Shown: positions 1 to 64,000 of the stretch, piece after piece
How the letters are laid out: each line of letters begins with the position of its first letter
How positions within the stretch are numbered: the stretch's first letter is position 1
Assembly (NCBI GenBank): GCA_031367385.1
Contig: JANLPS010000027.1
Location: 31,650 to 95,649 of the forward strand
Direction: 5' to 3'
DNA: 64,000 nucleotides
From: Archangium sp.
Lineage (GTDB): Bacteria > Myxococcota > Myxococcia > Myxococcales > Myxococcaceae
The notes under the pieces: model-generated
Seen by the model: only the letters and a program-made list of their open reading frames with translations
What the model was told of the DNA's origin: nothing
Databases searched by the model: none
Position numbers and translations under genes: made by a program

Positions 1-283
1 ACATCGAGAAGGTCACTGGCAAACCAATCGGCACGAGGCATTCGCCGCGGGGCCCCTTGGGGCAGCTCTCGGCGAGAAACACCGAGGTGTACGGGGTCTG
101 AATCTGAGGCAGAGTGCCCGCATCGTCGGTGAACATGCCCGCGTCTGAAGAGCCGCTGCTGGGGCCCGCGTCAGCCGTGGGCACGAGGCAGGCGCGGTGA
201 TCTCCACCCGCCGGGCATTGGGCCCGAGGCCCACACGCGGCAAGGAAAAAACCAAGCACACAACAGACCCCGGTAGCTCGCAT
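1..283 (-). CDS. Lipoprotein with DAG-repeat linker, runs off the window edge (3' partial)
   Basis: Not in the ORF track. Read manually from ATG at 283: MRATGVCCVLGFFLAACGPRAQCPAGGDHRACLVPTADAGPSSGSSDAGMFTDDAGTLP... Lipobox LAAC; open to position 1. Confidence 0.75.
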   Translation of the reverse strand, partial: MRATGVCCVLGFFLAACGPRAQCPAGGDHRACLVPTADAGPSSGSSDAGMFTDDAGTLPQIQTPYTSVFLAESCPKGPRGECLVPIGLPVTFSM

Positions 284-480
284 CGTGCGGGTATATCCGG
301 AAACGGTGGGCGATCACCTGGCCATCGCCTGCCACAGGCCTGGGCCCGGGGCACGCTGGGGCTCAGGGGTGACAGACGCAGGTTTCGTCGGTGGCGAGGC
401 CGATGGCCCTCTGTCTTCACGCGCAACGCAGACGCTTGGGCGTGGCTCGGCTCCCGCGCGTTGTGGCCTCGGGCCCGCAG

Positions 481-3400
481 CTATTTCTTCTCGACCAGCA
501 GGTCGCGGCCCTGCACCAGGTCGACCTCCCCGGCGAATTGGCCGAACGCGTCGTACTTCGCGGGCACGATTCGCGCCTGCGGCACCAGCAGCGTCTCGTC
601 GATGGTCAGCACATTTTCTTTTTGGGTCTCAGCGCGCACGAAGGTGCCCACCGGCCCCGCGAGGCTCACCTGCGGCACCGGCCCCGAGAGCACCCAGCCC
701 TTGGGCAAGGTCATCACCGTGGTGGTGTGGGTGGCCTCGGTCGCGGGCAGAAACAGCGGGGTGCGCCGGCTGCTCAGCATCAGGTATCGCCTCCCCAGCA
801 GCGCCGGGTAGGTCAGCGACGAGACGATCATACGCGAGTCGCCCTCGAGGCGGCCGAAGCGGTGGGCGGTGAACTTGTACGTGACCTTCACCGTCGCGCC
901 GACCTCACGCTTGGCCTCGACCTCGATGCCCTGCATGTCGGCGCCGCCGAAGTAGCGCGAGAGGGCTTGCTGCAAGGCCTGGTCGCGTTGATCAGGCGAG
1001 AGGCTCTCGAGCCCCTCGGCGAGCTGCGCTGCTTCGAAGCCGGTGTAGGTCTCTTCGCCGGTGCCGCTGAGCACGCCGTCTTCAGCGAGCGTGAGGGTGA
1101 GCTTCACGTTCTTGCCCGGCCGGTTGATCGCCGGCGGAGTCTTCACCTTCTCGAGCGGTTTGCCCGGCTCGGGAAAGAGGTAGGCCTCGCGCTCGCCCAT
1201 CGCGAACTCGGGCAGCTCTCCGAAGGGCGCATAGCGAACGAGCGCGTCGAGCCAGATGGGCGCTTGCTCGGGCAGGGTGACTCGCAGGCACACGTACGGC
1301 AGCAGCGCCTCGGCGGGGAAAAGATAGCCCGCCGGGTCTGAGGTGAACGCCCGCACCGCCACCAACCGCGCGTCGAAGCCCAGCGCCGCGAGCGACGATT
1401 TGAGCAACCAGGTTCGGCTGCCCCGGTCTTGCGTGACGCTCGCCGCAGCGGGAAAGGTGAGGCCCGAATCGCGCCCCGACAGCTTGGTCATCACCGCGGC
1501 GTACACGGCCTTCACCGCGTCGACGCCGGTCTTGTCACCGGCCGCCGTGCGAGCGAACTGCTCGACCTCGTGGGTGATGAGGCCCTTGTCGATGAATGCG
1601 TCACTGTAGGCGGTGACCAGGCCCTCGTTGCCTTGCTGGCCCGCGCCGACGCTCACGAAGGGCAGAAACTCGTTGCCGCTCACCGGGCCGCTCGGCTCGG
1701 GTATGTAGGGGCGCACCCGGCGCTCTTCGTGAAAGTACACTTCGTCTTCGGCGTTCACCTTGGGCGGCGGTGACTCCATGTTGTGCGCGTCGACTTTCAT
1801 GCCCGCGCCCTTCGGAGCGATGACCGTGTAGGTGCTCCAGTTGTTCGGCTGCCCAGCGACTTGAAAGTAGAAGCTCGATGAGGTGAAGCCGGGTTGCCCC
1901 GGGCCGCGTGAGGGGTGCGCCAGCAGGTACTCGTATTCGACGAGGTCGCCGACCTGCACGCCGGGCATGCTGATGGTCTCTTTGCCCTCGATGCCTTCGG
2001 GCTCTTGCACGCTGCCGTCGGGCTTGAGCGTGCGCAGCTTGAGCACCTGGGCGCCCTCGGGCAGGTTCACTTCGGCGATCTCCTGAACGCCTTGCTGGTC
2101 GAGCGCCTTTTCGATGATGTGAATGCGGTCGACCTGGCTGCCATCGGGGTAGGCGCGAATCGCCGCCGCGTCGAGCAGAAAGGCCGCGTTCGCCTCTTCA
2201 TTGCCGGGGGCCGCTTCGTAGGCCTTGAGCGCGTCTTGGGTCGAGATGGCGTACTCGGCGAGTGGCTCTTTGCCGGTCTTGGCCCTCGAGAGTGAGCGGC
2301 GCAGCGTGAGGTCGCTGCCGTCGAGCAACAGCGCGCTCTCACGCGCCGCCATCGCTTCGGCGTCGCGACCGGCCAGCTCGAGCACGTCGCCCAATTGCTT
2401 GGCCAGGTTCGGGTTTCGCGGCCATTGCGCGCGCACGCTCTGCAACACCTTCACTGCGTCGTCGAACTTCTGCTGCGCCACCAGCAGCTTGACCAGCGAC
2501 GAGGCGATGACCACCTGGCTTTGATCTCGGTCGAGCAGCTGGCGCCAGGCGCTCGAGGCCAGGGCCAGATTGCCGCGGGCTCGCTGGTGATCTGCCGTTC
2601 GCGCCAGCGCGGCGGAGCAGGTGCTTGTCGCCTTGAGCAAAGAGTCTGCATCAGCGACCGCGTCACGGCGGCGCGCCACGTCGTACTGCAACACGAGTGA
2701 CTCGCAGCTGCCCTGGTAGGCCTTCTCGGCCTCGCGCGCGGTGATGACCGCCTGGGCATCGAGCCCCAGCGCCAGCTCGACCCGCGCCTGCAACTGCAGC
2801 AGCGCCGCGTTCGGCGACTTCTCGCTCGCCCGGGCGGTCTTGACGATGCCCAGCGCGTCGAGCTGCCGGCCGTCGTCGAGGGCCAGCTGCGCGGTCAACA
2901 GCCGGGCCTGAATGAAGCCCGGGTCTTTCGCCAACGCTGCTTCGAGATCTCGCGTCGCGCGGCCCCGGGCCACCTTGGCGAGCATGGTGCGGTCTTGCAG
3001 CGCCATCTCAGCGCGCAGCACCTGCACCATCGGCGCGTTCACGGTCGGGGGCAGGGCGTTCATCATGCGCCAGGCGCCATCGCGGTGCCGGCCGAGCGAG
3101 TCGCGCGCGGCGATGAAGCGCGCCAGGGCTTCGCCACCCTCGTCGAAGAGCTCGCGGTAGACCGCCGGGGCCCCGTCGCGCACCGGCTCACGGTCAGGCA
3201 GCTCGAGCCCCGACCACTTGGGCGCCGGCCCTTGCGCGGGCTCGAAGGTCACCCTCGAGGGCTGCCCGTCGACCCGCACCAGCCCGATGGTCAGAAACCC
3301 CAGCGCTTCTTCTTTCGTCATTCGCACCATCAGGCGGTGCTGCCCCGCGGGCAACTCGAAGTCGCGCACCAGCAGCGTCGGGGCCGGGTGCTGCCAGGTC

Positions 3401-4242
3401 AGCCGCTCGATGACGACCGTGCCGTCGATGGTGACGACGTGGTCCATCGAGCTGGTCGAGCGCACCTCGTACCTGCCGCCCTGCGTGACCGTGGCGTCGA
3501 CGGCGAGCACGTAGACGTCGCCGGTGGTGGGCTCTCCGCCCAGTGAGAAACGGCCGTCGGCGAAGCGAATGGTGCGCGGTTGCAGCTCGCCAAACGGCCC
3601 TCGGCCCAACGCGCTCATCGAGCCGGTGGTCTCAGGCGCCGTGCGCTCACCCGCCGACAGCACGTGCCACGCCGAGAAAGGCCCGACCAACGTCGCGGCG
3701 GTCGGCACGCCCATGTCGAGCACGGTCTGCGCGTGGCGAGGCAGATCATGTCGCGCCTGGTAAATCGTCGCCAGCGACGACCGGAGCAGCTGCGCGGCTT
3801 CAGTCAGCAGGCCCTTCTCGAGCATCGCCGGCACCCGGTCGATGATCAGCTGATCAGTCGAGGCCGCGTTGCCTGCGACTTCGAGCACCACGCGGGCCGC
3901 CGGAGCCGAGAGCGGGTGCCGCGGGTTTCGCTCGCACAGGTCGAGCGCCGCCCCCAAGGCTCGCTGAGGTGAAGCGCTGCGCAGCGCCAGCATCGCTTGC
4001 CCATAGAGCGCCCAGGGCTCGGCGGCCGAGCGCTCGAGCGACGAGTCGAAGCGGGCCCGGGCCTCGTCGGCGTTGCCGGTCAACAGCAGCGCGTGCCAGC
4101 CCGCCAAGGCCAGGGTTCGAGAGTCTGCGTTCGGTTGCGCAGCGGCCTCGTTGGCCTGGTCGAGCACCTCGGTCGGCGGCACCACCCGTCGCACGCAGCC
4201 AGACAGCACCAACACCACAGCCACTGTGAAAAAACGTCGCAT
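481..4242 (-). CDS. Large TPR-repeat lipoprotein with C-terminal DUF3857 / transglutaminase-like / DUF3858-type region
   Basis: 1253 aa. Lipobox LSGC; long helical TPR-like region; motifs RTLKPDG and MPGVQVGDLVEYEY typical of DUF3857. Confidence 0.75.
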   Translation of the reverse strand: MRRFFTVAVVLVLSGCVRRVVPPTEVLDQANEAAAQPNADSRTLALAGWHALLLTGNADEARARFDSSLERSAAEPWALYGQAMLALRSASPQRALGAALDLCERNPRHPLSAPAARVVLEVAGNAASTDQLIIDRVPAMLEKGLLTEAAQLLRSSLATIYQARHDLPRHAQTVLDMGVPTAATLVGPFSAWHVLSAGERTAPETTGSMSALGRGPFGELQPRTIRFADGRFSLGGEPTTGDVYVLAVDATVTQGGRYEVRSTSSMDHVVTIDGTVVIERLTWQHPAPTLLVRDFELPAGQHRLMVRMTKEEALGFLTIGLVRVDGQPSRVTFEPAQGPAPKWSGLELPDREPVRDGAPAVYRELFDEGGEALARFIAARDSLGRHRDGAWRMMNALPPTVNAPMVQVLRAEMALQDRTMLAKVARGRATRDLEAALAKDPGFIQARLLTAQLALDDGRQLDALGIVKTARASEKSPNAALLQLQARVELALGLDAQAVITAREAEKAYQGSCESLVLQYDVARRRDAVADADSLLKATSTCSAALARTADHQRARGNLALASSAWRQLLDRDQSQVVIASSLVKLLVAQQKFDDAVKVLQSVRAQWPRNPNLAKQLGDVLELAGRDAEAMAARESALLLDGSDLTLRRSLSRAKTGKEPLAEYAISTQDALKAYEAAPGNEEANAAFLLDAAAIRAYPDGSQVDRIHIIEKALDQQGVQEIAEVNLPEGAQVLKLRTLKPDGSVQEPEGIEGKETISMPGVQVGDLVEYEYLLAHPSRGPGQPGFTSSSFYFQVAGQPNNWSTYTVIAPKGAGMKVDAHNMESPPPKVNAEDEVYFHEERRVRPYIPEPSGPVSGNEFLPFVSVGAGQQGNEGLVTAYSDAFIDKGLITHEVEQFARTAAGDKTGVDAVKAVYAAVMTKLSGRDSGLTFPAAASVTQDRGSRTWLLKSSLAALGFDARLVAVRAFTSDPAGYLFPAEALLPYVCLRVTLPEQAPIWLDALVRYAPFGELPEFAMGEREAYLFPEPGKPLEKVKTPPAINRPGKNVKLTLTLAEDGVLSGTGEETYTGFEAAQLAEGLESLSPDQRDQALQQALSRYFGGADMQGIEVEAKREVGATVKVTYKFTAHRFGRLEGDSRMIVSSLTYPALLGRRYLMLSSRRTPLFLPATEATHTTTVMTLPKGWVLSGPVPQVSLAGPVGTFVRAETQKENVLTIDETLLVPQARIVPAKYDAFGQFAGEVDLVQGRDLLVEKK

Positions 4243-4490
4243 GTCGAGCGGTGGACATACTCTCGGCCGCCCAGGCTGGCGACGCTTACTTGGCTCGACG
4301 AACGCTTGTTCACAGACTGCGGCGATCGCCGCACCCAGCGCATTTCACCTGGCGGCGTTGACGGCGGTTCGGCTGAGATCACCTCGAAGCCAAGAGCCGA
4401 GCTGCACCGAGCGGAGAGCCAGCTCAGGCTCGGACCGGCGTTCTTCCGTGAAACTAGGCAATGAATTCATGAGGTTAAAAAGCAAAGAAG

Positions 4491-4523
4491 ACACGCAACT
4501 CTCATTCTTGGTTTTCGATAACT
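4491..4523 (+). promoter_or_regulatory. Bipartite motif ACACGCAACT-N14-TCGATAACT, candidate alternative-sigma promoter
   Basis: Near-identical motif with the same spacing at 43403-43435; ends 7 nt before the ATG at 4531. Confidence 0.55.
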
Positions 4524-4530
4524 TAGGACT

Positions 4531-5547
4531 ATGGCGAACAACAACATTACCGGCGCTCGCGCCAATTCAATCACGTCGCTCCCTGTTCAAGATGACTCCC
4601 TCGTTGCGCCTGACCCGCAGCCAGTGGTCGTGGGCTCGGGGCACCCGGGCGCCAGCTCGCTCGACCCGAAATCAAAACCGGTGGCCACCGCGACCATCGC
4701 CGGGGCGACGCCGATCTCCGCCAACGCAGTGAAGGTCACGGGCACCGCGCTCACCGCTGGCGCGGCCACCGAGGCCGCCCGCAATGAATCCTCCAAGCTG
4801 ACGACGCATGGCAAGAACATTGCGGGCGTCGGCAAGTCGGTTCACGGCATCGCGAAGAAAGTGGCGGGCGCCGCAGACGACGAGGCCACAACGACCGACC
4901 GCATGCAAGATGCCGCCGGCGCCTTGAAAGACACCGCGAAGATGGTCAGTGGTTCGACCAAGCTCACCGACAACCTTTCGGCCAAGACCATCAGGAACCT
5001 GAAGGTCGGCGGGTATGGCGCGGGAGCGGTCGCTGGAGCCTTCAATGTCTACACGAACGCGGGCGAGCTGCGCGAGAACCTCGGCAAAGCGTTCGACGGT
5101 GACCCGAAGGCGATCGCCGACTCTTTCAACAACACCGCGCAGATCATCAGCGGCAGCGCCCGAGTCGTCACCGACGTGGCCGACGGGGCGAAGCTCCTGC
5201 GGGTCGGCGGAGCCGCCGCTGTGGTTGCCGGGAAGTCGGTCGTCGGGGTGGCGCTGAAGGCAGCGCCCATTGTCGGCGCGGCGATCGGCACCGCCAAGGC
5301 CACCATCGACATGTTCAAAGACCCGTCGGTCGAGAACGGTCTGAAGTTGGCTGCGAACGCGATCGGCCTCATCCCCCTCCCCGGGATGTCGGCGGTCTCG
5401 ATGGCCGCGGCCGCGGCGCTCGAGAACCCCAAGGTCATGGCCGCCACCGCAGGCGCGGTTCGGTCAGCCGGCAAGTGGGCCTCGGGCGTGGCCGACCGCA
5501 TGGCCGCCAACGCCGCCACGATGGAACCTCTGGGCCTCGCGATGTAA
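4531..5547 (+). CDS. Ala/Gly/Thr-rich hypothetical protein with glycine-zipper-like hydrophobic helices and no Sec signal
   Basis: 338 aa ORF with genome-typical codon usage; disordered Ser/Thr/Pro-rich N-terminus; C-terminal small-residue helices (GYGAGAVAGAFN, AAPIVGAAIG, AIGLIPLPG). Confidence 0.7.
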   Translation: MANNNITGARANSITSLPVQDDSLVAPDPQPVVVGSGHPGASSLDPKSKPVATATIAGATPISANAVKVTGTALTAGAATEAARNESSKLTTHGKNIAGVGKSVHGIAKKVAGAADDEATTTDRMQDAAGALKDTAKMVSGSTKLTDNLSAKTIRNLKVGGYGAGAVAGAFNVYTNAGELRENLGKAFDGDPKAIADSFNNTAQIISGSARVVTDVADGAKLLRVGGAAAVVAGKSVVGVALKAAPIVGAAIGTAKATIDMFKDPSVENGLKLAANAIGLIPLPGMSAVSMAAAAALENPKVMAATAGAVRSAGKWASGVADRMAANAATMEPLGLAM

Positions 5548-5553
5548 GACAAC

Positions 5554-6561
5554 GTGGTGAATCCACTCTCGCTGACTCCGGTGCCGTTGCCCAAGGTCGA
5601 GGCTCCTTCCATCGACGGGCTCATTTTGAAGGTCCCAGCGGCGAAGGTGCCGACGCCTGACGACGTCATGGCGCGCCTCGAAGAGCATCGCCGTGCCCAT
5701 GCCGTCGCGACCCAGAAAAAAACCGGCGACGCCATCGGCCCCTTCGACGAGGTGTGCGTCGACCTGATCGGGTACGCCAACGGCAAGCTCGTGCCCGGCT
5801 CGGCGCAGTTCGGGCTCTGGGTGCGCATCGACAGACCTTTGAGCTTTCCTGAGCTTGCCGCCGCGCTGAAGCTGGCCACTGTGGGTGACGGGCTCAAGGT
5901 GAACCTGACGTTGCCCGAGAGCTTCTTCATTCCCGCGCTCCGCAACACGCCGGCCGTCTACTTGATGGACGTGAAGGAGGCGCAGCACCTCAAGTTGCCC
6001 AAGCTCGACGACCCGGGCTTCTTGGCAAAAATCGGCGGGGCGAAAACCCTGCCCGAGGCGCTCAACAAAATCGCCGAAGAGCTGGGTGCGCAGTTCGCGG
6101 TCGCAGCCACCTTCCGCGCGCTCCACGTCGCCATTGAGTCGGTCGCTGCCCGGGCCGAAGTGCAGCTCTCCCCCAAGCTCCTCCAGCAAGAGCTGTGGAA
6201 CGTGTGGCGCGAGGTCGAAGGGAAAGCGCTCTCAGAACATGGCCTCCTCGGTCAAGAGCAAGTCGACTCCTTTGAGAATTGGAAAGACGACCCCAAGGCA
6301 GTCGCCGACGTCGAGCGCCGGTTGCGCAACACCATCGTGATGATGGCCGTTGCCAAGGCCCACGAGGCCGAGCTTACCCACGAGCGGCTCGTCGAAACGG
6401 CCGTGCGCTGGGTCTCGGTCTTGGGCATCTCCGAGGAGAAACTCGCGGAGTTCAAGCACCAGGACGACGCGACCAAGTCTCAGACTGGTGCGCTGCTGAT
6501 GGAGATCGCCGCGGCTGAGCTGGTGCTCGAGCGCTCGACCCTCTCGTGGGTCACCGCGTAG
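5554..6561 (+). CDS. Trigger-factor-like protein (FKBP-like plus C-terminal chaperone domain) lacking the N-terminal ribosome-binding domain
   Basis: 335 aa. PKVEAPSIDGLILKVP...DDVMARLEEHRR...DEVCVDLIGYANGKLVPGS follows the trigger factor linker/FKBP pattern; no GFRxGxxP motif. Confidence 0.7.
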   Translation: MVNPLSLTPVPLPKVEAPSIDGLILKVPAAKVPTPDDVMARLEEHRRAHAVATQKKTGDAIGPFDEVCVDLIGYANGKLVPGSAQFGLWVRIDRPLSFPELAAALKLATVGDGLKVNLTLPESFFIPALRNTPAVYLMDVKEAQHLKLPKLDDPGFLAKIGGAKTLPEALNKIAEELGAQFAVAATFRALHVAIESVAARAEVQLSPKLLQQELWNVWREVEGKALSEHGLLGQEQVDSFENWKDDPKAVADVERRLRNTIVMMAVAKAHEAELTHERLVETAVRWVSVLGISEEKLAEFKHQDDATKSQTGALLMEIAAAELVLERSTLSWVTA

Positions 6562-6621
6562 CGCTGCTTTGAAGCTGCTCGCTTGTTTGGAGCCCGCAGA
6601 AATCGACGCTACGGTGACCCG

Positions 6622-7194
6622 ATGATTCGGCGATTTCTCAGGCTGCGGTGGTGGGTGCAGCTCGCGATCATCGCGCTCACGCCCCTGGCTGCGATCAACG
6701 GCGCGGTTGTGTTTTTCGGCAATTCGTACGTCTTTCCCTTTTCTCCTTTCTACTTGAGCGAAAAGCTCTCTGCGTTGCGGCAGTACGCGATGCACCGGCC
6801 ACTGTGCCTGTTCTCGGGGCACCCAGACCTGGGGCCGCTGGTGAGGGCCGCTGAGAAGAAGCACGGCCTGCCACCCGGGTTGATGCAGGCCATCGTCGAC
6901 GTCGAGTCGGGCAGCCACGCCCACCGCATCTCGTACGCCGGCGCGATGGGGCCCGCGCAGCTAATGCCCTCGACCGCTGAGCTGCTCGGCGTGCGCGACC
7001 CCTTCGAGCCCTCGCAGGCCATCGACGGAGGCGCGCGGTACCTGGCCACCCAGCTCGCCCACACCCATGACGTGCGGTTGGCGGTTGCCTCGTACAACGC
7101 GGGCCCTGGCAACGTGCGCGGGTTCGTGCCCCGCAACGGGCAGACCGAGTACTACGTCGCCGCGGTGATGGAGCGGCTCCACCGCAAAGACTGA
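6622..7194 (+). CDS. Membrane-anchored lytic transglycosylase (SLT domain)
   Basis: Motifs VES, GAMGPAQLMP and SYNAGPG; N-terminal TM helix. Confidence 0.9.
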   Translation: MIRRFLRLRWWVQLAIIALTPLAAINGAVVFFGNSYVFPFSPFYLSEKLSALRQYAMHRPLCLFSGHPDLGPLVRAAEKKHGLPPGLMQAIVDVESGSHAHRISYAGAMGPAQLMPSTAELLGVRDPFEPSQAIDGGARYLATQLAHTHDVRLAVASYNAGPGNVRGFVPRNGQTEYYVAAVMERLHRKD

Positions 7195-7198
7195 CCCC

Positions 7199-7669
7199 TC
7201 ACGGGTTGTGCGGAGGCTGCTCGCGCACCAGCTCGCCCAGCAGTTTCTTGAGCGCGTCGTTCTCAGCGGCGCCCAGGTCGAGAAAGCTGATGCCGACGCC
7301 CTCTTTGCCCTTGACCCACCGCACCTGCGCCTTGAATTTCGAGCCCACCGGCAACCGGCCAGTGAGCCTCACTTCGACCTTCAGGTCGGCGAACTTCTCG
7401 AGCGCAAGCGAGGTCTTCAAGAAGCCTCCGCCGGCGCCGATGTTGGTGAGCACCCCGGTGCCAGTGGCCGCCGCGGTCTGCACGCTGACCGAGAGGTAGC
7501 ACTGAAAACGGTCGGTCGTTCTGCGAGAGGCCAAAATGTCGGCCATCTGCTTGAGCACCGTGGCCCGCTCAGTGAGCGTCGCCGCGTCGCTCTTGCCATT
7601 GATGGCCTCGAGACGCCGCACCAACCCTGCATATTCGTCGTCACCCGCGCTCCGCGTCTTCGTCTCCAT
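7199..7669 (-). CDS. PilZ-domain protein
   Basis: RRTTDRF (RxxxR), NIGAGGGF, and AQVRW...GVGISF. Start chosen at METKTR. Confidence 0.8.
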   Translation of the reverse strand: METKTRSAGDDEYAGLVRRLEAINGKSDAATLTERATVLKQMADILASRRTTDRFQCYLSVSVQTAAATGTGVLTNIGAGGGFLKTSLALEKFADLKVEVRLTGRLPVGSKFKAQVRWVKGKEGVGISFLDLGAAENDALKKLLGELVREQPPHNP

Positions 7670-7751
7670 GGCCCTCGATGAGACCAAATCAGCCCCCGCC
7701 TCGGCAAGGCGCCGTAACACCCACAGGTGGGTCTGACTCGGCTGGTGGGTG

Positions 7752-7777
7752 AATTGTATTGCGAACAATTGAATTGC
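7752..7777 (+). promoter_or_regulatory. OhrR operator-like AT-rich inverted repeats
   Basis: AATTGT-N7-ACAATT overlapping ACAATT-G-AATTGC just upstream of ohrR-ohr; resembles the OhrR box TACAATT-N-AATTGTA. Confidence 0.7.
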
Positions 7778-7794
7778 TCGATTTTGAAGTCGCG

Positions 7795-8232
7795 ATGACC
7801 GCGCTCCTGCTCGATGATCAGCTGTGCTTTGCCGTCTACGCGGCGTCGCGGGCGATGATCGGCGTCTACCGCCCGGTGCTCGATGAGTTGGGTCTGACCT
7901 ACCCCCAGTACCTGACGCTGCTCGTGCTCTGGGAGCAGAGCCCGGTGTCGGTGTCGCACCTCGGTCTGCGCCTCCAACTCGATTCGGGCACGCTCACGCC
8001 GCTGCTCAAGCGCCTCGAAAAACAGGGCCTGGTGGAGCGACAGCGCCGAGCCGACGACGAGCGGGTGGTCGACATTCACCTGACCCTGGCTGGCAAGAAG
8101 CTGCGGGCGCGGGCGCTCAAGGTGCCCGAAGCGATGCTGTGCCGTCTCAACCGCACCCGCTCCGAGGCCATGGCGCTCCGAGACCAACTTCACCTGCTGA
8201 CGCAGCACCTCACCGCAACCAAGAAAGGCTGA
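7795..8232 (+). CDS. ohrR: MarR-family organic hydroperoxide resistance regulator
   Basis: LDDQLCFAVYAASR, GLTYPQYL, LDSGTLTPLLKRLE, DER; adjacent to ohr. Confidence 0.92.
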   Translation: MTALLLDDQLCFAVYAASRAMIGVYRPVLDELGLTYPQYLTLLVLWEQSPVSVSHLGLRLQLDSGTLTPLLKRLEKQGLVERQRRADDERVVDIHLTLAGKKLRARALKVPEAMLCRLNRTRSEAMALRDQLHLLTQHLTATKKG

Positions 8233-8240
8233 ATTTCACA

Positions 8241-8654
<414 letters not shown>

Positions 8655-8664
8655 GGTCGGCCGC

Positions 8665-9927
8665 GTGAAGCGGTTGACGCGAGTGGGGCTTTTCATTCTC
8701 ATCGGGGTCGGGCTCGCCTTCGGGTGGGCCAGCCTCGATCGCTGCGGTGAGTGGCATGCGACGCCTGGAGGTCTGATCGGCATCGCGCGCGCGACCGGCG
8801 AGCTTCGGGTGGGTGCCGCGAAGGTACCCTTCGAGCTGCCCTACCCTGTGACCTTGGGAGGCTATGGGCCCTGGCGCTTTGAGGTGAGCTCGGCGGTCAC
8901 TCCGCTGTTTGCACGCGCGACGGTGCTCGAGGTGGGCACCCAGCGCTTCGCCCTGGTATCGCTCGAGACCTTGTTGGTGGCTGATGGGGTGGTCACCGGC
9001 ATTCGCGAAGGCCGCGCGTTTCAGGTGTGGGTCGTCGCCACGCACACCCACACCGGGCCCGGCGGGTACGATCAACGCCTCGCTGCGCAGCTCGCGGCCC
9101 TGGGCAGCTACCGCGCCGACGTCGAAAAGGCCGTGGTGGTGGCAGCGACCCAGGCGCTCGACGCGGCCCAGAACGCATTGGCTCCCGCAGTGATGGACGT
9201 GGCGCGCGACACGCATGATTTGACACGCTCTCGCTCAGGCGCGGAGATCGACGAGTCGCTGACCCGGGTTCGGTTTCGAACCGCGGGCGGCGGCCCCATC
9301 GCCCAATGGGTGCTGCTCGGCGCTCACCCGACGCTGGCCCCTCGCTCCGCCAACGCGCTCGACGGCGATTTCCCCTCTCGGGTGTCGGCCCACTTCGAGG
9401 CGAACGGCGGAGTCACCTCGGTGCTGCAGACCGCCGGCGGCAACGCGGCGCCCAACGGCTCGCTGGAAGACTTCTCGAACGTGTTGATCGAACGCGTCGC
9501 CCGCATGGCCGACGGCGCGACCGAGACATCGGTGGGCTATGGCCTGGCGACCAGCGACCTGGTGCTGGGTCACCCCGATGGCAGCCGCTTCGGGCCCTTC
9601 TTCGTGCGGCCGATGGTCGAGAACGCACTGTGTGCCAACGCGATGATGCACACCGAGGTGGGCGTGCTTCGGCTGGGCTCGATCTCATTCGCCGCCGTGC
9701 CGGCCGAGGTGACTCAGGCGAGCGCGAAGATCATCGAGCAGCAGTCGAAGACCTCGCTCGTGCTCAGCCTGGCCAATGGCTACGAGGGGTACCTCGAGCC
9801 CGCGACCGTGGTGACCGCGAACACAGGCGAGGCGCACGTGCAGTACTTCGGCCCCCAGCTGCTCTCGCAGCTCGCCGAGGCCGCGCATCAGGCCGGCGCC
9901 GCCGCCGGTACCTTCGGAGCCCAATGA
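8665..9927 (+). CDS. Neutral/alkaline ceramidase-like amidohydrolase, exported
   Basis: [19 protein letters not shown] and LANGYEGY motifs; N-terminal signal/TM segment. Confidence 0.75.
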
Positions 9928-10409
9928 CCATGCCTCTCGTCGAGCCGCTCGATGGCACCTTGTTCGATGACAACCAGTGCTTCGGCTGCAGCCCGTCGCA
10001 CCCTTTCGGCTTTCACTTGAAGTTCGAGCGCGAGGGCGACGGGGTGCTCACGCACTTCACTCCGAGCGAGCGGCACCAGGGGCCGCCGGGCATCATGCAC
10101 GGGGGGCTCGTCTCGACGCTGGCCGATGAGACCGCGGCGTGGGCAATCATCGCCAAGACGGGCACGTTTGGCTTCACCACCTCGTTCGAGTGCCGGTTGC
10201 AGGCGGCGGTGCGGGTCGGCACGGTCGTTCAGGCCCGCGCGTGGCTCACCAAAGAGACCTCGCGCATCGTGCGAGCCGGCGTGCGGGTGAGCCAGGCCGG
10301 GCATGACTGCTACACCGGTGATTTCACTTTCGTGCTGCTCGATGAAGCGGGCGCGCAGAAGATGCTCGGAGCGCCGTTGCCGCAGCAGTGGCGGCGCTTC
10401 GCCCGGTGA
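9924..10409 (+). CDS. PaaI-family hotdog thioesterase
   Basis: CFGC, HQGPPGIMHGGLVSTLADE; ATGA overlap with the upstream gene. Confidence 0.88.
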   Translation: MTMPLVEPLDGTLFDDNQCFGCSPSHPFGFHLKFEREGDGVLTHFTPSERHQGPPGIMHGGLVSTLADETAAWAIIAKTGTFGFTTSFECRLQAAVRVGTVVQARAWLTKETSRIVRAGVRVSQAGHDCYTGDFTFVLLDEAGAQKMLGAPLPQQWRRFAR

Positions 10410-10503
10410 GCATTTTTGAAGGTTCGCCGAGCTGTGTTGTCCCAACGATGCGACAGATTCCGAACCTGAATGTTCAAAAACAGTCCCAACGTTGGGACGG
10501 TCG
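10372..10503 (+). repeat. About 130-bp imperfect direct repeat, copy 1 (includes the thioesterase 3' end)
   Basis: Aligns with 11621-11750; contains palindrome GTCCCAACGTTGGGAC. Confidence 0.9.
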
Positions 10504-10529
10504 CTGGTTCGCGATTCGGGCGACCAGCG

Positions 10530-10924
10530 ACCTTTCTTGACGCTCAAGCACTTCAACAACGGCTGCCCCTGCCTGAAGCGGGGAGTCATCGGCGCCGTCG
10601 TGTCGCAGTGGCGCACGGCTTCTCGCTGCACGCCGACACGGCCGTGCACGCCAATGACTCGAGCGTCTTTGTCGATACGGTGCGCGCGGCCCGGTCTGCG
10701 AATCACGCCTGTTTCGACTCGACGATGGCCGCTACGAGTACACACCCAAGAAAGGAGTCACCTTCACCCTGACGGCCGAGGCCTTCGTGCGGCGGATGGT
10801 CGCTCTCCTGCCTCCGGCGCGGCGGCACCTGACGAGCTTTCCTGGCGTGTTGGCCCCCAACGCCTCGCTCAGGCCCCTCGCCACCCAGAAGCCCGAGGCT
10901 CAGGGCCGCTCCTGGGCCATCTGA
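10530..10924 (+). pseudogene. ISCR/IS91-family rolling-circle transposase remnant, C-terminal half, frameshifted
   Basis: AHGFSLHADTAVHAND in one frame, continuing in another as LERLCRYGARGPV...FVRRMVALLPPARRHLTSFPGVLAPN. Matches ISCR-type motifs GFSLHA, RLCRY and LTRFHGVFAPN. Confidence 0.88.
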
Positions 10925-10962
10925 ACAGGCGAGAGTTCAGTGGGTGCTCGATCTTGTCCATG

Positions 10963-10996
10963 TTGCAGATCCCCCTACAACGTCGTTACAATGTAG
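10963..10996 (+). promoter_or_regulatory. Sigma70-type promoter of brnTA with overlapping operator
   Basis: TTGCAG-N18-TACAAT, 6 nt before the GTG; CTACA...TGTAG inverted repeat spans the -10. Confidence 0.6.
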
Positions 10997-10998
10997 TG

Positions 10999-11295
10999 GT
11001 GAAGGCGCCTGAATTCGAATGGGATTCTGTCAAGAATCAGACGAACGTCCGCAAGCACCGAGTTTCGTTCGGAGAGGCTCAAACCGCTTTCTCCGACGAG
11101 CGCGGCTTGCTCATTCATGATCCTGACCACTCCGACGACGAAGACCGCTTCGTGCTGCTCGGCCTCAGCTCTACGAGAAGAGCGCTCGTCGTATGCCACT
11201 GTTACCGCCGTGACGGCGACGTGATCAGAATCATTTCAGCGCGCAAGGCCGACCGTCGTGAACGACTGATGTACAGCCAGAGGTGGACCCCATGA
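10999..11295 (+). CDS. brnT: BrnT-family type II toxin (ribonuclease)
   Basis: FEWDSVKNQTNVRKHRVSF...DHSDDEDRF...IRIISARKA. Confidence 0.92.
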   Translation: MKAPEFEWDSVKNQTNVRKHRVSFGEAQTAFSDERGLLIHDPDHSDDEDRFVLLGLSSTRRALVVCHCYRRDGDVIRIISARKADRRERLMYSQRWTP

Positions 11296-11522
11296 GACAA
11301 CACTACGACTTCACGAGCGCTCAAAAGAACCCCTACGCCAAGCGCCTCAAGAAACAGGTCACGATCAGAATCGAAGAGACGACGCTGGCGTATTTCAAAC
11401 GGCTGGCCGGCGAACTCGCAATTCCCTACCAGACACTCATCAACATGTACCTGAAGGATTGCGCCACGCAGCACAAGCAGTTGCGCCTCGAATGGCGACC
11501 GGCCCATAGCTCCGAGAAATGA
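11292..11522 (+). CDS. brnA: BrnA-family antitoxin
   Basis: MRQHYDF...KNPYAKRLKKQVTIRI...YFK...IPYQTLINMYL; ATGA overlap with brnT. Confidence 0.9.
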   Translation: MRQHYDFTSAQKNPYAKRLKKQVTIRIEETTLAYFKRLAGELAIPYQTLINMYLKDCATQHKQLRLEWRPAHSSEK

Positions 11523-11620
11523 CGTACTGGGCTACGTTCGCAGCGAGCAACGAGAAGCCGCCAAAGCTTCGAAAGATGAGCCAGCCAAGCAGCACATAGA
11601 ACGGGACGTTGACCCAGCCC

Positions 11621-11750
11621 CGCCGTTGCGCAGCAGTGGCGGCGCTTCGCGCGGTGAGCATTTTTCAGGCTCGCCAAGCTGAGTTGTCCCAACGATGCGA
11701 CAGATTTTGAACCTGAATGTTCCAAAACCGTCCCAACGTTGGGACGGTCG
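11621..11750 (+). repeat. About 130-bp imperfect direct repeat, copy 2
   Basis: Aligns with 10372-10503; perfect 20-bp palindrome CCGTCCCAACGTTGGGACGG at 11728-11747. Confidence 0.9.
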
Positions 11751-11811
11751 GCTCACTGATTCGCCGGCACTTTTCAGGCCGGAGCTCGAAGTGCAGTAGG
11801 GTTGCGCGCGC

Positions 11812-14412
11812 ATGACCGGAGATGACGCGCACATCGACGCAGATACTGCCTCAGCCTACGCGGGGCACGCGCTCACCGATGATCAACGCGCCCAAGTCGA
11901 GGAGCACATCGACGCCTGCGCCGCCTGCCGCGAGCTCGTCTCGACGCTGGCCAAGGTCGCGTGGTCACAGACGCCGATCTCGGGCTCGAAGGTCGTTGCG
12001 GTCGACCCCGCGGCGATCTTGCCGCCAGGCACCCGCGTCGGCCCGTTCGAGATCGAGCGCCCGCTCGACGCGGGAGGCATGGGGTTGGTGTACTCCGCGA
12101 CCGATGCGCGGCTCGACCGACGGGTGGCGCTCAAGTGCGTTCGAGAGGCACGCGGTGACTCCGAGCAGCTGATGCGCGAAGCCCGGGTGATGGCCCAGCT
12201 CGCGCACCCCAACGTGGTGCCGGTCTACGATGTCGTCGAGGCCTTCGGGCAGGTGTTCATCGCGATGGAGCTCGTCGTCGGGCGCAGCCTGCGGCAGTGG
12301 CTGGGCGAGCAACCCCGCGGGTGGGCCTCGGTCGTCGACGCGTTTCTCGAAGCCGGAGCGGGCCTCGCCGCCGCGCACGCCGCTGGCATCGTTCACGGCG
12401 ACGTGAAGCCGGCCAACATTCTGGTCGGCGACGATGGGCGAATTCGAGTCACCGACTTCGGTCTGGCAACCTCGGCGGGCGAGGCGGCCTCCGAACAGCA
12501 GGGTTTGCGCGGTACACCCGCCTACGTCGCTCCCGAACAGCGGCGCGGTCAGCCATGCGATGCCCGCAGCGACGAGTACTCGTTTTGCGTCAGCTTGCAC
12601 GAGGCGTTGTACGGCACGCTGCCGGGCAAGCAGCCGTCGAGCGGGGTGCGGGTACCCCGCGGCGTGCAACGGGTGCTCGCGCGCGGCTTGATGGAGGACC
12701 CTGCCGCTCGCTTCGGTTCGATGAAGCGCTTGCTGGTGGCGCTGAGGGCCGCGCGCTCGAGCCGGCGGTGGTTCGTCGCGGCGGTGGTGCTGCTCGCGGC
12801 AGCGGTGGTGATGGCCTACGACGTCGGAGGCCGCCGCGCCGAGCTCGATCAGTGCGCTGCCGTCGCCAACGAGCTCTCGAGCGTGTGGAACGCGCAGGCC
12901 CGGCAAACCGTGCGGGCCTCGTTCGAACGCACCAGGCTCTCGTACGCGGCGCAGACCTTGGCCGGCGTCGAGGCGAACCTCGATGCGTGGACCACCGCGT
13001 TCGATGCGCTGCGACGACGCGCTTGCGAGACCGATTGGCTGCGGCGCGAGACTCCGCTCGAGCGGTTGGGCGCCCAGATGCGGTGCCTGACTCAGGCCAA
13101 TCGCGAGGCCCGCGCGCTGGTGACGCAGCTCAGTGATGCCGACGAGACCGTCGTGCTGCACTCGGTCGCCGCCAGTGAGCAATTGCCGTCGCTCGAGCGG
13201 TGCGCGCAGGGGCCGGTGGTCGCTGTGGTGAAAGGTGCCGATGAGAAGGCGAGCAACGAGCTGCGTGATGCGCTGGCGCATGCCTCGGCGCTGTTCGATT
13301 CGGGGCGGTACGACGCGGCGCTCAAGGAGGTCACGGCGTTGATGCCGAGAATGCCGGGGCCCGCTGACCCCGAGCTGACCGCTCAGGTGCAGACGCTGCT
13401 CGGGCGCGCGCAGGCCCGGGCGTCTGACTACGAGCACTCGAGCCCCCAGCTGCTCGAGGCGATTCAACTGGCCGAGAGCGCGCAGGCCGATCGCGTCGCC
13501 GCTTCGGCGTGGGCTGCGTTGATTCAAAGCGAGTTCTGGCAGGGGCACTCGGCGCAGGTCGTGTTCTTGCGAAACCCGGCCCTCGGGGCCTGTGAGCGGG
13601 CGTCTGATGTGTGGCAACAGACCGAGGTGCTGTTGATGGTGGGAGGCGCGCTGCTGCAGTTGGGGCGCTTGCAGGAGGCGCAGCCGCTCTTCGAGCAGGC
13701 CGTGACGCTGCGGCAGTCGTTGTACGGCCCCAAAGACCGCCGAGTCGCATATGCCTTGTCGAGCTTGGGCAACGCGCTCTCGATGCAGGGGAATTTGGAT
13801 GGCGGGATCGATGCGCACGCCCGCGCGGTGGTGGCCGCCGAGGCATCGCTGGGCCGGCCGCACCCCAACGTGGCGGTGCTCCACCAGAACCTTGGCGATG
13901 ACTATTTGTATGGGCTGCGAATACCCGAGGCGGTCACCGAGCTGCAGAGCGCGCTGGCGGTGCTCGACGCGGCCGGTGAGCCGAAGCGGCGCGAGGTGGC
14001 GATGGTCGCGACCGACCTTGGTCTCGCGCTGCTCGAGGCCGGAGAAGCAGAGAAGGCCCTCACCGCCTTCGAGCGGGCCAACGCCTTGTGGGATGCGCTT
14101 TCGCCCGAGCACCCGTCTCATGGCGAGGCCCTGATGGGGGAGTATCAGGCGCTGGTGCGGCTAGGGCGGGCGGCCAAGGTGACCGAGCTGGAGCGCGCGC
14201 TCGTCTTCGGAAAAGGGCTGCCGCCGTTCGAACGCGGGCGAATCGAGCTGGCCTTGGGGCAGGCCCTCGGCGCGGCGACGACGCCGTCTGCGCGGGCGAT
14301 GGCGTTGGTGAGGCAGGCGATCGAGGGGTTCGCGGGGTCTGCGTTGCCGTTGGTGCAACGTGACGCAGAGCTCGCGCGGCAGTGGGTGGTGATGCACGAG
14401 GCCAAGCGATGA
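11812..14412 (+). CDS. Membrane Ser/Thr protein kinase with N-terminal zf-HC2 (anti-sigma-like) motif and C-terminal TPRs
   Basis: HIDACAAC; GGMGLVY, VALK, HGDVKPAN, DFG, GTPAYVAPE; TM helix followed by TPR repeats. Confidence 0.92.
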   Translation: MTGDDAHIDADTASAYAGHALTDDQRAQVEEHIDACAACRELVSTLAKVAWSQTPISGSKVVAVDPAAILPPGTRVGPFEIERPLDAGGMGLVYSATDARLDRRVALKCVREARGDSEQLMREARVMAQLAHPNVVPVYDVVEAFGQVFIAMELVVGRSLRQWLGEQPRGWASVVDAFLEAGAGLAAAHAAGIVHGDVKPANILVGDDGRIRVTDFGLATSAGEAASEQQGLRGTPAYVAPEQRRGQPCDARSDEYSFCVSLHEALYGTLPGKQPSSGVRVPRGVQRVLARGLMEDPAARFGSMKRLLVALRAARSSRRWFVAAVVLLAAAVVMAYDVGGRRAELDQCAAVANELSSVWNAQARQTVRASFERTRLSYAAQTLAGVEANLDAWTTAFDALRRRACETDWLRRETPLERLGAQMRCLTQANREARALVTQLSDADETVVLHSVAASEQLPSLERCAQGPVVAVVKGADEKASNELRDALAHASALFDSGRYDAALKEVTALMPRMPGPADPELTAQVQTLLGRAQARASDYEHSSPQLLEAIQLAESAQADRVAASAWAALIQSEFWQGHSAQVVFLRNPALGACERASDVWQQTEVLLMVGGALLQLGRLQEAQPLFEQAVTLRQSLYGPKDRRVAYALSSLGNALSMQGNLDGGIDAHARAVVAAEASLGRPHPNVAVLHQNLGDDYLYGLRIPEAVTELQSALAVLDAAGEPKRREVAMVATDLGLALLEAGEAEKALTAFERANALWDALSPEHPSHGEALMGEYQALVRLGRAAKVTELERALVFGKGLPPFERGRIELALGQALGAATTPSARAMALVRQAIEGFAGSALPLVQRDAELARQWVVMHEAKR

Positions 14413-14704
14413 GCACACAGTGGGTGGGGCAGGGGTCAATTGCGCTCGTCCTGAGGGACTCGAAGGACCCTGCCGCACCAAGCATTCTGACGAACCAGCT
14501 TCGAGGCTCGGGGTTGCGGAGGGCTCGCCTGGGCGAGGCAAAGCGAATGAGTCAGTGGACCGGAGTGCTTCGCTCAGGGTTGGCTCGGCTCAGGGTGGTG
14601 CTTCGAGTGTCTGAGGACGAGCGGAGGGTCGTGTTGGTGGGGAGGCTCGGTGCGGCAGGGCCCTTCGAGTTCCTCAGGACGAGCGGAGGCGGCGCGCGAT
14701 GAGC
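14406..14704. repeat. REP/MITE-like insert with 37-bp inverted repeats and a 9-bp flanking direct repeat
   Basis: 14443-14479 is the reverse complement of 14649-14685 (2 mismatches); GCGATGAGC at 14406 and 14696; an internal CTTCGAG...GGACGAGCGGAGG copy at about 14601. Confidence 0.75.
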
Positions 14705-15469
14705 GCCATCAGCGATGAAGCACTGACCGAGGCTCTCGCCGCGCTGGCCAAGCACAACGTCACGCTGAGCCTGACCGAGGTTCGCCGAGCCTTGCGCGGT
14801 CACGCGGCCACCACCCACGTCACCGACGTCGTGCTCGCCTGGGCCTGTCTGCAGCGCAACGAGCCCGCCATCGGCTACTTCGAGCGCGCCTACTTCGCTC
14901 AAGCCACCCGAGCGCTCAAACGCATGCGCATCAGCGCGACCCTCACTGACGACGTGCTGGGTTGGCTTCGCTTCGAGCTCTTCGCCCGCGAAGACGGAGC
15001 CCTCATCGGCACCTACTCGGGCCGCGGAGACTTGGGCTCATGGGTACGCTCAATCGCCGTTCACGAGGCCCTCAAGCGCGCCAAGCGAGAGCGCCGCGAC
15101 GTCACGCCCGATGCCGCCGCTGATCTGCCGATGCCCGAGCCCGAGCTGGTCGCCATGCGCGGTGCCTTCGGCCCTCAATTCACCGCCGCCCTCGCCGAGA
15201 GCTTCGCCGCGCTCTCGACCCAACAACGCAACTTGCTGCGCCAGTCGTTTCTCGACGGCCTCAGCATCGACGTTCTCGCGGGCCTCTACAAAGTGCACCG
15301 TGCGACCGCTGCTCGCCGGGTGGCCGCCGCGCGAGCTGAGCTGGTGCAACAAGTACGGGTACGCCTCGCCCGCGAGCTGGCGCTCAGCGAAACCGGCGTC
15401 GATCAGGTCATCACTCTGAGCAACCTGAACGAGAGCCTCGGGCAGATGTTGCGCAAAACCCGAGGCTAG
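14699..15469 (+). CDS. ECF-type RNA polymerase sigma-70 factor, Myxococcales family (TIGR03001-like)
   Basis: DVVLAWAC, YSGRGDLGSWVR, LDGLSID, YKVHRATAARR; typical partner of a zf-HC2 Ser/Thr kinase. Confidence 0.85.
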   Translation: MSAISDEALTEALAALAKHNVTLSLTEVRRALRGHAATTHVTDVVLAWACLQRNEPAIGYFERAYFAQATRALKRMRISATLTDDVLGWLRFELFAREDGALIGTYSGRGDLGSWVRSIAVHEALKRAKRERRDVTPDAAADLPMPEPELVAMRGAFGPQFTAALAESFAALSTQQRNLLRQSFLDGLSIDVLAGLYKVHRATAARRVAAARAELVQQVRVRLARELALSETGVDQVITLSNLNESLGQMLRKTRG

Positions 15470-15478
15470 AAACAACGA

Positions 15479-15512
15479 CGGGCCGACTCGCACGTGATGG
15501 CGAATCGGCCCG
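15479..15512. terminator. GC-rich hairpin between convergent genes
   Basis: CGGGCCGACTCGC / GCGAATCGGCCCG stem with one mismatch. Confidence 0.5.
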
Positions 15513-15534
15513 GCGTCACTTCTGTTGGAAGAGG

Positions 15535-15906
15535 TTACTGAAAGAACGCCGGAGGAAACTTCGACGCGTCTCTCGTATCGGGAGCGAACGTCTTGTCTTC
15601 GGTCGTCGTCGGGTTGGGGTCGGCCGAGTGATTCAAGATGAGGTCTTTCGCGAAGTCGGCAATTTCACCGGGCCCCGCGTCGACCGTGCCAGCGTCGGCC
15701 GTCATCATGCCGGCGTCGGTCACCATCATACCGGCGTCGGCAGTCATCGTGCCGGCGTCGGTCTTCGGGGTGCCGGCATCTGGCTTCACCCCAGTGCCGG
15801 CGTCTTTGGTGGTCATCCCACCATCGGTCATTTCGACCGGTTCAGGGCACCCGATGAGTCCCAAGCTGGCGACCATCGCGATGCATGCGAGTCGGAGCGG
15901 ACGCAT
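15535..15906 (-). CDS. Small lipoprotein with tandem DAG repeats, downstream partner of DUF4331
   Basis: Lipobox LIGC; seven DAG plus one DGG; short tail DFAKDLILNHSAD...P...ED. Confidence 0.8.
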   Translation of the reverse strand: MRPLRLACIAMVASLGLIGCPEPVEMTDGGMTTKDAGTGVKPDAGTPKTDAGTMTADAGMMVTDAGMMTADAGTVDAGPGEIADFAKDLILNHSADPNPTTTEDKTFAPDTRDASKFPPAFFQ

Positions 15907-15908
15907 GA

Positions 15909-17477
15909 CTAGAACCCGCCTTGGCCATTGGCTCCAGGGAGCGGCGTCGTCAGGTAGGGGAAGGTGCCATCGAACTGGCTTGCGTCTTGGAGCACGGCGT
16001 CAGTGAACTGCAGCTGACCAGACGGAGCCTTCGACACGTCGGTGATGAGGTACCCCATCGCGACGCGCAGTTCGATGTCGGTGACGTCATCGCCAGGGCG
16101 ACGACCGTTGGGGAAGCCGGCCACGTCGCAACCGGTATTCGTGGGTGTGAGCACGCCGAGCACGAAGCACGCCGCGGCGCCGAGGTTGTTTTGCGAGGCC
16201 TTTGCCGTCGGAGGCAACCCGGTGTTCAACCGGATGTACTCAGCAGGCGTCCCACCGGGGATCGCGTTCACGCCGGTGACTCCGGTGAGAAACGCGGCGA
16301 CCAGGTCGGCGCGAGGCAACGCGGTAGGCGCCACCGTGCCGAAGAGGATCTCGAGCAACTTGGGCAGCGCCGGGTACTGCACGTACGGCAAGAACTGCGT
16401 GTCAGAGCTCGGTGCGCTGCTGTTCCACTTGTCTTTGTCGTTGATGCCGATCACGATCTCGTTCACCAGGGGCATGCCCAAGCGAGAGACCTGGGTCCAC
16501 GCGCCGCCTTCACGCGAGGGCCGCGCAAAGGTACCGGCCGGGTTGATGACCCGGGCCTGCTTCACGCTCGCGGTGCTCCACACGCCGATGACCGTCTGGG
16601 TCGAGGTCGGGGTCGTGAGCAAGCACTTGCTGGGAATCTCGAGCGCCAAGGTGCTGATACTCTTCTTTGCCAGCGGGTTGGCGATGACCTGGCGGTTGTT
16701 CACGCCGTTGGTCATGCCTTCACCGTGCGCAACAATCGCGGCCGGAGCGTCGACGAGGTCGAAGATCGGCCCGATGTTCACCGCGAACGGCTCAGCGCGC
16801 TGACCGACGAACAGCTTGCCCGTGGTGTCGCAGTTCGGGATGTCGATGTCATAGACAAAGTTCGCAGCATACGCGGCGTAGTCGGGGAAGGTCTTCATGC
16901 CGACGTTGTCCATCGGCTTCTTGAAGACGACGGCCTTGGTCGCCGTGTTCTTGATCGGCAACGCCGTGCCGGTGCGACGGTCGCCAGCAATCACATTGAC
17001 CGTGTAGGTCTCTGAGACGTTCTGGGCTGCCATATCGGCAAAGGTCACCGGCCCGATGTTCGAGAGCGGCACACCGGTCATATTCGCGCCAACCGGCACT
17101 TTCAGGTCAGCGAGGGTGGTGGTGAACTTGAACTGAAAGGTAAGGTGCTCTTTGGCGTCGCCGACGTTGTCGACGTGAATCTCGTAGATGGCCTCGTCAT
17201 CCATCGGGAAGTAATTCGGGCCGCCGAACGGGTCTTGAAAGGGCTGAAAGTCGGAAATGAGCGTCGTGTACGCCTTTTTCACGTCGTAGTTCGAGCCCGT
17301 GCCTGCCGCGGTGATGCGCGCGGGGTCGTAGCTCTGAAACGCATAGACGTCGGTGTTGTCGACCTTGGGGTTCTTGGTGATGAACGGCGCTTCACGATGG
17401 CTCGAGGCCAACGCCGTTCCTCCTGTTGCAAGAGCACAGGCGAGGCCCATGGCTCCGAGACGCTTCGTCATTTTCAT
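15909..17477 (-). CDS. DUF4331-family exported protein
   Basis: ASSHREAP, DNTDVYAF, QVSRLGMPLVNE, GFPNGRRPGDDVTDI, FPYLTTP; GGAG RBS. Confidence 0.93.
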   Translation of the reverse strand: MKMTKRLGAMGLACALATGGTALASSHREAPFITKNPKVDNTDVYAFQSYDPARITAAGTGSNYDVKKAYTTLISDFQPFQDPFGGPNYFPMDDEAIYEIHVDNVGDAKEHLTFQFKFTTTLADLKVPVGANMTGVPLSNIGPVTFADMAAQNVSETYTVNVIAGDRRTGTALPIKNTATKAVVFKKPMDNVGMKTFPDYAAYAANFVYDIDIPNCDTTGKLFVGQRAEPFAVNIGPIFDLVDAPAAIVAHGEGMTNGVNNRQVIANPLAKKSISTLALEIPSKCLLTTPTSTQTVIGVWSTASVKQARVINPAGTFARPSREGGAWTQVSRLGMPLVNEIVIGINDKDKWNSSAPSSDTQFLPYVQYPALPKLLEILFGTVAPTALPRADLVAAFLTGVTGVNAIPGGTPAEYIRLNTGLPPTAKASQNNLGAAACFVLGVLTPTNTGCDVAGFPNGRRPGDDVTDIELRVAMGYLITDVSKAPSGQLQFTDAVLQDASQFDGTFPYLTTPLPGANGQGGF

Positions 17478-17557
17478 TGAATTTCTCCGTTTGAACTGGA
17501 ATTTGCCCTGCTATGCAATCGCGCGGCCCTACTTGGGTTCGCACGCCGACAACCGTT

Positions 17558-17584
17558 GTACGGCGGTGTCATCGTGGAGGTTTG
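17558..17584 (-). promoter_or_regulatory. Candidate ECF promoter CAAACC-N15-CCGTAC for the DUF4331 operon
   Basis: Same pattern and spacing as the motifs at 20459-20485 and 24823-24849. Confidence 0.5.
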
Positions 17585-17591
17585 GTTTCGC

Positions 17592-18101
17592 ATGCGAAAA
17601 ATTGTCTTCCAGAATGGATCTTGGGCCGTGGCCTTTCTGCTGGCTGCAGTGGGCTGCAAACAGGAGCGCCCCACCGCGGTGGCACCTCCACCGGTAGTGG
17701 CCCCGGCAGCCCCAGGGGCCAAGGGTGGTACGTTGGGCGAGCGCCTCGAGCGAGAGGGCAGCCATCGACCGGCCGCGGCCTTTCGGGCCGAAGACGTCTT
17801 CGGCGTGCTGGCAAAGGGTGGGCTCGAGATCACCGAGCGCATGCAGATACTCGGCACAACGGTGGGAGCGGCCTACTGCCAGAATGCGCACACCGCGAGT
17901 GACGTGGTCGTGACGGTCTGCGAATTCGAAGACGAGGCTTCGGCCGAAAAGGGCAAGGCGGCGGCGCTCTCATCGATGGAGATCCCCAACCGGCAGGTGG
18001 TGCAACACCACGCTACGACCCTGCAGGTCATCGAATCGCCCAAGACCGAAAAGAGCGCCAAGTCAGCGGCGGCGGTGCTGTCGGCGTTCAGCGCGATGTA
18101 G
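17592..18101 (+). CDS. Hypothetical lipoprotein
   Basis: Lipobox AVGC; Pro/Ala linker; CEFEDEASA motif. Confidence 0.75.
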   Translation: MRKIVFQNGSWAVAFLLAAVGCKQERPTAVAPPPVVAPAAPGAKGGTLGERLEREGSHRPAAAFRAEDVFGVLAKGGLEITERMQILGTTVGAAYCQNAHTASDVVVTVCEFEDEASAEKGKAAALSSMEIPNRQVVQHHATTLQVIESPKTEKSAKSAAAVLSAFSAM

Positions 18102-18108
18102 CGGGGCC

Positions 18109-19248
18109 TCAAACCGGCAAGATGCGCAGGTTCATCGCCCGCTCGGTGAGCCAGATGATGGCCAGCAGCAGGGTCGCGACCGAGCCGCCGATGAAGATGA
18201 CCCGGCGGTAAGCGGTGGTCTCGCGCAGCAGGTACGCGAGCGGCACGAACACGACCACCGTGGCCAGCTGCCCGAGCTCGACGCCCAGGTTGAAACCGAA
18301 CAGCGTCACCAGCCGGTTGGCCGTGGGCAGGGCCAGGTCGCGCAGCGTCGAAGAGAACGCGAACCCGTGCAAAATGCCGAGGCAGAACGCGGCCGACCAG
18401 CGCTGGTTTCGCAGCACGGGGTAGAGGTTGTTCAACGCGGCGATCACGATTGACGCGGCGATGGCTGACTCGACGAAGCGCGAGGGCAGGGCGACCAGGC
18501 CGAAGGCCGACAGGCTCAGCGAGAGCGAGTGCGCCAGAGTGAAGGCCGTGACGATTTTGAAGACGTCTTTGAGCGACGGCGCCAGGCCCGGCTGCCCCAC
18601 CCACTTCGAGCCTTCGCGGCGCAGCACCGAGGGGAGCAGCAGGGCGAAGAGAAAGAGCAGGTGATCGAGGCCGCTCCAGATGTGCTCGACGCCGGTGGCG
18701 ACGGTGCGTGAGAAATGGCCCCACGGGCTGGCGGCGGCGAGGTCGAGGGTGGCGTCGCGGTTCGCCTCTGAAAAGATGAAGGTCTGGGCCTGCCCATCGC
18801 GCTCCGCGTGCAAGATGCCGCGGTGGAGCGGGTCGATGGCAAAGAAGAGCCCGTAGTGCACTGAGAGCCGTTCAACCGGCCCGCTGCAGTGCCACGGGCT
18901 GTTGGCGACCAGGTAATTGCCATCGGAGTGCCGGGTGATGAGCCAGCTCCATTCGCCCGGCGTGCAGCCGGAGAGTTGGAGCGCAGAACTGAGCATCGGC
19001 GCGAGGGTGGGCTCGGCGTGTTGCACCTCGGCCCAGGTGATGAGCCCGTCGCCGTTGCCATCGAGGTGAATGGCGTGGTCCAAGTCGCGCAGCGCGATGT
19101 CCCAGCGGAGGTCGAGCTGCTGCGGGTGCACCAGCACGGTGAGGTAGCTGTCGCTTGGCTTGTGGGCGAAGGCGGTGGCCGATGCGAGCACCGTGAGGAG
19201 CGTCAGGGCGCGAGCACCGGCCGAGGCGAAGTGCGAGAGGCGTTTCAT
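18109..19248 (-). CDS. HupE/UreJ-family membrane protein with periplasmic N-terminal domain
   Basis: Signal AFA-HKPSDSY; GVEHIWSGLDHLLFL, TAFTLAHSLSL, VESAIAASI, GILHGFAF, GFNLGVELGQ. Confidence 0.9.
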   Translation of the reverse strand: MKRLSHFASAGARALTLLTVLASATAFAHKPSDSYLTVLVHPQQLDLRWDIALRDLDHAIHLDGNGDGLITWAEVQHAEPTLAPMLSSALQLSGCTPGEWSWLITRHSDGNYLVANSPWHCSGPVERLSVHYGLFFAIDPLHRGILHAERDGQAQTFIFSEANRDATLDLAAASPWGHFSRTVATGVEHIWSGLDHLLFLFALLLPSVLRREGSKWVGQPGLAPSLKDVFKIVTAFTLAHSLSLSLSAFGLVALPSRFVESAIAASIVIAALNNLYPVLRNQRWSAAFCLGILHGFAFSSTLRDLALPTANRLVTLFGFNLGVELGQLATVVVFVPLAYLLRETTAYRRVIFIGGSVATLLLAIIWLTERAMNLRILPV

Positions 19249-20450
19249 GAGTCGAGCGCTCTGACTTTGCGAGCCAGCTCGAGCAGTGTCGGGTCTTCGG
19301 CGTGGTTGGCCTCGAGCGCCTCGAGCACTGGCTTCGCTTGCAGCGGCTGCTTCGCCGCCAGCGCCGCCTCGAGCAGAATGCGAGCGTCCCAGAATTCTTT
19401 CTGCACCTGCCAGTTGGCCACGGCGAGCTCGAGGGCCCGGGGTGCGTCGCGGTCGACCCACAGCACGAACCGGGCCTCTTCGCGGCGATGCAACGAATCT
19501 CCGCGGAGGTGACTCGCAGCGTACCGGCCGCGGAGCTCGTCGGCGTCGTCTTCGCTGTGACCCAGGGCGGTGTTGGCCAGCGCGCGGCGCAGCAACAGCC
19601 CGTCGTCGGTTCGGTCATCACCGAGCACCCTGAGCACCTCGGTGGGCCGCTTCGCGTCGAGCAAGAAATCGGCGTACGCGGAGACCAAGAAGTGATCGCC
19701 CGGGTCGATGGCGAGGGCCCGCTGCAGGCTGGTCTCGACGGCGGCGGTCTGCCCGCTGTGAGCGGCGGCCTCGGCGAGGGTCGAGAGCGCCCAGGCTTTC
19801 TCCTGAGGGTTCAGCCCCGAGGTCTCCTGGCGCAGGAGCGTGTCGAGGCGCTGATACGACTCGAGTGCTTTGCCGTGCTGGCTCTGCGCATTCGTCATGC
19901 ACACCGTCTCGACGAACACGCCGCTCAGCGCACCCAGGGGGCGACAGCTCTGCTCTGACTGGGTGTAGTCACCGCGAACGGCGAGCACCACCGCGCGGGT
20001 GAGCCACGCCTGCGCGTTGTTCGGGTCGCGGCGCAGCAACGTCTCGAGGTCGATGAGCGATTCTTCGAAGCCGTGCATCGTTTGCTTGATGGTCGCGCGC
20101 AGCAGCAGCACATCGTCGGGCGGCTCGGCCTGACTCCACCAGGGAGCGAGCGCGGCCTGGGCGTACCCGATGTGCCGCGGGTCACCATTGGCACGGCCCT
20201 GCTGCAGCTCGAGGCGGGCGAGCTCGACGGCGGCGGCCTGGTCGGCGGGGTTCGTGACGAGGGCAGCACGCAGCGCCTCGGTCTTCTGCGAAGAAGGGTC
20301 ATTGGCGCGTGCGGTGACGTGCTCGAGCACCTCATCGGGCGAGCTGGGCAGGTGCCCTTCGGTCTCTTCAGGCACCGCGCGCCGATAGACCGCGGAGATG
20401 GCCAGCAGGCCACCGGTGATCAACACCACGACCAGCAATGCACGCCGCAC
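19245..20450 (-). CDS. Exported TPR-repeat protein of DUF4331/HupE clusters
   Basis: GDPRHIGYAQAALAPWW, HRREEARF, NWQVQKE; ATGA overlap with the HupE/UreJ gene. Confidence 0.85.
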   Translation of the reverse strand: MRRALLVVVLITGGLLAISAVYRRAVPEETEGHLPSSPDEVLEHVTARANDPSSQKTEALRAALVTNPADQAAAVELARLELQQGRANGDPRHIGYAQAALAPWWSQAEPPDDVLLLRATIKQTMHGFEESLIDLETLLRRDPNNAQAWLTRAVVLAVRGDYTQSEQSCRPLGALSGVFVETVCMTNAQSQHGKALESYQRLDTLLRQETSGLNPQEKAWALSTLAEAAAHSGQTAAVETSLQRALAIDPGDHFLVSAYADFLLDAKRPTEVLRVLGDDRTDDGLLLRRALANTALGHSEDDADELRGRYAASHLRGDSLHRREEARFVLWVDRDAPRALELAVANWQVQKEFWDARILLEAALAAKQPLQAKPVLEALEANHAEDPTLLELARKVRALDS

Positions 20451-20458
20451 ACCGCTTT

Positions 20459-20485
20459 ATACGGCTCGGCCCCGGGGTTGGACTG
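20459..20485 (-). promoter_or_regulatory. Candidate ECF promoter CAGTCC-N15-CCGTAT for the TPR-HupE operon
   Basis: Shared pattern; -10 ends 8 nt before the GTG start. Confidence 0.5.
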
Positions 20486-20579
20486 TCGAATTTTCATGCT
20501 TTGCACCGCGCTCGGGCATCGAAAGGCCCGGTGAGGGGTTATTCCCCCGCCGCGCCCCTTTTTCTCCAAGGAGTACGCA

Positions 20580-20930
20580 ATGCGTTACGTATCTTCACTC
20601 TGGCTGATGCTGCTGTTTTCGAGTGTCGCGCTCGCGTCAGAGCCGACCGAGAACGACAAGATTCACTACCTGCTCTCCGCTGTCGGTTCGAGCGAGGCCA
20701 CCTTCATTCGCAACGGGTCTGAGCATTCGGCCACCGAGGCGCAGACGCACCTCGAAGAAAAAATGAAGGCCGCCGGGAGCAAGGTCAAGACGGTCGATGA
20801 CTTCATCACCCTCATCGCCTCGAAATCATTTCAGACCGGCAAGCCCTATCTCCTCAAAACGAAAGACGGGAAAACGGTCGAAGTGGCCGTGTGGCTGCGC
20901 GAGAAGCTCAAGCAGATGCCGAGCCGGTAG
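20580..20930 (+). CDS. DUF5329 (YfeK-like) exported protein
   Basis: FIRNGSEH...AQTHL, DDFITLIASKS...GKPY; AAGGAG RBS. Confidence 0.85.
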   Translation: MRYVSSLWLMLLFSSVALASEPTENDKIHYLLSAVGSSEATFIRNGSEHSATEAQTHLEEKMKAAGSKVKTVDDFITLIASKSFQTGKPYLLKTKDGKTVEVAVWLREKLKQMPSR

Positions 20931-20962
20931 CCTCGCCAGCAGATTCAGGCGGAAGGGGTGCT

Positions 20963-21406
20963 TCAAGGCCCGGCGTCGGCGGCTTCGGTCACCGCGCAGG
21001 TCGCCGGGTCATAATTCTTGCCAATGAATTCAGAGGGAAAGACGCGTCTGGTGATCACCTCGGCGACCTCCGGGGTCAAGGTCGAGCCGGCTGAGCAGTC
21101 ACCCGCGATGGTGCCTGGTGCGAGCTCGATGCGGAGCGTCTCGCTGCGGGCGACCTGCCAGGGGTTGTTCGACGTGACCGCGATCAGGGAGCCCTTGCGC
21201 GAGAGCAGCGCGTACGCCGTGTCGCTGGTGGGCACCAGCCGCTGCTCGGCCGAGGTCTCGCCGGGAGAAAGAGGGTCGGGGAAGAGGGTGGTCGCCCACC
21301 AGACCTTGGAGACCTCGGTGTCGTCGGTGAAGGCGTTGAGCACCACGCCAGTCGTCGGCGTGTCGCAGCCTGAAAGACACAGCGCTATCAGCACGAAGTT
21401 TTTCAT
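20963..21406 (-). CDS. Lipoprotein directly downstream of the TonB-dependent receptor
   Basis: MKNFVLIALCLSGC lipobox; starts 2 nt after the receptor stop; two further Cys; ends ADAGP. Confidence 0.8.
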   Translation of the reverse strand: MKNFVLIALCLSGCDTPTTGVVLNAFTDDTEVSKVWWATTLFPDPLSPGETSAEQRLVPTSDTAYALLSRKGSLIAVTSNNPWQVARSETLRIELAPGTIAGDCSAGSTLTPEVAEVITRRVFPSEFIGKNYDPATCAVTEAADAGP

Positions 21407-21408
21407 AT

Positions 21409-23865
21409 CTAGTCCAAGAAGACGGTGGCCGTCAGGCGAGCGGTGAAGGGGTAGGCCGGCGTAAAGTTGACGTCGTCGCACCCGGCGAATGAGCCGTTGG
21501 CTGAGGCGACGAGCCGGCCTTTGCTGCCGCAGTTGAAGCCCGCTGGCACGGGGCTCCCGAGGGCGGGCTCGGTGCGCAGCCGGCTGGTGGTGGCGAACTG
21601 AGCCGAGCGGTAATTGCCATTGAGCAGGTTCTCGATGTCGAGCGCCACGTCGAAGCGGCGGTGCCGGTAGCCCACGTGCACATCGAACTGGGTGAACCCG
21701 GGAGCCACCAAAGCTCCGTCGTCAGACGCAGGCCGGTCGCCGATGCCGTAGAACCGAAGGCCGCCGCGAAGAACGCCGGGCCCGAGCTCGTGCCGCGCCG
21801 AGAGGCCGCCCGACCACGTCTGCTTGGGCGCCAACGCCAACCCCCCGCCATTCGCGCGGTCTTGACTGAATTGCGACTTGGTGAAGGTGACGTCGAGGTC
21901 TGCCGCGAGCCACTTGGTAATTTCGAAGCGGGTCTCGAACTCGACGCCGTAGCGATTGGTCGCCGCGTTCACACCAGTGGTGCCGTCGTCTCCGCTCCAA
22001 GTGGTCTCGTTGGCCAAGTCGAGCTGCCAGAGGGCCGCGGCGAAGTCCCATCGGTTGAAGAGCCTCGTTCTCGCGCCGACCTCTTCTCCAATCGCGCGGG
22101 TCAGTGGGTTCACCGACGGCGAAGAGAACACACCGCGCACATCGTTCGAGTGAAAGCCGTGCCCATAGTTCAGGTAAACGTCGAGCTGCGCGTTCTCAAG
22201 GCTTACCGGAGTGACGATCGCCGAGAGCTTCGGGCTGAGTTGCACGGCACCACCAACGCCACTCTTCGGAGCGGTCGGGTCGGCGCTGCTCAACCGGTTG
22301 TCGACCCCAAACGAGATCGAGTCTGCCCGGCCTCCGAGGTTGAAGCGCAGCCAGCGGGTGGGGCTTATCTCTTCGTTCGCGTAGAGCCCGATGAAGGTCT
22401 GATGCACGTCATTGTTGCGCGAAGTGCTCAGCTGAGTGCGATGCACGGTGCTCCACAGCTCTTCGTGAATGTCGTCACTGCGAAGGTCGGCGCCGATGCT
22501 GCTGTCGAAGCGCCAGGTGCCGAGCTCTTGAATGACTCGGTAGCTGACCTTGCCGCCGTAAAAGAGGCGCCGGTCGACCTGCTCGATTTCATCGCCGTTA
22601 TCGGGGTCGCGCAGATTGAGTGTGAAGTTCGAGAAGAGATTGAAGCGATAGGTCGCGCCATAGAGCATGGCCTTGAGCTCGCTCTTGTCGGTGGGCCTCA
22701 GCCGGTACTGCACCGAGAGCTGGTGCCGCGCGCTGTCGCCGCCCTCATCAGGGTCGATCGAGCCGAAGCGTGAAATCAAGCCCTGCTCTACGCCGCGCGC
22801 GGGTATCTGGCCCGAGCCGTGCCAGTCGCCGCCGTAGCTCATCTCGGTGATCGACAGGTCTGAATTCACTGTCGGGTGAAAGGTGATTTTATTGAAGAGT
22901 TTGTAGCGATTCCACTGCTCTGGGTTGTCGAATGGCCCGTTGGCGCGGCCTGCTTCCGCAGCGAAGGTGGCGGTGACGTTCTCGAGCTTCGGGCTGGCAA
23001 TGAGCAAGGCTCGGTACGTTGGGGCCCCGTGCCCGGGAGATCCTCCGAAGCCCAGCCCGACTGAGCTGTGCTCGAAGTCATCTCGGGTCAGCATGTTGAC
23101 CGAGCCGGCGGTCGCGAAGTCGCCTTGGCTGGCGAAGTAAGGGCCTTTGGTGACTTCGACCTTCTCGACCACCTCGGGGATGATGAAGTTGGTGTCGGTG
23201 TAGCCCTGCCCGTGGGCGTGCGAGACCATGTTGATGGGCACTCCATCGATGGAGATCGCCAGGTCGGTGCCGTGGTCGGCGTCGAAACCGCGCAGAAAAT
23301 ATTGGTTCGCCTTGCCGCCGCCCGAGTGCTGCACCATCACCAGGCCCGGCGTGACGCGCAGAATGTCTTGCACGCTGCCGATGGGGCGCAGCGCGAAGTC
23401 TCGGTCGCGCACCGAGAATGAAGAGGCGGCGCTGATCGGCCGCTGGGCCAAGACCGTCGTGGTCATCGGCGCGGTGGGCACGAGCACCAGAGGCGCATCG
23501 ACTGGCGGCGTGAAGACCGAGGTGTATTTCACCACCACCGGCGTCGGCACCCCGTTCATCGTCGCGGGCTCGAAGACGTACTGGCGCGCCGCGACGCTGG
23601 CGGCCTCATCGAAGCCGTGGCCTGCCGACTCGGTCACGCGCAGGTCGACGACCTTGCCCTGCTCGTTGACCAACAGCTCCAGACCGACGCTGCCCGCGAT
23701 GCGCTGCCGAAGGGCGTCAGGTGGGTACTCTGCTTCGACCGAGGTCTTGAGCTCAGGTGGGTCGAAATCAACGCCTGCATCGGCAGACGCTCCAAACCCG
23801 ACGTCTGCCGTGTGGGCGAACGCCGAGGTACTGACAACACAGAACAAGACTCGCGTGAAGTTCAC
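21409..23865 (-). CDS. TonB-dependent receptor with fused N-terminal TonB C-terminal domain, probable metal uptake
   Basis: AEYP...GSVGLELLVNEQGKV...SAGHGFDEAA (TonB_C); plug HSGGGKANQYFLRGFDADHGTD and SHAHGQGYTD; beta-barrel ending VFLD. Confidence 0.9.
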   Translation of the reverse strand: MNFTRVLFCVVSTSAFAHTADVGFGASADAGVDFDPPELKTSVEAEYPPDALRQRIAGSVGLELLVNEQGKVVDLRVTESAGHGFDEAASVAARQYVFEPATMNGVPTPVVVKYTSVFTPPVDAPLVLVPTAPMTTTVLAQRPISAASSFSVRDRDFALRPIGSVQDILRVTPGLVMVQHSGGGKANQYFLRGFDADHGTDLAISIDGVPINMVSHAHGQGYTDTNFIIPEVVEKVEVTKGPYFASQGDFATAGSVNMLTRDDFEHSSVGLGFGGSPGHGAPTYRALLIASPKLENVTATFAAEAGRANGPFDNPEQWNRYKLFNKITFHPTVNSDLSITEMSYGGDWHGSGQIPARGVEQGLISRFGSIDPDEGGDSARHQLSVQYRLRPTDKSELKAMLYGATYRFNLFSNFTLNLRDPDNGDEIEQVDRRLFYGGKVSYRVIQELGTWRFDSSIGADLRSDDIHEELWSTVHRTQLSTSRNNDVHQTFIGLYANEEISPTRWLRFNLGGRADSISFGVDNRLSSADPTAPKSGVGGAVQLSPKLSAIVTPVSLENAQLDVYLNYGHGFHSNDVRGVFSSPSVNPLTRAIGEEVGARTRLFNRWDFAAALWQLDLANETTWSGDDGTTGVNAATNRYGVEFETRFEITKWLAADLDVTFTKSQFSQDRANGGGLALAPKQTWSGGLSARHELGPGVLRGGLRFYGIGDRPASDDGALVAPGFTQFDVHVGYRHRRFDVALDIENLLNGNYRSAQFATTSRLRTEPALGSPVPAGFNCGSKGRLVASANGSFAGCDDVNFTPAYPFTARLTATVFLD

Positions 23866-23876
23866 GGTGTCTCCGC

Positions 23877-23937
23877 AAAAAAAAGTGGGCCAACGACCAG
23901 TCGCGACGAAAGAGAAACGTCGTTCGACTAGGGGCCC
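23877..23937 (-). terminator. Attenuator-like hairpin plus U8 tract overlapping the last codons of the upstream leader ORF
   Basis: Minus strand: GGGCC-C-CUAGUCG-AA-CGACG-loop-CGUCG-CGACUGG-UCGUU-GGCCC-AC-U8, then GGAG RBS and the receptor GTG. Confidence 0.6.
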
Positions 23938-24233
23938 TGCGGCATCTCGGAGGTGCGGTGACGCTCGACGAAGGGCGCTCTGGGTGAGGGGGCTTCGACG
24001 ACTCGCGAAGCCACCAGCACCAGCGGTACCACCACAGTCACCGGCGGCGACGAGAGCAACGCGCGCTGATGCTCGAAGCTGCCTTCACCGTGCGTCGCAG
24101 AGCTGGGCAACGACCCTGCATGCGTGTGTGCGTGCCCGTGAGACGACGCGTGCACGAGCGGTGCAACCACCAACGCCCAACCGAGCAGCCCGAGGGCCAG
24201 CAGCGAGAGCTCGAATCGGTCGCGGCGTTGCAT
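23928..24233 (-). CDS. His-rich membrane-targeted small protein, DUF2946/CruR-like leader
   Basis: N-terminal hydrophobic helix, HASSHGHAHTHA...HGEGSFEH, Pro-rich tail PSPRAP...MPQGP; 62 nt upstream of the receptor. Confidence 0.7.
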   Translation of the reverse strand: MQRRDRFELSLLALGLLGWALVVAPLVHASSHGHAHTHAGSLPSSATHGEGSFEHQRALLSSPPVTVVVPLVLVASRVVEAPSPRAPFVERHRTSEMPQGP

Positions 24234-24314
24234 TCGGGTCGGCCTCTTACCAGGAGCCGAATCGGGCCATGGCAGCTTTCACCACACGTATTCGGAGCCC
24301 GAGGTCGATTGGAT

Positions 24315-24764
24315 TCAGCGAACCCAAATCACGCCCTCCATCGTGGGCGCGTGGTTGTCGCAGAAATACGGGTAGATACCCGGGTTCTGAAAGGTCACGA
24401 CATCGTTGTCAGCGCCCGAGTCACGGCGAATGATCGGCGTGGGCAGGGTGCCGCCAGTGCCGTGGTACTCGCCAGGCACCAGCGGGTGAACGCTGAAGTT
24501 GCCGACGAACGTGGCACTCTGGCCGGCCGAGATGATCAGACACTTGGGTGAGTAGCCGAGGGCCGGGCTGTCGCGCGCGGTGCCGAAGCCGATCTCGCGT
24601 TCTCCTGAGCGGCCGTCGACGAAGGCCTCGCTGGTGCAACCGTGAAAAACAGTCGGCACCACCGCCCCGGCATCGCTCGAAGCCACTCCCGAGTCGGCCC
24701 CGGAGACAGACGCCTGACCGCACCCGCTGAGCGCACCGATGATTAAGAGAGAGAACGATTTCAT
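24315..24764 (-). CDS. Plastocyanin/azurin-like cupredoxin lipoprotein
   Basis: Lipobox LSGC; type-1 copper ligand pattern H...YPYFCDNHAPTM. Confidence 0.85.
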   Translation of the reverse strand: MKSFSLLIIGALSGCGQASVSGADSGVASSDAGAVVPTVFHGCTSEAFVDGRSGEREIGFGTARDSPALGYSPKCLIISAGQSATFVGNFSVHPLVPGEYHGTGGTLPTPIIRRDSGADNDVVTFQNPGIYPYFCDNHAPTMEGVIWVR

Positions 24765-24822
24765 CTCGCCTCACTAATGGGTCGCCTGACCGATTTCTTG
24801 AAACAAATTTCGACCTCGACCG

Positions 24823-24849
24823 AAATCCACTCCGCGGCCAGGCCCGAAT
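24823..24849 (+). promoter_or_regulatory. Candidate ECF promoter AAATCC-N15-CCGAAT for the ferritin-like operon
   Basis: Resembles the SigK-type consensus CCATCC-N15-CCGAAT as I recall it; shared with two other operons here. Confidence 0.55.
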
Positions 24850-24890
24850 GATGGCGCTCAGCGTTTCACGATTCTTCAAAAGGAGACCCC

Positions 24891-25586
24891 ATGATCGAAA
24901 AACTGAATCACCTCTCACGTCGCGACGCGGTGCTGACCAGCGCGGCTGGCCTCGGCATTGCGGCGGTGGCGCTCACCTCAGGCGTGGCCCGCGCTCAGTC
25001 GGCCGATGACTCGGCGGTGCTCAAGGCGCTCATCAAAGCCGAGCGAAACGCGATCAAGACCTACGAAGCGGGCGCGGGGGTCATTGACGCGGCTCCGACG
25101 ACCGACGGGCTCAACGCCTACCGGGGCATCGTCAAAGCCATCGCGCTGCACTTTCGCGCGCAGCACGTCGACCACGAGGCCAAGCTGGTGAAGTACCTCA
25201 CCTCGCAGGGCGGCACCGATGACGTCGGCGCCGGCACGGCTCAAATACCTTCGGGTTTCGTGGCGAACATCAAGAACGTCGTCGATTTGGCAACCAACGC
25301 CGAGCGCGCCGCCGCGATCGCCTACACCGACGTACAAAAGTCGATTACCAAGGCCGAGAACGCCGAGCTGGCCGCCGCGATTGGCTCTGACGAGACGATG
25401 CACTTCGTGGTGCTTCAGCTGGTCGCCCGCGGGTTCGTGGTGCCGGCCGCGGCGACGCAGGGCAAGACGGCCGACGAGCTGGCTTCGGCCGCCGCCAAGT
25501 TCGCCGCCCGCAGCTTCGTGGTGACCATCGACGGAGCGCCCGGCCTCGATGACCCCACGCTCGCCTACTACGACGTGACCCAATGA
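24891..25586 (+). CDS. Tat-exported ferritin-like domain protein
   Basis: LSRRDAV twin-arginine signal; AERNAIKTY...QHVDH...AERAAAIAY...DETMH four-helix pattern; AGGAG RBS. Confidence 0.85.
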   Translation: MIEKLNHLSRRDAVLTSAAGLGIAAVALTSGVARAQSADDSAVLKALIKAERNAIKTYEAGAGVIDAAPTTDGLNAYRGIVKAIALHFRAQHVDHEAKLVKYLTSQGGTDDVGAGTAQIPSGFVANIKNVVDLATNAERAAAIAYTDVQKSITKAENAELAAAIGSDETMHFVVLQLVARGFVVPAAATQGKTADELASAAAKFAARSFVVTIDGAPGLDDPTLAYYDVTQ

Positions 25587-26317
25587 CTTCGAAAGGCAAC
25601 GACCCCATGACTGTGAACAAAGACTCCTTGAATCGTCGCTCGTTGTTGCGTGGCGCAGCAGTGGTTGGCGCGACCGCGGCCGTGGCCGCTGCGTGCGGCG
25701 CGGCTCCCACCAGCACCACCGTCGATGCGGGCAGCGGCAGCGACGCGGGCGTCAACCCCGACATCGCCAACCTCAACGCGTTGCTCTCGGCTGAGTACAA
25801 GGCCATCGACGCCTACACGCAGGGCGCGGGCGTGCTGGCGGCCGATTCGTCAGATCTCGGCAAGCTGGTGCTCGCCGTGGCAGTCGAATTTCAAAGCGAC
25901 CACAAAGCCCACGCCGCGCTGCTCGACCACACCATCACCTCGCTGGGCGGCACGCCGACCACTGCGGCAGAGAACAAGTTCACGCTGCCTGCTGGGTTCA
26001 AGGCGTCGACTCCCAACGTGATGAAGCTGGCGTGCAACGCCGAGCGAGCGGCAGCGGTGGCGTACAACCAGGTGCTCAAGGGCCTCACCACCAAGAACAA
26101 CCGCTTCATCGCCGCGGCCATCGAGGGTGACGAGACGCAGCACTACGTGGTGTTGGCGGCGCTGATCGAAGGGTTGGTCACGCCGACCGCAAATCTCACC
26201 GCGACCTCGAATGCCGACAAAGTCGTGCCACAGTCGTACGTGTCAGCCACGACCGACCTGGGCGGAGCGGCCGGCCTCCAAGCCGAGAGCGATCAAGCAA
26301 CCAACGACATGATGTAG
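25583..26317 (+). CDS. Tat-exported ferritin-like lipoprotein, paralogue of the upstream gene
   Basis: LNRRSLL with lipobox AAAC; AEYKAIDAY...DHKAH...AERAAAVAY...DETQH. Start may be 25607. Confidence 0.85.
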   Translation: MTSKGNDPMTVNKDSLNRRSLLRGAAVVGATAAVAAACGAAPTSTTVDAGSGSDAGVNPDIANLNALLSAEYKAIDAYTQGAGVLAADSSDLGKLVLAVAVEFQSDHKAHAALLDHTITSLGGTPTTAAENKFTLPAGFKASTPNVMKLACNAERAAAVAYNQVLKGLTTKNNRFIAAAIEGDETQHYVVLAALIEGLVTPTANLTATSNADKVVPQSYVSATTDLGGAAGLQAESDQATNDMM

Positions 26318-26501
26318 CTGCGACGCTTACGGTTGAATGACGACCTCGGTGGCGCCGGTGCTCGAGGCTCCGGCGACCACCGCCATGCGAAAGTACTCGG
26401 TTACTCCAATCGGCCACCGGAGCGCCATTCGCCAGGGCTCCGGGTGCCTTGGGGCTGAAAGCTGATCAACACCGCGCGCCGATGGTAGGCTGAGCGCGCC
26501 T

Positions 26502-29351
26502 TTGCGATCCGTGCTCGCCAGTGGGTTGTTGGTCTGCCTCGCGCTTGGCGCCATCGAGGCGCGCGCTGACAACACCGCCGACGAGGCCGACATCGCCTTC
26601 GCGCTGGGCAACAAGCACTACTCCCGCCGCGAGTACGAGCCTGCGCTCTCGCAGTACTTCTTGTCGTACCGGCTGGTGCCCAACCGCAACGTGCTGTTCA
26701 ACATCGCGCACTGCTACGAGGCGCTGAACCGCTTCGACGAGGCGTACCGCTATTACTACGACCTCTCGGTCGACGCCGCCGGCAGTGAAGCAGACCGAAA
26801 AGACATTCGGGTCGCGCTGACCCGCTTGGGCCCCCGGGTGGCGTTGGTCTCTGTGACCTCCGAGCCGAGCGGCGCTGAGATTTTCGTCGACCGCGAAGAC
26901 TTGGGCAGCCGCGGCAGAACCCCGCAGACCGTCGCCGTACCCCCCGGCGCGCACACCGTGATGGTGAAGTCGGTGGGGTACCACCAGGCCCAGGCCAAGG
27001 TGACCGCGCTCAAAGGCAAAGAGGCCAAGCAGGCCCTCACGCTCGAGCGCATCGTGGGGCGGGTCGAGCTCTCGGGTTCACCGGCGGGTGCCATCGTTCG
27101 CGAGACCTCTGACGGCCCCGAGCTCGGGCGGCTGCCGGTCACCCTGTCACTGGTGCCCGGCGCCAAGCTGCTCCTGGTGCAGGCCGACGGCTACGTCTCG
27201 GGGCAGGTGCTGGTCGAGGTCAAGCCCAACACCGCCGTCGCCAGCAAGGTCGTGCTGGTCGAGCGGCCCAAGTCGCAAGGCACGCTGATTCTCACCGCCA
27301 ATCGCGACAAGGCGTTGGCGCGGGTCGATGGCAAAGACTCGGGCTTCACGCCAACCGTGCTGACCCTGCCGGTCGGCCGTCACCACGTCGAAATCACCTC
27401 TGAAGAGGCGCAGCCGTTGGTGCGCGAGATTGACGTGGTGGCCGACTCGGAGCAGCGCATCGACGCTGATTTGCGGTACGCGCCGCCGCCAGTGAGCGCC
27501 GCTTCGAAGACCGCGCTCTCGGTCGACCAGGCGCCGGCCTCGGTGACCGTCATCACCCGCGAAGAGATTCAGAGCTTCGGCTACCAGACCCTGCCCGAGG
27601 CCCTGCGGGCCGTGCGCGGCTTCTTCTTCACCGACGACCACATCTACACCTACATCGGGCTGCGCGGCTTTTCGCCTCCGGGCGATTTGAACACCCGCAT
27701 TCTCATCTTGTACGACGGGCACCCCACCAACGACGCGTGGGCCGGCCAGGGCTACTCGGCGCGCGACTTCGACGTCGACTTGAACGAAATCGACCGCATC
27801 GAAGTGGTACGGGGCCCGGCCTCAATTCTCTACGGCACCGGCGCGCTGTTCGGCGTCATCAACGTGGTGCCCCGCGAGCACTTGAGCGGCGGCAAGAACG
27901 TCGAGGGGGCGGTCGGCGCGGGCGGCGTCGGCGGCGTGAAGGCCCGGGTCACCGGCAGCGTCGGCAGCGGTGAGCGCTCGCTGCTCATCTCTGCGGCGGG
28001 CTTCAACTCGAGCGGTGGTGAGCTCACCCAGGTCGACGATGTCACCGTCACCGGGCTCGATGGCGAGCGCGCTCTCGGCACCTCCATACACGCCAGGTGG
28101 GACGGGTTCACCCTCACCGGCAAGCTCAACCAGCGCCGCAAGCAGGTGCCCACCGCGCCACACGGAGCGACCTTCAACGTCTCCGGCAGCGAGTACACTG
28201 ATGTGCGCGGGTTCGCCGAGCTGCGGTACCAAAAGGAGCTCGGGCGGGTCTCCCTCTCGGGCCGGCTCAGCTACGACGCCTCGCGCTTTCGCGGGTATTA
28301 CGCCAACCTCGTCGACGGCGACAGCCGGGTGCGCACCAACGACAGTGGTGGCGGCGATTGGGGTGACCTCGATCTCCGTGTCTCGGTCGGGCTGTGGTCG
28401 GGCAACCGGTTGACGGTGTCAGCAGAGGCGAACGGCCAATTCACCTACGAGCAGTTCGTGGGCAAGGCCCAGACGGAGTACATCAACCGCTTTCTCATCA
28501 GCGGCACGCTCATCGACGAGTGGCAGGTCACGCCTTGGTTGTTCATTCAAGCCGGTGTGCGACTCGACAAGTACCTCGACCTGGCCGACCTCGCGTTCTC
28601 CCCGCGTGGGGCGCTGGTGATCAAGCCCTATGCAGCGGGCTTGACCAAGCTGGTCGCGGGGCAGGCCTTTCGCGCTCCGAACATCTACGAGCTCCACTTC
28701 AACGATGACTTTCAGAGTGTGCGCTCGATCGAGCCTGGCTCGCTGCGCCCTGAGCTCATCACCACCTTCGAGCTCGAGCACTCCCACAACATCACGCCAG
28801 AGTTTCGGGCCACCGTCGGCGGTTATTACAACCTCATCGACCGGCAGATTTCACTGATCTACGACCACGCGGCCGACCCAGCCTGCGGGCCCGAGGGCAA
28901 GAAGGTGCAATGTCAGTACTACGCCAATCGCCCACGGCTCACGGCACTTGGGGCCGAGGCCCAGCTGCGATGGCAGCCCGGCCGCTTCACCCTCGTCGAC
29001 GGCACCTATTCATACGTCGTGCTGCGCGGCGGTGACCCAGAGAACCCCGTGGTGTACCCGACCCACCTGGCCTCGATGCGAGCGCTGGTGCCCCTGCGAG
29101 AAGGCTTGTTACGGCTGTCGACCCAGCTGACCTACCAATCGTCGCGCCTCGATGCGCGGGGCAACCCCATCGGCGAGGCCCTGCTGGTCAACGTCGGGTT
29201 CGCGGGTGAGTACGGCCCGGTGCGCTACTTCGCGGGGGTGCAGAACCTGCTCGATCAGCGAATCGGGCTCCCGGTGCGCGGAGAAACCGACAACCTGGTG
29301 GTCTCGCAGTATGGGCGCACCTTCTGGCTCGAATTGACGGCTGGCTTTTAG
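26502..29351 (+). CDS. TonB-dependent receptor with N-terminal TPR and multiple PEGA domains
   Basis: TPR (VLFNIAHCYE); PEGA repeats (SEPSGAEIFVD, GFTP); plug APASVTVITREEI, RIEVVRGPASILYG; terminal Phe. Confidence 0.9.
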   Translation: MRSVLASGLLVCLALGAIEARADNTADEADIAFALGNKHYSRREYEPALSQYFLSYRLVPNRNVLFNIAHCYEALNRFDEAYRYYYDLSVDAAGSEADRKDIRVALTRLGPRVALVSVTSEPSGAEIFVDREDLGSRGRTPQTVAVPPGAHTVMVKSVGYHQAQAKVTALKGKEAKQALTLERIVGRVELSGSPAGAIVRETSDGPELGRLPVTLSLVPGAKLLLVQADGYVSGQVLVEVKPNTAVASKVVLVERPKSQGTLILTANRDKALARVDGKDSGFTPTVLTLPVGRHHVEITSEEAQPLVREIDVVADSEQRIDADLRYAPPPVSAASKTALSVDQAPASVTVITREEIQSFGYQTLPEALRAVRGFFFTDDHIYTYIGLRGFSPPGDLNTRILILYDGHPTNDAWAGQGYSARDFDVDLNEIDRIEVVRGPASILYGTGALFGVINVVPREHLSGGKNVEGAVGAGGVGGVKARVTGSVGSGERSLLISAAGFNSSGGELTQVDDVTVTGLDGERALGTSIHARWDGFTLTGKLNQRRKQVPTAPHGATFNVSGSEYTDVRGFAELRYQKELGRVSLSGRLSYDASRFRGYYANLVDGDSRVRTNDSGGGDWGDLDLRVSVGLWSGNRLTVSAEANGQFTYEQFVGKAQTEYINRFLISGTLIDEWQVTPWLFIQAGVRLDKYLDLADLAFSPRGALVIKPYAAGLTKLVAGQAFRAPNIYELHFNDDFQSVRSIEPGSLRPELITTFELEHSHNITPEFRATVGGYYNLIDRQISLIYDHAADPACGPEGKKVQCQYYANRPRLTALGAEAQLRWQPGRFTLVDGTYSYVVLRGGDPENPVVYPTHLASMRALVPLREGLLRLSTQLTYQSSRLDARGNPIGEALLVNVGFAGEYGPVRYFAGVQNLLDQRIGLPVRGETDNLVVSQYGRTFWLELTAGF

Positions 29352-29395
29352 AAGGGGTTGCGTTCGAGCCCCGAAGTGCCTTACGCGACCTGCCC

Positions 29396-30451
29396 ATGGC
29401 AGTGGCTTTCTCGACCCTCACCGACCCCAAAGCGGCGCCCACGTACCGGTCGTCGGCCTTTCAGCGAGCCATCGAGGGCCTGCTCTACGACCCGCGTGAC
29501 GCGGTGTTCGTGCGGCTCTCGCTCAAGGTGGTGTTGGTGATGGTGCCGCTGCTGCTGGCGCTCTACCTGCGCTTCTCGTGGTGGTTGGCGGCCGTGGTGC
29601 TGGTGATTCAGCTGCCGCTGATGGCGCCTCCGGTGATTTTGATGCTGCACAACACCATGCACCGGCCCTTCTTCAAGAAGGCCCGCTGGCTCAACCGCGT
29701 GCACCCGTACGCGATGAGCGGGCTCTTCGGCATACCGACCGGGTACATGGAGCACCACGTGGCGATGCACCACGTCGAGAACAACCTGCGCTCAGACCTC
29801 TCGTCGACCATGCAGTACCAGCGCGACAACGTGCTGCATTGGGTGGCTTACGTGGGCCGCTTTTTCTTCACATCGCACGTGGGGCTGACCCGGTATCTGG
29901 TCTCGAAGGGCCGCGGCGCGCTGGCCCGCAGGGCGATGCTGAGCGACGGCGCTCACGTGGCCTGCATGGTGGGGCTGAGCTTCGTGAATTGGCGCGCGAC
30001 CCTGATGGCCTTCGTGGTGCCGTACCTGCTGATTCGAATCATGATGATGGTAGGCAATTGGGGGCAACACGCCTTCATCGACCCCAGCCGCCCCGGCGAC
30101 AGCTACGCCAACAGCATCACGTGCATCAACGGGGCGTACAACGCCCGCTGCTTCAATGACGGGTACCACATCGGCCACCACGTGAAGCAGAACCGCCACT
30201 GGTCGGAGATGCCCAAAGACTTCGAAGACAACCTGGCCAAGTACCAGGCCGAGGGCTGCATCGTGTTCGAGAAGATCGACTTCTTCGTGGTCTCGATGCT
30301 GCTCTTCGGGCGCCAGTACGGGCTGCTCGCCAAGTTCTTCGTGCGCCTGCCCGGCGACGAGCGCAGCGACGCTGAAATCATTGAGTTTCTCAAGGGCCGC
30401 ACCCGCCGCTTCGCCGCCGACGTCACCGAGGGCGTCGTGGTGAACGCCTGA
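29396..30451 (+). CDS. Membrane fatty acid desaturase family protein
   Basis: His boxes HNTMH, HHVAMHH and YHIGHH. Confidence 0.9.
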   Translation: MAVAFSTLTDPKAAPTYRSSAFQRAIEGLLYDPRDAVFVRLSLKVVLVMVPLLLALYLRFSWWLAAVVLVIQLPLMAPPVILMLHNTMHRPFFKKARWLNRVHPYAMSGLFGIPTGYMEHHVAMHHVENNLRSDLSSTMQYQRDNVLHWVAYVGRFFFTSHVGLTRYLVSKGRGALARRAMLSDGAHVACMVGLSFVNWRATLMAFVVPYLLIRIMMMVGNWGQHAFIDPSRPGDSYANSITCINGAYNARCFNDGYHIGHHVKQNRHWSEMPKDFEDNLAKYQAEGCIVFEKIDFFVVSMLLFGRQYGLLAKFFVRLPGDERSDAEIIEFLKGRTRRFAADVTEGVVVNA

Positions 30452-30502
30452 AAACGAGCCTCCGGGCTCGAAGCGCGATTACACTTCGAGGCTGAGCCTG
30501 CA

Positions 30503-31453
30503 ATGCCTCCCCAACCGTCGGCGCCGTCTGCGCAAAAGCCCATCGAGGTGCCGAGCCGGAGGTTCGTCAAGTACACGATTCGCTCGCGCCTAGGGCAGGG
30601 TGGCATGGCCGAGGTCTTCTTGGCCGAGGCGATCGACCAAAACGGAGATCAGCTCAACGTCGCGCTCAAGCTGATGAAGAAGGGCATCAGCGAAGATCAA
30701 TTCGCCGACGAAGCCGACCTGATGGGCCTGCTCTCGCACCCGAACCTGGTGCAGATGCTGGAGATCGGCACCGCCTTCGGCCGCCCCTTCATCGCGATGG
30801 AGTTTCTCATCGGCGGTGACTTGAAAGAAGTGATGGAGGCGCACCGCCGCCAGATGAAGGGTTTCCCGCTCAACATGGGGGTGCACATCACGCTCGAGGC
30901 GCTCAAGGCGCTCGCGTATTTTCACTCGGCGACCTCACGCACCGGCGCGCCGCTGAGCCTGGTGCATTCAGACGTGAACCCGGCCAATGTTTTTTTCTCG
31001 GGCCGCGGCGAGGTGAAGCTGGGTGACTTCGGCGTCGCGAGCTCTGGCCGCGCCAACATCGGCCCTGGTGAAGGCGTCGCCGCTGGCAAGCTCTCGTACC
31101 TCTCGCCCGAGCAGACCCGCGCCGAGGCCCTGGGCCCGGCGTCTGATTTGTGGGCGGTGGGCGTGATGCTGCACGAGCTGGTCGTCGGGTATCACCCGTT
31201 TCAAAAAGAAGGCGCCAACGAGCCCGAGACGATGGCGATGATTCGGGCCGGCAAGCTGGTGATCCCCGACTATGTCGACAAGCCGCTGGCCCAGGTGATT
31301 CAGAAGGCCCTCGCGGTCGACTTGCGCACCCGGTACCGCAGCGCCGGCGAGTTCGGCGGGCCGCTCTTCGCCTACGCCCTCGACAAGAACTTGCTGCCCA
31401 CCGCTCGCCAGGTTCAGGAGTGGCTGGAGAGCGTCTTGGGGCTCCTGGTCTGA
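30503..31453 (+). CDS. Cytoplasmic Ser/Thr protein kinase
   Basis: LGQGGMAEVF, VALK, HSDVNPAN, DFG, GKLSYLSPE. Confidence 0.9.
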   Translation: MPPQPSAPSAQKPIEVPSRRFVKYTIRSRLGQGGMAEVFLAEAIDQNGDQLNVALKLMKKGISEDQFADEADLMGLLSHPNLVQMLEIGTAFGRPFIAMEFLIGGDLKEVMEAHRRQMKGFPLNMGVHITLEALKALAYFHSATSRTGAPLSLVHSDVNPANVFFSGRGEVKLGDFGVASSGRANIGPGEGVAAGKLSYLSPEQTRAEALGPASDLWAVGVMLHELVVGYHPFQKEGANEPETMAMIRAGKLVIPDYVDKPLAQVIQKALAVDLRTRYRSAGEFGGPLFAYALDKNLLPTARQVQEWLESVLGLLV

Positions 31454-31529
31454 AAAGCCTGTGAATTCGGCCTGTTAACGTGATTGCGAGCGGTCTCCCG
31501 CCTGCGCCTGCAGAGGCGCTATACAGGCC

Positions 31530-33995
31530 GTGATGGTGGGGGAGTCACTGACAATGCGCGAGCCGCAGCCGGTGCTGTTCATCGGAGCATCTGACGACGA
31601 CGCGGCTGCGGTGCTCGAGGCGCTTACGGCCAGCGGTCGCAGCGTTCGCGAGGTGCGGGCGAACGACGAATCGGCGAAGCAGGCGATGCAGTCAGAGCCC
31701 AAGGCCTTCGTGCTGATCGACTTGCGCGGCACCACGCGCGGCCCGAAGGCCTGGCGCGAGCTGCTCGACGAGCAACAGCCGGGCAAGCCCCTGGTGGTGC
31801 TCACCGACGACGCCCACCAGACCGAGCTGGTCGACTGGCTGCGCCACGGCACCGACGACTGGCTCCAGCGCCCGTTCTTCCCCGCGGCGCATGCGGTGCT
31901 GACCCGGCTCGAGCACCAGGCGACACAGCGGGCCCTGCAGCGCGAGCGCGAGATGCGGCTCCAGGAGGCCACCGTTGGGTTGGTGCATCTGGCCCGCAGC
32001 CCTCGATTTCATGGCGACGACTTGCCAGCGGCGCTGCGAGAAATCACCGAGGTCGCGACGAGCAGCCTCGATGTCGCGCGCTGCGGAGTGTGGCTGTGCA
32101 ACGAGGCGAAGACGCAGCTGCAGTTGGTCGACTTGTACGACACCGAGACCAAGGCGCACAGCGAAGGCCACGAGCTGTCACTGACTCTTCACCCCCACTA
32201 CTTCGCGGCGCTGGCGGCGCACCAGGTCTTGGCGGTGGCCGAGGCCACCGCCGAAGAGAACACCTTCGATTTCGCCCAGGCGTATTTCAAGGAGCAGCGA
32301 ATCGCCTCGACGCTCGACGCTGGGCTTCGGCTTCGCGGAGAGCTGGTGGGGGTGATTTGCATCGAGCACCGAGGCGCCCCTCGCCGGTGGGCGCAAGACG
32401 AGATCGTCTTTGCGCGCGCGCTGGCCGAGGTCGTCTCGCATTCTCTCGAGGGTGCAGAGCGCAACCGCGCCGAGCGGGCGTTGGCTCAGTCAGAGCGCCG
32501 CTTTCGAGACCTGTTCACCTACTCGAGCGATGCGATCGTGCTCTACCGCGTCTCGCTCGACGGTCACGTATTCTGCGAAGACGTCAACCCGGCCGCCGAG
32601 CTTCAAACCGGCCTCAAGCGAAATGACATCGTCGGGCTTCAGCCCTCTGACGTGCTCGACCCGATCTCCGCGGCCAAGCTCAACGCGCGCTACGCCGAGG
32701 TGATTCGGGCAAAGGTGCCGATCAGCTACGAGCATGACCTCATTTTTCCCACCGGCGTTCGCTTCATGAATACCTGTGCGGTGCCGTTGCTCGATGATCA
32801 AGGGCGGGTCAACCGCATCGCGTCGATCGTTCGCGACATGACGGCGCAGCGCCAGGCCGAGGCGCTGCAGCACCGGCTCGAGGCGCAGGTCGCCGAGGTG
32901 CAGAAGAATGAAGCGCTGGGGCGGCTGGCGTCGCACATCGCACACGACGTGAACAACCTGCTGACGGTCATCACCGCGCACGCGAGCCGCATCGAGGGCT
33001 CGGGGCGCACCGCTGAAGCCGCACGGTCGATTCTGCAGGCCACCTCACGGGGTCGCGAGCTGACCCAGCAGATCTTGACCTTCGGCCGGCGCCGGCCACC
33101 CGAGCGAAAGCCGCTCGACCTGGCCGAGCTGGTGCGAGAGACGTTGAAGCTGCTCGAGCCGACCGCTCCGGGGGTCGCGCTGCGAGAAGACATCGCGCCC
33201 AAGCCGACCCGGGTGTTGGGTGACGCGTCGCAGCTGCATCAGGTGCTGACCAACCTGTGCACCAATGCGCTCAACGCGATGCACGCTCAGGGCACGCTGA
33301 CGGTGTCGCTGGGGTTGTTCGAGGTCGATCAGCTGTTCGCCGCGAAGCACCCGCCGCTGCAGGCGGGCTCGTGGGTGCGGCTGGCCGTCAAAGACACCGG
33401 AGTCGGGATGGACGAGGCCACCACGCGGCGCATCTTCGAGCCGTTCTTCAGCACCCGGCCCGAGGGCCGAGGGACCGGATTGGGGTTGGCAGTGGTGAAC
33501 AGCATCGTAGTGGCACATGACGGCGCGATTCTGGTCGAGAGCAAACCGCAGCAGGGCTCGACCTTCTCGGTATTCTTGAAGGCTTACGACGACGACTTGG
33601 CGCGGCCAGGGGCGGGGCAGCACTTGATGCTGGTCGACGACCACCCAGGCATGGCGCGGGTCAGCGCGAAGCTGCTCGAGACGCTGGGGTACCGAACCAC
33701 GGTGTTCGATGACCCGCGCGAGGCGTTGAGCGCGTTCACCGCGACTCCGTCGGGGTTCGACGCGGTGCTGACCGACCTGTCGATGCCGCAGATGAGCGGT
33801 GAGGAGTTCACCCGGTCGCTTCGGGCGCTGCGACCCACGCTGCCAGTGATTGTGTCGTCGGGCATGGCGAGCCAGCTCGACGCTGAAGAGCTCAAGTCGC
33901 TCGGCGTGGCCGGCGTGCTGCTCAAGCCGTGGCGGTTGGAAGAGGCGGTCGCGACGCTGCAGCGGGTGCTGCCGTCACTGCCGCCGCGGCGCTGA
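31530..33995 (+). CDS. Hybrid sensor histidine kinase (degenerate REC-GAF-PAS-HisKA-HATPase-REC)
   Basis: [26 protein letters not shown], and a C-terminal receiver (VDD, TDLSMP, KP). Start uncertain (31530-31554). Confidence 0.92.
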
Positions 33996-34006
33996 GGGTT
34001 TCGCAC

Positions 34007-34906
34007 GTGCCTGCCCCCCTTCGAACACCCGATAGCCGCTTCGAGCATCTGCCCGGCTACGGCTTCGAGCCGCGGTACCTGACGCTCGCGAGCGGCGTTC
34101 GAATGCATTACCTCGACGAGGGGGTGCCCGAGGCCCCGGTCGTATTGCTGCTGCACGGCGAGCCGACCTGGTCCTACCTCTACCGGAAGATGATACCGAT
34201 TCTGGTGAGCGAGGGTTTTCGCGTGCTGGCACCCGACCTGGTCGGGTTTGGAAAGTCTGACAAGCTCCCCGACGTCTCCGACTACTCGTATCAGCATCAC
34301 GTCGACTGGCTCCGCGAGTGGCTGGAGGCGGTGGACGTGCGAGCGGTCACCCTCTTTTGTCAGGATTGGGGCTCGTTGCTGGGTTTGCGCCTCGCGGTGG
34401 AGAACGAGCACCGGTTTGACCGCATCATGGTGGCGAACGGCACCTTACCGACCGCCGATGGGCCACCTCCTCGCGCGTTCGGGGTGTGGAGGGCCTTCGC
34501 CACCTGGTCGCCTTGGTTTCCCATCGGGCGAATCGTCAACGCGGGGTGTGTGGTGAAGCTGAGTGCGGCCGAGCGAGCCGCCTACGATGCTCCGTTTCCC
34601 ACCGCTCGCTTCAAGGCTGGCGCACGCGCGTTTCCGCGTTTGGTTCCCACCTCCGAGGGCGACCCCGCGACCGCGGCGAACCGTGCCGCCTGGGAGCGCC
34701 TCAAACGATGGGAGAAGCCCTTCTTGTGTGTCTTCGGCAAGAATGACCCCATTCTCGGTCGGGCCGACGGGCGTTTCTTGAAGCACGTGCCAGGCGCGCA
34801 AGGTCAGCCGCACGACCGAATCTGGGGCGGGCATTTCATTCAGGAAGACCGCGGTGACGAGCTGGCGAAGAGATTGGCTGCGTTCGCACGAACGCCGATC
34901 AAGTGA
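34007..34906 (+). CDS. Haloalkane dehalogenase family alpha/beta hydrolase
   Basis: [25 protein letters not shown] nucleophile, GHFIQED. Confidence 0.92.
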
Positions 34907-36188
34907 CTGCGGCTTCGACGAAGGCCCCGCAGGTCTCGCAGTGTGTCTCATGCGCTGGCAGCACCGCCCCGCAGTACGGGCATGGGCCTGCGTTCGCGTG
35001 TTTTGCCGCGGTCGCCGCCGAGGCCCCGCATGACGGGCACGGGCCGAGCTCAGCCGCGTAGACTGCCTTGCAGCTCTCGCAGGCCACCCGCCCAAGCCGC
35101 GCGGCGCCGACCCGCTCGAGCTCTGGGTACAGCACCTCGAGCTCGGCCGAGCTCAAGCGGTCGTCTTCTTTCGCCGGAGACCAGATCACCTCCAGCATCG
35201 GCACCGAATCAATCTCGCGCAGCCTCTCGACCAGCCGCCTCAGCGGAGCCCACGTGCCGATGGGCTCGCGCTCGTCTCGCCCCTCGGTGAGCCCCACCAA
35301 GACACTCACTACCAACAGGCCCTGGCCCTCGAGTGGGCGCGCCACCACGTCGACCTTCTCGTGGCCTCGCCCAGCGGTTTCGTGCGCGTAGCGGGCTCGC
35401 AGAGCCAGGGTGGTGTCGTGGAGCGACCGTTCGGTCTGGTTCGCATTGCCATGCACTTCTTCGACGAGCGCATACCGCACGCCAGGCAACGCGGGCTCGA
35501 ACAGGTCGACCACCGCGCGGTACAGGGTCAGCCTTGACAAGTCGCTGCCCGGCTCCTTCGTGGTCAGGCGCTCGAGGGCTTTTTGCAGGCTGGGCCGAAC
35601 GCTCCAGTCGAAGCCGAGCGTGACTCGAAGCCGTGTCGCTGAGCCACTCGAGGCGTCGGTCAACAACGACGAGAGCTTGTTCACCCCAAGCAGCTCCTTG
35701 GCCTTCTCTTGAGCGTCGTCCATCAGGGTGCCGGCTCTCGTGCTGGCTTCTGAAATCTCTTTCTCGCTGCGCATCAAGAACAGCGCGAGCATCGCCGCCA
35801 TCACGCCGATCAGCAGGTGGGGCCAGCGCACGCCGAAAATCGAAAACGGAGGCGCGGGTATCAGCGCGACCTCTTCTGGGCTCAAGGCCGCGAAGTCAGC
35901 GGTGCGGTGCGAGGTGCTCCATGCGGCACTGGCCTTGGCACGCTCTTCGGCGGCGGCTCGCTCTTGAGCGGTCGGCGCGCGCGGCGGCGTCGAAACCGTG
36001 GGCGACTTGGGAAACATCGGCTCCTGTTTGGCCGGAAATGGATCGCTGTGCCCGCCACCCGTGCGAGGCGCGTCTTCGGTGCCGGTGCCCCGCCCTCTGC
36101 CGAGCCCGCCACTGCCGGTGCTGCCGCCGCTGGTTTGCGCGATGGCGACCTGCGCGAGCATCACGAAAACACACACCCAGCGACCCAT
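34899..36188 (-). CDS. DUF1517-like membrane protein with two C-terminal zinc ribbons
   Basis: Signal followed by [11 protein letters not shown] helix; LEVIWSP...[19 protein letters not shown]...CPSC and CPYC...CETC. Confidence 0.75.
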
Positions 36189-36210
36189 CTGCTGACGGTA
36201 TCATCGCCCC

Positions 36211-36729
36211 GTGCGTACTGCGTCGGCGTTGATCGGGCTGGTCATAGCGTTTCTCGCGTCGCGGTTTCTGCCCGACCTGTTTCTCGATGACCGCATACCC
36301 TACGCGGTGGCCGAGGGGGCGCTGGTACGTGAGGTCTCGGTGGCGCAGGCCCTCGGGTTCATCGAGGTCGGCCGTGGCGATGACCGAATCGAACGGCAGT
36401 GGCACAAGCAGCTCGACCTCGAAGCGCACCACTGCGTCGCGGTGGTGGTCGCGCTCTCGGGGCGGGGCACGCTCGACGAGCTGCGGTTCTACCCGGCTGA
36501 AGAAGACTCGGCCCTGGGCACGATTGCGTCGGAGAACCGCTCGAAGCAGATCATTCAATTGCAGACCTGCGCTGGAGAAGAACCGCTGCCGATGCAGGCC
36601 GTCGCTGAGACTGATTTTTTCGACCGTGATGACTTCGTGCGAACGGTGCATTGGGTCGTGCTCAAGGCGCCGGCTTCGATTGTCGGTGGCAACGCGAAGT
36701 TGAACCGTGGCACCGTGCCGGTTGATTGA
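36211..36729 (+). CDS. Hypothetical membrane-anchored protein
   Basis: 172 aa ORF with N-terminal hydrophobic helix, filling the gap between flanking genes. Confidence 0.65.
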   Translation: MRTASALIGLVIAFLASRFLPDLFLDDRIPYAVAEGALVREVSVAQALGFIEVGRGDDRIERQWHKQLDLEAHHCVAVVVALSGRGTLDELRFYPAEEDSALGTIASENRSKQIIQLQTCAGEEPLPMQAVAETDFFDRDDFVRTVHWVVLKAPASIVGGNAKLNRGTVPVD

Positions 36730-36748
36730 AGGGGCGAGCGGGGGGGTT

Positions 36749-36773
36749 CTTCGAGCCCCTCAAGGACGAACGG
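36749..36773. repeat. Isolated REP-like unit
   Basis: CTTCGAGCCCCTCAAGGACGAACGG resembles CTTCGAGTTCCTCAGGACGAGCGG at 14663-14686; lies between convergent genes. Confidence 0.5.
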
Positions 36774-36788
36774 GTTTCTTTCTGAGGC

Positions 36789-37376
36789 TTAGAAGAATGA
36801 AACTCCGGCTTCACGGAGCAGGCGCACCACCCGCTGCATCGGCAGCCCTTGCACCGAGGTGCGGTCTCCATCGATGCGCGAGAAGATCGCCTGGCCCTTG
36901 CCCTCGACCCGATATGCGCCCGCGCACCCCTGCCACTCACCGGTTGCGACGTAGGCTTCGACCTCTCGCGCCGAGAGCGCCTGCACGCTCATGCGCACCA
37001 CGTCGAGCTCGGTCACGAAAAAGCCAGGGCCCGCCGCGCACACCCCAGTGCAGATTTCATGGGTCTTGCCACCCAGCAGGCCCAGCTGCGCCTTGGCGGC
37101 CTCCGCATCGTCAGGCTTGCCCAGCGCACGGCCCGCGAGCGCCACCAGCTGATCCGCTCCCAGCACCAACGCAGTGGGAAAACGCTGGGCCACCGCGCGC
37201 GCTTTTCGCTCGGCCAACATCGCGACCGCCTGGTGCGCCGAGACGTCCTCCGGCACCGACTCCTCGACCTCCGGAGCCACCGCACGGTAGGGCAGACCCA
37301 AACCATCCATCAACGCGCGCCGGGCAGGCGAGGTCGAGGCGAGAATCAGCTCCGAGTACGGTCCAAAAGCGGCCAC
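36789..37376 (-). CDS. maf: Maf-family nucleoside triphosphate pyrophosphatase
   Basis: LILASTSPARR, GADQ, GKP, CAGAY, VQGLP. Confidence 0.93.
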   Translation of the reverse strand: MAAFGPYSELILASTSPARRALMDGLGLPYRAVAPEVEESVPEDVSAHQAVAMLAERKARAVAQRFPTALVLGADQLVALAGRALGKPDDAEAAKAQLGLLGGKTHEICTGVCAAGPGFFVTELDVVRMSVQALSAREVEAYVATGEWQGCAGAYRVEGKGQAIFSRIDGDRTSVQGLPMQRVVRLLREAGVSFF

Positions 37377-37408
37377 GGGGCGCTTCTTTCAGACCTCGCG
37401 CCGAAGCG

Positions 37409-37702
37409 CTACATCAGCCCGTCGCACTCCGGAGGTTTCGGCGACCCGCAGGTCTGCGACAACAACGCCCGCGCGCACGCCGCCTTCTTCTGGGCCCGCG
37501 ACTGGTCGACCGACGTTCGCTTGCTGGTCTGCGAGCATTGCTTCGAGACCGCCAGACACCGTTCTTGACCGTCTTTCTGGCAGCTGGTCGCGGCACACTG
37601 CGCACCGGCCCACAGGTCACACAGCCACCGCTCGTTGTACGTGTTCGGCTTGGTGCCCGATGACAGCGACAACAACAGCGCGGCGGCAGTGGAGATCAGC
37701 AT
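37409..37702 (-). CDS. Small secreted Cys-rich protein
   Basis: 97 aa from MLISTAAALLLSL; 8 Cys in the mature part. Confidence 0.7.
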   Translation of the reverse strand: MLISTAAALLLSLSSGTKPNTYNERWLCDLWAGAQCAATSCQKDGQERCLAVSKQCSQTSKRTSVDQSRAQKKAACARALLSQTCGSPKPPECDGLM

Positions 37703-37799
37703 GGGGCAAACCTTAACCAAGCCCGCCAGGCAGGTCGACGTTTCGGCCTCCTCCTGTTGCACCCTGTATCTGGTCGCAGAATTGGCTACATGGGCTGCA

Positions 37800-38543
37800 G
37801 TGCGTGCGTTGTGCGTCATCTCGTTGATCAGCTCCGCGGCGTGGGCGCAGGCCCTGACGCCTTCGCCCTCGATGACCGGCGACGATGGCTGCCCCGAGGG
37901 CTTCACCGCGCTCCCCGGAGAAGCGTGTTTGGCGCTCCCAACCACCAGCAATGAGCGGGTCATCGTCTACTTTCACGGCATGTTGACCTCGCCCTGGGCC
38001 ACCAAGTCGCGTTGGGAGCTCGGCCAGCTGGCGCGCGCGGCGACTCCGAAGGGGTACGCGGTGCTGGCGTTGCGCGGCCTCAAAGGGCTCTGCGACTGGA
38101 GCGACGAGGCTCGCCAGAATTTCTGCTGGCCCAATGGCCTTCGCCAACAAGCGCAGATTCAGCCGATCATCGACCGGCTCCGCGAGGCCCTCGCTGACGC
38201 CTCGAAGCGCGCGCGCATCGCCTTCAAGCCGCCCTGTGTGGTGGGGTTCTCGAACGGCGGGTTTCTGGTCTCGCTCATCGCCAGCGACACCCGCTTCGCT
38301 GTCACCGCGTACGCCATCGCGCACGGCGGCCCGGTGATTGGGCAGGGGTTTCCTCCCTGGAGGCGCAGGCCGATGTTGCTGGTCACCGCCAACGGCGATG
38401 CCGCCCACTTTCCTCGCATGAAGTTGCTCGCGCAGATGCTCGGAGAAGACCGGTGGGACTCGACGTTCACCGTGCGCGAGGGCGTTCACGAAATGACCGT
38501 CGACGACATGAAGGCCATCGTCGACTTCTTCGACAAGGTGTAG
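37800..38543 (+). CDS. Exported alpha/beta hydrolase (esterase)
   Basis: Signal AWA; YFHG, GFSNGG nucleophile elbow, GD and GVH. Confidence 0.8.
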   Translation: MRALCVISLISSAAWAQALTPSPSMTGDDGCPEGFTALPGEACLALPTTSNERVIVYFHGMLTSPWATKSRWELGQLARAATPKGYAVLALRGLKGLCDWSDEARQNFCWPNGLRQQAQIQPIIDRLREALADASKRARIAFKPPCVVGFSNGGFLVSLIASDTRFAVTAYAIAHGGPVIGQGFPPWRRRPMLLVTANGDAAHFPRMKLLAQMLGEDRWDSTFTVREGVHEMTVDDMKAIVDFFDKV

Positions 38544-38552
38544 GCACCCACC

Positions 38553-39578
38553 GTGCACGTCATCGCCGACACCTGGTTCATCGCGTGCGAGAGCAGGGCG
38601 CTGCGAGCCTCGCCCCTCGCGGTGAGCATACAAGGCCGGGCCTTGGTGCTCTTTCGGGCCGCCAACGCGGTCGCCACTGCGTTGAGCGATCGCTGCCCCC
38701 ACCGCAATGTGCCGCTCTCGATGGGCACGGTGCGCGAGGGCGAATTGCAGTGCGCCTACCATGGCTGGCGCTTCGACGCGGCCGGGGCCTGTGTCGCCGT
38801 GCCCGGGTTGGTCGATGGCACGGTCTCGCTCAAGAGCCGCTGCGCCGAGACCTGGGCGACCCACGAGCGCGACGGCTTCGTCTGGGTCTATTCGACGCCG
38901 AGCGTGGTGCCCATGACCGAGCCCTACGCGCTGCCGCACGCCGCCGACCCGAAGTACTCGACGGTGAGACGCCGCTATGAGGTCAAGGCCTCGGTGCACG
39001 CGGTGGTCGAGAACACGCTCGACGTGCCGCACACCGCGTTTCTGCACGGGGGCCTCTTTCGCACCGCCGAGAAGAAGAACGTCATCGACGTGGTGGTGCG
39101 CCGTCACCCGACCTTCGCCGAAGCCGAGTTCATCGGTGAGCCTCGGCCCACCGGGTTGATTGGCAAGCTGCTCGCGCCCGGCGGCGGAGTCGTCGAGCAC
39201 ACCGACCGCTTCTTGCTGCCGTCGATCGCCCAGGTCGAGTATCGGCTCGGGCAAGGCAGCCATTTGATCTCGACCTCGGTGCTGACGCCGGTGTCTGACG
39301 AGCTCACCGTGGTCTTCGCGGTCGTCACCTTTCGGCTGCCGTTGCCGGGCTGGTTGGTGAAGCCCTTCGTGATGCCGGTCGCGCAGCGCATCTTCGCGCA
39401 AGACTCGGTGGTGCTGGCCCGTCAGACCGCGCAGCTCGCGGCGTTCGGCGGCGAAAAATTCACCTCGACCGAGCTCGACGTGCTGGGCCCGTACGTCGCC
39501 AAGCTGCTCAAGCAGGCGGCGGCCAAAGAGGCTCCGCCCGAGGGCGTTCACGAGCACCGGCTCAAGATGAAAGTGTAG
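38553..39578 (+). CDS. Rieske non-heme iron oxygenase alpha subunit (VanA-like)
   Basis: CPHR...CAYHGW Rieske motif; ENTLDVPHTAFLH iron-binding motif. Confidence 0.92.
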   Translation: MHVIADTWFIACESRALRASPLAVSIQGRALVLFRAANAVATALSDRCPHRNVPLSMGTVREGELQCAYHGWRFDAAGACVAVPGLVDGTVSLKSRCAETWATHERDGFVWVYSTPSVVPMTEPYALPHAADPKYSTVRRRYEVKASVHAVVENTLDVPHTAFLHGGLFRTAEKKNVIDVVVRRHPTFAEAEFIGEPRPTGLIGKLLAPGGGVVEHTDRFLLPSIAQVEYRLGQGSHLISTSVLTPVSDELTVVFAVVTFRLPLPGWLVKPFVMPVAQRIFAQDSVVLARQTAQLAAFGGEKFTSTELDVLGPYVAKLLKQAAAKEAPPEGVHEHRLKMKV

Positions 39579-39579
39579 G

Positions 39580-40428
39580 GTGCCGCTCATGTACGCGCTG
39601 ATGTTGATGGCTCTGTCGGCGACGGCCCCGTTGAAGGTGGGCACGACGCTGCACCCGTATTTTTCGTGGGCCTCGATGGTCGCGACCTCGTTGCCGATTG
39701 AAGTGCGCGCGGTGCTGCCCCCAGACGTCGACGTCGGCAGCTATCAGCCGCGGCCGCAAGACGTCGCCAAGCTCAAAGATCTCGACGCGCTGATCATCAA
39801 CGGCATCGGGCACGACGACTTCATTCTCGAGATGCTCAAGGCCTCGGGCAACGCGAAGTGCGTGGTGATTCGCCCGAATGAGGTCACGCCGCTGCTGAAA
39901 AACCGGCGCGGTGACGCGGCCAACTCGCACACCTTCTTGTCGTTCTCGAACGCGATTCAGCAGACGTACGTCATCGCGCGAACGTTGGGCGCCCTGCGGC
40001 CCGAGCTGAGCCTCAAATTGCAAGAGAACGCGATGGCCTACGCGAAGCGCCTGCGCACCCTGCGCTCGGCCGCGATGCAGCGGCTGCTGCGTGCGAAAGA
40101 AGCCCGGGTCATCACCGTGCACGACGGCTACGCGTATTTGCTTCAAGAGCTCGGCATCGAGCTGGTCGCGGTGATTGAGCCGGCGCACGGGCTGCTGCCT
40201 TCGGCGGGCGAGCTGAGTGCGCTGGTCAAGCAGCTCCAACGCGAGCGGGTCACTGTGGTGCTGGCCGAAGAGGCATTTCCTCCTGGGCTGGCCGAGGTGC
40301 TGGCGCAGGCGGGGGCGAAGGTGACGCAAGTGACCCACATCTCGTCGGGCCCGTTCACCGCAGAGCGCTTCGAGCGCGAAATGCAAAGCAATGTCGACGC
40401 GTTGGCGTCGGCGCTTGGCGCTCCGTGA
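39580..40428 (+). CDS. Zn/Mn ABC transporter substrate-binding protein (ZnuA-like)
   Basis: YQPRPQDV, NGIGHDDF, NSHTFLS, HDGYAY, EPAHG. Confidence 0.88.
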   Translation: MPLMYALMLMALSATAPLKVGTTLHPYFSWASMVATSLPIEVRAVLPPDVDVGSYQPRPQDVAKLKDLDALIINGIGHDDFILEMLKASGNAKCVVIRPNEVTPLLKNRRGDAANSHTFLSFSNAIQQTYVIARTLGALRPELSLKLQENAMAYAKRLRTLRSAAMQRLLRAKEARVITVHDGYAYLLQELGIELVAVIEPAHGLLPSAGELSALVKQLQRERVTVVLAEEAFPPGLAEVLAQAGAKVTQVTHISSGPFTAERFEREMQSNVDALASALGAP

Positions 40429-41042
40429 TGGGTGAGGCGGCGTTGGTGGTCGACCAGCTGACCGTGCCCGGGCGACTGACGGGCGTTTCGTTCACCGTGC
40501 GCACCGGCACGCTGCACGCGCTGCTCGGGCCCAATGGGTCGGGCAAGAGCACGGTGCTCAATTGCGTGCTGGGCCTCGAGGCGCATTCGGGCACGGTGAC
40601 GCTCGCGGCGACTCGGCTCGCCGTGGTGCCCCAGCGGTTCACCCACGACGGCGCGATGGCGTTGACGGTGCGTGATTTTCTGGCGCTGACGAGAACGCGG
40701 CGACCCGTGGCGCTGGGCCTGTCGAAGGCGACGAGAGTGCGAGTCGATCAGCTGCTCGAGAGCGCGAACGCGTTGGCGTTGGGCTCGAAGCAGATTCACG
40801 AATTGTCGGGCGGGGAGCTGCGCCGAGTGCTGCTCATCAACGCGCTCGACCCGTTGCCTGAGCTGCTGCTCCTCGATGAGCCCGAGTCGGGCCTCGACGC
40901 TGATTCGCTGGAGTGGCTCGAACGCACTGTCACCTCGCTCAAAGCGCAGCGGGTCACGATGCTGTTGATCAGCCACGACGAAGCGCGTGTTTCGAGGTTG
41001 GCCGATGACGTCACCCGGCTGCTCGGAGGCCGCCGTGTCTGA
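40425..41042 (+). CDS. Zn/Mn ABC transporter ATP-binding protein
   Basis: GPNGSGKST, LSGGE, LLLDEP, SHD. Confidence 0.9.
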   Translation: MMGEAALVVDQLTVPGRLTGVSFTVRTGTLHALLGPNGSGKSTVLNCVLGLEAHSGTVTLAATRLAVVPQRFTHDGAMALTVRDFLALTRTRRPVALGLSKATRVRVDQLLESANALALGSKQIHELSGGELRRVLLINALDPLPELLLLDEPESGLDADSLEWLERTVTSLKAQRVTMLLISHDEARVSRLADDVTRLLGGRRV

Positions 41043-41853
41043 GTCGCTTTGGGAATGGCCCTTCGTGCAGCGGGCGCTGCTGGCGGTGGTGCTGGCGGCT
41101 CCGTTGTTGGGCGGGTTGTCGCCGTTGGTGGTCGGGCGGCGGCTGGCGTTCTTGAGCGCTGCCCTCGGCCAGGCGGTGCTGACCGGCGTCTCGCTCGGCG
41201 TGCTGCTGGGCGAGCCGCTCGATGCGCCGTGGGGCAGCGTGTTCGGGTTCTCGCTGCTCGTGGGCGTGGGGCTCGTCTTCGTGCGCCGGCGTTCGCGGCT
41301 CTCACCCGACACGTTGATTGGCGTGCTGCTCGCGCTGACCCTGGGTCTGGGTGTGTGCTTGCTGGTCGCGGTGACCAAGCGCTTCAATGTGCACCAGCTC
41401 GAGGCGGTGATGTTCGGGAGCGTCTTGACCGTTTCGACGGCCGACCTGGTGCTGCTCGCCGCGGTCATGGTGGCGGTGCTCGGCGTGATCGGCTTGAAAT
41501 TCAACGACCTGGTGCTCGAGGGCCTCGACCCTTCGCTCTCGGCGGCACGTGGGTTGCGAGGGGCGGCGCTCGAGTACCTTTTCGTTTCGTTGCTCGTCGC
41601 GAGCATCGTGGTCTCGGTCAAGGTGATGGGCGCGTTGATGGTCGAGGCGATGCTGGTGGTGCCCGCGGCGGCTGGCCGCCTGGTCGCGCGCAGTGCTCGC
41701 GGGCTCGCCGTCTGGAGCATCGCGGTCGCGTTGATCAGCAGCGTCGGCGGCGTGCTCGTCTCGACGCAGCTCAACGTGCCCTCAGGCGCCGCCATCGTGC
41801 TCATGCTGAGCGCCGTGTTCGCCGCCTTGCTCATCACGCGTCGCAGGGCCTAG
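41035..41853 (+). CDS. Zn/Mn ABC transporter permease (ABC-3)
   Basis: FVQRALLA, DTLIG, MFGSVL, PSGAAIV; multiple TM helices. Confidence 0.9.
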   Translation: MSESLWEWPFVQRALLAVVLAAPLLGGLSPLVVGRRLAFLSAALGQAVLTGVSLGVLLGEPLDAPWGSVFGFSLLVGVGLVFVRRRSRLSPDTLIGVLLALTLGLGVCLLVAVTKRFNVHQLEAVMFGSVLTVSTADLVLLAAVMVAVLGVIGLKFNDLVLEGLDPSLSAARGLRGAALEYLFVSLLVASIVVSVKVMGALMVEAMLVVPAAAGRLVARSARGLAVWSIAVALISSVGGVLVSTQLNVPSGAAIVLMLSAVFAALLITRRRA

Positions 41854-42126
41854 CGGCTTTGCCGCAATCGGAGGTCGCCGGGCGCCGATGAAACCTCCCC
41901 TCGTATCGACTGCCCTGAACGTCATGTGGCCCGCGGCGATTGCTGCAGGCCGCCGCGAGGCCGAGGGGCGGCTCAGAGCGCTCCACGCCCGTTGCCCAAG
42001 CCGACGCGCAGCGAGCCGCTTTCTCCGAAGGGACGCTGTCAGGGGGCGCCGGAGGTGCGGGGAGCTCGTAAATGGCGAACCCGGGCAGGCTGAGTCAATG
42101 CATGCGTTTCATTTTTGTAACCTTGC

Positions 42127-42637
42127 TCAAGGTCCGAATCACACGCGCGCGCACCCTCTGAAAAACAGATGAGCGGTGGGCGCCAATCAGAACTGTGAAA
42201 CCTGAGCGTGGCCGGATTCACTCCGTGCTCTGCGGAGCCCAGGGCCCCTCGCCCGGGTTGGGCGGCTGAACCGAAATGACCGGGCACCCCGCCGCGCCCG
42301 TCACGCACCGGAAATCGCCAACCCACACACTGTGGCCCCTGACCCGGCATCGACCAACAGGCGGCCGTGCATTATCAAGCTGCTGCGAGGTACCCAAGGC
42401 GTCGGAGTGATGATCGCCAACACCCTCGCAGAGGCCAAGACCTTCGTTCAGACCTTCACCGAGTTCGGCCAAGACGTGTGCTTGCAAGAATTTATCGTCG
42501 AGTCGAAGGGCCGCGACGTGCGGGCCCTGGTCGTCGGTGACAAGGTGGTCGGAGCAATGCGCCGCACCGCGAAAGAAGGCGAATTTCGGTCGAACATTCA
42601 CCGCGGGGGCGAGGGCCAGAGCGTGACCCTCGACGAG
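42127..42637 (+). pseudogene. Deletion-collapsed duplicate of 45199-47239, containing an internal rimK fragment
   Basis: 42127-42249 matches 45199-45320; 42250-42359 matches 46276-46386; 42364-42637 matches 46966-47239; blocks are collinear. Confidence 0.92.
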
Positions 42638-42725
42638 TTCTCATCGCGGTCCGCCACCGCCGGTCGTGCACTCACGTGCGCGGTCAACGACAGGGGATGT
42701 CAGGGGTGGGTAGTAGAGCCGCTGC

Positions 42726-43340
42726 GTGGTTGGCGTGGAGGAGGGCCGGCGGCGGGCGCCGGAGAACTCGGTGCTGTTGGAGGCCTTTCGGCGGGGCTGG
42801 GCCTCCGTGTCTGGGTGCGTGCCAACGCGAGTGAAGGCCGAGGCACTGCGGTACCTCGACTGCGGGCAACTCCGCTTCGGCTTTGTTGAAGTGACGTGTG
42901 AGAGCTGCAGTGAGTCGAGGGTGGTGCCCGTCGTGCAAGGCGCGACGAGCGGCGGAGACGGGGCTGCACTTGGCGACTGTCTTGCCGCGCGTCACCCATC
43001 GGCAGTGGACGCTGAGTCTGCCTTTTCGCGTACGGCTGGCCGTCGTGAAGCAACCACGACTGCTCAAGTGTCTTGAGCGGCGGTTACTCAAGGCCATCTG
43101 GCGTTGGCAGCGCCAGATGGCCAAGCGTGCCGGGCATGGGGCAGGCTTCACTCTCGGGGCTGGCGTCTGCTTTACGCAGTGGTTTGGGAGTCGCCTTCAG
43201 TTGACGCCGCATCTGCATGTCTTGGTGCCCGAGGCGCTGTGGGCCCAGGCGGGTGAGTGCGTCGAACTTTCGGCCCCGCGAGACGACGACGTGGCCAGAA
43301 TTCTGCACCGCACGCTGCGCCAGGCGAAAGCCGATTGGGG
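42726..43340 (+). pseudogene. ISCR/IS91-family transposase remnant, N-terminal half (Zn finger plus HUH), frameshifted and truncated
   Basis: RRRAPENSVL, YLDCGQLRFGF, CESC; then in another frame GWCPSC, RQWTLSLPF, QWFGSRLQLTPHLHVL. Confidence 0.9.
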
Positions 43341-43402
43341 CGCTTTGGCGCCCATCGCGGCGTGTGGTTTGTCTCATTCTCAACATTCGAGAGAGCGATT
43401 TT

Positions 43403-43435
43403 ACACGCAACTGGTTCACGTCAGTGTCGACAACT
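43403..43435 (+). promoter_or_regulatory. Bipartite motif ACACGCAACT-N14-TCGACAACT
   Basis: Matches 4491-4523 at 18 of 19 motif positions, with an unrelated spacer of identical length. Confidence 0.55.
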
Positions 43436-43466
43436 CATTACACCTTCCCATCGCAAAGGAATTCAC

Positions 43467-43934
43467 ATGGCCGGCACCATTGACCGCATCGCTACCGCAA
43501 CCAAGAACTTCATCAGCGCCGAAGGACGCGCCGAACGACAGCAAAAAAGTGGGGCACAAGACATAAAGGAGGCGTTCGCAACCATCGGGTCTGCCTCGGT
43601 TCTTGAGGGAATCCCGACGAGTCGGCGAACCGCCATGGTGCTCCAGCCGAAGGACGCCAAGAGCGCTCCAGCAGGGTGTCTCGACACCGACGTGAGCGTG
43701 CAGACCTCGGCTCGCTTCGACTACAAGGTGTCGAACGGCGAAAAGCGACCCCACCTTCAGTTCGAATACACCTGTCGCACGCCCGACGCATTCCGCTACA
43801 CGACTGCGATTCAGTACACCGAGAAGCAGACGCTTGATTTGCTGACCCGTGCCCCTGAAGTGGAGGAGGTCGTCGCGAAGGCGCTCGACGCAGCCACTGC
43901 AGACCTTGCCGCCTACGGGAAAAAGATCGACTAA
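43467..43934 (+). CDS. Hypothetical 155-aa protein, the only intact gene in the decayed island
   Basis: AAAGGA RBS, start MAGTIDRIATATKNF; no signal peptide. Confidence 0.7.
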   Translation: MAGTIDRIATATKNFISAEGRAERQQKSGAQDIKEAFATIGSASVLEGIPTSRRTAMVLQPKDAKSAPAGCLDTDVSVQTSARFDYKVSNGEKRPHLQFEYTCRTPDAFRYTTAIQYTEKQTLDLLTRAPEVEEVVAKALDAATADLAAYGKKID

Positions 43935-44190
43935 CTGCGGCTCGGCCGCAACGGCATCGGGTCGGGCGCTCCACGTGCCCGCCTTGACCAACCGCTCATA
44001 CAACCCACCTCGGGCCATCAGCTCGTCGCGCGCGCCCTCCTCGACGACCGCTCCGGCCTCCATCGCCGACCCGCAGGCTCTCAACGCGCGCTGCCCGAGA
44101 GGGGCACCGGCTCTTGCGACACCAACGCGACCTGCGCGCGCACCGACCGCCTCGACACCTCACTCAAGGGCGCCCCGTTCCTGTCGGCAC
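43931..44190 (-). pseudogene. Fragments of an ABC exporter ATPase (MsbA-like)
   Basis: RRSVRAQVALVSQEPV in one frame and GAVVEEGARDELMARGGLYERL in another; most of the domain is deleted. Boundaries approximate. Confidence 0.7.
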
Positions 44191-44900
44191 ACATCGAGGT
44201 CACCGGCGTCGACGTGACCCGAGTTGCGACGTTCTTCAAGCGAGAGCGGCAAGTCACCGCGAAGCTCGAAGCACTCCTCGGCGTGAGCGGTACCGCCGAC
44301 AAGCCGCACGTGACCATCGTCGTCGACTCGCCCGAGGTCACTGCGCAGCTCGGTCAGCAAGCGGCCCCGCTGGTGATGACCAAGGTGTCACTCGAGGTGC
44401 TGACCCGCGACAGCGGAGACATCGCCGCGAAGGTGACCGCAACAAGCTTCGGTGGGTCTGCCAGGGTCGAGCTCGACACGCCGTTGACCATCAACGGGCT
44501 GCGCGAGCAGCTCCCAACCGCGGCCAGCCTGAAGACGCTCCCGCTCACCGCCGACGCTGAAGTCGCTGGAGTATCGATTGAGCAGCTGCGTGACTCGGGG
44601 TTGCGGGCCGTCAATACCTCTGCTGAGGGTTCGCTGGGCCTGCGCGGCCACCTCACTGGCACGGTCAAAGACCCCGAGGGCCCGCTGACCGTGACGGCGA
44701 CAAAAGTCGTCTACCCGCCCCTGACGGCCGCCGAAGCGTCGGCCACGGTGACCGTGGGCGCCAAGAAGGTTGAGCTCGTCGCGATGATCACCGAGAAGGC
44801 CGCGCCGCTGCTCAAAGTCGACGGGGCGATCGACGCGACCCTGGCCCATCTCCAGCACACCGACGCGCTCGGGCACGAGGCGGTGAAGGCTCAGGCTGGC
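44190..44900 (+). pseudogene. Internal fragment of a TamB/AsmA-like beta-strand-repeat protein
   Basis: Amphipathic beta-strand repeats (LGVSGTADKPHV, GHLTGTVKDPEG); no start signal or proper C-terminus. Boundaries approximate. Confidence 0.55.
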
Positions 44901-44932
44901 TCGCTTTGGCACGTGACCGCGAGAGCGCATGT

Positions 44933-45196
44933 TTAGAGCGACCTGGCGATGAGCTTTTTCATCACTTCGTTGGCACCTCCGTAGATGCGCTCAATCGGGC
45001 TTCTGCGTACATCTGCGCGATGGGGTACTCGCGCGTGTAGCCATACCCGCCAAAGAGCTGAAGACAGTCGTCGATGACCTTGCACTGCATGTCGGTCCTC
45101 CACAGCTTGGCCATCGAGGCTGTCACGTTGTCGAGCGACCCATCGATGATTGCCTCGATGCACCGGTCGAGAAAGGTGCGCGCGACAGCGGTGATG
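44933..45196 (-). pseudogene. C-terminal fragment of an acyl-CoA dehydrogenase, frameshifted
   Basis: TASMAKLW...VIDDCLQLFGGYGYTREYPIAQMY, then IYGGANEVMKKLIARSL in a shifted frame. Confidence 0.85.
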
Positions 45197-45198
45197 GT

Positions 45199-45320
45199 TC
45201 AAGGTCCGAATCACTGCGCGCGCACCCTCTGAAAAACAGATGAGCGGTGGGCGCCAATCAGAACTGTGAAACCTGAGCCTGGCCGGATTCACTCCGTGCT
45301 CTGCGGAGCCCAAGGCCCCT
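45199..45320 (+). repeat. About 122-bp direct repeat, partner of 42127-42249
   Basis: Near-identical by manual alignment. Confidence 0.9.
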
Positions 45321-45435
45321 GGGTTCAGTTGGGCGATGCAGATCATCGACGCGCGCGAGCCTTGTCGCCGTTGCTGCGACGAGAGGCCTAAAGATCGCCG
45401 GCAATGCCTTCGGGCGCCGATCGTCACGGGCGCCG

Positions 45436-45915
45436 ATGAAATGGCTGCTCGCCTCATCTGCACTGAACCTTGTTGCATTGGCTTGTGGGCCGTCGCACGA
45501 GCCGACTGGTGGCCCCCCGCTCGAGGGGAAATGGGGCTTCGTCGTTCGTTCGGCCACCGCGCAACGGCTCTCTGAGAAGACCATCGCAGTGCTGCTTTCA
45601 GAGAGCGCCGCGAGCACGTGTCTGAGTGACCCGAGCTTCTTCGAGCCGTACCGCTCCGCCGCGGTGCGGTTCACCGAGGGCGCGCCCGGCGGGCCGATGC
45701 CGGGGTCACTGCTGTATTTTCGAAATTTCGCCGAGGGCTATACGCAGGTCACCGAGATCGCCGAGACGGTCGGTGGAGCCGTCGTCGGGTTCGCATCTGA
45801 CTCAGGCGTCAGCGGTCGAATTGACGTCGTGTTGGGTCGCCTCGAAAGCCCTGGCCCCATCGAAGGCCCGTTCAGCGGGTCCTTCGAGGCGGCGTGGTGC
45901 CCGCTCAGCCGCTAA
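45436..45915 (+). CDS. Hypothetical lipoprotein
   Basis: Lipobox ALAC; C-terminal FSGSFEAAWC. Confidence 0.7.
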   Translation: MKWLLASSALNLVALACGPSHEPTGGPPLEGKWGFVVRSATAQRLSEKTIAVLLSESAASTCLSDPSFFEPYRSAAVRFTEGAPGGPMPGSLLYFRNFAEGYTQVTEIAETVGGAVVGFASDSGVSGRIDVVLGRLESPGPIEGPFSGSFEAAWCPLSR

Positions 45916-45922
45916 CGCACGC

Positions 45923-46459
45923 TCAAGGCAACGTCAGCGTCGCGGTGATGACCCCCGGCGTCCCCGCGTCTTCGGCCAAGATTTGCTCCACCAACTGCAG
46001 CTCCGCCGTCCCATGAAGGTGAGCACCATCCCATGAGAGGGCGAGGGTGCCGCCGCCGCGCCCTGCCGAGGTGTCGTCAAGCGAGTTGTGCACGTTCAAG
46101 AAGAACTCGCGGCGGTGCGACAACAGATCGTCAGGGTGAAACGTCACGAAGCCCGTCGCCCCGCTCACCAACGGCTCGAGGGGCCCCCGAGGCACGTCGA
46201 CCCCCACCCAGAGCAAGCCCAGCGTTGACTGAATCTGCCCCTGCTGAAGCATGACGTAGGCGACCCACCGGTCGTCGCCGGGGTTGGGCGGTTGAACCGA
46301 AATGACCGGGCACCCGGCCGCGCCGGTCACCGCGCCGGAAATCGCCAACCCACACACTGTGGGCCCTGACCCGGCATCGGCCAACACCCGCCGTTGGTCA
46401 GAGACAGGGCCCAGACACGCCGATACGCCCAGCATCACGAGAAGAACCAGAGGTCGCAC
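45923..46459 (-). CDS. Hypothetical lipoprotein
   Basis: Lipobox VSAC; two DAG motifs; beta-rich. Confidence 0.7.
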   Translation of the reverse strand: MRPLVLLVMLGVSACLGPVSDQRRVLADAGSGPTVCGLAISGAVTGAAGCPVISVQPPNPGDDRWVAYVMLQQGQIQSTLGLLWVGVDVPRGPLEPLVSGATGFVTFHPDDLLSHRREFFLNVHNSLDDTSAGRGGGTLALSWDGAHLHGTAELQLVEQILAEDAGTPGVITATLTLP

Positions 46460-46543
46460 ACGCGCAATGAGTCTCGCGGGCCTCGAATCGGCTCACACAC
46501 ACGCTGGTCGACACCCTCTCGCGCCTCGCGTACGACGAGCGCC

Positions 46544-47440
46544 ATGACGGTTCGCGCCCAGCGGCTGTGTATTTTGTCGCGCAAGCGCAGCCTCTATTCG
46601 ACCTCGCGGCTGGTCGAGGCGAGCAAGCGCGCCGGCGTCAGACCGGTGGTGCTCGACACCCTCAAATGCACCATGGTCGTGGGCCCCAAAGGCTCGAAGC
46701 TGCTCTATCGCGGCGCTGAGGTGCGCGACCTGGCCGTCGTCATTCCCCGAATCGGTACGTCGATTACCAGCTACGGCATGGCGGTCGTCAACCACCTCGA
46801 CGCCATGGGCGTGCCGGTGATCAATCGCGCTCCGGCCATCGCCCGCAGCCGCGACAAGGTGCGGTGTCTGCAGCTGCTCGCCGCCGCGCGAATCGACGTG
46901 CCACGCACCGTCATGGCCCACGACTCTCGCAGCATCAAGCGGCTGGTCGAAGAGGTCGGCGGGTTGCCGTGCATCATCAAGCTGCTGCGTGGCACCCAAG
47001 GCGTCGGCGTGATGATCGCCAACACCCTCGCAGAGGCCAAGACCATCGTTCAGACCTTCACCGAGCTCGGCCAAGACGTCTGTTTGCAAGAGTTCATCGT
47101 CGAATCGAAGGGCCGCGACGTGCGGGCCCTGGTCGTCGGTGACGAGGTGGTCGGAGCGATGCGCCGCACCGCGAAAGAAGGCGAATTTCGCTCGAACATT
47201 CACCGCGGGGGCGAAGGCCAGAGCGTGACCCTCGACGAGCACTACGTGAAGACCGCCGTCTCGGCCGCCAAGATCATCGGGCTCGAGATCTGCGGTGTCG
47301 ATATGCTCGAAGGCCGCGAAGGCCCCCGCGTGATGGAGCTCAACTCCAGCCCCGGCTTCGAGGGGCTCGAGCAGGCCACCAAGCAAGACATCGCCGGCGC
47401 GATGGTGGCGCATGCGCTCAAGCGTCGAGCGCAGGGCTGA
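46544..47440 (+). CDS. rimK: RimK-family ATP-grasp alpha-L-glutamate ligase
   Basis: LYSTSRL, IPRIG, GTQGVGV, QEFI, FRSNIHRGG, ELNSSPGFEG. Confidence 0.93.
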   Translation: MTVRAQRLCILSRKRSLYSTSRLVEASKRAGVRPVVLDTLKCTMVVGPKGSKLLYRGAEVRDLAVVIPRIGTSITSYGMAVVNHLDAMGVPVINRAPAIARSRDKVRCLQLLAAARIDVPRTVMAHDSRSIKRLVEEVGGLPCIIKLLRGTQGVGVMIANTLAEAKTIVQTFTELGQDVCLQEFIVESKGRDVRALVVGDEVVGAMRRTAKEGEFRSNIHRGGEGQSVTLDEHYVKTAVSAAKIIGLEICGVDMLEGREGPRVMELNSSPGFEGLEQATKQDIAGAMVAHALKRRAQG

Positions 47441-47446
47441 TTTCCT

Positions 47447-47716
47447 TCATGGCCCGCCGGCATCGGCGGTGAGACAGGCACAGCCACCATCGCGCACTCC
47501 GGCCAGGCCGCACTCGCACGCCTGGCCGCTCGGGCACGACGTGTTGCTGGCCGAGCACGAGGCCCTGCAGGCGCCGAAGCAGGTGCTGCGCGCGCTGCAG
47601 CTCTCGGTGATGAAGCACAGCGTCTGCGAGCACTCAGCGTTCTGCTGACACGGAGCGTTCTCACCCTGCAGGCAGGCGGCGAGCACGAAGAGCAAGACGG
47701 CTCCGAGGCGTTTCAC
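47447..47716 (-). CDS. Small Cys-rich lipoprotein
   Basis: Lipobox LAAC; 89 aa with 12 further Cys; ends DGG...ADAGGP. Confidence 0.75.
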   Translation of the reverse strand: MKRLGAVLLFVLAACLQGENAPCQQNAECSQTLCFITESCSARSTCFGACRASCSASNTSCPSGQACECGLAGVRDGGCACLTADAGGP

Positions 47717-47788
47717 AGCGCTCAGAGCTAACACGCTTGCGGTACGCGAATCTTGATTCTGCGCGGCCATGCACGTAACTCGTCATCG

Positions 47789-48556
47789 GTGTTTCGTCTC
47801 GCGTCGCTGCTGCTCATCGTTTCACTGCCCGCCTGGGCCCAGCGCGCCTTCCCCTTCACGTGGGATTCGCAGACCCTCGCTCCGGGCACCCATGAGTTTC
47901 AGTCGTGGGTCACCGCGCGCTACGGGCGGCAAGACATCGGGTACACCGAATTCGATCTGCGCCTGCAGGCGATGCAAGCGGTGACCGGCAGGGTCGACAC
48001 GATGTTCGGCCTCGACGTCGACCTCTCGTCATTCGGTCTCGACTCGAGGGCGGTCGAGGCTCGGGTCTCGAGCACCTGGCGATACTCGCTGCTGCGGTCG
48101 ACCGAGGCGGTGGGCCTCGCGGTGGTGAGCCGCATCGGCCTGGGCCTCGACCACGGCGAGCTCGAGGTGCGCCTGGTGCTCGACAAGCAGCTCGGCCGGC
48201 TGTGGCTCGGGCTCAACGCGTCGGCGACGCGCTCGCAGTTCTGGTCGGGCAGAACCGGCATCGATACCCGCTTCGAGCAGAGCTTCGGCGCTCGCTACCA
48301 GGTGCAGGAGTCGTTCTCGGCAGGCGTCGAGGTGCGCGCTCGTGAGGCGCTCCAGCGTTCGACATACCAAGGCACCGCCTACTCAGGAGGCCCGGTGTTC
48401 ACCTGGGCCGCGAAGCGGTGGTGGGTGGCGTTCGGGTTTCTGGTGCAGGCCGGCGCCGACAAGGCCCGCGACGACCGCGGCAACGGCGAGCCGCTCGAGG
48501 TGCGAGACAACGAACGCTTCGTGGGCCGCCTGATTCTCGGCGTGAAGACCGACTAA
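47789..48556 (+). CDS. Exported probable beta-barrel protein
   Basis: Signal AWA-QRAFPFTW; alternating beta-strand pattern throughout. Confidence 0.65.
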   Translation: MFRLASLLLIVSLPAWAQRAFPFTWDSQTLAPGTHEFQSWVTARYGRQDIGYTEFDLRLQAMQAVTGRVDTMFGLDVDLSSFGLDSRAVEARVSSTWRYSLLRSTEAVGLAVVSRIGLGLDHGELEVRLVLDKQLGRLWLGLNASATRSQFWSGRTGIDTRFEQSFGARYQVQESFSAGVEVRAREALQRSTYQGTAYSGGPVFTWAAKRWWVAFGFLVQAGADKARDDRGNGEPLEVRDNERFVGRLILGVKTD

Positions 48557-49596
48557 CATTCGTTGTTTCGCAGCGCCGCCTTGCGCGTTGCCATCGTCAA
48601 GAACGACCGGGTGATTCGCGTCTCGGCCTCGCGGCCCATCTTCACCCGGGGGTCAGCGCTGGTGGGCAACAGCGTGGTCACCAGCGACATCAATCCATTC
48701 ATCACATTGGGGAACAGGCCGCTCGCGACCGCCATGATCTTCGCTGGCAACCCGAGCACCACGTAGGGCGTGCCGTACTCAATCGCCGCGACGACCCGCT
48801 TCGCCGCCCGCGTCGACGACATCGAAATGACCGGCAGCGAGTCGCTGATGGTGAACCACGCGTATTCTTTTTGATGGTCGCCCTTGAGCATCACGTGCCC
48901 AGTGCTGCCGGTGCGCATCAACCCCGGCACGATGGTCGAGACCGCGATGTGATCTCTCGCCAGCTCGGCGTGCATGCCCTGCGACAACCCCATCAACGCG
49001 AACTTGCTCGTGCTGTAGGGCATCAAGTGCGGCACTGCGATGACCCCACCCACCGAGGCAATGTTGGCGATTCGCCCCCCGCCTCGCCGCCGCATGTCAT
49101 CGCGCACCCCGAGCATGGTGCGCAGCGGCGCGTAGCAGTGCAGCTTCATCTCGTCTTCGAAGTCTTCGGGCTTGAGCGCGTCGAGAGGGCCCACCTGAAT
49201 TACGCCCGCGTTGTTGACCAGCACGTCGATGGGGCCGAGCTTGAGGCGCACCGTGTTCAGCATCTCGTCGATGTCGCCCGCTTCGGTCAGGTCGCAGACC
49301 ACCCCGACGACCCGGTTCTTTCGCGTCGCGCGAGGCCTCAGGTCGGCCAGGGCATGCTCAATCTCGAGCGGGTCGCGCGCGACGATGGCCACGCTGCAGC
49401 CCTTCTCGACCAGCACCCGGCTGATCTCCAGCCCCAGCCCGCGCGAGCCCCCGGTCACCAGCGCGTTGCGGTGCACCAGGTTGTACCGATGCAACCGGCG
49501 AAAGAGCTTCACGCCCGCGAACGCCCCCGCTGCCACCGCTGCCGGTACGGTCAGCTTGCTGCGACGCCAGTCGCGAAAAAAGGTCGTGCTGAGCAT
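48553..49596 (-). CDS. SDR-family oxidoreductase
   Basis: TGGSRGLG, NNAG, YSTSK, PGLMRTGS. Confidence 0.92.
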   Translation of the reverse strand: MLSTTFFRDWRRSKLTVPAAVAAGAFAGVKLFRRLHRYNLVHRNALVTGGSRGLGLEISRVLVEKGCSVAIVARDPLEIEHALADLRPRATRKNRVVGVVCDLTEAGDIDEMLNTVRLKLGPIDVLVNNAGVIQVGPLDALKPEDFEDEMKLHCYAPLRTMLGVRDDMRRRGGGRIANIASVGGVIAVPHLMPYSTSKFALMGLSQGMHAELARDHIAVSTIVPGLMRTGSTGHVMLKGDHQKEYAWFTISDSLPVISMSSTRAAKRVVAAIEYGTPYVVLGLPAKIMAVASGLFPNVMNGLMSLVTTLLPTSADPRVKMGREAETRITRSFLTMATRKAALRNNEC

Positions 49597-49794
49597 GAGA
49601 CGGGTCTCCTGCTCCGCCCAAAATGCAAACCCTACGCCTCCTCACAGCCGACCGAGATCATTGAAAGAGTGCCGAAGTTCGCTGTGGCACCCGGGCGCCC
49701 TGAGACACCGTGGCGTGCCGCGACCAGTTTGACTTGCAACCCGCCAACCGCACGCACATTGGAGCCAGCTCACATTTCAAGAGGGAGCACGACC

Positions 49795-50223
49795 ATGGGC
49801 ATCAGCAAAGGCAGCGCGCAGTGGGACGGAGGCCTCAAAGACGGCCGCGGCATGATGAAGCCGGCACACGGCGGCGAGAGTCAATACTCGGCTGGCTCGC
49901 GTTTCGAAGGGCAGCAGGGCAGCAACCCCGAAGAGCTGATCGGCGCGGCGCTGGCCGGCTGCTTCTCAATGGCGCTCACGGTCGGCCTCGAGAAGGCGGG
50001 CTGCAAACCCCAGAGCGTCAAGACCTCGGCCGACGTGAAGCTCGAACGCCAGGGCGACGGGTTCGCCATCACCGGCATCGCGCTCACCACCACCGCGGCG
50101 GTCTCGGGCATCGACGCTCAAAAGTTTCAAACCCTGGCCGAAGAGACCAAGAAGGGCTGCCCGGTGTCGAAGGCCCTCGCCGGCACCACCATCACCTTGA
50201 ACGCCTCGCTGGCGAGCTCGTAA
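49795..50223 (+). CDS. osmC: OsmC-family peroxiredoxin
   Basis: NPEELIGAALAGCFSMAL and KKGCPVSKAL; GGGAG RBS. Confidence 0.93.
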   Translation: MGISKGSAQWDGGLKDGRGMMKPAHGGESQYSAGSRFEGQQGSNPEELIGAALAGCFSMALTVGLEKAGCKPQSVKTSADVKLERQGDGFAITGIALTTTAAVSGIDAQKFQTLAEETKKGCPVSKALAGTTITLNASLASS

Positions 50224-50298
50224 CCTGTCGGTCGGTCGAGCGGGCCCCTCGAAAGTGCTCCTCGCCCGAGCCCCTGCACCTGCTACAGTCCCGCGCGC

Positions 50299-52017
<1,719 letters not shown>

Positions 52018-52065
52018 CAAAGTCGTGAAATTTCAGGGGCGTCGGCTAAGAAGACTGTCGACTCC

Positions 52066-53079
52066 ATGACGTTCTCTGCCGTCGCCGTGCTCACCGCTGT
52101 CGTGCTGGTTGCCCCCGCCCCCGCGGTCAAGGCTACGCGCCTCGAGCTGGGGGTGCGCTTCTTCAACCAGGGCGAGTTCGACGTCGCGCTCAAGCACCTC
52201 GACGCCGCCGCGGCCGAGACCACCGACGCTCCCACGCTCGAGAAGATTCATTTGCTGCGCGCCCAGGTGTTCGCCGCCCGGCAAGACTTCGCCCGGGCCG
52301 AAGAGGCCTTTGCGCTCGCCCTCGAGGCCAACCCCGATGCCTCGCTCGACCCCGCGCGGGTCGACCCCACGCTGGTGAAGATGCTCGATTCGGTGCGCGG
52401 CCGGTTGACCGGCACCCTGGTGATGGGCAGCTCCCCTTCTGGCGCGGCGATCACCCTCGACAACAAGCCGATTGGTGTTGCCCCGCAAACCGTGAGCGTC
52501 GCGGTCGGCAAGCACCACGTCGAGGCCAAGTGGGGGCAGGGCCCCAGCACCGCCAGCGAGGTGCAGATTCGGCCGAAGAAAGAGATGCACCTCGAATGGG
52601 TGCAGGGCGCCGTCGAGCGCGTCAACACGCCTTCGTCTGATCTGCCGCTCGAGCGCCCGCTCAAGCCGTTCGGCGACCTTCGTGGCGTCATCGAGGTGCC
52701 CTCGAACGTGCCCGACGTGACGGGGGCCATCGAGGTCGGCGGCGGGTTCGACTTTTCGTACTTTCGGGTCGGCTTGTGGGCGCGGGTTTTTCCCTTCTTC
52801 GGGGTGGTGCCGCGGTTCGCGTTCGTGCTGCCGATTCTCGACTTCGTGAACGTCTTTCTCGAAGCCCAGGTCCCCTTGTGGATCACTGGGCAACCCGCGA
52901 GCGCGACCGGCGCCGCCACCGTGTCGCTTGGCCTGGGTGGCGCGGGGGGCGCGGAGTATTTTCCCCTCAAGTGGGTCGCCATCTTCGCGCAGATCGGCGG
53001 TCAGCACCTGATCATCACCCGGCGCAACGACCCGACCTCGTTCATCGCCAGCTTCGGAGCGCGGTTGCGGCTGCCGTAG
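52066..53079 (+). CDS. Exported TPR-PEGA protein with beta-barrel-like C-terminus
   Basis: Signal, TPR helices, SSPSGAAITLD...GVAP PEGA motif, C-terminal beta strands. Confidence 0.8.
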   Translation: MTFSAVAVLTAVVLVAPAPAVKATRLELGVRFFNQGEFDVALKHLDAAAAETTDAPTLEKIHLLRAQVFAARQDFARAEEAFALALEANPDASLDPARVDPTLVKMLDSVRGRLTGTLVMGSSPSGAAITLDNKPIGVAPQTVSVAVGKHHVEAKWGQGPSTASEVQIRPKKEMHLEWVQGAVERVNTPSSDLPLERPLKPFGDLRGVIEVPSNVPDVTGAIEVGGGFDFSYFRVGLWARVFPFFGVVPRFAFVLPILDFVNVFLEAQVPLWITGQPASATGAATVSLGLGGAGGAEYFPLKWVAIFAQIGGQHLIITRRNDPTSFIASFGARLRLP

Positions 53080-53090
53080 ACCCCCGGGCC

Positions 53091-53789
53091 TTACTCGAAG
53101 AGAAACCGCAGCTCCTGCATGTGGTTCTCGATGGTCTCGGGCATCGCGTGGGCGAAGGTGTTCAAGCGAATCAACGCGTTGACGTTGGCGTCTTTCGGCG
53201 CCGCCGCGCGCAGCCGGTTCGCGAAGGCCCGGTTCACCACCTCGGCCTCCCGGTAGATGTGAGCCAACCCCTCGAGGCCCCAGTCGGGCGTGCCGCCTTT
53301 TTCGGCCACGAAATACTGGGCCAACAGGTACAGCGACGTGGCGCGGGTAATCGTCTCGAGCTCGGTGGCGAAGGGCAGGTGAAAGCGGGTCTGCGGCCGC
53401 AGCTTCGCCAAGATGGGGCACCCGCTGGTCACCATCAGCAGCCCCAGCAACGGGCTCAGCGCCGCCTGCACCGACATGTCGAGCCGCTCGTAGGTTCTCT
53501 CAGGGGTGGTCACCCGCACCGCCACCCGGTCGAACGAAAAGACGTCGGCGAAGCCCTTCACCACGTCGGCGAGGTTCGACGCCACCGGGCACGCCGAGCC
53601 CGCGGTGTCTTGGAGCGGGCAGTTCGGGCATTTCTGAAACGAGAGCTTGGCCCATTCAGGCACTTCTGCCGGCGCTGCGGCGAGGTTCAACAGGGTCTTC
53701 GGGTCGAGGGTGACGGTGAACGCCACTGGCGCGCCCCCGGGGCGGGTGAATTCGTAGCGAACGACTCGCGGTGGCGGCTGCGCAGACAT
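53091..53789 (-). CDS. Conserved protein, DUF6901-like
   Basis: PEWAKLSFQKCPNCPL...CPVA, SGCP, RFHLPFA, DANVNAL. Confidence 0.75.
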   Translation of the reverse strand: MSAQPPPRVVRYEFTRPGGAPVAFTVTLDPKTLLNLAAAPAEVPEWAKLSFQKCPNCPLQDTAGSACPVASNLADVVKGFADVFSFDRVAVRVTTPERTYERLDMSVQAALSPLLGLLMVTSGCPILAKLRPQTRFHLPFATELETITRATSLYLLAQYFVAEKGGTPDWGLEGLAHIYREAEVVNRAFANRLRAAAPKDANVNALIRLNTFAHAMPETIENHMQELRFLFE

Positions 53790-53804
53790 CGGGCTTCGAA
53801 CAGT

Positions 53805-54323
53805 TTAACCGCGGCCCGCCAGGGTGCAGCGAAAGAGCGGCCGATAGTGCTCGTGGGTGCTCTCATAAAGCGTCACGTGGTCGATGACGAATGGCGGCGA
53901 AGTGAAGCCCCGCAAGGCCGGCTCGAGGCGCTCGAGGCTGCCGCTGGTCTGGGCGCGGGCGAGCGTGACGTGCGGCACGAAGGGGCGATCATCGGCCGGG
54001 TGAAGCGCGCGCTGCAACGCGTGAAGCTGGGGCAGCTGACCGTCGACGCCGAGCCACACCACCGAGGGCGCGCGAGCGGTGGCGAAGAAGCCCACGCCGC
54101 GAAGCGACAGCGTGAAGGGCTGGGCCTCACGGGTGATGGCCTCGACCACCGGGTGCAGGTCGGCAAGCTCGGCGGCCGTCGGGTGCCCCAGAAAGCGCAG
54201 CGTCACGTGCAACTTGTCGGTGCGCAGCCACTTCGCGGTGATCTCGGCGCGGTGGCGTTCGATGCACGCGGCCACCACCGCCCGAACCGGCTCATCGAGG
54301 TCAACGGCGAGAAAGAAGCTCAC
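53805..54323 (-). CDS. thpR: RNA 2',3'-cyclic phosphodiesterase (2H family)
   Basis: Two HxT motifs: LHVTLRFLG and FVPHVTLAR. Confidence 0.92.
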
Positions 54324-55573
54324 GTGCCGCGGGTCTGGCCGTCGCCTTCGAGCACGAACTTCTGTGCGGTCAGCTCTTTGAGGCCCATCGGCCCGAAGGC
54401 GTGCAGCCGCGAGGTGGAGATGCCGACCTCGGCCCCCAGCCCCAGCTCACCGCCGTCATTGAAGCGCGTCGAGGCGTTGACCACCACCGCCGAGGCGCAG
54501 ACCTCCCGGGTGAAGCGCCGGGCGGCATCGCGGGAGCGGGTGACGATGGCCTCGGTGTGCTCGCTGCCGAACTGGGCGATGTGCTCCAAAGCCTGGTCGA
54601 GCCCGTCGACCACCTTCACCGCCAGAATCAGGTCGAGAAATTCTTTGCCGAAGTCGCCGGGCTGGGCAGCCTTCGCTTCGAGCGTGGCGCGTTGAAACAC
54701 CGCCAGGGCGCGAGGGTCTGCGCGCAGCTCGACCTTGGCCATCGCCAGCGCCTTGCCCGCGGCGGGCAGAAACGCGTCGGCCACCGCGGCGTCGACCAGC
54801 AGACACTCGGCGGCGTTGCACACTCCGGGTCGCGAGGCCTTGGCGTTGAGAATGATTCGTTCGGCCATCGCCAGGTCGGCCTCGGCGTGTACGTAGACGT
54901 GACACACCCCCTGGTAGTGCTTCACCACGGGTATGCGCGCGTGTTGCACCACGAAGCGAATCAAAGCCTCGCCTCCGCGGGGTATGCAGAGGTCGATCAA
55001 GCCGTCGAGGGTCAAGAGCTCGAGCATCGACTCGCGGTCGGTGGTGGGGACCAGCTGAATGGCCTCGGCGGGGAGCCCGGCCTGCCGCAGCCCGGCCGCG
55101 AGCGCTTGGGCGATGGCCTGCGACGAGCGAAAGGCCTCGGAGCCGCCGCGCAAGATGCAGGCGTTGCCGCTCTTCAGGCACAGGGCCGCCGCGTCGCTGG
55201 TCACGTTGGGGCGCGACTCGTAGATCATCATCACCACGCCCAGCGGCAGCCGCACCTTGCGCACCTCGAGGCCGTTGGGGCGTCTCCAGGTCTCGGTGAC
55301 TTCTCCGATGGGGTCGTCGAGCAAGACCAACTGCTCTATCGCGCTGGCCATCGCCTCGACCCGCTTCTCATCGAGCAGCAGCCGGTCGATGAACGCGGCG
55401 TTCTTGCCGGCGGCGGTCGCGGCCTCGACGTCGAGCGCGTTGGCGCTTCGAATGGCCGGCGAGTGAGAGCGCACCTGCTGGGCCATCGCGGTCAGCGCCT
55501 GGTTTTTCTGTGCGGTGCTCGCCACGCTCATCGCGCGCGAGGCCCGCTTGGCCGCCTGGGCCAGCGTCTTCAT
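54320..55573 (-). CDS. proA: Gamma-glutamyl phosphate reductase
   Basis: [48 protein letters not shown]. Confidence 0.96.
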
Positions 55574-55660
55574 GTCGGTCGTCACTTGCAAGCAAGCAGT
55601 CACAGCACACCTGCCGCGCGCGCGCCAAAAGACTCTGAGCGTGCTACCACCCGTGGCGCC

Positions 55661-55981
55661 ATGAGCGCCGACCGCGAGACGCAGTTCAAAGAGCTGGTGC
55701 GCGAATTTCCCGATTCGCCGATGGGCCACTTTTCACTGGGGCGGTACTACCTCGATGAGAAGCGCTTCGCCGAGAGCGTGGCCTGCTTGAGCGACGCGGT
55801 GAGGCTCGATGGCACCTACGCGGCCGCTCTGGTCGCGCTGGGCGACGCCTACGTTGGCCTGAACCAGCCCGAACAAGCGAAGGCCACCTGGCGCACCGCG
55901 CTCGAGACGCCGCACGGCCAGCGCGATGGCAGTCTGCAGGCCGACCTCGAGCAACGAATTCAAGCCCTCGACGATTTCTAA
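55661..55981 (+). CDS. Small TPR protein
   Basis: 106 aa, [12 protein letters not shown]...[12 protein letters not shown] pattern; C-terminal part of ORF 54401..55981. Confidence 0.8.
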
Positions 55982-56025
55982 AGAAGCCCCGCTCGGCAGC
56001 TCGAAGTGAGTATCGTGCGGGCCTG

Positions 56026-56661
56026 ATGGGGTTCTTCGGTCTCTTTGGTGCCCAGCCGCCGTTGATCGACGCAGTGCTCAAGGCCTCAGAAGCCGAGCTT
56101 GCCACGCTGTGTACCGAGCGCCGGGCCGACATCGCAGCCTCGTTCGCCAACTGGCTCAAGGTACCACTCGCAATGCGCAGCGACCCGGCCCAGGTCTCTG
56201 GCTACGTGGGCCGCATGCTGAGGGTCGCTCAGCTCTTCGAGCAGCGGGGCGATTCGTCGCTGATGGCGAAAATGCAGGGCGGCTCAAGCAACCCCATTCC
56301 GAAGTGGCAAAGCGAGCTGCGCGAATGCCGCGCGCTCAACGACCGCGGTGACTACGCCAGTGCCAAGCCCCGGCTCGAAAAGATACGCGCCGAAGCGCGA
56401 GCGTTGCAGGGGTCTGCGGTCGACACGCTGCTGCCATTGATGAACGAATTTCTGGCAGAAGCCGAGTTTCGGTTGGGCGCGCCTGGCGTCGCTGCGGCGT
56501 TGATGGCTGAGGCAGTCACGGGCTTCGAGACAATCAAAGACAGCGAGGGCATCGCGGCGGCGCTCAAGAACCTGATTGAAATCTACCGGGTGCTGGGTGA
56601 CGCGGAGGCGCAGCGTGCCTGCGAAGAGCGACTTTCCTCGGTGGTGGCGCTCAAACACTGA
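56026..56661 (+). CDS. Hypothetical helical/TPR-like protein
   Basis: 211 aa; MGFFGLFG start; TPR-like C-terminal helices. Confidence 0.7.
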   Translation: MGFFGLFGAQPPLIDAVLKASEAELATLCTERRADIAASFANWLKVPLAMRSDPAQVSGYVGRMLRVAQLFEQRGDSSLMAKMQGGSSNPIPKWQSELRECRALNDRGDYASAKPRLEKIRAEARALQGSAVDTLLPLMNEFLAEAEFRLGAPGVAAALMAEAVTGFETIKDSEGIAAALKNLIEIYRVLGDAEAQRACEERLSSVVALKH

Positions 56662-56685
56662 AAAGGGTTCGAAAGGTCTCCTGTT

Positions 56686-57690
56686 TTGACGATGCAAACG
56701 CTTCATCGACACCAATCAGCACGTGGCGCTCGCGTCTTGAGGGCCCTCCGTGCGGCTCCTCTTGCGGCACCGTTGATCCTGGTCTTGTCTGCTTCGGCCA
56801 TGGCAACCACTCCCGATGTGGCGACGCTCAAGGTCGGGCAGACTTCGTCGGTCGGCGGCGTCACGCTGAAGCTCATGCGGGTGGCACCCTACCCGTCAGA
56901 CCCGACACCGGGTCGGGTGAAGGCTGCCGTCACGCTCGAGGTTGGCGGTCAAGATGAAGTCACTGTTGGGGAGTACGCCAGAAACGCAGTGGTGTGGGGC
57001 CAGTCGCTCGTGGCGCTGGCGTCGAGCACGCTCAAGACGGCAATGGTCCGGGTGACTCCGTTTTCATTCACCTGTGACACGAGCGAGTTCGAGCCCCTGG
57101 CCGCGCCTCGGCCCGTCGAGCTCGGCCGCGCCTTCACGGTGAAAGATCTGAAGGTGACGGTGAAGAGCCTCGCGCACGTCAGCGAGTACGGCTCGTATTG
57201 GGTCATGCCCGTCGAGGTCGAGCACCACGGTCAGACGTTCTCGTTCAACCAGGGCTCGTTCAACTACCTCGGGTTCATGTTCTCGCTCGTGCCCAACGGG
57301 CTCGAGGGTGCTCAGCTGGTGGTGCGCCACCTTCGAGCAGGCGAGCCCTTTGTGCTCGGCGAACGAGACTCACTCGAGGTGCAGGTCAACGGTCACCTGG
57401 TCTCGCTCGAGCTGATGAAGGTGACTCAGAACGAGAAGGCACACCGCCTCGAGTATGACTTTCGAATTGGGCCCGACCACCAGACGGTGCAGCTGGTGCT
57501 CCCCTTCGTCGAGCAATTCGAGCAGCCTCCGCCGGGCAAAACCATTGATCGACTCTTCAGCTGGGACTTCGCTGCCGCGAAGGTGCTGACACATGGGCTT
57601 TCGCTCGAGAAGGTGAAGGGGTCTGCCGAACCTGAGGCCCTTCGTCGGGGCCCGTTTCGCCTCACTGTGCCGACCGAAGGTCACCGGTGA
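56686..57690 (+). CDS. Hypothetical exported beta-rich protein
   Basis: Signal-like LILVLSASAMA; repeated small beta-sandwich-like units; start uncertain. Confidence 0.65.
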   Translation: MTMQTLHRHQSARGARVLRALRAAPLAAPLILVLSASAMATTPDVATLKVGQTSSVGGVTLKLMRVAPYPSDPTPGRVKAAVTLEVGGQDEVTVGEYARNAVVWGQSLVALASSTLKTAMVRVTPFSFTCDTSEFEPLAAPRPVELGRAFTVKDLKVTVKSLAHVSEYGSYWVMPVEVEHHGQTFSFNQGSFNYLGFMFSLVPNGLEGAQLVVRHLRAGEPFVLGERDSLEVQVNGHLVSLELMKVTQNEKAHRLEYDFRIGPDHQTVQLVLPFVEQFEQPPPGKTIDRLFSWDFAAAKVLTHGLSLEKVKGSAEPEALRRGPFRLTVPTEGHR

Positions 57691-57770
57691 CGTTGCCAGA
57701 CGGCTCGGGCGCTCTGAATCGCTGAGAGATGATCCTTCCCCAACCGGTGCCGTCGGGACATCATTCTTCG

Positions 57771-60650
57771 ATGCGAAGGACGCGAGCGCTGACGTTGATG
57801 GTGGCCCTGCTCGCGGTCGCCGCGTTCGCGCTGCGGCAGTCGCCCGGTCACCCTGAGCGGCCCCTCGTCTTCGGTGCGCCTGGTGAACCGCTCGAGCTTG
57901 GCCCTCGGCAGGCGACCCGTGACGGCGCCCCAGTCAGCATGACGGAGTCGGTCGAGCCCCGTGGCCCGGGCTTTGAGCTGTCGTGGCAGTTCGCCGCCGC
58001 TCCCCGGGGAGAAGGACCGCTGGTCGTGTCGTTCTCAACCTCGGTCGTCGGGCGCTCGGCGGGCGCGCCGGGCATTCAACTGGGCGATGCGCTGCTGGGG
58101 CCGTCGACCTGGGTCGATGCGATGGGGCAGCAGTTCTCGTTGGTCACCCGGGCGCGCGGCGCGGCGCTCGAAATCGAAGTGCCGGCCGAGGTGCTCGCGC
58201 AGTCGACCTGGCCGGCGGTGCTCGACCCGCTGCTGTTGCCTGGCTACTTCATCGATGCGCCGGTGACCGGCGCGGTGGCCCGAACGCCGACCTCGTACGC
58301 CGCGGCGGCGGGGCATCTGGTGCTGCTCCTTCAGGGCGCGCCACTGGAGTGTCGGTACTCGGACCTCGACGGCGGGTTGCTCGGCTCGACCTTTCTGGTG
58401 AACGACGCCGGAGGGTTTCTCGCGGGCCTGGCGGCGAGCGATGGCCAGCACCTGGTGTCGTACTTCCAGGGCCAGGTCAGGGGCGTGCGGCGACTGAGCG
58501 ATGACTGCCAGTGGCTGGGGCCTCCGACGGTGATGGGCAATGGCTCGGGCAGTATTGTGGCCGCAGGGGTCGATGCCGGGTGGTGGGTGTCGACCAGCGT
58601 GATCGGGGTCGATGGCGGCGCCCACATCGCGCTCTTTTTCGAAGACCTCGACGGCGGGCTGTCACCGACCACGTACTTCGAGCGCCCCGATGTGAACATC
58701 GCCCTCGCGGCGGTGCGCGATTCGGTGTGGCTGGCGAGCGCGCCTGCGGCTCCCAACGGCGCCACGGTCAGCGTCGATTGTTACCAGGGCGTGAGCCACA
58801 CCCAGACCAGCTTCACCCGCGACCAGAACTACAACGGGGTCTGGGCCGCGGCCAGCGATCTGGGCGTTGCGGCCATCGCGGTCGCCGACACTCCAAGCGT
58901 GGCGATTCGGCCGGTCTCCTCGAGCTGCTCACAGGTGGGGGCTGCGGCGACCGAGCCGTACCTCATCAACCTCGACCGAGCCGGAGACGGCTTTCTCATC
59001 GGCTCGCTGATCTCCGGGTCGACGTACCTCAAGACCTTCAGCATCAGTGGCGCGGTGGGTGCTCCCCTGCCGGTCTCGCCGATCTACGATGGCCTCTTTC
59101 ATGTCATCTGGAGCGCGCGGCCGTGGCTGTTCGTCAATGGCAATGGTGGTCGCTCGTATCGGCGCACACTCGATTCGAGCGCGACGATGCTTGGCCCGCT
59201 CGAGGCCCTGACGGTCGGGCTGAATGAGGAGCGGCTGGTCGTGGCGGCGGCCGCCAGCGGTCTGGGCTGGGTGGTCTGGCAAGACGACCGTTACACGCCG
59301 ACCACCTCCTCAGTGGAGTACCTGCGACCCTTCGACGTGAACGGGCCGCGTGGCAGTGCAGTGCCGATCACCGCCAACCCGGTTGGCACCCAGCGCTGCA
59401 TCGCGGTGTTGGGCTCGCAGGCGGTCATTCAGTTTGGCTACGACCAGCGGGTGGTGGCCACGCTCGACGCTGACGGGGGCGTTTCGGTCTCGGGTGTGAT
59501 CAACACGCCGAACCTGAACAACTACTGCAGAGCCGCCTCGGGCACCGAGACCGTCTGGCTGGTGACCACCGACTACGACTTCGGCCTGGGCCGGTACGTT
59601 CAATGGCTCAACCGAATTCACGCCGACGGCAGCGCCGAGCCGGCGCTGGAGCTGTCGGGCCCGTACGCATTCATCGGGTTCGACGGGTTGCTGTGGGTGA
59701 CCGCAACCGCCGATGGCCGCCGCGGGTGGGTTGGCGCGCGTGCCTTTTTCGCACCTGATCTCGACGCTGGGCGGCTCTTCGAGCTCGGCGATCGTGACCC
59801 GGCGCCAGTGACCACCGTCTTGTCAGTTTTCACCAACGGGCTGGTTCGAACGCCGAGCGCGCTGTGTCAGACCAGCATGGAGGGCACGGGGCTGCGGTTG
59901 CGATGCGTGCTCGATGATGGCGGTGTTCAGCGCGACTCGCTGCTGCCGCAGGGCGGCTACCCGACGCTGCTCGCCGATGACGAGGTGATCCACGCGCGCG
60001 TTTCGCTCAGTGATGGCGGCGTCTATTGGGCGGTCTCCAGCCCCGATGGAGGGCTCCGCGTTCGCCAGCAAGACCCCCTCATCGGCCCCTATTCTTTTCT
60101 CACTCGACTCGACACAGAGCGCTTCGCCGTGGTGAGCGCCGCGCAGATCGACGGTGGTGACCGCGCGATTTCTCGGGTCATCGTCTCGCCGTTGCTGATT
60201 CTCGAAGATGGCCGGGCCTGCCCATCAGACGACGCGTGCATCTCGGGCTCGTGCGTGGGGGGCCTCTGCTGCCCGGTGGCGTGCCCCAACGGCACCTGCG
60301 CCGCGGGGCTCTGCATTCCCTTCGACGCGGGAGTGGACGCGGGGGGTGCTCCCACGGACGCGGGTACTGACGACGCAGGCGAGCTCACCGACGGCGGAGT
60401 GCCCTCTGACGCTGGCACCTTCGACGACGCAGGCAGCGATGCCGGTGTGTCGGGTGAGGGGTTCGACTCCGGTGCGGTGAATGACGCGGGCACGGCGAAT
60501 GACGCGGGCGCGGTCCTCGACGGCGATGCGGGTCGTGGAGGGGTCACCGCGTACAAGGTGGGGTGTGGTTGCGGCTCGGTCGACACCGGCGGCTCGCTCA
60601 TCGCGTTGCTGCTCGCGGCCCTCGCCATTCGCAGACGCGCGCAGGCTTGA
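57771..60650 (+). CDS. MYXO-CTERM surface protein with beta-rich body, Cys-rich module and DAG-repeat stalk
   Basis: C-terminal VGCGCGS + hydrophobic helix + RRR; WPAVLDP motif ending the N-terminal domain; more than 20 D-[AGS]-G motifs. Confidence 0.88.
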   Translation: MRRTRALTLMVALLAVAAFALRQSPGHPERPLVFGAPGEPLELGPRQATRDGAPVSMTESVEPRGPGFELSWQFAAAPRGEGPLVVSFSTSVVGRSAGAPGIQLGDALLGPSTWVDAMGQQFSLVTRARGAALEIEVPAEVLAQSTWPAVLDPLLLPGYFIDAPVTGAVARTPTSYAAAAGHLVLLLQGAPLECRYSDLDGGLLGSTFLVNDAGGFLAGLAASDGQHLVSYFQGQVRGVRRLSDDCQWLGPPTVMGNGSGSIVAAGVDAGWWVSTSVIGVDGGAHIALFFEDLDGGLSPTTYFERPDVNIALAAVRDSVWLASAPAAPNGATVSVDCYQGVSHTQTSFTRDQNYNGVWAAASDLGVAAIAVADTPSVAIRPVSSSCSQVGAAATEPYLINLDRAGDGFLIGSLISGSTYLKTFSISGAVGAPLPVSPIYDGLFHVIWSARPWLFVNGNGGRSYRRTLDSSATMLGPLEALTVGLNEERLVVAAAASGLGWVVWQDDRYTPTTSSVEYLRPFDVNGPRGSAVPITANPVGTQRCIAVLGSQAVIQFGYDQRVVATLDADGGVSVSGVINTPNLNNYCRAASGTETVWLVTTDYDFGLGRYVQWLNRIHADGSAEPALELSGPYAFIGFDGLLWVTATADGRRGWVGARAFFAPDLDAGRLFELGDRDPAPVTTVLSVFTNGLVRTPSALCQTSMEGTGLRLRCVLDDGGVQRDSLLPQGGYPTLLADDEVIHARVSLSDGGVYWAVSSPDGGLRVRQQDPLIGPYSFLTRLDTERFAVVSAAQIDGGDRAISRVIVSPLLILEDGRACPSDDACISGSCVGGLCCPVACPNGTCAAGLCIPFDAGVDAGGAPTDAGTDDAGELTDGGVPSDAGTFDDAGSDAGVSGEGFDSGAVNDAGTANDAGAVLDGDAGRGGVTAYKVGCGCGSVDTGGSLIALLLAALAIRRRAQA

Positions 60651-60798
60651 GTTTTCCAGACCGAAGGCTTCTGAGCCCCGTGGGCCGAATGCGCCGTGAG
60701 ATTGCCGGGTGCGGTGTGCGTCGTTGCGCCGCAGTCCACACGCGCCGCGGCAATGAAAGTCGTGGGTTCGCGGTGCGGCGGCCATCGTGGCGTCCTGG

Positions 60799-60919
60799 CG
60801 CCATGGCTCAACGCGCCGTGGCTCAACGACGTTTCTCGGCGCCGCACGGTTCTCAGCGCCGTACGGTTCTCAGCGCCGCACGTTTCTCAGCGCCGCACGT
60901 TTCTCAGCGCCCCACGTTT
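60799..60919. repeat. Tandem repeats: 15 bp x2 followed by 17 bp x5.3
   Basis: CGCCRTGGCTCAACG twice (60799-60828), then consensus ACGKTTCTCAGCGCCGC five times (60829-60913) plus a partial unit abutting the kinase stop codon. Confidence 0.9.
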
Positions 60920-62514
60920 TACATCGCCACGGGCTTCACCGCGCCGGTGCCATCGAGCGCCTCGCGCACCTTCTGCAACAACACATCAGGCGTGAACGGC
61001 TTGGGCATGAACGGCACGCCGTCGTCGGCCAGCTGCTGTGCGGTGAGCGCTCCACCCGGGTACCCCGACATGTACAGCACCCGCAGCGTCGGTTTGAGCG
61101 CCCGCAACCGGGTGACCAGCTCGCGGCCGTTCATCTCGGGCAGCACCACGTCGGTAATCACCACATCGAAGCCCTCGTTCTCGGCGGCCTTGAGCGCCAA
61201 GCTCGGCTTACTCGCGTCGGCGACCCGATACCCTGCTGAGCGCAGCACGCGGCAGGTCATCGCGCGGAGCCCAGGCTCGTCTTCGACCACCAACACCCGC
61301 TCGGTGCCGGTGGTGGGCCGGAGCGCCATGCTCGGCGCCTCTGTGGCCTTCGAGCTCTGGGTGGCTTTGGGCAAATACACCCGAAAAGTCGTGCCCTTGC
61401 CCAGCTCGCTGTCGATTGAGATCGCGCCTCCCAGCTGCCGCACGATGCCGTGCACCGTCGCCAGACCCAGGCCGGTGCCCTTGCCCGCTTCTTTGGTCGT
61501 GAAAAACGGCTCGAAGATGCGCGCCTGGGTCTCGGCGCTCATGCCGATGCCGGTGTCAGCCACCGCCAACATCACGTAGTCGCCCGGCTTGGCCCCGATG
61601 CGCGCCGAGTCGAGCGTGCTGACCTCGAAGTTCAAGGTGGTGACCGAAATCTTGCCACCAGAGGGCATCGCGTCTCGGGCGTTGACCACCAGGTTGACGA
61701 TGACTTGTTCGAGGCCTCCGGCGTCTCCGTTGATGGGCCAAATGCCGTGGCCGGGCTGCACCGAGAACTCGATGCTCTCGGGCAACAACCGCCGCAACAT
61801 CTTCACGATGTTGGTCAGGGTCGCGTTGAGCTCGACCTGCTTCATCTCGAACACCTGCCGCCGCCCGAAGGTCAACAGCTGCCGGGTCAGCTCAGCCGCG
61901 CGGCGCCCGCACTCGATGATTTGATTCAGGTCTTCGCGCTTCGGGTCGTCTGGGGCCAGATCGTTGATCAGCAGCGTGCCGTAGCTGAGAATCACGGTCA
62001 GCAGGTTGTTGAAGTCGTGCGCCACACCGCCCGCAAGCTGGCCGATCGCGTCGAGCTTCTGTGCCTGGCGAAGCTGCACCTCGAGGGAGCGGCGCTCTCG
62101 TCGGTTGGCCGCCTCTTGAATCTCACGCTCGACCGCAGGCACCAGCCGGGTCAGGTTCGATTTCATCACGTAGTCGTGCGCGCCGGCCTTCATCGCCGCC
62201 ACGGCAGAGTCTTCACCGACCGTGCCCGAGACGATGATGAACGGCGCGTCTGACTTCGAGGCCTGCGCGATGCGGAGCGCGCTGAAGGCGTCGAACGAGG
62301 GCAGGTGAAAGTCTGACAGCACCACGTCCCAGGGGTGCTCGTTGATGGCTGCTTGAAACGAGGCCGCGGTCTCGACCCGGCGAAGCTCGATGTTCCAGCC
62401 CGACTTGCGAATCGTTCGCTCGACCAATGCCGCGTCGTCATCGTTGTCTTCGACCAGCAAGACACGAAGCACCTTGGTGGGCTCGAGCCCGGCCCGCGGC
62501 AGCTCTGATTGCAT
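60919..62514 (-). CDS. Hybrid histidine kinase (REC-HisKA-HATPase-REC)
   Basis: [42 protein letters not shown]-terminal receiver. Confidence 0.93.
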
Positions 62515-62657
62515 TTTCGGCGCGACCCCCGGGCAGTGTGCTTGCAGCCGGAGGAATATGGCCGCCGGTCCGTGAGAGATCAAGTTGACGCTCCCGCTCG
62601 ATCTGCAAAAAAAGCCCGGCTCGAAAATGACCCGGTCACAGGCTATTCACCTTCGCC

Positions 62658-63434
62658 ATGACCGCTCGCGTCGCGTTGATTACCGGTGCCTCCATCGGCC
62701 TTGGAGAACAGTTCGCCCTTCGCTTCGCACGTGATGGCTACGACGTGGTGTTGGTCGCCCGCAACGCCGCCCGGCTCGAGGCGGTCGCCGAGCGGGTGCG
62801 GCTGCACAAAGTGAAGCCCACCGTGATGCCCTTCGACCTGAGCGACCCCGCCGCGCCCCGCGCGCTCTTCGAGGCGGTCAAAGCCAAGGGCCTCGAAATC
62901 GAGTGCCTGGTGAACAACGCGGGCTTCGGCAGCAACGGGGCGTTTCTCGACCTGAACCCTGAAAAAGAAGCCGAGATGGTTGACCTCAACTGCACCGCGT
63001 TGCTGCGCCTGTGCCACCTCTTCGGGGCGCCGATGCGTGAGCGCAAGAGCGGGCACATTCTGAACATCGCCTCGACGGCCGGGTTTCAGCCGGGCCCCTA
63101 CATGGCCACGTATTACGCGACCAAGGCCTTCGTCATCTCGTTCTCCGAGGCGCTGGCGTACGAGCTCAAAGACAGCGGCGTGAAGGTCACCTGCTCATGC
63201 CCCGGAGCGACCGACACCGAGTTCGCCCGCCGCGCCGGCAATGACAAGAGCGCGCTCTTCACCCGCATGGGCGTGGCCAAGCCCGAGGCGGTGGTCGACG
63301 ACGCCTTCGAGGCGATGATGGGCGGCGAGGTGCTCAAGGTGCATGGCTTCATGAACTGGGTCGGCTCGCAGGCCATTCGCTTCGGGCCTCGCGCCGTGGT
63401 GCGTGCGATGGCCGCCAGCCTCAATAAACCGTAG
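62658..63434 (+). CDS. SDR-family oxidoreductase (DltE-like)
   Basis: TGASIGLG, NNAGFG, YYATK, CPGATDTEF. Confidence 0.92.
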   Translation: MTARVALITGASIGLGEQFALRFARDGYDVVLVARNAARLEAVAERVRLHKVKPTVMPFDLSDPAAPRALFEAVKAKGLEIECLVNNAGFGSNGAFLDLNPEKEAEMVDLNCTALLRLCHLFGAPMRERKSGHILNIASTAGFQPGPYMATYYATKAFVISFSEALAYELKDSGVKVTCSCPGATDTEFARRAGNDKSALFTRMGVAKPEAVVDDAFEAMMGGEVLKVHGFMNWVGSQAIRFGPRAVVRAMAASLNKP

Positions 63435-63527
63435 GTGTTCACCCCTGTTCTCAGTGGGCAGATGTGCGCTCCCCGCTGATCCATTCGCGTGAGCTTCGGG
63501 CCCCCGTCAGAGCGTCATCTGAGGCAG

Positions 63528-64000
63528 ATGAATCGCGCTCTGTGGCTCCTGACCGTGTCGCTGCTCACCGCCTGCGAAGGAAGCATCGATATTCGGGGCA
63601 CCCTGACCGATGTCACCCCCGGCATCGACGCTCCGCAGCTGGCGCTCCGCTGCAAGGCGCCGGGGCAGGGCACCTCGGCGAAGATGCGATTGCTGTGGAA
63701 ATCTGCGTATTTGGCTGAGCTCGGCGCTCGCCTCGGCCCGGGTGCGGCGACGGTCGCAGAGACGGTTGGGCTCTCACCCGCCACGGACCGAAACTTCACC
63801 TTCGAGACGGCTGGCTCGCTTCAGACCAGCGTGACCCTCGAGTCACTGGCCGATACCGCCGACGCGGTGGCCGCCTGGTCGCTGTCGACCGATGCGATTG
63901 CCCAGTCGGTGTACGGCTGCGCGGCTCGCACCGTCACGGGCGCCCAAGCCGAGGCCTGCTTCACGACCTTCTTGAGCACCACGGGCGCCCGGCTGTTGCG
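63528..64000 (+). CDS. Lipoprotein, probably DUF1587/DUF1595/DUF1592 family (3' partial)
   Basis: Not in the ORF track. MNRALWLLTVSLLTACEG...MRLL...AY...C...EACFTTFLSTTGARLL, open to the window end. Confidence 0.65.
   Translation, partial: MNRALWLLTVSLLTACEGSIDIRGTLTDVTPGIDAPQLALRCKAPGQGTSAKMRLLWKSAYLAELGARLGPGAATVAETVGLSPATDRNFTFETAGSLQTSVTLESLADTADAVAAWSLSTDAIAQSVYGCAARTVTGAQAEACFTTFLSTTGARLL

Follow-up and report, generated by a model that had tools for sequence, protein, structure and literature searches.

Two genes stand 6 nt apart on the plus strand of the 64,000-nt stretch of Archangium sp. DNA that was analyzed (the window), as the original prediction had described them. Gene A (4531..5547; P0001, 338 aa, ATG start) encodes a putative client protein, and gene B (5554..6561; P0002, 335 aa, GTG start) encodes a paralogue of trigger factor (TF) that is a putative dedicated chaperone, the spacer between the stop codon of gene A and the GTG of gene B occupying 5548..5553. 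Both genes have a coding-type GC3 of 0.84. Upstream of gene A lies a 288-nt intergenic region (4243..4530, plus strand; ORF map and sequence), on the other side of which the ORF map places a divergent 1253-aa gene (481-4242, minus strand). The presumed A-B promoter is placed in this intergenic region by position, as 4200-7900 yielded no sigma-70-like site and the promoter/terminator scan returned nothing above shuffles. The two genes are probably co-transcribed. A lytic transglycosylase gene downstream of the pair (SLT, 6583-7194; PF01464, 1.9e-19) was considered as a third member of the unit and rejected, as a congener has 6.7 kb between its TF gene and its SLT gene, and the genes downstream of the pair differ at all other loci.

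The product of gene B corresponds to TF in all parts from the linker onwards, through to the C-terminal end. It covers profile positions 102-404 of 410 in TIGR00115 (5.9e-28, 97.8 bits, under the curated equivalog cut-off of 180.2), matches Pfam Trigger_C (PF05698) over residues 169-324 above the gathering score (3.4e-8), and can be aligned with solved TF structures, starting at chain residue ~112-115 (1t11_A, 6.1e-10); these alignments agree with the extent of homology first proposed. Its region 48-151 aligns with 1l1p_A, a PPIase domain of TF (5.2e-4), without an FKBP_C match, and is probably a degenerate FKBP-like head. While gene B is homologous to canonical TF (Tig, TIGR00115) across the linker, FKBP-like and C-terminal domains, it is without the N-terminal ribosome-binding domain and the motif that canonical TF carries: Trigger_N gave no match in Pfam, and G[FY]RxG is absent from all six frames of 3501-7300, in keeping with the loss of both this domain and GFRxGxxP that had been noted earlier. 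The protein is acidic, with a pI of 5.5 and a net charge of -9. Because a full-length tig (357.7 bits) is present elsewhere in the genome, on contig C373, we regard gene B as a paralogue and not as a broken tig.

A recent degenerate copy of tig, the case that had been set against the original prediction, is not what was found, as gene B lies within an old, diversified clade of TFs lacking the N-terminal domain (N-less TFs). In a quick IQ-TREE search of 44 rows, a branch with SH-aLRT 100 separated 35 N-less TFs from 9 canonical TFs, and gene B clustered with two congener copies (support 100, stem 1.39); it thus appears to fall with the other N-less TFs in a single clade that is distinct from the canonical ones. 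Scans of 22 N-less homologues matched Trigger_C in 20, FKBP_C in 6 and Trigger_N in none. Paralogues of this kind from Myxococcaceae/Archangiaceae have already been described (Wan et al. 2024, mBio, PMC11559001), so ribosome-independent TF paralogues as such are not new. According to the accessible parts of that paper, Myxococcus xanthus MXAN_1178, MXAN_1713 and MXAN_6153 do not bind ribosomes, as judged by sedimentation, help GAPDH refolding and do not prevent GAPDH aggregation in vitro; knock-outs of the three are viable, with wild-type growth at 30 C, unchanged predation, and stress or sporulation defects that are mild and unlike between paralogues; and pull-downs of N-less TFs recovered many unrelated proteins, e.g. 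ribosomal proteins and OmpA. These three proteins come from the same taxon as gene B and share its architecture of linker, FKBP-like part and Trigger_C without a ribosome-binding domain, and gene B is predicted to act without ribosome binding as well. It differs from them in its long branch with only two close relatives, in the more degenerate state of its FKBP-like part, and in its upstream partner, which is from another, genus-restricted family.

That partner, the product of gene A, is a Cys-free protein rich in Ala (21%) and Gly (11%), with a net charge of +6 (pI 9.4). In its AF2 model, built from 7 sequences and of low confidence (pLDDT 32.8), residues 1-77 are unstructured and helices follow, and the protein is predicted to be all-helical with a disordered N-terminus (~1-77). 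Kyte-Doolittle means over 19 residues are mostly 1.3-1.9, which is borderline for a membrane span, with the borderline-hydrophobic stretches at 230-255 (mean 1.74) and a conserved, marginally hydrophobic C-terminal part at ~230-309. The disordered N-terminus and the helices originally ascribed to gene A were recovered, at the low confidence of the model, and the hydrophobicity ascribed to those helices came out as borderline. No family was matched in Pfam and NCBIfam at E<=1, nor any enzyme domain in Pfam, and neither a signal peptide, an N-terminal hydrophobic signal nor a twin-arginine motif was seen in the sequence. Relatives are few, with only 5 representatives at E<1e-30 among 1.84 billion; the family is present in 2 of the 208 genomes of its taxonomic family, both of one genus, and gene-A-type pairing with an N-less TF was observed in two genomes only. 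Two metagenome scans for the loci of the distant relatives P0012 and P0014 found none. There is a hint of linkage in longest contigs of equal length, 3049 for both P0003 and P0006 and 2753 for both P0005 and P0008.

The pairing of an N-less TF with an upstream partner recurs across the Myxococcus/Archangium group. Among the 21 N-less TF loci of relatives having upstream DNA, 20 have a basic Ala/Gly-rich gene directly upstream (18 of the main partner family, at HMM E 9e-12 to 1e-122, and 2 of gene A type), and one (L019) has an aldo/keto reductase in its place; the spacing between partner and TF ranges from -4 to 100 nt, i.e. from overlap to gap. We also scanned 80 public contigs from Myxococcus, Corallococcus, Pyxidicoccus, Archangium, Cystobacter, Hyalangium and Citreicoccus, set aside 6 with <400 nt of upstream DNA, and found a same-strand partner directly upstream at all of the 74 loci with enough upstream DNA (74/74). 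The lack of a consistent upstream partner, another case that had been set against the original prediction, was therefore not borne out. Gene A shows the partner feature as defined here in its position 6 nt upstream, its Ala content and its positive charge, and a second pair exists in the same genome, where a 347-aa Ala-rich gene abuts a 301-aa N-less TF (contig C434). Diverging copies occur within genomes, with up to 5 matches in one relative. MXAN_6153 and MXAN_1178 likewise stand behind partner genes, MXAN_6152 and MXAN_1177, and MXAN_1712/1713 are presumably a further M. xanthus pair. No third gene is conserved beside the pairs across 35 TF clades, the flanks varying by clade. We found no mention in print of a fixed upstream partner of N-less TFs; the accessible text of Wan et al. 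2024 (PMC11559001) does not discuss a conserved neighbour, with 0 occurrences each of 'operon' and 'adjacent'.

Partners of the main family (MXAN_6152/MXAN_1177-like) have fast-evolving N-terminal parts and a conserved, hydrophobic C-terminus, with ~75 conserved C-terminal residues of the form GRFAPGxNVAIAAxD...DPNAS...ATNIPxVSQVGAAVS.... Partner proteins gave no match in PADLOC, NCBIfam and PDB profiles. A Foldseek search of the PDB with the model of the MXAN_6152 orthologue (pLDDT 62) gave no match at E<=0.001, and VIA-align a best Z of 7.2, in the noise range for helical models; the C-terminal helices of the main-family model superposed weakly on membrane helix trios at Z 6-6.8, also within noise. 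Gene A is not detectably homologous to this family, as hhalign gave a probability of 1.7%, the full main-family HMM gave 5.8 bits with a bias of 32.8, and the C-terminal HMM gave -0.7 bits, a score matched by 211 of 400 shuffles. A likeness between the two seen by eye at 'AP...DP..G.K' was dropped, since the hhalign and HMM tests give it no support. The one lead is that gene A (0.89) and the MXAN_6152 orthologue (0.94) have the same top ESM-Atlas cluster. The gene A family is either the main partner family diverged in the extreme, or else its replacement.

Partner and TF have changed together. Their pairwise identities correlate at r 0.90 over 56 pairs, a value reached by 0 of 999 Mantel permutations. 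Adjacent genes that are duplicated as a unit co-diverge with or without binding of their products. Net charges are opposed throughout, every partner being positive (+4 to +91) and every TF negative (-1 to -52), and the two charges are anticorrelated at rising redundancy cuts, with Pearson r of -0.73 (48 pairs), -0.79 (26) and -0.80 (20). Among 28 sister contrasts the changes had opposite sign in 13 of the 16 that were informative, and in 10 of 11 where the partner changed by >=5. That these main-family statistics also cover gene A, which has no detectable main-family homology, is an inference.

Direct binding of the two products is suggested by a model of the A-B complex, whose median score was 0.68, against 0.00 for the best of 3 controls. 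In a benchmark 116 of 157 solved complexes attained the score mark, as did 2 of 215 mismatched pairs, counts that hold only roughly because our own alignments were used. The three runs shared as little as 12% of their contacts, and the fold of the partner is uncertain, at pLDDT 36-46. On gene A the predicted interface comprises residues 56-91 and 230-309, with 683-752 contacts, the tightest of which join gene A 270-280 to gene B 190-194, 259 and 286-321, in the Trigger_C region; the conserved hydrophobic C-terminal part of gene A is thereby predicted to dock in the TF C-domain. Because the PDB contains TF-substrate complexes, the pass may partly reflect memory of these by the model.

Under the reading of Wan et al. 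2024, the N-less TFs would be generalist back-up chaperones that divide the general TF workload, and adjacency would have no client meaning. Pull-downs with many unrelated proteins, and phenotypes that are mild and paralogue-specific, would be expected from such a role, at least as the accessible parts of that paper report them, and one paralogue (L019) indeed has no partner. However, the pair persists through at least 35 TF clades amid changing surroundings, and a general role leaves unexplained both the charge anticorrelation in sister contrasts and the success of the complex model against all three of its controls, so that we consider this reading very unlikely. We slightly favour a different one, in which gene A and gene B form a dedicated chaperone-client pair on the theme of PceT, and gene B is the private chaperone of gene A. 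Being without the ribosome-binding domain, gene B would work post-translationally on the gene A protein, as its private holdase or folding chaperone, the TF C-terminal 'arms' cradling the conserved, weakly hydrophobic C-terminal helices of gene A until that protein arrives at its place of action, which may be a membrane.

Several observations speak against a dedicated chaperone-client pair. One N-less TF, at L019, does without such a partner. The M. xanthus proteins did not prevent GAPDH aggregation in the accessible account, which is unexpected for a holdase, but GAPDH is not the proposed client. The published pull-downs with MBP-tagged MXAN_1713, MXAN_1178 and MXAN_6153 contain no obvious neighbours, and WP_011551821, WP_011551822 and WP_011551824 are absent from them; this absence is soft evidence, because MXAN_6152, MXAN_1177 and MXAN_1712 were not matched to WP numbers. 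The pull-down lists also hold twelve 'hypothetical protein' rows, one of them a re-annotated entry in the MXAN_6153 list.

The same pull-down lists weigh on the idea of a stable two-subunit complex, in which the acidic TF paralogue would stay bound to the basic Ala-rich protein as a structural component, e.g. of a scaffold at the membrane or envelope that serves in stress or sporulation. Charge compensation across pairs is what a stoichiometric complex would lead one to expect, and the large modelled interface, the sporulation or stress phenotypes of the knock-outs, and the finding, from what is accessible of the published work, that M. xanthus N-less TFs are not general anti-aggregation holdases, all fit with it. 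But the neighbours are not obvious among the proteins pulled down, and the TF scaffold is known for transient binding; we therefore judge a permanent complex to be quite unlikely.

The original prediction had cast gene A as a pore-former-like, secreted and membrane-active protein, possibly used in predation or competition, and gene B as its cognate chaperone or immunity factor. In effector-immunity pairs the gene for a variable protein usually comes first and the gene for its binder second, and the A-B gene order fits. An exported membrane-damaging toxin or translocator, with gene B as the secretion chaperone or immunity factor that makes it harmless to the producer, would also suit the several diverging copies per genome, the fast-evolving N-terminal parts and conserved hydrophobic C-terminus of the partners, the burial of the hydrophobic part of gene A in the complex model, and, as leads within noise or of a preliminary kind, the superposition of main-family C-terminal helices on membrane helix trios and an RTX haemolysin fragment at 0.83 in a protein-language-model neighbour list. 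Against this, gene A has neither a signal peptide nor a Tat motif and is borderline in hydrophobicity for a membrane span, searches of Pfam, NCBIfam, PADLOC and PDB profiles gave no likeness to a toxin, defence or translocator family, and the flanks of the pairs have no conserved gene for a secretion system, VgrG/PAAR or another means of delivery. Moreover, the normal growth at 30 C and unchanged predation of the three M. xanthus knock-outs, as given in the accessible parts of PMC11559001, are hard to reconcile with an antidote that the cell needs or with a weapon used in predation, and disfavour gene B as sole antidote to a self-toxic neighbour. An effector with its immunity factor or secretion chaperone is hence improbable in our estimation, and of the functional claims first made, pore formation, secretion and immunity found no backing, nothing spoke for predation or competition, and the cognate chaperone was supported in the narrower sense that gene B is tied to its upstream neighbour by consistent pairing (20/21 and 74/74 loci), co-divergence, charges and the predicted complex.

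Myxobacterial N-less TFs have hitherto been read as duplication leftovers dividing the general TF workload. With a fixed, co-evolving and charge-compensating neighbour, each TF copy likely serves one client instead, and the stress and sporulation phenotypes already on record probably hinge on the widespread partner family of unknown function. A bolder version of the dedicated pair, which we think unlikely, would have myxobacteria of the Myxococcus/Archangium group operate a multiplied system of post-translational delivery for stress survival and sporulation. Each ribosome-free TF would escort a single, highly basic Ala-rich protein of its own, anchored by a C-terminal helical hairpin in a membrane or lipid surface, and the system would be a bacterial counterpart of the tail-anchor targeting chaperones of eukaryotes; gene A and gene B would then be a lineage-specific offshoot with a client remodelled past recognition.

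If gene B is a private chaperone, it would be a second, independent case of a TF turned to this use besides PceT, which is without the ribosome-binding domain. As far as the accessible text goes, PceT, a chaperone of TF type, serves a single enzyme from its own operon, PceA:PceT occur 1:1 in the soluble fraction, and in whole extracts PceT is much less abundant than PceA (PMC8905343). In Desulfitobacterium and Dehalobacter, the TF-derived PceT/RdhT is, by the same partial account, encoded with its single client PceA and binds it before membrane delivery, much as is proposed here for gene B. The PceT client, however, is a Tat-exported cobalamin/Fe-S reductive dehalogenase recognised by its twin-arginine signal, whereas gene A has no such signal or enzyme domain and the surrounding 14 kb contain no rdhA-like gene; the A-B pair is from another phylum, with no subfamily sequence link to PceT/RdhT beyond TF itself. 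In tripartite toxin-antitoxin-chaperone (TAC) modules, a SecB-like chaperone serves an antitoxin with a chaperone-addiction tail. The chaperone family there differs from TF, and toxin-antitoxin genes are absent here, but the TAC chaperone is also a paralogue of a general export/holdase chaperone that has been turned private for the product of an adjacent gene.

Gene A (4531-5547, + strand, ATG start, 338 aa), an Ala/Gly-rich protein and putative client, is followed after 6 nt on the same strand by gene B (5554-6561, GTG start, 335 aa), a trigger factor (TF) paralogue and its putative chaperone. Gene B has a Trigger_C match (3.4e-8), and its TIGR00115 match spans profile positions 102-404 of 410, scoring 97.8 bits, below the cut-off of 180.2; solved trigger factors align with it from approximately chain residue 112 on, and the ribosome-binding motif was absent in every frame of 3501-7300. 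The closely spaced pair and the missing ribosome-binding domain described in the original prediction were thus confirmed. Among 22 homologues, Trigger_C was detected in 20, FKBP_C in 6 and Trigger_N in none. A quick tree (44 rows) separated 35 proteins without the ribosome-binding N domain (N-less TFs) from 9 canonical TFs with a support of 100; in it gene B clustered, on a long stem (1.39), with two copies from a related genome of the same genus (the congener). Gene B is hence no recently decayed copy of tig, the canonical full-length form, an origin that would have undermined the original prediction. A separate full tig (357.7 bits) is found elsewhere in the window's genome.

A group of N-less TFs has been published from Cystobacterineae, and gene B belongs to it; the chaperone half of the pair is already known. 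According to Wan et al. 2024 (PMC11559001), multiple TF copies within Myxococcales are confined to Cystobacterineae, with the N domain retained in just one of the copies, in agreement with our domain counts and tree. The Myxococcus xanthus proteins MXAN_1178, MXAN_1713 and MXAN_6153 did not co-sediment with ribosomes and aided GAPDH refolding without preventing its aggregation, and knock-out strains showed normal growth at 30 C and were defective in sporulation or in tolerance of heat or H2O2/NaCl (PMC11559001). In the literature searched, this was the sole source mentioning these three TFs, its text contains neither "operon" nor "adjacent", and no mention was found of MXAN_6152, MXAN_1177 or MXAN_1712. 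New here are the pairing and the orphan partner; we found no earlier report, in that literature, of a conserved co-evolving partner or of a client-specific reading.

The original prediction depended on truncated TFs having a consistent upstream partner, and the neighbourhood survey bore this out in 20 of the 21 relatives' loci having upstream DNA. In 18 of these the partner belongs to one main family (HMM E 9e-12 to 1e-122), which includes MXAN_6152 and MXAN_1177, each annotated "hypothetical protein" (exact look-up); a gene-A-type protein takes this position in two, the window and the congener, and an aldo/keto reductase in one (L019). A scan of species genomes with the main-clade alignment, a query that skews the set towards that clade, returned 80 loci, exclusively from Myxococcaceae/Archangiaceae, with a same-strand partner directly upstream in 74 and < 400 nt of upstream DNA in the remaining 6. 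Beyond the pair, which is what is conserved as a unit, flanking gene families are each confined to a single TF clade (35 clades at 62% identity).

Gene A itself belongs to a tiny family, with 5 representatives at E < 1e-30 among 1.84 billion proteins, 3 close matches in a set of 5.8 billion, and occurrence in 2 of the 208 genomes from the bacterial family, which belong to one genus. It is rich in Ala (21%) and Gly (11%), devoid of Cys and basic (pI 9.4, net charge +6); GC3 is 0.84 in both genes, similar to neighbouring genes. Searches of Pfam, NCBIfam, PADLOC and PDB profiles gave zero matches, its N-terminus carries neither a hydrophobic nor a twin-arginine signal, hydrophobicity approaches that of a membrane span at residues 230-255 only, and its most conserved block is residues 246-293. 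Relatedness to the main partner family was undetectable by sequence and profile comparison; the two have in common length, composition, basic charge, genomic position, an unstructured N-terminus, a helical body and a hydrophobic C-terminal part. Their nearest ESM-Atlas cluster is identical (0.89 for gene A, 0.94 for the MXAN_6152 orthologue), a similarity that for gene A we treat as a lead only. In the main family the C-terminal ~75 residues are nearly invariant, and AF2 of the MXAN_6152 orthologue predicts a C-terminal helical bundle (pLDDT 80-90 across residues 165-325), for which structure searches gave no informative match.

Pairwise identities of partners and TFs are strongly correlated (r 0.90; 0 of 999 Mantel permutations as high), which shows duplication as a unit and is expected of adjacent genes even if their products do not bind. 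More telling is charge compensation: every partner is positive (+4 to +91) and every TF negative (-1 to -52), anticorrelated at r -0.73 (48 pairs), -0.79 (26) and -0.80 (20) under ever stricter redundancy cuts. Of 28 non-overlapping sister contrasts, 16 were informative and 13 of these changed in opposite directions (binomial p 0.011), as did 10 of 11 with a partner change of at least 5 charges, the sole exception involving a partner truncated at the end of a contig. Modelled as a complex, gene A and gene B reached a median score of 0.68 (best of three controls 0.00); among solved complexes 116 of 157 attain the mark for such models, and among mismatched pairs 2 of 215, rates only roughly valid here because our own alignments were used. 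Runs have at least 12% of contacts in common, with a partner pLDDT of at least 36, and the most confident contacts join gene A 270-280, within its most conserved block, to C-terminal-domain residues 190-194, 259 and 286-321 of gene B. The model, which may have been helped by solved TF-substrate complexes, favors binding without demonstrating it. Such binding could be that of a permanent two-subunit complex, which we consider unlikely.

We lean towards gene B being a private chaperone that, independently of the ribosome, would bind the hydrophobic C-terminal helices of gene A after translation, with the membrane as the presumed destination. Such a system would work in the manner of PceT/RdhT, where a TF-type chaperone serves a single client encoded in its operon (PMC8905343); it falls outside that group for lack of a Tat-signal dehalogenase. 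Against the private chaperone stand the published pull-down lists, as far as available, in which the neighbors are not obvious (a soft point, as neighbor accessions were unmatched), the failure of N-less TFs to hold GAPDH in vitro (PMC11559001), one orphan TF locus (L019), and a gene-A-type pairing found in two genomes only. A generalist chaperone with a meaningless neighbor is improbable in our estimate. That gene A is an effector and gene B its immunity or chaperone factor also seems doubtful: gene A has no export signal, delivery genes are not linked to the pairs, toxin similarity was not found, and M. xanthus N-less TF knock-outs are viable and predation-competent (PMC11559001). The pore-forming and predatory roles originally proposed are left unsupported.

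Several loci deserve separate description. The window's genome encodes a second N-less TF (27% identity to gene B, E 5e-16; L003/L035, G000:C434) at 1465-2370, whose start abuts (0 nt) the stop of an Ala-rich 347-aa partner (421-1464); among the partners, its C-terminal stretch is the most hydrophobic (19-residue mean 2.02), and Pfam gave a weak holin-like match (0.015, under cut-off). The congener's second gene-B-like paralogue (L030, G001:C102; match 717-1652, 40% identity) lies near a contig start, so that any upstream partner is out of view; its open frame reaches 200 residues further upstream, there without a family match, and an SBF-family transporter gene follows. At L019 (G018:C251) the TF-like gene (1495-2487), on a long tree branch, is the sole N-less TF without an Ala-rich partner, directly preceded by the reductase gene and followed by a NAGPA-domain gene. 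By eye, one short pattern, (L/A)PG, a few residues, A..D, helix, D, apparently occurs twice in the main partner family, as LPGxxxTAxxDIRxAVR mid-protein and FAPGxNVAIAAxD where the conserved C-terminus begins, and may reflect an internal duplication.

Downstream of gene B by 22-61 nt lies a small lytic transglycosylase (6583-7194, + strand, likely start ATG 6622; SLT domain 1.9e-19) whose N-terminus bears a hydrophobic anchor (MIRRFLRLRWWVQLAIIALTPLAA...). It is kept in the congener (72%), 6.7 kb from the TF gene, and was therefore rejected as part of the unit. Divergent from gene A is a 1253-aa protein with TPR repeats and DUF3857/DUF3858 (481-4242, - strand), conserved at the matching position in the congener (L118 6069-9846). 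An ORF at 10492-11295 (+), within a G+C dip (0.59-0.61) and of low GC3 (0.67), matches a BrnT ribonuclease toxin over its last ~80 residues (6.2e-26); the real BrnT-type gene is probably just this C-terminal part, possibly in an acquired toxin-antitoxin module. At 11812-14412 (+) lies an 866-aa Ser/Thr protein kinase that begins with a zf-HC2 (anti-sigma-type) zinc finger at its N-terminus and bears TPR repeats at its C-terminus.
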